From the NCBI RefSeq assembly GCF_003334385.1, contig NZ_QOWN01000008.1: DNA of 64,000 bases; one strand, given 5' to 3'. The notes beneath the pieces were generated by a model. That model saw only the letters and a program-made list of their open reading frames with translations, did no database searches and was not told the DNA's origin. Every line of letters starts with the position of its first letter. The stretch's first letter is position 1. The position numbers and the translations under genes are program-made. The stretch is from Escherichia coli (GTDB lineage: Bacteria > Pseudomonadota > Gammaproteobacteria > Enterobacterales > Enterobacteriaceae). Shown in pieces: positions 1 through 64,000 of the stretch.

Positions 1-394
1 GGCGTGAACGCGCGGGCGTCCAGTCCAGCGCGCCAATACGCACCAGATAAACCAGACCTGCCAGTAACACAAAAATAAAAATTGCAGCTTCCACAAAGCC
101 TACCCAGCCGCTTTCGCGGATAGAGGTTGACCATGCGAACAGATACAGCGCTTCAACGTCGAAGATAACGAAGAACATGGCCACCAGATAAAACTTGGCG
201 GACAGGCGTAAGCGGGCGGAGCCGACCGAGTCGATACCGGATTCAAACGGCACGTTTTTCGACCTCGCGCGTGCGCGACCGCCTAAAAACCAACCGCCTA
301 CCAGCATCAGGCAACACAGGCCAATGGCAACGATAAGAAAGATAGCGAATGCCCAGTGATGAGCGATGACTTCAGTGGATGTTGACATACTCAT
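1..394 (-). CDS. nuoA: NADH-quinone oxidoreductase subunit A, partial (C-terminal codons lie beyond the window edge)
   Basis: Reverse-strand translation from ATG at 392-394 reads [16 protein letters not shown]... and runs off the window start; recognised as NuoA. Not in ORF track because it has no in-window stop. Confidence 0.9.
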
Positions 395-941
395 TGCTTA
401 CTCATCAAAAGTAGCGCCAGATTCACTGCTCTTCACGGCAGATGGACGCCACATCGATTCATGGGGAGGAATAAAAAAAACCTTACAATCACTGTAGAAA
501 TTCTTTTATACAGCTAATTGATGTGGTTTTTTACTCCTTTCTATAACCTTTTGTCAACTTTAACAAAAGTTTCTTCACATTAGTTTACATAATATCAACA
601 CCATTAGCATTTAATGCCCTTTCACCCCAGATCCTTGACGACTCCAGGATAATTAGATGTTGTTGAATCGTGTCCGTTGTGAAGCAATGGAAAAAATACG
701 GGTCTATTTTGACAGGAATTTGTGTCGATTCCTCCCCCCAAAAGAGAGTATTTTCTTGATCTGTGACACGCTTTTGTCATTCCATAACAAAAACGCAGCA
801 ACAAATTTACGTATTTTTTAACATCATTGTAGCAGGTGATTTTTTTCAGGCGATTATTTGTGCGTTCGGGACGTGAATCTCTGGTGGTTGAAAAATGAAC
901 AGTTTTGTACGTTCTGCACTATGCGATGAAGGATTTTTACT

Positions 942-988
942 AAAAAAAAGCCGCTGGGGTTTAAAACACCCCCAGCGGCTCGTTTTTT
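942..988 (-). terminator. Intrinsic terminator downstream of lrhA (symmetric, A-run/T-run flanked)
   Basis: Perfect 10-bp stem gccgctgggg (950-959) / ccccagcggc (970-979), 10-nt loop, A-run 942-949 and T-run 983-988. Confidence 0.75.
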
Positions 989-1024
989 ACACTATTGTCT
1001 CAGGAATTATCTATCGTCCGTCGA

Positions 1025-1966
<942 letters not shown>

Positions 1967-2877
1967 TTATCACTTACTGGCGGCTCATACTGAGCTGGTT
2001 AATGCTGTGCACACACAAACAAGCAATTCCATTTGTAATGTGCCTCCCTGGCAGTTTCATCCGGAACCCGGACGAAAGTAAAAATGCATATGAGTTGCAC
2101 TAAAAAAGCGACTCACATTGTTCCGTTATAATGCCTGAAGTAGATCACAGAATATATCTTCAGGGATCGCATATCTATTAAGTTACTCACTCTTTTCTAT
2201 TTATGACATGCGCGTGTTTGTATAAATGTAAATGTGAGTCCTTGTTCCACTCTCGTGCAGCATCGCTGGTCATACGCGAACACGTACCAACAGCAATGGT
2301 GAGGCGGCATCAAGAGCAGGGATCCGTCATTTATCCGAGCATTTTACCCCAAAAACCTTTTATTTATAAGGGTCATTGCGAATTATCTGATGCAAAGTTA
2401 TGTTAGGCAAAGTAATCTTCTATTATTAATAAGCACATCAAAACCTTTTTGAATATTAAATAATAATTAATTAGCATCATCCTCATTCATTAATTCCGCT
2501 TAACAATAGTTTCACACCTTGCCCCCATTGCGACACCTCGGAAATCATCACGCAGTTAAACTCTCCGTAATGAGGAAATATCATCATCGCGTTTCATTAG
2601 TGAATTCTTAAATGAGGCATTTTCACACTATTATCTTACAGATAAAAAAACCAGACCTACAATTAAGAATCAGAACAATTCACTATATAACATTGCATGT
2701 AAAGCATATACACCTCATTATTTTGTCATTATTAAGTTATTAACAGCACAATCGAGCCTTCCCCTCTGGCAAAATCTTATTCTGCAGACCTTCAAAACAC
2801 CGTCCTGGGGGAGTACATTGTTCTAAGCTGACTTCCACGGCAGGGAGTGGCGATAACAGCAAAAAAGGTCAAGATTC

Positions 2878-4095
2878 ATGTCCCCCATTGAAAAATCCAG
2901 CAAATTAGAGAATGTCTGTTATGACATCCGTGGTCCGGTGCTGAAAGAAGCAAAACGCCTGGAAGAAGAAGGTAACAAGGTACTGAAACTGAACATCGGC
3001 AACCCAGCCCCGTTCGGTTTTGACGCGCCAGATGAAATCCTCGTTGACGTGATACGCAACCTGCCTACCGCTCAAGGGTATTGCGATTCCAAAGGTCTTT
3101 ACTCCGCGCGTAAAGCCATCATGCAGCACTACCAGGCTCGTGGCATGCGTGATGTTACCGTGGAAGATATTTACATCGGCAATGGTGTATCGGAGCTTAT
3201 CGTTCAGGCAATGCAGGCATTGCTGAACAGCGGGGACGAAATGTTGGTTCCTGCACCAGATTACCCACTCTGGACCGCGGCGGTTTCGCTTTCCAGCGGT
3301 AAAGCGGTGCATTATCTTTGCGATGAATCCTCTGACTGGTTCCCGGACCTCGATGATATTCGCGCTAAAATTACGCCTCGTACGCGTGGGATCGTTATTA
3401 TCAACCCAAATAACCCAACCGGCGCGGTATATTCCAAAGAGCTTTTAATGGAGATTGTGGAGATTGCACGTCAGCATAATCTCATTATCTTCGCCGATGA
3501 AATTTATGACAAAATTCTCTACGACGACGCTGAGCATCACTCAATTGCGCCGCTGGCACCTGACCTGCTGACCATTACCTTTAACGGACTGTCGAAAACG
3601 TACCGCGTTGCAGGCTTCCGTCAGGGGTGGATGGTGTTGAACGGGCCGAAAAAACACGCCAAAGGCTACATCGAAGGTCTGGAAATGCTGGCTTCAATGC
3701 GCCTGTGTGCTAACGTTCCTGCGCAACACGCCATTCAGACCGCGCTAGGTGGTTATCAGAGCATCAGTGAATTTATTACCCCTGGCGGTCGTCTTTATGA
3801 GCAGCGTAACCGCGCGTGGGAACTGATCAACGATATTCCGGGCGTTTCCTGCGTGAAACCTCGTGGTGCGCTGTATATGTTCCCGAAAATCGACGCCAAA
3901 CGCTTTAACATTCACGACGATCAGAAAATGGTGCTGGATTTCCTGTTGCAGGAAAAAGTTCTGTTGGTGCAAGGGACGGCATTCAACTGGCCGTGGCCGG
4001 ATCACTTCCGCATTGTCACGCTACCGCGTGTCGATGATATCGAGCTGTCTTTGAGCAAGTTCGCGCGTTTCCTTTCTGGTTATCATCAGCTGTAA
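2878..4095 (+). CDS. alaA: Glutamate-pyruvate aminotransferase AlaA (PLP-dependent, class I)
   Basis: 405-aa ORF MSPIEKSSKLENVCYDIRGPV...; contains the SKTY PLP-lysine region; recognised as AlaA (YfbQ). Confidence 0.95.
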   Translation: MSPIEKSSKLENVCYDIRGPVLKEAKRLEEEGNKVLKLNIGNPAPFGFDAPDEILVDVIRNLPTAQGYCDSKGLYSARKAIMQHYQARGMRDVTVEDIYIGNGVSELIVQAMQALLNSGDEMLVPAPDYPLWTAAVSLSSGKAVHYLCDESSDWFPDLDDIRAKITPRTRGIVIINPNNPTGAVYSKELLMEIVEIARQHNLIIFADEIYDKILYDDAEHHSIAPLAPDLLTITFNGLSKTYRVAGFRQGWMVLNGPKKHAKGYIEGLEMLASMRLCANVPAQHAIQTALGGYQSISEFITPGGRLYEQRNRAWELINDIPGVSCVKPRGALYMFPKIDAKRFNIHDDQKMVLDFLLQEKVLLVQGTAFNWPWPDHFRIVTLPRVDDIELSLSKFARFLSGYHQL

Positions 4096-4178
4096 TCTTA
4101 ATTTCACTGCCGGAGATTGCATCCGGCAGCGTTATCCCGCCACAATGACCTGATGATGTCATCATACGTAAGGTCACT

Positions 4179-4778
4179 ATGAAACAGAGCCATTTTTTTG
4201 CCCATCTCTCCCGCCTGAAACTCATTAACCGCTGGCCGCTCATGCGCAACGTGCGGACGGAAAATGTGTCCGAACACAGTTTGCAGGTAGCGATGGTCGC
4301 CCATGCGCTGGCAGCTATCAAAAATCGAAAATTTGGCGGTAATGTCAACGCCGAACGTATCGCTTTACTGGCGATGTACCACGATGCCTCAGAAGTGCTC
4401 ACCGGCGATCTCCCTACTCCGGTGAAATACTTCAATTCGCAAATCGCTCAGGAGTACAAGGCTATTGAAAAAATCGCTCAGCAAAAACTGGTCGATATGG
4501 TTCCGGAAGAGCTGCGGGATATCTTTGCGCCGTTAATTGACGAGCATGCATATAGCGATGAAGAAAAATCGCTGGTGAAACAGGCAGATGCACTGTGTGC
4601 ATATCTGAAATGTCTGGAAGAACTCGCGGCCGGAAATAATGAATTCTTGCTGGCAAAAACGCGACTGGAAGCGACGCTTGAAGCGCGTCGCAGCCAGGAG
4701 ATGGACTACTTCATGGAAATATTTGTTCCCAGCTTCCATCTTTCGCTCGATGAGATTAGCCAGGATTCACCGCTGTAA
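4179..4778 (+). CDS. yfbR: 5'-deoxynucleotidase (HD-domain)
   Basis: 199-aa ORF with HD motif context ([11 protein letters not shown] ... [15 protein letters not shown]); recognised as YfbR. Confidence 0.93.
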
Positions 4779-4790
4779 GCAGCCGGAGTC

Positions 4791-4831
4791 TGCGTCGCAT
4801 CAGGCAATAAGCGCCGGATGCGACATCAGGC
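4791..4831. repeat. REP-like palindromic element between convergent yfbR and yfbS
   Basis: tgcgtcgcatcaggc ... gccggatgcgacatcaggc, matching REP consensus halves. Confidence 0.6.
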
Positions 4832-4836
4832 TCTTG

Positions 4837-6669
4837 TCAAAACGGAAACAGCATCGGGATCATCACCACACAAACCGCCATCACGATAATGGTGAACGGT
4901 ACCCCCAACTTCACAAAGTCACTGAAGCTGTAATTTCCCGGACCTAAAACCAGTGTGTTAACAGGTGAAGAAACCGGTGTCATAAAGGCGGCGGATGCTG
5001 CCATCGCCACGACCATCGCGAATGGATAAGGCGACACCCCCATCGTTTTGGCAGCAGCCAGCGCAATCGGAGCCATCAACACCGCCGTCGCGGTATTAGA
5101 GATAAATAGCCCAATAACCGCCGACAAGACAAACAAACACCCCAGCATCATATGTGGCCCGTAACCACCGCCAATGTCCATCAGCCCTTTCACCGCCAGC
5201 GCGACACCTCCCGTTTTCTGTAATGCCACAGCAAACGGCATCATCCCAACGATCAAAATAATGCTCGGCCAGTGAATGGATTTATAGGCGCTTTCAGCAT
5301 CTATACAGCGGAATTTCCCCATCAGCAGGCAGGCGATGATAGCGGCAACAGGATTAGGAATTTCATCTGTCAGCATTAACGCCACCATTAGCACCAGACA
5401 GAAAATGGCATGGGGTGCCTGGCTGTGCGCGGGTGATGCTTCACTCACCTCTTCCGGTAAGTTCAGCGCTACGAAGTCGCGGCCCTGTTTGGCCAGCATA
5501 CCGATCAGTTTCCAGTTACCCACAACCAGGATGATATCGCCCAGCAGCAGAGGCTCATCCGCCAGCGAACCTTCCAGCGCCACGCCATTGCGCTTTAGCC
5601 CCACCACATTCAGTCCGTAGCGGGTACGAAAACCAATTTCGCGCACCGATTTACCAATCAGTTCTGACTCAGGAATTAATGAAATCTCTGCCATGCCCAC
5701 ATCAAGGGCCTGGTCAGAAAAATACTCGCCGCGCAGTACCATCGGCTCCAGCAATTGCTCACTACAAAATTGCCGGAGATCGACATCAGCCGCAGACATA
5801 TCAATAAGCAAAACGTCACGCGCGCGAAATTCAGAAACCCCATTAACGTTCACGATAACGCGACGAAAACGCCGCCAGCGTTCAACACCGATGACGTTAG
5901 CGCCATAACGCTCACGTAATTTGAGATCATCCAGCCGTTGACCAATCATTGGCGATCCGGGGCGAATAGCCAGACGTCGCGCACGCCCGGTCAGTCGATA
6001 TTCACGGATAAGATCGCGAAAGGTTCGACGCGTCCAGCCTTCGCGCTGCGGGGTCTGGGTATCCCCTTTCAGCATGAAACGCATCACTAACATATACAAA
6101 ATACCCAGCACCAGCACGACCAGGCCAATAGGTGTTACGCTAAAGAAACTGAAGCCGTGATAGCCTTCACGCAGCAATTCACTGTTGACTACCAGGTTCG
6201 GCGGCGTCGCCACCAGCGTCATCATGCCGCTAATCAGCCCGGCAAAACTTAACGGCATCATCAGACGTGACGGCGACGTTTGCATACGCATGGCAACGCT
6301 TAACACCACGGGAATAAAGATAGCGACAACGCCGGTTGAACTCATAAACGCGCCAAGCCCCGCGACGGTCAGCATCAACAAAACCAACATTTTGATTTCA
6401 CTATTGCCCGCAACTTTGACCAGCCATGTTCCCATTACGGTGGCAACACCGGTACGGACCAAACCATCGCCAATAATAAACAAGGCGGCAATCAGGACAA
6501 CGTTAGGATCAGAAAAGCCGGAAAATACTTCTGGGACTGTCAGCGTTCCGCTTAATGCAAACGCGACAATAACAAACAAAGCGACCGCATCCATACGCAC
6601 TCTGCCCGTCGCAAACAAGACGATGGCAACGGCCAGTAATGAAAGAACCCAAATCAATTCACCGTTCAC
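4837..6669 (-). CDS. yfbS: Putative anion transporter with two central TrkA-C (RCK_C) domains
   Basis: 610-aa ORF, multi-pass hydrophobic N- and C-terminal halves flanking a soluble middle; recognised as YfbS. Confidence 0.92.
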
Positions 6670-6710
6670 AACTTATCCTTGTTAATTGAGGGGGATGACT
6701 TGATTCTGCC

Positions 6711-6738
6711 ATAAAAAAGCCCCGACGAGACGGGGCTA
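6711..6738 (-). terminator. Intrinsic terminator downstream of hxpA/yfbT
   Basis: Stem gccccg (6719-6724) / cggggc (6731-6736); plus-strand A-run 6713-6718 gives a U-run on the minus strand. Confidence 0.7.
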
Positions 6739-6755
6739 AATCATGATCAGGTGTT

Positions 6756-7406
6756 TCACTGAATAATAACATCGCCATTTGGCTGTTTGGTCACAGTAAT
6801 TTGCTCCAGACTGTGGAGGACCAAATCGACCTCATTCAGGCGCGGGGTATCTGCCGGAGCGTTAACCGCAATGACATGACAACCCGCCGCCAGGCCAGAA
6901 AGCACGCCAGCGGGAGCATCTTCCACCACCACACACTCCTGCGGCGCAAGCCCCAGCAGCTGCGCGCCTAACAGATACGCATCAGGTTCTGGTTTTCCGC
7001 GCTTCACTCGCTCAGCGGTTACAAACACCTCTGGTGCGGGAAGCCCAGCTATTTTATGGCGCGCTCGCGCTACCGGCATGGAGCCAGAAGTCACAATGGC
7101 CCACGGAATACCTGCTTTATTCAAATGACTGAGTAAGGCGATTGCCCCCGGAAGCGCGGTAATACCTTCGGTTTCCGTGGCCTCGATGTGCTCCAGACGC
7201 GTAAACTCGGCGGCAATATCAGCCTCGGATTTGCCCGCCATAAAATGGCGCAGAGAGGTGATCGCCTGTTTACCGTGAATGAAAGCCAGCACCTCTTCCG
7301 GCGCTAACCCATGACGTCTGGCCCAGTTGCTCCACGCCCGTTCTACCGCAGGCAGGGAATCCACCAGCGTTCCATCAAGATCAAACAGAAAACCTTTGCA
7401 CCGCAC
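6756..7406 (-). CDS. hxpA: HAD-family sugar/hexitol phosphatase
   Basis: ORF-track frame 6756..7424; HAD motif FLFDLDGTLVDS near the N-terminus; start placed at the GTG giving the recalled 216-aa YfbT length (inference). Confidence 0.88.
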   Translation of the reverse strand: MRCKGFLFDLDGTLVDSLPAVERAWSNWARRHGLAPEEVLAFIHGKQAITSLRHFMAGKSEADIAAEFTRLEHIEATETEGITALPGAIALLSHLNKAGIPWAIVTSGSMPVARARHKIAGLPAPEVFVTAERVKRGKPEPDAYLLGAQLLGLAPQECVVVEDAPAGVLSGLAAGCHVIAVNAPADTPRLNEVDLVLHSLEQITVTKQPNGDVIIQ

Positions 7407-7416
7407 GCGGGCCTCC

Positions 7417-7989
<573 letters not shown>

Positions 7990-7993
7990 TCAA

Positions 7994-8449
7994 TTACAAA
8001 TCATCAAGGAAAGTTTTATCCAGTTGTTTGAAGGCGCGCTTAAGCGTGTCAGCTAATGCCTGGTAATCAGGCTTGCCTTCAACGGGTGCCAACACCTGTC
8101 CAGACTCCTGCAATTTACCGCGAACTTCATAAAACCAGTTAAGGATTGCAGGGGGTAATGGCGTGACAGAACGCTTGCCCAGCCACCACAATCCCTGCAT
8201 GGGTAAACTTAAGGCGAACAGGGCAGTGGCAACTGCCGGCCCAAGCTGACCGCCCAGGGCAATCTGCCAGCAGAGAGTAAATACGGCGATCGGCGGCATA
8301 AAACGGATCGCATAACGCGTCATCTTGATAACGCGATTTTCGACAAAGACCGGGGCAAGGCGTTTTTCCAGCGGCCACGTCTTTGAGTAATGCTGTCCCC
8401 GGCGAAACAAGCTAAAAAAATTAACAGAACGATTATCCGGCGTTGACAT
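7994..8449 (-). CDS. yfbV: UPF0208 inner-membrane protein YfbV
   Basis: 151-aa ORF with two hydrophobic segments; recognised as YfbV. Confidence 0.9.
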
Positions 8450-8786
8450 GCTTCACCTCAACTTCACATATAAAGATTCAAAAATTTGTGCAAATTCACA
8501 ACTCAGCGGGACAACGTTCAAAACATTTTGTCTTCCATACCCACTATCAGGTATCCTTTAGCAGCCTGAAGGCCTAAGTAGTACATATTCATTGAGTCGT
8601 CAAATTCATATACATTATGCCATTGGCTGAAAATTACGCAAAATGGCATAGACTCAAGATATTTCTTCCATCATGCAAAAAAAATTTGCAGTGCATGATG
8701 TTAATCATAAATGTCGGTGTCATCATGCGCTACGCTCTATGGCTCCCTGACGTTTTTTTAGCCACGTATCAATTATAGGTACTTCC

Positions 8787-9989
8787 ATGTCGAGTAAGTT
8801 AGTACTGGTTCTGAACTGCGGTAGTTCTTCACTGAAATTTGCCATCATCGATGCAGTAAATGGTGAAGAGTACCTTTCTGGTTTAGCCGAATGTTTCCAC
8901 CTGCCCGAAGCACGTATCAAATGGAAAATGGACGGCAATAAACAGGAAGCGGCTTTAGGTGCAGGCGCCGCTCACAGCGAAGCGCTCAACTTTATCGTTA
9001 ATACTATTCTGGCACAAAAACCAGAACTGTCTGCGCAGCTGACTGCTATCGGTCACCGTATCGTACACGGCGGCGAAAAGTATACCAGCTCCGTAGTGAT
9101 CGATGAGTCTGTTATTCAGGGTATCAAAGATGCAGCTTCTTTTGCACCGCTGCACAACCCGGCTCACCTGATCGGTATCGAAGAAGCTCTGAAATCTTTC
9201 CCACAGCTGAAAGACAAAAACGTTGCTGTATTTGACACCGCGTTCCACCAGACTATGCCGGAAGAGTCTTACCTCTACGCCCTGCCTTACAACCTGTACA
9301 AAGAGCACGGCATCCGTCGTTACGGCGCGCACGGCACCAGCCACTTCTATGTAACCCAGGAAGCGGCAAAAATGCTGAACAAACCGGTAGAAGAACTGAA
9401 CATCATCACCTGCCACCTGGGCAACGGTGGTTCCGTTTCTGCTATCCGCAACGGTAAATGCGTTGACACCTCTATGGGCCTGACCCCGCTGGAAGGTCTG
9501 GTCATGGGTACCCGTTCTGGTGATATCGATCCGGCGATCATCTTCCACCTGCACGACACCCTGGGCATGAGCGTTGACGCAATCAACAAACTGCTGACCA
9601 AAGAGTCTGGCCTGCTGGGTCTGACCGAAGTGACCAGCGACTGCCGCTATGTTGAAGACAACTACGCGACGAAAGAAGACGCGAAGCGCGCAATGGACGT
9701 TTACTGCCACCGCCTGGCGAAATACATCGGTGCCTACACTGCGCTGATGGATGGTCGTCTGGACGCTGTTGTATTCACTGGTGGTATCGGTGAAAATGCC
9801 GCAATGGTTCGTGAACTGTCTCTGGGCAAACTGGGCGTGCTGGGCTTTGAAGTTGATCATGAACGCAACCTGGCTGCACGTTTCGGCAAATCTGGTTTCA
9901 TCAACAAAGAAGGTACCCGTCCTGCGGTGGTTATCCCAACCAACGAAGAACTGGTTATCGCGCAAGACGCGAGCCGCCTGACTGCCTGA
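8787..9989 (+). CDS. ackA: Acetate kinase
   Basis: 400-aa [26 protein letters not shown]...; canonical acetate kinase N-terminal signature; recognised as AckA. Confidence 0.97.
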
Positions 9990-9994
9990 TTTCA

Positions 9995-10026
9995 CACCGC
10001 CAGCTCAGCTGGCGGTGCTGTTTTGT
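9995..10026 (+). terminator. Stem-loop in the ackA–pta intergenic region (partial terminator/attenuator candidate)
   Basis: Stem caccgccagc (9995-10004) / ctggcggtg (10009-10017) followed by ctgtttt. Confidence 0.45.
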
Positions 10027-10063
10027 AACCCGCCAAATCGGCGGTAACGAAAGAGGATAAACC

Positions 10064-12208
10064 GTGTCCCGTATTATTATGCTGATCCCTACCGGAACCA
10101 GCGTCGGTCTGACCAGCGTCAGCCTTGGCGTGATCCGTGCAATGGAACGCAAAGGCGTTCGTCTGAGCGTTTTCAAACCTATCGCTCAGCCGCGTACCGG
10201 TGGCGATGCGCCCGATCAGACTACGACTATCGTGCGTGCGAACTCTTCCACCACGACGGCCGCTGAACCGCTGAAAATGAGCTACGTTGAAGGTCTGCTT
10301 TCCAGCAATCAGAAAGATGTGCTGATGGAAGAGATCGTCGCAAACTACCACGCTAACACCAAAGACGCTGAAGTCGTTCTGGTTGAAGGTCTGGTCCCGA
10401 CACGTAAGCACCAGTTTGCCCAGTCTCTGAACTACGAAATCGCTAAAACGCTGAATGCGGAAATCGTCTTCGTTATGTCTCAGGGCACTGACACCCCGGA
10501 ACAGCTGAAAGAGCGTATCGAACTGACCCGCAACAGCTTCGGCGGTGCCAAAAACACCAACATCACCGGCGTTATCGTTAACAAACTGAACGCACCGGTT
10601 GATGAACAGGGTCGTACTCGCCCGGATCTGTCCGAGATTTTCGACGACTCTTCCAAAGCTAAAGTAAACAATGTTGATCCGGCGAAGCTGCAAGAATCCA
10701 GCCCGCTGCCGGTTCTCGGCGCTGTGCCGTGGAGCTTTGACCTGATCGCGACTCGTGCGATCGATATGGCTCGCCACCTGAATGCGACCATCATCAACGA
10801 AGGCGACATCAATACTCGCCGCGTTAAATCCGTCACTTTCTGCGCACGCAGCATTCCGCACATGCTGGAGCACTTCCGTGCCGGTTCTCTGCTGGTGACT
10901 TCCGCAGACCGTCCTGACGTGCTGGTGGCCGCTTGCCTGGCAGCCATGAACGGCGTAGAAATCGGTGCCCTGCTGCTGACTGGCGGTTACGAAATGGACG
11001 CGCGCATTTCTAAACTGTGCGAACGTGCTTTCGCTACCGGCCTGCCGGTATTTATGGTGAACACCAACACCTGGCAGACCTCTCTGAGCCTGCAGAGCTT
11101 CAACCTGGAAGTTCCGGTTGACGATCACGAACGTATCGAGAAAGTTCAGGAATACGTTGCTAACTACATCAACGCTGACTGGATCGAATCTCTGACTGCC
11201 ACTTCTGAGCGCAGCCGTCGTCTGTCTCCGCCTGCGTTCCGTTATCAGCTGACTGAACTTGCGCGCAAAGCGGGCAAACGTATCGTACTGCCGGAAGGTG
11301 ACGAACCGCGTACCGTTAAAGCAGCCGCTATCTGTGCTGAACGTGGTATCGCAACTTGCGTACTGCTGGGTAATCCGGCAGAGATCAACCGTGTTGCAGC
11401 GTCTCAGGGTGTAGAACTGGGTGCAGGGATTGAAATCGTTGATCCAGAAGTGGTTCGCGAAAGCTATGTTGGTCGTCTGGTCGAACTGCGTAAGAACAAA
11501 GGCATGACCGAAACCGTTGCCCGCGAACAGCTGGAAGACAACGTGGTGCTCGGTACGCTGATGCTGGAACAGGATGAAGTTGATGGTCTGGTTTCCGGTG
11601 CTGTTCACACTACCGCAAACACCATCCGTCCGCCGCTGCAGCTGATCAAAACTGCACCGGGCAGCTCCCTGGTATCTTCCGTGTTCTTCATGCTGCTGCC
11701 GGAACAGGTTTACGTTTACGGTGACTGTGCGATCAACCCGGATCCGACCGCTGAACAGCTGGCAGAAATCGCGATTCAGTCCGCTGATTCCGCTGCGGCC
11801 TTCGGTATCGAACCGCGCGTTGCTATGCTCTCCTACTCCACCGGTACTTCTGGTGCAGGTAGCGACGTAGAAAAAGTTCGCGAAGCAACTCGTCTGGCGC
11901 AGGAAAAACGTCCTGACCTGATGATCGACGGTCCGCTGCAGTACGACGCTGCGGTAATGGCTGACGTTGCGAAATCCAAAGCGCCGAACTCTCCGGTTGC
12001 AGGTCGCGCTACCGTGTTCATCTTCCCGGATCTGAACACCGGTAACACCACCTACAAAGCGGTACAGCGTTCTGCCGACCTGATCTCCATCGGGCCGATG
12101 CTGCAGGGTATGCGCAAGCCGGTTAACGACCTGTCCCGTGGCGCACTGGTTGACGATATCGTCTACACCATCGCGCTGACTGCGATTCAGTCTGCACAGC
12201 AGCAGTAA
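10064..12208 (+). CDS. pta: Phosphate acetyltransferase
   Basis: 714-aa ORF with GTG start at 10064 ([22 protein letters not shown]...); recognised as Pta; the longer antisense ORF is spurious. Confidence 0.97.
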
Positions 12209-12218
12209 TCTCGTCATC

Positions 12219-12280
12219 ATCCGCAGCTTTGCGCTGCGGATATCTGAACCGGAAATAATCACTATTTCCGGTTTTTTATT
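12219..12280 (+). terminator. pta terminator region (two hairpins, second followed by T-run)
   Basis: Hairpin 1 atccgcag / ctgcggat (12219-12241); hairpin 2 ccggaaata / tatttccgg (12249-12271) followed by ttttttatt. Confidence 0.8.
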
Positions 12281-12397
12281 CTCTTAATTTGCATTAATCC
12301 TTTCTGATTATCTTGCTTAACTGCGCTGCATCAATGAATTGCGCCATCCCACTTTGCATACTTACCACTTTGTTTTGTGCAAGGGAATATTTGCGCT

Positions 12398-13918
12398 ATG
12401 TCCGCAATCACTGAATCCAAACCAACAAGAAGATGGGCAATGCCCGATACGTTGGTGATTATCTTTTTTGTTGCTATTTTAACCAGCCTTGCCACCTGGG
12501 TAGTTCCGGTGGGGATGTTTGACAGTCAGGAAGTGCAGTATCAGGTTGATGGTCAAACAAAAACACGCAAAGTCGTAGATCCACACTCATTTCGCATTCT
12601 GACTAACGAAGCAGGCGAACCTGAGTATCACCGCGTACAGCTGTTCACGACGGGCGATGAACGCCCGGGCCTGATGAACTTCCCGTTTGAAGGATTAACC
12701 TCAGGATCGAAATACGGGACAGCCGTTGGCATCATCATGTTTATGCTGGTGATTGGCGGCGCGTTTGGCATTGTGATGCGTACAGGAACCATTGATAACG
12801 GTATCCTGGCGCTTATTCGCCATACCCGCGGGAATGAAATTCTCTTTATTCCTGCGCTGTTTATTCTGTTTTCACTTGGCGGCGCGGTATTTGGTATGGG
12901 AGAAGAGGCCGTCGCCTTTGCCATTATCATCGCACCGCTAATGGTCCGGCTGGGCTATGACAGTATTACCACCGTCCTGGTGACCTATATTGCCACGCAA
13001 ATCGGTTTTGCCAGTTCGTGGATGAACCCGTTTTGTGTGGTCGTTGCTCAGGGGATTGCCGGCGTTCCGGTGCTTTCTGGCTCCGGGTTGCGCATCGTGG
13101 TGTGGGTTATCGCCACTCTGATTGGCCTGATCTTTACCATGGTGTACGCCTCACGAGTGAAAAAGAATCCTCTTCTGTCACGCGTGCATGAGTCCGACCG
13201 CTTCTTTCGTGAAAAGCAGGCTGATGTTGAACAACGTCCGTTTACCTTTGGTGACTGGCTGGTATTGATTGTCCTGACCGCCGTAATGGTCTGGGTGATT
13301 TGGGGCGTGATCGTTAATGCCTGGTTTATTCCAGAAATTGCCAGCCAGTTCTTCACCATGGGTCTGGTGATTGGCATCATCGGCGTTGTTTTCCGCCTTA
13401 ACGGCATGACGGTTAATACCATGGCTTCATCCTTTACCGAAGGGGCGCGAATGATGATCGCCCCTGCCCTGCTGGTGGGTTTCGCCAAAGGGATTTTGCT
13501 GCTGGTCGGTAATGGTGAAGCGGGTGATGCCAGCGTGTTAAATACCATCCTCAACAGCATTGCCAATGCCATTAGCGGTCTGGACAACGCGGTCGCGGCC
13601 TGGTTTATGTTGCTCTTCCAGGCGGTATTTAATTTCTTCGTGACGTCCGGTTCTGGTCAGGCGGCGTTAACCATGCCGTTACTGGCACCGCTTGGCGATC
13701 TGGTCGGTGTTAACCGTCAGGTTACCGTGCTGGCGTTCCAGTTTGGTGATGGCTTCAGTCACATCATTTACCCAACCTCAGCGTCGTTAATGGCAACGCT
13801 CGGTGTGTGCAGGGTGGACTTCCGTAACTGGCTGAAGGTGGGCGCGACCCTACTTGGACTGCTGTTTATTATGTCCAGCGTCGTAGTGATCGGCGCTCAG
13901 TTGATGGGCTACCACTAA
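12398..13918 (+). CDS. yfcC: Putative membrane transporter, YfcC family
   Basis: ORF-track frame from 12377; start placed at MSAITESKPTRRW to give the recalled 506 aa; highly hydrophobic multi-pass protein. Confidence 0.88.
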   Translation: MSAITESKPTRRWAMPDTLVIIFFVAILTSLATWVVPVGMFDSQEVQYQVDGQTKTRKVVDPHSFRILTNEAGEPEYHRVQLFTTGDERPGLMNFPFEGLTSGSKYGTAVGIIMFMLVIGGAFGIVMRTGTIDNGILALIRHTRGNEILFIPALFILFSLGGAVFGMGEEAVAFAIIIAPLMVRLGYDSITTVLVTYIATQIGFASSWMNPFCVVVAQGIAGVPVLSGSGLRIVVWVIATLIGLIFTMVYASRVKKNPLLSRVHESDRFFREKQADVEQRPFTFGDWLVLIVLTAVMVWVIWGVIVNAWFIPEIASQFFTMGLVIGIIGVVFRLNGMTVNTMASSFTEGARMMIAPALLVGFAKGILLLVGNGEAGDASVLNTILNSIANAISGLDNAVAAWFMLLFQAVFNFFVTSGSGQAALTMPLLAPLGDLVGVNRQVTVLAFQFGDGFSHIIYPTSASLMATLGVCRVDFRNWLKVGATLLGLLFIMSSVVVIGAQLMGYH

Positions 13919-13952
13919 AAATGTTAAGAGCCGCAATTGCGGCTCTTTTTTC
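13918..13952. terminator. Bidirectional intrinsic terminator between convergent yfcC and yfcD
   Basis: Stem agagccgc / gcggctct (13927-13946) with aatt loop, T-run 13946-13951 and upstream A-run. Confidence 0.8.
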
Positions 13953-14493
13953 ATTCTGCCGTTTCAGTCTCTACGGCTTCATTTTTGGCATTGCGCTTCA
14001 TCCACAACGCTAGCGCTTTCAGCGAGTCTGGAGTGAACTCATCGCAGCGTGCGGTGATTTCTTCCGGCGTCAGCCAGCAAACTTCACTGACTTCATCTTC
14101 CTGTAGTGCGAAGGGACCGTGAGAGACGCAGCTGAACAATGCGCCCCAGACACGGCAATTTTTATCTTCGAAATAGAACTGCCCGTGCTCGGCAAAGGGG
14201 ACACCGGCAATGCCCAACTCTTCTTCCGCTTCGCGACGCGCGGATTCCAGCAGTTGCTCATCGGCCTGGACTACACCGCCTGCGGTCGCATCTAACATGC
14301 CGGGTAAAAAGTCTTTTGTCTCGGTACGACGCTGGACCAGAATTTTGCCCATGCCATCATGCACGACGATGTAAGTTGCACGATGACGCAGACACTGTGC
14401 CCGCATTTGTTCCCGGCTGGCTTGTGCAATGACTTCGTTCTCTTCATTGACAATATCCACCCATTCAGTACTTGCCAAACGACGCTGTTCCAT
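13951..14493 (-). CDS. yfcD: NUDIX hydrolase
   Basis: 180-aa ORF with Nudix box [24 protein letters not shown]; recognised as YfcD. Confidence 0.93.
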
Positions 14494-14550
14494 TATCAGG
14501 AAACCTTCTTTTTCTGGCGCTCTTACGGCGCATTTTGAGTTGTGGGTAAA

Positions 14551-15105
14551 TTACGGATTAATCGCGACCTGCGCAATGATACTTTGATCATTGAGTGCGA
14601 TTACACTAAGTACGTCATTATCCAGCATGCCATAACTCGCCGGATTACCGCCTTTCGGAATACTCACCGAGCCGGGGTTGAAGTGGAAAATCTCCCCCCG
14701 CTGTTCTGCCACTGGCAGATGGGTATGACCGTACACCAGCACATCGTTCTGGTTTAAAGCAGGCAGATTTTCCGGGCCAAAAAGATGACCATGCGTCAAA
14801 AACAGACGTTGTTTTTCCAGTAATACCTGTTGCCACGGCGCGGTTATCGGGAAATGCAGCAGCATTTGATCCACTTCGCTGTCGCAGTTGCCGCGCACAG
14901 CGATAACCTTATGTGCCACTTCATTAAGCCGTTCAGCGACTTTGGCTGGCGCGTAACCCTCCGGTAAAGCATTACGCGGGCCGTGATTCAACACGTCGCC
15001 AAGGATCACCAGCCACTGGGCACCGCTTTGGGCAAACAACTCCAGAACACGTTCCGTCGCCGGTAACGACCCATGAATGTCCGATGCAAACATCAGTTTC
15101 ATCAC
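14551..15105 (-). CDS. yfcE: Metallophosphoesterase (Mn-dependent phosphodiesterase)
   Basis: 184-aa ORF with MMKLMFASDIHGS ... GDVLNHGPR ... GHTH calcineurin-like motifs; recognised as YfcE. Confidence 0.93.
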   Translation of the reverse strand: MMKLMFASDIHGSLPATERVLELFAQSGAQWLVILGDVLNHGPRNALPEGYAPAKVAERLNEVAHKVIAVRGNCDSEVDQMLLHFPITAPWQQVLLEKQRLFLTHGHLFGPENLPALNQNDVLVYGHTHLPVAEQRGEIFHFNPGSVSIPKGGNPASYGMLDNDVLSVIALNDQSIIAQVAINP

Positions 15106-15108
15106 TCA

Positions 15109-16574
<1,466 letters not shown>

Positions 16575-16630
16575 CAGAAACAGGTTCTCGTGTATTATTT
16601 CATCCTAAGTAAAACAACGGAGAACCTGCA

Positions 16631-16993
16631 ATGGCACAACCTGCCGCTATTATTCGTATAAAGAACCTTCGTTTGCGTACGTTTATCGGAATTAAGGAAG
16701 AAGAAATTAACAACCGTCAGGATATTGTTATCAATGTGACGATCCACTACCCCGCCGATAAAGCGCGCACTAGCGAAGATATCAACGATGCGCTGAATTA
16801 TCGCACCGTAACGAAAAACATTATTCAGCATGTAGAGAATAACCGTTTCTCTTTGCTGGAAAAATTAACTCAGGATGTGCTCGATATCGCACGTGAACAT
16901 CACTGGGTGACGTATGCTGAAGTGGAGATCGATAAACTGCACGCGCTGCGCTACGCCGATTCGGTATCCATGACCTTAAGCTGGCAGCGTTAA
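16631..16993 (+). CDS. folX: Dihydroneopterin triphosphate 2'-epimerase
   Basis: 120-aa [28 protein letters not shown]...; recognised as FolX. Confidence 0.95.
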
Positions 16994-17013
16994 TCGCCAT
17001 ATCGGGAGGCTGC

Positions 17014-17907
17014 ATGAACATAGTGATCACCGGAGGGACAGGATTAATTGGTCGCCATTTGATTCCGCGTTTGCTGGAGCTGGGCCATCAAATTACGGTA
17101 GTGACGCGTAACCCGCAGAAAGCCAGTTCCGTTCTCGGCCCTCGGGTGACACTATGGCAAGGGCTTGCCGATCAAAGCAACCTCAACGGCGTTGATGCGG
17201 TAATCAACCTGGCCGGAGAACCGATTGCTGATAAACGCTGGACTCACGAGCAAAAAGAGCGTCTCTGCCAAAGCCGCTGGAATATCACGCAAAAACTGGT
17301 CGATTTGATTAATGCCAGCGACACGCCACCGTCGGTACTCATTTCCGGCTCGGCAACGGGCTATTATGGTGACTTAGGTGAAGTGGTGGTTACCGAAGAG
17401 GAACCGCCGCATAACGAATTTACCCATAAACTCTGCGCTCGCTGGGAAGAAATTGCCTGCCGGGCGCAAAGTGACAAAACGCGAGTGTGCCTGCTGCGTA
17501 CCGGTGTAGTGCTGGCACCGGATGGCGGTATTCTCGGTAAAATGCTGCCGCCGTTTCGTCTTGGCCTGGGCGGGCCGATTGGCTCTGGTCGGCAGTATCT
17601 GGCCTGGATTCATATTGATGATATGGTCAACGGTATTCTCTGGCTGCTGGATAACGAGCTGCGCGGGCCATTTAATATGGTTTCGCCCTACCCGGTACGC
17701 AATGAACAATTTGCCCATGCGCTCGGTCATGCGCTGCATCGCCCGGCCATTTTGCGCGTCCCCGCGACCGCCATTCGACTGTTAATGGGCGAATCTTCAG
17801 TACTGGTATTAGGTGGACAACGCGCGCTGCCTAAACGGCTGGAAGAAGCGGGTTTTGCGTTTCGCTGGTACGATTTAGAAGAGGCGCTGGCGGATGTCGT
17901 TCGCTGA
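17014..17907 (+). CDS. yfcH: NAD-dependent epimerase/dehydratase family protein (SDR fold)
   Basis: 297-aa ORF with N-terminal Rossmann motif [12 protein letters not shown]; recognised as YfcH. Confidence 0.92.
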
Positions 17908-17954
17908 TGTGGTTTACAGCAAACATCCGCCAGTTAACTCCCGGTGTTACAGGA

Positions 17955-18845
17955 TTAGTGGCTTTGCGCGATAAGATCGTCTGGTGAAAGTCGGGTCACC
18001 ATCATAACTAACTCTCTGTCTAAACCTCTATCCAGCATCTCCTGAGCAATACGCAGGGCTTCTTCGTGTTTGCCCTGCATTGCGCCTTCTTCACGTAATC
18101 TGTCAGCAATGGTCATCAGTTTCTCCTTTTCTTGTGGTGCGCGTTCCGCTATCTCACCAATAAATGCACGAAAACGCTGGGCATCCCCTGTTTGTAATAC
18201 GTAATTAAACAGGGCTTTTAGCTGTCTGTCATTAGTGTTCCCTGTAACTAGCAGCGAAACAATTTGGTCGACTAATCCCAACAGATCGCGCTGACGAATA
18301 TGTTTCTGAATTAACTCCAACAGCGCCATTTTGCGGTGTTGCATAATCTCGTCATCCGGCACCACGGTAATATCCACCAACGGAAAAGCCGATGAATATA
18401 TTTTGCGGGCTATAGCAGGCTCGGCAAATTCATCAAGCCAGCAGAGTGAATAAGGATAAGGACTTCTGCAACCATGATAAAACAGCATCGGGAGCACCAA
18501 TGGAAGCTCTTTATAGCCCGCATCAAGATGGTTTTGCATTGCCGCAATGGAATAACGCATCATGCGAAAAGCCATTAATTCTTCCGGCTTACTTTGGTGC
18601 TCTATCACTACATAAATATAACCCACTCCCTCCTGCGTTTTCACAGACCACAAGAGGTCGGAATAATATTGCCGCAGGTCTTCATCAATAAAACTGTTTG
18701 GTTCCAGTTTAAGCGTCGTTAAATCACACAGTTTGCGCAGCGGCGCGGGAAGATGAATATCAATAAAATCCCGCGCGGTGTCTGGATGGCGTAAAAAAGA
18801 TTTAAATACCGCATCATGCGGCGTGGAAGTTGTCGATATTGTCAT
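17955..18845 (-). CDS. rpnB: Recombination-promoting nuclease RpnB (PD-(D/E)XK, transposase_31-like)
   Basis: 296-aa [30 protein letters not shown]...; recognised as YfcI/RpnB. Confidence 0.9.
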
Positions 18846-19041
18846 GGCGTTCCGTCACCCCTCAAATTTAAGATGACGCGACAATAACCACGATTAACAC
18901 CCAATGCAGCAGGCAGTTTTTATCTTTGGACAGCGAATTCAGAAGTATTTTTAGCGGACTGTAACTTTTACATTTCAGCGGAAGCTGACTCGCAAATTCC
19001 CCATGAAAATACTCCGGCAGCGTTAGCCACCGGAGAGGAAA

Positions 19042-19815
19042 TTATTTCAGCGATCCCTTAAGGAACCGTTGCAGACGAGGGCTTTGCGGGTTGCCAAATA
19101 ACTGCTCCGGCGCGCCCTCTTCTTCTATTTTCCCCTGATGGAGGAAAATGACATGAGTAGAAACATGGCGAGCAAAGCCCATTTCGTGAGTCACTACCAC
19201 CATGGTTTTCCCCTCTTCTGCCAGTTGCTGCATAATACGCAACACTTCGCCTACCAGTTCAGGATCGAGCGCCGAGGTAGGTTCATCAAACAGTAAAACT
19301 TCCGGTTCCATCGCCAGCGCCCGCGCGATAGAAACACGCTGTTGCTGACCGCCGGAAAGATGCACCGGATATTTCCCCTGCGCACGTTCGTCTATCCCGA
19401 CTTTTGCCAGATACTTCACCGCCCGCTCGCGCGCTTCCTGCTTGCTCAGGCCCAACACCTGAATCGGCGCTTCCATGACGTTTTCCAGCACCGTCATATG
19501 GCTCCAGAGATTGAAGTGCTGGAATACCATCGTCAGGCGTGTGCGCAGTAAGCGCAGTTGATTTTTATCGGCGACTTTGAGTTGACCGTCTTTGTCGCGC
19601 ACCAGATTGATCGTCTGGCCATTGACCACGATCGACCCTTCACTCGGTTTTTCGAGGAAGTTAATGCAGCGCAGAAAGGTACTTTTCCCCGATCCCGACG
19701 ATCCGATGATGCTTATTACATCTCCGGCATTCGCTTGCAGTGATACCCCTTTCAGCACTTCATGTTCGCCGTAGCGTTTGTGCAAATCGATAACGTTTAA
19801 TTTATTCTCGGACAT
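19042..19815 (-). CDS. hisP: Histidine/Lys/Arg/Orn ABC transporter ATP-binding subunit
   Basis: 257-aa ORF with Walker [10 protein letters not shown] and ABC signature LSGGQQQR. Confidence 0.96.
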
Positions 19816-19822
19816 CGTATTC

Positions 19823-20539
19823 TCAGTGCGTTGAAGAAGGTTTCACATGCTGCAACCAGCGTTTTTCCGCTCTGCGAAAGAGGCTGAGCAGGACATAAGA
19901 GATGATTAAATAGAGCACCGCGGCAATGCCGAAGGCGGTAAAAGGTTGATACGTGGCGGCGTTAATATCGCGGGCTATTTTCAGCAGATCCGGCACCGTG
20001 GCAGTAAATGCCAACGCAGTAGAGTGCAGCATCAGGATCACTTCGTTGCTGTATGCCGGTAACGCAATACGCAGCGCAGAAGGCAAAATAATGCAGCGAT
20101 ACATTTTAAAAGTCGAGAAGCCATAGGCTCTGGCGGCTTCAATTTCCCCATGCGGAACCGAACGGATTGCCCCAGCAAAAATCTCGGTAGTGTAAGCGCA
20201 GGTGTTAAGCGTCAGCGCCAGCACGGTACAGTTCAGGCCACTGCGGAAGAAAGCGTTAAGGAATTCGGTTCCCTTAACAATCTCAAGCGTGTACATGCCG
20301 GAATAGAACACCAGCAACTGAACATACAGCGGCGTACCGCGAAAAATATAGGTAAATAACCAGATTGGAAACTGGATGTATTTATTACTGGAGACACGAC
20401 CAATCGCCAGAAACAGCGCCAGGACTCCGCCTATCACTACCGACAAAATAAGCAGCCACAGAGTGATCGCCACACCAGTAAAGCGATAACCGTCGGTCCA
20501 CAGCAGCGGTTTCCAGTATTCATGTAAGATTTCGATCAC
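19823..20539 (-). CDS. hisM: Histidine ABC transporter permease
   Basis: 238-aa hydrophobic ORF; 4-bp overlap with hisQ; recognised as HisM. Confidence 0.95.
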
Positions 20540-21222
20540 AGGTCAGCCCTCTTCACACCCACGGAGTAGCGGCGCTCAAGGAACAGCAGCACACCATTGG
20601 AAACAGTGGTGAAAACCAGGTAAATCACGCCACAGACGATGGCGAAATAGAACGGTTCCCAGGTACTTTTGCCTGCCAGTTGGGTGGCTTTGACCACATC
20701 TTCCAGGCCGAGTAACGAAACCAGTGCGGTAGATTTGAGGATCACCTGCCAGTTGTTGCCAATGCCTGGCAGGGCGTAACGCATCATCGACGGAAACATG
20801 ATCCGCCGAAACACTTGCCCACGAGTAAAACCGAACGCCGTCGCCGCCTCTATATGTCCTTTCGGCACTGCCATAAAAGCACCACGGAACGTTTCGGTAA
20901 AATAAGCACCGTAGATAAAACCGAGAGTGATAATACCAGCGACCATCGGATCGATATCAATCTGCCCGACGCCCATCGCCTCCGTCACCGTGTTTAGCGC
21001 AATCTGCAAACCGTAGAAAATCAGCAGCATCAACACTAAGTCCGGCACGCCACGAATCAGCGTGGTGTACCCTTCGAAAATCAGCCCCGAAAGCCGATTT
21101 TGCGAGAGCTTACCGCCAGCGCCAATTAAACCGATGATTACAGCGAGCACTACAGAGCTGATAGCCAGCTCCAGCGTGACGAGCGCACCCTGTAAAATAA
21201 CACCTGAAAACCCATACAACAT
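20536..21222 (-). CDS. hisQ: Histidine ABC transporter permease
   Basis: 228-aa hydrophobic ORF; recognised as HisQ. Confidence 0.95.
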   Translation of the reverse strand: MLYGFSGVILQGALVTLELAISSVVLAVIIGLIGAGGKLSQNRLSGLIFEGYTTLIRGVPDLVLMLLIFYGLQIALNTVTEAMGVGQIDIDPMVAGIITLGFIYGAYFTETFRGAFMAVPKGHIEAATAFGFTRGQVFRRIMFPSMMRYALPGIGNNWQVILKSTALVSLLGLEDVVKATQLAGKSTWEPFYFAIVCGVIYLVFTTVSNGVLLFLERRYSVGVKRADL

Positions 21223-21311
21223 GCTGCCTGTCCTGTCGTGTGTGGTGAATTACCGCCTCTTGTCTCCCTCCGGTTACCCGAAGGGAGCGGGCTTTCTTTC
21301 ACCGATGGCGA

Positions 21312-22094
21312 TTAGCCACCATAAACATCAAAATCGAAGTACTTTTTCGCTAATTTCTCGTAAGTACCGTCAGCGCGCATTTCGGCAAAGGCTTTGTTCA
21401 GTGCTTCGCGCAGTTCGTTATCTTCTTTACGCAGGCCCATGCCGGTCCCTACGCCAAACAGTTTTTCATCTTTAACAGACGGGCCACCGAATTTGTAATC
21501 TTTACCGACAGGTTGTTTGAGGAAACCTTCGCTGGCAGCGACCTCATCCTGGAACGCGGCATCAATACGTCCGGCAGTCAGGTCAGAATAAATGTTGTCC
21601 TGCCCCTGATACGAGACGATTTCAATGCCTTTTGGTGCCCAATGTTCATTACCGAACGTCTCCTGGGTGGTGCCCTGCAATACGCCTACCCGTTTGCCTT
21701 TCAGCGACTCGACTGTCGGCTGAATGTCAGAATTTTTCGCCACCACCAAACGAGAATCGGCAGCGTACAGTTTGTCGGTGAAGGCTATTTCTTGCTGACG
21801 TTTTTCCGTAATGGAAAGCGATGACATGATGGCGTCAATCTTCTTCGCTTTTAAGGACGGGATTAACGCATCCAGCGGATTTTCGACAAACGTACATTGC
21901 GTATTGATGCGTTTGCATAATTCCTTTGCCAGATCGATATCGAAGCCAACCAGTTCGCCTTGTGAATTTTTTGATTCAAATGGCGCATAGGTCGGGTCGG
22001 TACCGATGCGGATGTTTTGCGGAATCGCAGCAAACGCCGCAGTTGCGCTGGAGAAGGCCAGAACCAGAGAGAGCGATAGCACCAGTTTTTTCAT
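21312..22094 (-). CDS. hisJ: Histidine-binding periplasmic protein
   Basis: 260-aa ORF with signal peptide; paralogous to the next ORF (argT); recognised as HisJ. Confidence 0.95.
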
Positions 22095-22314
22095 AATGTC
22101 CTCAACTGACAGTCTTTTTATAGGGAATATTTACAGGTTTGTTACACTTATCGTGCCATAAAATTGACCATCAAGGCAAAATATCCCGCCCCGTTAGACG
22201 TATTATTTTTCATTAAAAATGCTTAAGTATGCATTTCAATGCACCACGATAGTGCAACAAACCTGGCGTGCACCATGATGATCATTCCATCAGGTACAGC
22301 TTCCCAGCGACGTA

Positions 22315-23097
22315 TCAGTCACCGTAGACATTAAAGTCGAAATACTTTTTCGCCATCTTGTCGTAGGTGCCGTCCTGACGCAGCTCGCCAAGCGCCTTAT
22401 TGAAGGCAGCCGTCAGTTCAGCATCATCTTTACGTAGCCCTACACCGGTGCCATCACCGAAGTATTTTTTGTCTTTTACTGATGAGCCAGCAAAGGCGAA
22501 ATCTTTACCAGCAGGTTGCTTGAGGAATCCTTCGCTGGCAGCAACTTCATCTTGTAACGCAGCATCCAGACGTCCTGCAGCCAGATCGGAATAGACCAAA
22601 TCCTGGTTGGCATAGGCCACCACATCCACGCCTTTACTACGCCAGGTCTCGTTAGCGTAAGCTTCCTGGGTTGATCCCTGCAGCACACCAACATGTTTAC
22701 CTTTCAGTGAATCCAGCGTTGGCTGAATCGGTGAACCTTTGGCCGCAATCAAACGAGAATCTGCGGCGTACAGCTTGTCGGAGAAGGCAATCTCCTGCTG
22801 ACGTTTATCGGTAATGGAAAGCGACGAAATAATAGCGTCGATTTTTTTCGCTTTCAGTGAGGGGATCAGCGCGTCAAAGTCACTGGCAACCCAGGTACAT
22901 TTCACCTGCATCCGTTTGCACATCTCGTTACCGAGATCGATATCAAAGCCAACAAAATCACCTTTAGCATCTTTCGATGAGAACGGTGCGTAGGTGGTAT
23001 CGGTTCCGATACGTACCGTCTCCGGTAGCGCCGCATAGCTGGAAGCCGCTGTGGAGAGACCGACTAACAAAGACAGAGCGAGAATCGACTTCTTCAT
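22315..23097 (-). CDS. argT: Lysine/arginine/ornithine-binding periplasmic protein
   Basis: 260-aa [42 protein letters not shown]...; recognised as ArgT. Confidence 0.95.
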
Positions 23098-23161
23098 ACA
23101 TAACCCTCAAGTGAAAATGGCTTTTTTATGTTGTGTATTGTGTTGTGTGTTTGCAGGCTCT

Positions 23162-23182
23162 TTCATGCAGGTCTTATGCCAT
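23162..23182 (-). promoter_or_regulatory. Candidate sigma-54 (-24/-12) promoter for argT
   Basis: Minus-strand TGGCAT-N5-CTGCA (consensus TGGCAC-N5-TTGCA) about 65 bp upstream of the argT start; argT is known to be Ntr-regulated. Confidence 0.5.
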
Positions 23183-23362
23183 CTTGACGACAACAGTAAC
23201 ATTCAACGTTAAATATGTTAATAAGACGTTGCATTATTGTCCTGAAGTTGAAGATAGCAGGTATAGCGGTTGAATCGCAGCGTTTCGATTGAATGGCAGA
23301 AACAAAATGTCGAGGATTTGATCGCGGTTGCAAAATTGCCCTGAAACAGGGCAACAGCGGAG

Positions 23363-23932
23363 TTATGCGCCCTGCCAGCGGGCAAAGAGATCTTCAGGAA
23401 GGGTTATCGCAAACTGGTCAAGAACACGATTAACCGTCTGATTTATCACATCATCAAGGGATTGCGGGCGATGATAAAACGCCGGAACGGGAGGCATAAT
23501 CACCGCACCGATTTCTGCCGCCTGAGTCATTAAACGCAGATGGCCTAAGTGCAATGGTGTTTCACGCACGCAGAGCACCAACGGGCGACGCTCTTTCAGC
23601 ACCACATCTGCCGCACGGGTCAGTAAGCCATCAGTATAGCTATGGACAATGCCGGAAAGGGTTTTGATTGAACAGGGTAAAATCACCATCCCCAGCGTCT
23701 GGAAAGAACCGGAAGAGATGCTGGCGGCAATATCGCGCGCATCGTGCGTGACATCGGCTAATGCCTGCACTTCGCGCAGAGAAAAATCCGTTTCGAGGGA
23801 TAAGGTCTGGCGCGCTGCCTGGCTCATCACCAGATGCGTTTCGATATCTGTGACATCGCGCAGAACCTGTAATAAGCGCACGCCATAAATCGCGCCGCTG
23901 GCACCGCTGATGCCTACAATGAGTCGTTTCAT
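23363..23932 (-). CDS. ubiX: Flavin prenyltransferase UbiX
   Basis: 189-aa ORF MKRLIVGISGASGAIYGVRLLQVL...; recognised as UbiX. Confidence 0.95.
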   Translation of the reverse strand: MKRLIVGISGASGAIYGVRLLQVLRDVTDIETHLVMSQAARQTLSLETDFSLREVQALADVTHDARDIAASISSGSFQTLGMVILPCSIKTLSGIVHSYTDGLLTRAADVVLKERRPLVLCVRETPLHLGHLRLMTQAAEIGAVIMPPVPAFYHRPQSLDDVINQTVNRVLDQFAITLPEDLFARWQGA

Positions 23933-24026
23933 AAATAGTTGCCCTGTCAGACTTGCAGGCAGACTTTGCAGGATTTCGGCGGGAGTTGCAAGTCAGGGTG
24001 CCAGACCGGCACCCTCAGCGAAGGCA

Positions 24027-25544
24027 TCATCCTTCGTTATGCATTTCGAGATTTTCCACTTCGTTCTGACGTTGCACTGCTTTGGCGTCATCATTACGTA
24101 ACGTATCGAGGAAATCGAGGTAGCCCTGATCAACATCTTTGGTGACGTAGACGCCGTTGAACACCGAGCATTCAAACTGCTGGATATCCGGATTTTCAGC
24201 GCGAACGGCGTCGATCAGATCGTTCAGATCCTGGAAAATCAACCCGTCAGCACCGATGATCTGGCGAATTTCATCAACTTCGCGACCGTGAGCGATCAGT
24301 TCCGTGGCGCTCGGCATATCAATACCATAAACGTTCGGGAAGCGAATTTCCGGTGCCGCAGAAGCGAGGTACACTTTCTTCGCTCCGGCTTCGCGTGCCA
24401 TCTCGATAATCTGCTCAGAAGTGGTGCCACGGACGATGGAGTCGTCGACCAGCAGGACGTTTTTATCGCGGAACTCGGCGCGGTTGGCATTCAGTTTACG
24501 GCGCACGGACTTACGACGCAGCTGCTGGCCCGGCATGATAAAGGTGCGGCCAACATAGCGGTTTTTAACGAAGCCCTGGCGGTACGGTTTGCCCAGAATA
24601 CGAGCAATTTCCAGCGCGATATCACACGAGGTTTCTGGGATCGGGATCACCACGTCGATATCCAGATCTTCCCATTCGCGGGCAATTTTCTCGCCCAGTT
24701 TCGTGCCCATATTCACACGCGCGCTGTAAACGGAAATTTTGTCGATAAACGAGTCCGGGCGGGCAAAGTATACATACTCAAACAGGCACGGATTGCTGAC
24801 CGGATTGTCAGCACATTGACGGGTAAACAACTGCCCTTCTTCAGTGATGTAAATCGCTTCGCCCGGCGCGACGTCACGCAGGAAATCAAAGCCCAGCGTA
24901 TCGAGCGCTACGCTTTCGGAAGCGACCATATATTCTGTACGGTTCTCGTCAATATCACGTTTTCCCAGTACCAGCGGACGAATCCCGTTTGGATCGCGGA
25001 AAGCAACCATACCGTGGCCGATAATCATCGCCACACAGGCATACGCGCCGCGGATTAAGCGGTTTGTGGCAGCAATGGCAGCGAAAATATTGTCGGCTTC
25101 CAGCGGGTAGTGGCGGAAGTTGTCCAGCTCGCTGGCGAAGATATTAAGCAGAATTTCCGAGTCGGAAGTGGTGTTGATGTGGCGGCGTTTTTCTTCAAAC
25201 AGTTTTTTACGCAACTCGTGAGCGTTGGTCAGATTGCCGTTGTGGGCAAGCGTAATGCCATACGGGGAGTTAACGTAAAACGGCTGCGCTTCAGAGGCGC
25301 TGGAGCTGCCAGCCGTGGGGTAACGCACATGACCAATGCCCATATTGCCCTGCAAACGCTGCATATGGCGAGCTTCAAATACATCGCTCACCAGCCCGTT
25401 CGCTTTACGCAAACGGAAGCAGTTATTGGCATCTATGGTGATGATGCCGGCGGCATCCTGACCGCGATGCTGAAGCACCGTTAAGGCATCATAAATCGAC
25501 TGGTTAACCGGCATAACACCGGCGATACCGACAATACCGCACAT
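24027..25544 (-). CDS. purF: Amidophosphoribosyltransferase
   Basis: 505-aa ORF beginning MCGIVGIAG (N-terminal nucleophile Cys); recognised as PurF. Confidence 0.97.
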
Positions 25545-25580
25545 ACGTCTTTTTCCTCGTTAAGCCACATCTCAGAGCAC

Positions 25581-26069
25581 TTACGCTCTGGGCAAGAAAC
25601 TTGACGAGCTTTGCAGATAATCAAAAAACCATCTGATGATAAAACTGAATTGCGGGATCAGCTGTGATTTGCTCCAGTCTTCGCTTTTCGACACCCCGGT
25701 AAAGGAGTCGAGAAAGAAGAGAATGGCAGCAACAATCAACACACCGCGCAACGCACCGAAACAGACGCCCAGCACCCGATCGGTGCCTGACAACCCCGTT
25801 TTCTCCACCAACTGGCCTATCACGAAGTTCACGATAGCACCAACGATCAGGGTAGCGATAAACAGTACCGCGATGGCAATCCCATTTCGAACCAGTTCGT
25901 CTTCAAAGCCCGTAAACCAGACTGACAGGTAAGTGTAGTAATGACTGGCAACAAAGAAAGCACAACCCCATGTCACCAGCGATAACGCTTCACGAACAAA
26001 GCCGCGGATCAGGCTAACCAGAGAGGAAAAAGCAATCACCGCGATTATGGCGTAATCAATCCAGACCAT
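25581..26069 (-). CDS. cvpA: Colicin V production membrane protein
   Basis: 162-aa hydrophobic ORF MVWIDYAIIAVIAF...; recognised as CvpA. Confidence 0.95.
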   Translation of the reverse strand: MVWIDYAIIAVIAFSSLVSLIRGFVREALSLVTWGCAFFVASHYYTYLSVWFTGFEDELVRNGIAIAVLFIATLIVGAIVNFVIGQLVEKTGLSGTDRVLGVCFGALRGVLIVAAILFFLDSFTGVSKSEDWSKSQLIPQFSFIIRWFFDYLQSSSSFLPRA

Positions 26070-26125
26070 ATGTGTCCCACGATTTTACGCCCTGTCATCC
26101 TGTTCGGGGCGCATTCTAACAGAAA

Positions 26126-26141
26126 AAGAAAACGTTTGCGT
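26126..26141 (-). promoter_or_regulatory. PurR operator (PUR box) upstream of the cvpA-purF operon
   Basis: aagaaaacgtttgcgt matches the 16-bp PurR palindrome ACGCAAACGTTTGCGT at 13/16 positions; lies ~57 bp upstream of the cvpA start. Confidence 0.65.
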
Positions 26142-26232
26142 AGGGATTTCCTTCCCGCGCATCAATAAAAATGGCGCTGAAAAAATATTCAACGCCATCG
26201 ACTTTTTATGCCTTTGCGGCATCGGGCAATGC

Positions 26233-26320
26233 GTGTCGGATGCGGCGTAAACGCCTTATCCGACCTACGGTTCTACCCCTGCGTAGGCCTGATAAGACGC
26301 GCCAGCGTCGCATCAGGCAA
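26233..26320. repeat. BIME (pair of REP elements) in the dedD–cvpA intergenic region
   Basis: gtcggatgcggcgtaaacgccttatccgacctac and gtaggcctgataagacgcgccagcgtcgcatcaggc in inverted orientation; canonical REP sequences. Confidence 0.85.
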
Positions 26321-26327
26321 GACCGTA

Positions 26328-26990
26328 TTAATTCGGCGTATAGCCCATTACCACGCCACTTAAGCCAGAAAGTTGCTTCAACTCACCCAGCGAACCTTTC
26401 AGCTTATCTTTCGAGGCATCCGGCCCAACCAGAATACGGGTAATTTTACCCTGCACTGGCGTGGATGGCGACGTATAAACCCGATAACCGGCACCGCGCA
26501 GCTTACCGACAATCTCATTCACTTTATCGGCATTTTTCAGCGCACCCAGTTGCACAACATAGGCTTTACCCGTCGGTGCAGCTTTTTCTTCCACGACCGG
26601 CTTCGGTTCTGGCTTCGGCGCAGGTGGTGCTTCAACCTTTGGTTTAGGCGGCTCCACCGGTTTCGGCTTCGGTGGGGCGACCGGTGCAGGTTCCGGTTCA
26701 AACTCGGTGTTATTGGCTGCAATAGTGGCCGGATCGAGCGACGGTGCTGCGGCATCACCTGCCCGCACCTCTTCCGCTGCGCCTTCCGGCGGCTGCGTCG
26801 GTAACGCCTGGGTGGCGGCTGGCATCATATCAGGCTCATCACGATCGCCCGCTTTCGGCACCAGCGGGATAGCCGCGAACTCATCCTGATAATGTTTTTT
26901 CTGCCCGTCCAGCAGCCCTGGAAGTACAATCACCCCCAGCGCCACCAGCACGATCGTGCCCACTAACCGATTCTGAAACTTACTTGCCAC
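26328..26990 (-). CDS. dedD: Cell division protein DedD (SPOR domain)
   Basis: ORF-track frame 26328..27008; start placed at the GTG (VASKFQNRLVGT...) for the recalled 220 aa; Pro/Ala-rich linker and C-terminal SPOR domain. Confidence 0.9.
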   Translation of the reverse strand: MASKFQNRLVGTIVLVALGVIVLPGLLDGQKKHYQDEFAAIPLVPKAGDRDEPDMMPAATQALPTQPPEGAAEEVRAGDAAAPSLDPATIAANNTEFEPEPAPVAPPKPKPVEPPKPKVEAPPAPKPEPKPVVEEKAAPTGKAYVVQLGALKNADKVNEIVGKLRGAGYRVYTSPSTPVQGKITRILVGPDASKDKLKGSLGELKQLSGLSGVVMGYTPN

Positions 26991-28248
26991 CGCTTCTCCT
27001 CGCGTCAATCACTTCCATGACATGTGCGACCGTGTGGAAAGAACCACACACCAGCACGGTGTCTTCCGCTTTAGCGTCCGCCATTGCGGCATCCCATGCC
27101 TGCGCAACGCTATCAAATGATTTGCCGTTACCCAAATGCTCAAGCAGTTGTTCTGCCGTGGCACCGCGCGGCCCTTCCAGTGGCGCACAATACCAGTCAT
27201 CAACCACGCTTTTCAACCAGGCCAGAGTTCCGGCAATATCTTTATCATGTAGCATACCGATAACCGCCAGCACGCGCCCGTTTTTCGGTAGCGCTTTCAT
27301 ACGCCCGGTGAGATATTCCGCCGCATGTGGATTATGCGCGACATCAAAAATAACGCGTGGCGACTCGCTCACAATCTGGAAACGTCCCGGCAAAATTGCG
27401 CTGGCAATCCCGTCGCGAATGGCATTTTCACTGACTTCCAGCCCGCTGGCACGCAGTGCCGCCAGCGCTGTTGCGGCATTCGGTTGCGGGACAAGCGGCA
27501 ACGGCAGATTTTCCAGCGTGCCGTGAGCATCGCTAAACGCCCAGTCATGATCGGTGACGGAATAGTTCCACTCAACGCCCCGACGTTGTAACAGTGCACC
27601 TTTTTCCTGCGCCACATCAGCAATGGTAGAAGGCATTTCCGGCTCACCGACAATTGCCGGTTTTTCGCTGCGGAAGATGCCTGCTTTCTCGCGACCAATA
27701 CTTTCGCGATCTGGACCCAGCCAGTCGGTATGATCCAGCGCAATACTGGTTACTACCGCGACATCGGCGTCGACAATATTGGTTGCGTCCAGACGACCGC
27801 CCAGCCCTACTTCCAGAATCACCACGTCAAGTTGTGCCTGCTTGAACAGCCACAACGCCGACAGCGTACCGTACTCGAAATAGGTCAGGGAAATATCACC
27901 GCGTGCCGATTCAATCTCCGCAAAAGAGGCGGTGTGGGCCGATTCCGGCAATTCCTGGCCCTGCACACGTACGCGCTCGGTATAACGCACCAGATGAGGC
28001 GAACTGTAGACGCCCACTTTGTACCCTGCCGCCATCAGAATCGACTCCAGCGTACGGCAGGTGGTGCCTTTGCCATTCGTACCCGCAACGGTAAACACAA
28101 ATGGCGCTGGTTTCAGGACGCCAAGACGCGCCGCGACCAGGCTCACGCGCTCAAGGCCGAGATCGATAGTTTTACTGTGCAGGTTTTCCAGATAAGAAAG
28201 CCACGAAGCCAGAGGCGACGCAGCTTGAGGAGTGCGTTTGATAATCAT
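26980..28248 (-). CDS. folC: Bifunctional folylpolyglutamate synthase / dihydrofolate synthase
   Basis: 422-aa ORF MIIKRTPQAASPLASWLSYLENLH...; P-loop GTNGKGTT; recognised as FolC; its stop overlaps the dedD start. Confidence 0.96.
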   Translation of the reverse strand: MIIKRTPQAASPLASWLSYLENLHSKTIDLGLERVSLVAARLGVLKPAPFVFTVAGTNGKGTTCRTLESILMAAGYKVGVYSSPHLVRYTERVRVQGQELPESAHTASFAEIESARGDISLTYFEYGTLSALWLFKQAQLDVVILEVGLGGRLDATNIVDADVAVVTSIALDHTDWLGPDRESIGREKAGIFRSEKPAIVGEPEMPSTIADVAQEKGALLQRRGVEWNYSVTDHDWAFSDAHGTLENLPLPLVPQPNAATALAALRASGLEVSENAIRDGIASAILPGRFQIVSESPRVIFDVAHNPHAAEYLTGRMKALPKNGRVLAVIGMLHDKDIAGTLAWLKSVVDDWYCAPLEGPRGATAEQLLEHLGNGKSFDSVAQAWDAAMADAKAEDTVLVCGSFHTVAHVMEVIDARRSGGK

Positions 28249-28317
28249 GGTATCCGCTGATTCGTTACGGTGAGAATAGCAAAAGGGCAGAGCCAGTGGC
28301 CCTGCCCTTATCAGTTA

Positions 28318-29232
28318 TCAGGCCTCAGGTTCCTGATCCGGTACCGGGGGTACCACTACGCCTTCACGCGGCGCTTCAGGATTCGGCGCTGGCAGATTCA
28401 TCAACTTCGCCAGAATGCTCGCCAGTTTCAGGCGCATTTCCGGACGACGGACGATCATGTCGATCGCGCCTTTCTCGATCAGGAATTCACTGCGCTGGAA
28501 TCCAGGCGGCAGTTTTTCGCGAACGGTCTGTTCGATAACACGCGGACCGGCAAAGCCGATTAACGCTTTCGGTTCAGCGATGTTGAGATCGCCCAGCATG
28601 GCGAAACTTGCAGAAACACCGCCCATCGTCGGGTCGGTCAGCACGGAGATGTACGGCAAGCCGCGCTCCTGCATTTTTGCCAGTGCCGCAGAGGTTTTCG
28701 CCATCTGCATCAGCGACATCAGTGCTTCCTGCATACGTGCGCCACCAGAGGCGGAGAAGCAGATCAGCGGGCAGTTATCTTCCAGCGCCTGCTCAACGGC
28801 ACGCACGAAACGTGCACCCACAACAGACCCCATTGAACCGCCCATAAAGGCGAACTCGAATGCCGCAGCGACAACCGGCATTCCATACAGAGTGCCTTTC
28901 ATCACCACCAGCGCATCTTTTTCGCCGGTTTCTTTCTGCGCAGATGCCAGACGGTCTTTATACTTCTTGGAGTCACGAAACTTCAGCACATCTTTCGGCT
29001 CAAGCTCGCTACCCAGCTCCACAAGGCTTCCTTCATCTAACAGGCTATGCAGGCGATTACGCGCTGTCATACGCATGTGATGGTCACACTTCGGACAGAC
29101 CTCAAGATTACGTTCCAGCTCAGCGCGGTATAAAACCTGACCGCAGCTATCACACTTAGTCCACACCCCTTCAGGAATGCTCGCCTTGCGGGTGGGAGTA
29201 ATGTTGCTTTTAATTCGTTCAATCCAGCTCAT
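28318..29232 (-). CDS. accD: Acetyl-CoA carboxylase carboxyltransferase beta subunit
   Basis: ORF-track frame 28318..29316; start placed at [13 protein letters not shown] for the recalled 304 aa; N-terminal Zn-ribbon CDSCG...CPKCDHH. Confidence 0.95.
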
Positions 29233-29387
29233 TAGGGACCTTTCTGTCTGAACCTGGTTCGATGCCAGTTTTATCTTTGGGGACGCATAATGCCATTTTT
29301 GCCCCCAACAGACCATGAATGTTGCACATTAAAACATAACAGCCCGAAACTTTGGATAAAAAAGTGGTCGAACCGCGGAGTTACTTT

Positions 29388-30047
29388 TTATTTTGCGGCG
29401 CGTGCCGCAGCGCGTTTGTGACGGATTATTTCGATGACGCCCGGCAAAATAGAAACCACAATAATCCCGACGATCAGCAGCTTAAGGTTATCCTGAACCA
29501 TCGGGATTGTACCGAAGAAATAGCCTGCGTAGGTAAAAAGCAGTACCCACAACAGTGCGCCGATCACGTTATAAGCGGCGAAATGACGGTACGACATGTG
29601 GCCCATTCCCGCAACAAACGGGGCGAACGTTCTGACGATCGGCACAAAACGGGCGAGAATAATCGTTTTGCCGCCATGTTTCTCATAAAACTGATGGGTT
29701 TTGTCGAGATAACTGCGACGGAAAATTTTCGAATTGGGATTACTGAACAACTTTTCACCGAACAACCGCCCGATAGTGTAATTGACCGCGTCACCCACAA
29801 TCGCGGCGATCAGCATCAGCACCACCATCATATGGACGTTGAGATCGTTGGTTTCCAGTGATGCCAACGCTCCGGCAACAAACAGCAATGAATCACCCGG
29901 TAAAAACGGCGTTACCACCAGACCGGTTTCACAGAACAAAATTAAGAACAAAATGGCATAAACCCAGACGCCGTACTCCGCGACCAGCTCTGCCAGATGC
30001 ACGTCAATGTGCAGGATAAAATCGATGAGGAAATAAATCAGGTCCAT
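29388..30047 (-). CDS. dedA: DedA-family inner-membrane protein
   Basis: 219-aa hydrophobic [25 protein letters not shown]...; recognised as DedA. Confidence 0.95.
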
Positions 30048-30129
30048 ATTTGCCTATGCCTTGTACTCGTCATCTTTCAGGCTGTAACTACGTTGGCTAC
30101 AGCCTGAAATGTTCCGAGCATTATTCTCG

Positions 30130-30942
30130 TTAGTCCGCCAGAAATAGCGGGCCCATTGGCGGTTTTGGAAGATCATACCGGTCAGGGTAATCCACCGCGA
30201 CCAGATACAGCCCTTCCGCTTTTGCCGTTGCTGCCGCCAGCGTTCTGTCCTTTGCCGCCAGCAACTCTGCTATCCAGCTCTCCGGCTGGTTGTGGGCACC
30301 GACTTCCATCAGGCTGCCGACAATATTCCTGACCATATGATGTACAAAAGCATTCGCTTTAATATCTACCACCACATAAGGACCGTGACGCGTGACATTA
30401 ATATGCATAACGTTGCGCCACGGGGTTCGGGACTGGCACTGCACCGCACGGAACGAGGTGAAATCATTCTCGCCCAGCAAGCATTGCGCAGCCCGATGCA
30501 TCCGTTCAGCGTCCAGCGGTTCGTAAAAATGGGTTACCCCTTTACTCAGTACCGCCGGGCGCAGCCGATGATTGTAGATGATGTAGCGATAACGGCGAGC
30601 CGTGGCGCTAAATCGGGCATGAAAATCATCAGGTACAGCTTTAACCCAACGCACAGCGATGTCACCAGGTAAATTCGCATTTACGCCCAAGGTCCACGCC
30701 GCGTCTTTGCGCAGCGCGGTTGTTTCGAAATGCACAACCTGCCCGGTACCGTGTACCCCTGCGTCAGTACGCCCGGCGCAGAAGACGGTGATGGGTTCGT
30801 TCGCCACCTGGGAGAGCGCCTTTTCCAGCTTCTCCTGCACACTGCGGACTTCGTTCTGCCGTTGCCAGCCGTAATACTTACTGCCGTCGTACTCAATGCC
30901 CAGCGCAATTTTATAAACTGGCGGTTGTTGCTGGTCGGACAT
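30130..30942 (-). CDS. truA: tRNA pseudouridine(38-40) synthase
   Basis: 270-aa [32 protein letters not shown]...; recognised as TruA. Confidence 0.96.
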
Positions 30943-31955
30943 TAGTACAGATACTCCTGCACCAGTTTCTCGGCGATTTTTACTGCCATCAGCGCGCCGC
31001 CAAAGCGAACGTTATCGGCCACCGACCAGAACTGGACTTGCTCCGGCATACCGTAGTCATTACGCACGCAGCCAACAGAAAGATGCGGCGTACCCGAAGC
31101 ATCACCTACCTGAGTTGGGAATTCGTTCTCTTCAGAGAGCACAATATCTTCGCCTTGAACAAACGCATCACGCGCTTCTTCTGCTGCCAGTGGACGCAGA
31201 GCTTCAAAGTTGACCATCTGGGCATGACCGTAGAATACCGGTGCCTGGACGACGCTAGCCGAAATCATCAGCCCTTCGTCCTGCAGGATTTTGCGTACTT
31301 CGTCAACGATACGACGTTCTTCACGCACGCTACCTTCGCTATCCGGCAGTAACGGCAGCATGTTGAACGCCAGCTGACGCCCGAAGAAATCTTCTTCGTC
31401 AATCGGAATGCCGTTGAGCAATTTCGCACTCTGCCCCGCTAACGCATCGACCGCTTTTTTGCCCTGGGCGGAGGCTGAAATCAGGCTGGTAACGCTGATA
31501 CGTGATAAACCGCCCTGATCGATTAACGGTTTCAGTGCCGCCAGCAGCTGGCTGGTCAGACTGTCTGGTACGGCGATGACATTCCGGTTCCGGTAATCTG
31601 TCAGTACAAACGGGTTTACTTCCGGCACCACCAGCGGTACGTCGGGTTCGAGAGCAAACAATCCACTGCTGTCGATCACCAGGCAACCTGAGTTGGTCGC
31701 TTCTTCAACCCAGGCAGCGGTAGCTTCTTTGCCTGCGACAAAAAATGCCAGCTGCGCCTGCGTCCAGTCGAATTCAGCGGCATCCTGCACGGTGATTGTC
31801 TTACCACCAAAGCGCAGTTGTTCGCCTGCGCTTTCGTTACGTGCCAGTGCATAAATTTCCCCAACCGGGAACTGACGTTCAGCCAGCGTTTCAAGCAGGG
31901 CTTCGCCCACAGCGCCAGTTGCGCCCAGGACGGCAATGTTCCAGCCTTCAGACAT
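30942..31955 (-). CDS. usg: Usg-1 protein (aspartate-semialdehyde dehydrogenase homologue)
   Basis: 337-aa [27 protein letters not shown]...; recognised as Usg. Confidence 0.94.
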
Positions 31956-32020
31956 GGTGGTTTACTCCAGAAATAGCAAAGCTCCCTGCCAATGTTACAG
32001 CAGAGAGCATGAAGAAGAGA

Positions 32021-33157
32021 TTAACGTGCCGGATGATGAACGGCGTTAAAACCCAGTTTACACAGCAATGATGCCGCACTGGCGTCATCACAAATTACAT
32101 ACAGAGATGACCATTCACGGCGCTCAAGATAGTTTTTGCGCAGTTTATCGAACTCACCCGGTATCCCGGCGACTTTACGCAGCGGTGCGTCATCGCGGCG
32201 CACATCATACACCAAATGCACCAGCCTTTTCAGCGTCGGTTGATCGAGCGGGCCATGCAGCGTAATGCGACCAAACTCTGGCGCAGGCAGTAATGTATCC
32301 AGCGCAACGTGCTGTTCATGCCCAATAAACTTGCTATAAGCTTCAAACACTTGCGTAGTACCGCGTGCTTTACCTTCCAGGGTATAGCCTGCGATATGCG
32401 GCGTGCCGATATCCACTTTTTTCAGCAGCTCGACGTTGAGTTCCGGTTCGCCTTCCCAGACATCCAGCACTACGCTTAACTTCTGGCCTTCATTCAGGCA
32501 GGTCAGCAACGCAGTATTATCGACGACTGCGCCACGGCAGGCGTTAATCAGAATCGCTCCGGGCTTCAGGCTACGGATCAGTTTTTCATCCGCCAGATGT
32601 AGCGTTTTGTACGGACCATCTTTAAAGAGTGGCGTATGGAAAGTCAGAATATCCGCGCGCTGGACTAACTCATCCAGCGAGCGGAAATCACCCTCATCCC
32701 CACGGTCGGCGCGAGGCGGATCGCAAAGTAAGGTTTTAATCCCTAACGCTTCCAGTCGCGCCTGCAATCGACGTCCAACGTTACCAACGCCCACGATCCC
32801 CACCGTACGGTCGTACAGTGAAAATCCATCGCGTTCGGCAAGCATCAGCAGGGAGGAGAAAACATATTCCACCACCGCAATCGCATTACAGCCAGGTGCA
32901 GCGGAAAAACCAATTCCCGCCTGCTTCAACCATGCTTCATCGACATGGTCGGTCCCCGCAGTGGCAGTGCCAACAAATTTAATGGGTTTTCCTGCCAGCA
33001 AAGATTCATTCACTTTCGTGACCGAACGCACCATCAGCGCATCCGCGTCTGCCAGTTGAGCGACGGGGATTGGACGCCCGGGAACCGCGGTCACCTCACC
33101 CAAACGGCTAAATAAGTCGCGGGCATAAGGCATATTTTCATCAACAAGGATTTTCAC
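32021..33157 (-). CDS. pdxB: Erythronate-4-phosphate dehydrogenase
   Basis: 378-aa [25 protein letters not shown]...; NAD-binding GIVGVGNVG; recognised as PdxB. Confidence 0.96.
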
Positions 33158-33255
33158 GTTTGTGTTACCTGTATGAGACGAGAGTTAACCGGACAAGTGT
33201 GCCATAATCTCGCGGCCAGGCATACTTGCGAAGATTTCAGGTATAAGGATACGTA

Positions 33256-35429
<2,174 letters not shown>

Positions 35430-35588
35430 TTACTCCAGAATGCAGCGCAAGGCGAGGAGTATCCCCGTCTCATCTCTCTGGTTTCAGGGTTACAGTGCGT
35501 TGGCAGGATTTAACGCGTACGTCTTTTCAGAAGGAAATCGACAAAGCGGGAAGTTTGCCTGGAACAGGCGGCGATTGTCAATGATGTG

Positions 35589-35615
35589 AAAAAGGGAACC
35601 ATCGGGTTCCCTTTT
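35589..35615 (-). terminator. Intrinsic terminator downstream of fabB
   Basis: Stem aaaagggaacc / ggttccctttt with 4-nt loop; T-runs follow on either strand. Confidence 0.7.
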
Positions 35616-35646
35616 GTGTTAGTGCCGGAGGCCGCATTGGCGCGTA

Positions 35647-35686
35647 ACGTCGGATGCGACGCTGGCGCGCCTTACCCGACCTACGG
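35647..35686. repeat. REP element immediately downstream of fabB
   Basis: acgtcggatgcgacgctggcgcgccttacccgacctacgg matches REP consensus. Confidence 0.75.
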
Positions 35687-35690
35687 CGAA

Positions 35691-36911
35691 TTAATCTTTC
35701 AGCTTGCGCATTACCAGCGTGGCGTTGGTGCCGCCGAAGCCGAAGCTGTTAGACATAACGGTGGTCAGTTCGCGATCGGTCGTTTCGGTCACGATGTTCA
35801 GACCTGCAGCCTGCTCGTCCAGCTCTTCAATGTTGATGCTCGGGGCGATAAAGCCGTGTTCCAGCATCAGCAGAGAGTAGATAGCTTCCTGTACGCCAGC
35901 AGCGCCCAGAGAGTGACCGGTCATGGCTTTGGTTGCAGAAATCGCCGGGCTCTTATCGCCGAACACTTCACGGATAGCTGCCAGCTCTTTCACGTCGCCA
36001 ACCGGAGTCGAAGTACCGTGGGAGTTCAGGTAATCGATTGGGGTATCAACGCCATGCATCGCCATCTTCATGCAGCGTACTGCGCCTTCGCCAGACGGAG
36101 CAACCATGTCTGCACCATCAGAGGTTGCGCCGTAGCCAACGATTTCAGCATAGATGTGAGCACCACGCGCCAGCGCGTGTTCCAGCTCTTCAACCACTAC
36201 CATACCGCCGCCGCCAGCGATAACGAAACCGTCACGGTGAGCGTCGTAAGTACGGGAGGCTTTTTCCGGGGTGTCGTTGTATTTAGTAGACAGCGCACCC
36301 ATTGCGTCGAATTCGCAAGCCATTTCCCAGCACAGCTCTTCGCCGCCGCCAGCAAACACGATGTCCTGTTTGCCCAGTTGGATCTGCTCTACTGCGTTAC
36401 CGATACAGTGTGCGGAAGTCGCACACGCGGAGCTGATGGAGTAGTTAACGCCATGAATTTTAAACGGGGTGGCGAGGCAGGCAGAAACGCCGGATGCCAT
36501 CGCTTTGGTGACCACATACGGGCCAACCGCTTTCAGGCCGCGCGGGCCGCGCATTGCGTCAGCGCCGAACACCTGGAAACGCGGGGAGCCGCCGCCGGAA
36601 CCTGCAATCAGGCCAACGCGCGGGTTATTCTGGTAAGCTTCCGGAGAGAGGCCCGCATCAGCGATTGCCTGCTCCATAGAAAGGAATGCATAAATGGATG
36701 CGTCGCTCATAAAGCGCACAACTTTGCGGTCAATGAGGCCAGTGGTATCCAGTTTTACGTTGCCCCAGACGTGGCTACGCATGCCGGAATCCTTCAGCTC
36801 CTGAGAGAAAGTGATCCCTGAACGTCCTTCACGCAGAGATGCCAGGACTTCCTGCTGGTTATTACCGATGCTGGAAACAATGCCCAGGCCAGTAATCACT
36901 GCACGTTTCAT
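35691..36911 (-). CDS. fabB: 3-oxoacyl-ACP synthase I
   Basis: 406-aa [25 protein letters not shown]...; recognised as FabB; the antisense 411-aa ORF is spurious. Confidence 0.97.
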
Positions 36912-36958
36912 TCAATACCTCTGTAAGTCGCACATAGAGTAAGTTTCGAATGCACAAT

Positions 36959-36994
36959 AGCGTACACTTGTACGCCGAACAAGTCCGATCAGCC
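36959..36994 (-). promoter_or_regulatory. fabB promoter operator region (FabR palindrome and adjacent FadR-type site)
   Basis: agcgtacacttgtacgcc palindrome plus gaacaagtccgatcag, 48-83 bp upstream of the fabB start; fabB is known to be FadR-activated and FabR-repressed. Confidence 0.55.
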
Positions 36995-37003
36995 ATTTAA
37001 TAG

Positions 37004-39076
<2,073 letters not shown>

Positions 39077-39094
39077 TCTGCTCTCGCAGTGTTT

Positions 39095-39177
<83 letters not shown>

Positions 39178-39196
39178 CTGCTCCAGACGCCGCAAC

Positions 39197-39475
39197 TTAC
39201 TGCTGTGACGCCTGCTGAAACAGGTTTTCCCACATATCGGTCACCAGCGCCTGGTCACGCGGCGACAATTCACCAGCACCAATGGCTTTTTCCAGACTCT
39301 GGCTAACGGTCGTATGCACCGCCTGAGCGGAGTGGTCATCACCACTTTCCAGTTCTGCGATGGCTAATGTCAGGTGGCCACGCAAATACCCACTGGCAAA
39401 CAACTCATCATCACTGGCATGGTCAACCATACCGTCGATTAATGCCAGAATGCGTGATTCAAACTCCGCGATCAT
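39197..39475 (-). CDS. yfcL: Small protein YfcL
   Basis: 92-aa [29 protein letters not shown]...; recognised as YfcL. Confidence 0.88.
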
Positions 39476-39508
39476 CTTCTTTCCTCATTGTAAAACGTGG
39501 CGCTGGCT

Positions 39509-40057
39509 TCAGTTGAGCGCTTCCGGCCACGGGAACTGTTCCGCCGTAAGTTCCGGCGTGTGATAATAATTTTGTAGTGCTTTAATGAAGCGTGCCGGAC
39601 GTTCCGGAATGCCATTTGTCAGATAATCCATCACCTGCGCATGTACTCGCCGTTGAAACACCACACGATCCGGTTCGAAATCCCCTTCCAGATTGTCGCA
39701 ACTGACGTTAAACGGATATCCCGCCGCCACACAGAACAACCAGTCGAGCGCCTGCGGCTTCACTTCAACATCTTCAAACTGGCTTTGCGTTTGGGCATCG
39801 CGTCCGTCCGGGCAATACCAGTAGCCGAAATCAACCAGCTCACGGCGCGCTTTCCCGGCAATACACCAGTGCGAAATCTCATGAATTGCGCTGGCATAAA
39901 AGCCATGAGCAAAGACGATTCGGTTATACGGTACTTCCGCATCAGCAGGAAGATAGATCGGTTCGTCGTCGCCTTTAATCAGACGGGTATTAAAATCATC
40001 GGCAAAGCAGCTATTAAAAATTTCAATCAACTGCTCGTAGTGGTGTGTACTGTTCAT
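39509..40057 (-). CDS. epmC: Elongation factor P hydroxylase
   Basis: ORF-track frame 39509..40243; start placed at MNSTHHYEQLIEIF for the recalled 182 aa; start overlaps the yfcA stop. Confidence 0.9.
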   Translation of the reverse strand: MNSTHHYEQLIEIFNSCFADDFNTRLIKGDDEPIYLPADAEVPYNRIVFAHGFYASAIHEISHWCIAGKARRELVDFGYWYCPDGRDAQTQSQFEDVEVKPQALDWLFCVAAGYPFNVSCDNLEGDFEPDRVVFQRRVHAQVMDYLTNGIPERPARFIKALQNYYHTPELTAEQFPWPEALN

Positions 40058-40866
40058 TAGTTCATCCCCAACCAGTGGAGGATCTCCTGTCCGTGGCTGT
40101 CGTAAAGTAATTTGGCACTCATCACCGCCGAGACGATAACAATCATCGGGCGGATCAGCTTTTGTCCTTTGCTCAACACCAGTCGTGAACCCATGCGCGC
40201 GCCGAGGAACTGCCCCACCAGCATGACAAAGCCCGTCGCCCAAATCACTTTGCCGCCGAGAATAAACAGCAGTAAACCGCCGATGTTTGACGTTGCGTTG
40301 AGTAATTTGGCGTGAGCCGTGGCTTTGGCGAGGTTAAATCCGCACAGCGTAACGAAGGCCAGCGCGTAAAACGACCCGGCAGCCGGGCCAAAGAATCCAT
40401 CATAAAAACCGACGCAGCCACCGGCTATTAACGCGAAGGGTAAACCGTACATCCGGCGCTGGCGGTCTTCTTCACCTAGCTTTGGCATCAGCAAGAAATA
40501 GAGGCCGATACAAATTACCAGAATGGGCAAAATCTGCCGTAAGACATCAGCCTGAACGTATTGCACCAGCAGTGCGCCGCTCATTGAGCCGACAAAGGTC
40601 ATGGCGATATTGAGTTTCTGATCGCTTAAACTAACCACTTTGCGGCGAATAAAGTAGATAGTAGCGGAAATAGAGCCGCCGCAGGCTTGCAGTTTATTGG
40701 TTGCCAGCGCATTAGCGGGAGACATCCCCGCTGCCATCAATGCCGGAATGGTGAGTAACCCACCGCCACCGGCAATCGAGTCGATAAATCCCGCCAGCAT
40801 GGCGACAAAAAAGAGAACTCCCAGCAACAGCGGGGAAACCATAAACAGGCTATTAAACGTTTCCAT
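40057..40866 (-). CDS. yfcA: TauE/SafE-family membrane protein
   Basis: 269-aa hydrophobic [23 protein letters not shown]...; recognised as YfcA. Confidence 0.93.
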   Translation of the reverse strand: METFNSLFMVSPLLLGVLFFVAMLAGFIDSIAGGGGLLTIPALMAAGMSPANALATNKLQACGGSISATIYFIRRKVVSLSDQKLNIAMTFVGSMSGALLVQYVQADVLRQILPILVICIGLYFLLMPKLGEEDRQRRMYGLPFALIAGGCVGFYDGFFGPAAGSFYALAFVTLCGFNLAKATAHAKLLNATSNIGGLLLFILGGKVIWATGFVMLVGQFLGARMGSRLVLSKGQKLIRPMIVIVSAVMSAKLLYDSHGQEILHWLGMN

Positions 40867-41690
40867 TAGATCACGTGCTCATCCAGTAGCGCCTGGCAGG
40901 AAGGCGGCAACGGAGGCGGTGTCTTCTTCTCAGGCTTTGTTGTTCCCGGTTTTGGAGGTTCAAACCAGCTTTGCAGTTCTGCCCCGCAACCATCGCCTGA
41001 TGGCGGTAAAGGTTGATCTTCACACTCCAGACTATCGGCAGGGCAACGTAATCGTACATGCATATGCGCGCGATGCTGGAACCAGGGTCGCACTTTGCGC
41101 AACCAGTCGCGATCGGTGCCCGCATCAAGGCAAAGTTGTTGTTTAATCGCCGGATTAACAAAAATGCGCGTGACGTCTTTGTCCTGGGCGGCGAGTTTGA
41201 TCAAGCTGAAAATTTCTGGCTTCCACAGCGTGGAGACAACGTGTTTACCGTCGCGGGAAACTAAGTCCAGTGCTTGCGGGCGCAAGAGCTGCGCGGAGGT
41301 CCAGCGAGTTTTCGGCAGTTGCAGAAAGATATCGACATCCAGTCCGGTCTGGTGGCTGGCATGACCGCCGTTGAAACGCCCACCAGCGGGCATCCCCATA
41401 TCGCCAATCAGCACCGTACCCATGCCCAGATTGCTCACCTGGCTACTCAGACGCTGGATAAACATCACCAGATCCGGGTGACCGAAATAGCGACGCTGAT
41501 CGGTACGCATGACCTGATAATGTTCGGACTGTATCGGCAGCGTGTCAGCGCCGACAATACAGCCATTAGAAAAACTGCCTATCGATTGTGCGCTACCCGG
41601 CACAGGTTGGGTTATTTTTTGCCACGGCGTCGCTGCCAGGCTGGCGCTACTGGCAAGCAGAGCCAGCAGCGCAATCGCGGTTTTATTCAT
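40866..41690 (-). CDS. mepA: Penicillin-insensitive murein DD-endopeptidase
   Basis: 274-aa ORF with signal peptide [19 protein letters not shown]; recognised as MepA. Confidence 0.95.
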
Positions 41691-41693
41691 TTT

Positions 41694-42779
41694 TTACCAG
41701 CGTGGAATATCAGTCTTCACATCGGCATTTTGCGCCCGTTGCCGTAACAGGTGATCCATTAAAACGATCGCCAGCATCGCTTCTGCGATCGGCACTGCGC
41801 GGATCCCGACACAGGGATCGTGACGGCCTTTGGTGATCATCTCAACTTCTTCGCCAAAGCGGTTAATGGTACGACCCGGCACGGTAATGCTGGAGGTCGG
41901 TTTCAGCGCCATATGGGCAATGATTTGCTGCCCGCTGCTGATACCGCCGAGAATGCCGCCCGCATGGTTGCTCTGGAAACCGTCTTTGGTGATTTCATCG
42001 CGGTTCTGGCTGCCGCGCAGCGCCACCACGTCAAAGCCGTCGCCAATTTCCACGCCTTTCACCGCGTTGATGCTCATCAGCGCATGGGCGATGTCAGCAT
42101 CCAGGCGGTCAAAGACCGGCTCGCCAAGTCCGGCAGGAACGCCACTGGCAACAACGGTGACTTTAGCGCCGATGGAGTCGCCCTCTTTTTTCAGCGCACG
42201 CATCAACTCGTCTAACGCGTCGATTTTGTCGGGGTCCGGGCAAAAAAACGGATTTTGCTCGACCTGCGACCAGTCTTTGATATCCAGCGGAATGTCGCCC
42301 ATCTGGGTCAGGCAGCCACGGATTTCAATACCAAATTTCTCGGCGAGATATTTTTTGGCAATAGCTCCTGCCGCCACGCGCATGGCGGTTTCGCGGGCGG
42401 AAGAACGTCCACCGCCGCGATAATCGCGCAGACCGTATTTTTGTTCGTAGGTGTAATCGGCATGGCCTGGACGGAAAACGTCCTTAATCGCACTGTAATC
42501 CTGAGAGCGCTGGTCAGTGTTTTCGATCAACAAGCCAATGCTGGTGCCGGTAGTAACGCCTTCAAAAACACCGGAGAGAATTTTGACCTGATCCGGCTCG
42601 CGGCGCTGGGTGGTATAGCGCGATGTCCCAGGGCGACGACGGTCGAGGTCATGTTGCAGGTCCGCTTCCGTCAGCGGAATGCCTGGCGGAACACCATCGA
42701 CGATGCAGCCGAGCGCCAGCCCGTGCGATTCGCCGAAGGTGGTTACGCGAAAGAGTTGTCCAATTGTGTTTCCAGCCAT
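41694..42779 (-). CDS. aroC: Chorismate synthase
   Basis: ORF-track 41694..42782; start at the second Met ([20 protein letters not shown]) for the recalled 361 aa. Confidence 0.96.
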
Positions 42780-42813
42780 CACGGCTCCGTTATTGTTGTG
42801 TTTGCGTGTTTAC

Positions 42814-43746
42814 TTAATCTTTATAAATCGCGAAATGTTCTCGTGCGGCAATAAGCTGCTCTTTGGTGAGCATAAACACACCATCGCCGCCGTTATCAAA
42901 CTCCAGCCAGGTGAACGGAACATCCGGATATTGTTCCATAAGATGTACCATGCTGTTGCCGACTTCACAAATCAACACGCCATCATCAGCAAGGTAATCT
43001 GCCGCGTTACCGAGAATGCGACGCGTCAGTTTCAGGCCGTCAGTGCCAGATGCCAGGCCCAGTTCCGGCTCGTGGCGGTATTCGTTTGGCAGGTCGGACA
43101 TATCTTCCGCATCGACATACGGCGGGTTAGTGACAATCAGGTCGTACTGCACTTTCGGCAAGTCGCGGAACAGATCGGAACGAATCGGAATGACGTTGTG
43201 GATCAGACCGTGTTCTTCGATGTTCTGTTCAGCAACCGCCAGCGCGTCTGGAGAGATATCCACCGCGTCGACTTCTGCATCCGGGAAGGCATAAGCACAG
43301 GCAATGGCGATGCAGCCGCTACCAGTACACATATCTAAAATATGCTGCGGTTGCTTGCTGATAAGTCCGGCAAATTTATTGTTGATCAGTTCACCAATCG
43401 GCGAGCGCGGCACCAGCACGCGTTCATCGACGTAAAATTCATGGCCGCAGAACCACGCTTTGTTGGTCAGGTAAGCCACCGGAATGCGTTCATTGACGCG
43501 GCGGATCACGCGTTCAACAATACGGTGTTTTTCGCTGGAGGTCAGACGCGCGGTGCGCATATCTTCCGGAATATCCAGCGGCAGGTAGAGCGAAGGCAAC
43601 ACCAGCTGTACGGCTTCATCCCACGGGTTATCGGTACCGTGACCGTACCAGATATTTGCCGCGCTGAAGCGGCTCACCGACCAGCGCAACATGTCCTGAA
43701 TGGTTTGCAGCTCATTTACTGCTTCATCAACGAAAATTTTATCCAC
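42814..43746 (-). CDS. prmB: Ribosomal protein uL3 glutamine N5-methyltransferase
   Basis: ORF-track frame extends to 44079; start placed at the GTG ([13 protein letters not shown]...) for the recalled 310 aa; NPPY methyltransferase motif. Confidence 0.9.
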
Positions 43747-43911
43747 GTATTCCTCCAGGGCATGATCGCAATAATTTCGGCGGCTAGTTTGCCATGAAGA
43801 TGACGATAAATCAGCATTCACGCGCGGTGAGTGAGGAAAAATACGTTTAAAACGATCGATTGCGCTACGAGTCGGGTAAACTGTAGGAAAATTAGAAATA
43901 GAGACAGATAA

Positions 43912-64000: not shown

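Follow-up and report, generated by a model that had tools for sequence, protein, structure and literature searches.

In the stretch of Escherichia coli DNA analysed here (64,000 nucleotides; hereafter, the window), the gene rpnB very probably forms a gene-within-a-gene toxin-antitoxin module, in which the small protein RpnB_S is initiated at M244 through an AAGGAG Shine-Dalgarno (SD) sequence on an mRNA made from an internal promoter (Table 1). The nested antitoxin of rpnB is already known, and no new biology is claimed. The internal translation initiation site (iTIS), the small protein and its antitoxin activity have been published for the same gene, as RpnB_L/RpnB_S of K-12 MG1655 (Zhong 2023, PNAS, PMC10400941). 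Because the nested antitoxin was published for this gene between 2019 and 2023, our analysis adds no discovery. The coordinates of the nested coding sequence (CDS), its SD, the internal promoter and the transcription start sites (TSSs) have some annotation value, since RefSeq lists only the long rpnB CDS and no nested CDS.

The results established here are the position of the start and its SD, the promoter elements with their conservation, and the predicted fold. Internal initiation, the small protein, the toxicity of RpnB_L without RpnB_S and the cognate-specific suppression of SOS induction were established by others for an identical sequence. The biological interest lies in an antitoxin that is encoded within its own toxin gene and whose specificity is tuned by 4-amino-acid repeats.

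Table 1. Features of the rpnB locus, in window coordinates.
Feature	Position	Strand	Basis or remark
rpnB CDS (= yfcI; RpnB_L, 296 aa, PD-(D/E)XK nuclease toxin)	17955..18845	minus	including stop codon
Main TSS (gTSS) of rpnB_L	18921 (A)	minus	mapped by homology from EDL933
Internal promoter -35, ATGACA (codons N205-R207)	18227..18232	minus	17 nt upstream of TTTAAT
Internal promoter -10, TTTAAT (codons L212-N214)	18204..18209	minus	synonymous-site conservation; internal TSS 8 nt further downstream
Internal TSS (iTSS) of the short rpnB_S mRNA	18195 (A)	minus	mapped from EDL933 Cappable-seq by alignment; 79-nt 5' UTR
rpnB_S Shine-Dalgarno AAGGAG (codons K240-E241)	18123..18128	minus	6-nt spacer, -8.7 kcal/mol
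rpnB_S nested CDS (53 aa, ~6 kDa, antitoxin)	17955..18116	minus	start M244, ATG 18116..18114, same frame, stop included
Insertion point of 4-aa repeats (G254-Q257 = RpnB_S residues 11-14)	18075..18086	minus	12-nt indel and alignment gap block

The rpnB gene and its internal start

The rpnB CDS of the window is identical, base for base and over its whole length, to b2305 of K-12 MG1655, and inside the gene a window position plus 2,404,694 gives the NC_000913.3 position. The gene is flanked upstream by hisP and downstream by yfcH, which is encoded on the other strand. A match to rpnB was present in 4756 of 5426 complete E. coli genomes, and about 670 had none. Outside rpnB the window is not identical to MG1655. 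In the region around 15145..16015 (yfcE-yfcG), it departs from NC_000913.3 by point differences and by a net 11 bases in length. The DNA is therefore that of a strain close to MG1655 but distinct from it. The sole Rfam match at the gathering threshold in the 64-kb window was a tRNA gene (61616..61687, plus strand, 63.4 bits), which is unrelated to rpnB.

The initial annotation of this DNA had assigned RpnB to the Rpn (YhgA-like, PD-(D/E)XK) nuclease family, and this assignment was borne out. The Pfam domain Transposase_31 (PF04754) matched residues 8-209 with an E-value of 2.8e-90, and the Rpn family model TIGR01784 scored 186.9 bits, above its cutoff of 52.1. RpnB carries D11, D63, E82, Q84, R94 and D165, at positions that are functional in RpnA (Kingston 2017), and its PDDE motif, P163-D-D-E166, has the same residue numbers as that of RpnA. 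By domain, family model and key residues, the gene product is thus predicted to be one of the PD-(D/E)XK recombination-promoting nucleases. In vivo, RpnB induced the SOS response early and cost a recA-deficient strain 98.7% of its colony-forming units (Kingston 2017). DNA cleavage in vitro has been published for RpnA only, not for RpnB.

We scanned all the in-frame ATG, GTG and TTG codons of rpnB by the energy of the upstream duplex with the anti-SD sequence. Among the 35 longest non-overlapping open reading frames (ORFs) in the window, which together have 328 in-frame internal ATGs, the SD of M244 ranked first. With AAGGAG at a 6-nt spacing before M244, the nested ORF was evident from the sequence, away from the codons that the initial annotation had named. 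The strongest anti-SD match of the gene (-10.8 kcal/mol) was elsewhere: a perfect AGGAGG lies 2 nt before the in-frame GTG of codon 74 (18624..18634, minus strand). As 2 nt leave too little room for efficient initiation, AGGAGG may be an SD-like pause site within the nuclease core.

The numbering of a published mutant ties M244 to RpnB_S. A stop mutant named 'RpnBS D29' was reported to inactivate RpnB_S (Zhong 2023, PMC10400941), and among the in-frame starts of rpnB, residue 29 is Asp only when counted from M244. Homology led to the same codon. The iTIS of RpnA was proven, according to the same report, by the triple substitution K240R+E241D+M244L, which abolishes RpnA_S. Residues 1-52 of RpnB_S aligned with positions 244-291 of the NCBIfam RpnA model, and residues 1-48 of the RpnA_S chain in structure 7TH0 (49 aa) aligned to RpnB 244-295; phmmer matched RpnB_S to 7th0_A with an E-value of 1.3e-4. 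In a set of 101 sequences, made up of the window protein and 100 full-length homologs with at least 61% identity, M244 was invariant and K240-E241 was kept in 98. From the D29 numbering, the homology to RpnA M244 and these sequence features, we concluded that M244 is the start of RpnB_S. The gene has an in-frame, 3'-proximal start with its own ribosome-binding site.

Direct measurements have been published for this start in MG1655. Peaks at rpnB in translation-initiation-site (TIS) profiling by Ribo-RET/Onc112 were reported (Meydan 2019; Zhong 2023, PMC10400941), and SPA-tagged RpnB_S and RpnB_L were both detected (Zhong 2023, PMC10400941). The text of the Weaver 2019 preprint does not mention the rpn genes, and a literature search for yfcI together with ribosome profiling gave no match.

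Additional or alternative products from other in-frame ATGs were weighed against the 53-aa form. It is improbable that still shorter products, starting at M256 (18080..18078) or M270 (18038..18036), add to it or replace it. M256 follows a weak SD-like sequence, GAAGAAGG (-4.8 kcal/mol), but the codon is kept in only 9 of the 101 sequences and lies within a hypervariable block. M270 is invariant in all 101 and is preceded by AGGAG (-6.2 kcal/mol); this AGGAG, however, abuts the ATG with no spacer, and an SD directly touching the start codon is unfavourable for initiation. The invariance of M270 can be explained by its place in the conserved core of modelled helix 1. A product from either codon would have little or nothing of the dimerising helix, and the D29 numbering fits M244, not M256 or M270. 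Equally improbable is a second, longer C-terminal proteoform made from the full-length mRNA at M173 or M168, which would consist of the end of the nuclease domain and the RpnS module. Such a proteoform, if true, would be a further regulatory layer.

Conservation of the Shine-Dalgarno sequence and the internal promoter

AAGGAG-N6-ATG could in principle be nothing but codons for K-E-K-L-M, with no functional internal initiation and with a C-terminal domain that acts only in the full-length protein. Conservation of K240, E241 and M244 at the protein level could alone keep much of the motif. We therefore turn to nucleotide-level conservation. A scan of genome contigs gave eight loci, mostly from Escherichia, to which we added the DNA of eight further homologs at other chromosomal positions (beside feoC, yicS/eamA and others). 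The K-E codons were AAG GAG in the Escherichia rpnB orthologs and in seven of the eight diverged loci, that is, in all those with K-E. AAA and GAA are commoner codons in E. coli than AAG and GAG. The eighth locus (L015) has R-E, encoded by AGG GAG and followed by N6 and the ATG of M244. The Erwinia homolog (L008), with G-E-E, has GGA GAG GAA and so retains GGAGAGG. Every diverged locus thus keeps an SD, in the form of AAG GAG, AGG GAG or GGA GAG GAA.

Within Escherichia, codons 236-253 showed no synonymous difference among eight rpnB sequences, compared with a gene mean of 0.15 (p = 5e-4 in a column permutation that ignores phylogenetic non-independence). The 45-nt segment with the SD and ATG was 100% identical in 3920 of the 4751 complete E. 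coli genomes having the segment. The fixed synonymous choices, the SD variants of L015 and L008 and the absence of synonymous change in Escherichia all argue against a mere coding motif, as do a separate internal TSS with a conserved promoter (below), the detection of the small protein and the published trans-acting function of RpnB_S. We consider the lack of functional initiation highly improbable. Loss of the small protein on mutation of the SD and ATG is reported for RpnA, and the equivalent mutant of RpnB is reported in toxicity assays.

The start at M244 is served by a transcript of its own. In a Cappable-seq study of O157:H7 EDL933, rpnB was a test case for RT-qPCR (PMC10469882). An iTSS was found 650 bp downstream of the start codon, its signal was higher than that of the main TSS, and RT-qPCR detected significantly more RNA downstream of the iTSS (PMC10469882). 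TSSs by dRNA-seq inside all rpn genes are cited by Zhong 2023 (PMC10400941). The TSS positions in Table 1 were measured in EDL933, which has a single-base difference from the window in the promoter region (TAC to TAT at gene position 645, between -10 and +1); in the flank of the main TSS, the sole difference is at -116.

A generic promoter scan upstream of M244 on the minus strand found no internal promoter. It overlooked TTTAAT because its rule demands A at hexamer position 2, and the lack of this usual A is a caveat on the assigned -10 element. The promoter was recognised through synonymous-site conservation combined with the published TSS. Codons 204-215 had a synonymous difference of 0.225 against 0.506 gene-wide among ten diverged homologs (p = 5e-5, in a permutation that ignores phylogenetic non-independence); apart from the 5' end, synonymous divergence dipped nowhere else as strongly in these homologs. 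The bases of ATGACA and TTTAAT were kept at synonymous sites in nine of ten diverged Rpn homologs. In brief, rpnB has an internal promoter and TSS with a short transcript exceeding the full-length mRNA, as expected of an RpnS gene within a gene, with transcript levels measured in another strain.

No recognisable sigma-70 -10 hexamer was found upstream of the main TSS (window 18921..18960), where positions -12 to -7 read CTGTCC. The promoter of the long mRNA may be weak or served by another sigma factor, and either would fit an excess of RpnB_S mRNA over RpnB_L mRNA. In the 79-nt leader of the short mRNA, an out-of-frame ATG (18184..18182) opens an 11-codon ORF (18149..18184, minus strand), which has no proper SD and ends 30 nt before the rpnB_S ATG.

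The initial annotation had proposed a nested in-frame antitoxin of the RpnS type in rpnB, in agreement with what has been published experimentally for the identical MG1655 gene (Zhong 2023; Meydan 2019), but had sought its start at M168 or M173, for a product of 124-129 aa and 12-14 kDa. The peptide that it quoted and both in-frame ATGs are indeed present (M168, 18344..18342; M173, 18329..18327; minus strand), and M173 is kept in 74 of the 101 sequences. The two codons are not in the C-terminal third, where they had been placed, but 57-58% along the gene, inside Transposase_31 and right after PDDE. The accompanying statement that no strong SD is visible was right for M168 and M173, with anti-SD duplexes of only -3.3 and +0.4 kcal/mol in the 20 nt upstream, but wrong for the gene in view of M244. 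Conservation is poor compared with the invariant M244: M168 is kept in 64 of the 101 sequences and replaced by V, L, A or I in the other 37, M173 is replaced by V or I in 27, and a 56%-identical Erwinia homolog has Gly at the position of M168. Counted from M168 or M173, residue 29 is V or T instead of the published D29, and the crystallised RpnA_S, with 49 aa aligned to RpnB 244-295, does not fit such a start.

The transcript also speaks against M168 and M173. On the short rpnB mRNA, which begins at codon 217, M244 is the first start codon in frame; both upstream codons are therefore absent from this abundant mRNA. The true start lies 76 codons downstream of the codons named in the initial annotation, and its product of 53 aa makes the size predicted there more than twice too large. 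A start at M168 or M173 is already effectively refuted. Family knowledge alone put the start 76 codons too early, and a simple SD scan would have located M244. The tests that had been suggested, namely TIS profiling, a tagged western blot and mutation of the start combined with a toxicity assay, are already reported for rpnB (Meydan 2019; Zhong 2023, PMC10400941).

Fold of RpnB_S and variation among rpnB alleles

The 53-mer, modelled with AlphaFold2 (pLDDT 79), had helices at residues 3-29, 34-41 and 45-52. The top Foldseek match of this model in the PDB was 7TH0 (TM 0.69/0.78, rmsd 2.4 Å, probability 1.00, 43% identity), and the family PF27070 (HTH_Rpn_C) is recorded on RpnB homologs. The model suggests that RpnB_S, like its homolog RpnA_S, folds into a compact bundle of three helices, the first of them long.

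In a phmmer search of the PDB, RpnB_S matched designer pentatricopeptide-repeat (PPR) proteins best, with E-values down to 7.6e-26. Residues 12-42 of RpnB_S (17991..18083, minus strand), a helix-turn-helix, do resemble the 35-aa PPR consensus. We rejected homology because the score was summed over 9-11 repeats and the per-domain E-values were 9 to 30 or worse. The resemblance is probably a convergent helical-hairpin sequence.

Homologs of RpnB were 296, 300, 304, 308, 312, 316 or 320 aa long, that is, they differed in steps of 4 aa. In the alignment, a gap block opened 10-12 residues after M244 and was filled by tetrads of the xEGx/xQGx type. A 12-nt indel directly after E253 distinguishes the alleles of E. 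coli E69, Escherichia sp. MOD1 and E. whittamii from that of the window, which carries no extra repeat and is the shortest form. Alleles of 296 aa and 300 aa coexist in Escherichia. In RpnS proteins, helix 1 is reported to contain the repeats, which start 8-20 residues downstream of the initiating Met and set the specificity between the long and small proteins (Zhong 2023, PMC10400941). The repeat position in the RpnB alignment agrees with this signature.

Several E. coli genomes carried IS1 inside rpnB, at three positions (loci L020, L021 and L022). The insertion was at gene nt 652-660 (window 18186..18194), directly after the internal TSS, in ETEC H10407/SEC470, at about nt 460 in a Danish K-12 laboratory strain and at about nt 387 in EM20-18-50. 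A single IS1 hotspot was rejected, as the three positions are different. All three insertions are upstream of the iTIS, so that the toxin part is broken and the rpnB_S ORF is intact. With 82% of the gene located before the iTIS, this count of 3/3 has no statistical meaning.

In one E. coli protein of 361 aa (P0028), the C-terminal RpnS module was tandemly duplicated within a single ORF, with KERLMTIAERLRQEGHQIGWQEGMHEQ present twice. Its sequence looks like that of an rpn gene fused with a downstream stand-alone rpnSs copy. Fusion events of this kind are mentioned in Zhong 2023 (PMC10400941).

Proposed mechanism and comparison with known systems

The published experiments on rpnB bear on both products. 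RpnB_L with a mutated iTIS/RBS was reported to inhibit growth more than the wild-type gene did (Zhong 2023, PMC10400941). According to the same report, RpnB_S, but not RpnA_S, blocked the SOS induction caused by RpnB_LS in a dinD-lacZ assay, and a stop at D29 removed the block. Only for RpnA has it been shown that the long and small proteins form a complex, that helix 1 mediates dimerisation, that DNA cleavage is inhibited in vitro and that dissociation occurs at high pH.

With these results, the rpnB locus very probably works as follows. The full ORF, read from 18845 to 17955 on the minus strand, gives RpnB_L, an endonuclease that attacks DNA and, if produced without its partner, is toxic. 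The internal promoter, of the sigma-70 type (ATGACA, TTTAAT, +1 at about 18195), gives a second and more abundant mRNA. Ribosomes bind AAGGAG (18128..18123) on this short mRNA, and probably on the long one as well, and initiate at the ATG of M244 (18116..18114) in the same frame, so that the 53-aa product equals the C-terminal three-helix domain of RpnB_L. The long first helix would be a dimerisation surface, through which free RpnB_S would pair with the same domain of RpnB_L and block the nuclease in a dominant-negative way. The block is cognate-specific. The number of 4-aa repeats in helix 1 sets this specificity, and the window allele is the minimal form. The physical mode of inhibition is proposed here by analogy with RpnA.

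An anti-phage role of chromosomal RpnB could likewise be suggested by analogy. The PADLOC-DB 2.0.0 models (2023) had no match to RpnB_L or RpnB_S, the literature on Rpn systems reports no phage defence by chromosomal RpnB, and the neighbours of the gene are housekeeping genes (hisP, yfcH and folX) and do not form a defence island. We did not assign RpnB to the anti-phage defence systems on these grounds.

A close relative is RpnA_L/RpnA_S (yhgA; crystal structure 7TH0 of RpnA_S), which resembles rpnB in having its iTIS at M244, an SD in the K240-E241 codons and a three-helix small protein. The two long proteins share D11, D63, E82 and Q84 at identical positions. RpnA_S has 49 aa, unlike the 53 aa of RpnB_S, and each antitoxin is specific for its cognate: RpnA_S does not block RpnB_LS, nor does RpnB_S block RpnA_LS. 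The plasmid-borne RpnP2_LS of ECOR13 is of the same family and has the same gene-within-gene architecture as rpnB. Defence against T-even phages has been shown for this plasmid system only, whereas chromosomal RpnB has no reported phage phenotype.

The stand-alone RpnS proteins (ypaA/rpnE_Ss and rpnC_Ss; DUF4351/PF14261) represent the same small helical antitoxin module as RpnB_S. They are encoded by separate downstream genes, whereas the rpnB locus in the window has no second copy and is followed by yfcH on the opposite strand. Outside the Rpn family, ArcB-C and Cas10d/Cas11d are similar to rpnB in that a 3'-proximal in-frame iTIS yields a functional C-terminal fragment. In those systems the fragment complements the long protein, whereas RpnS antagonises it.
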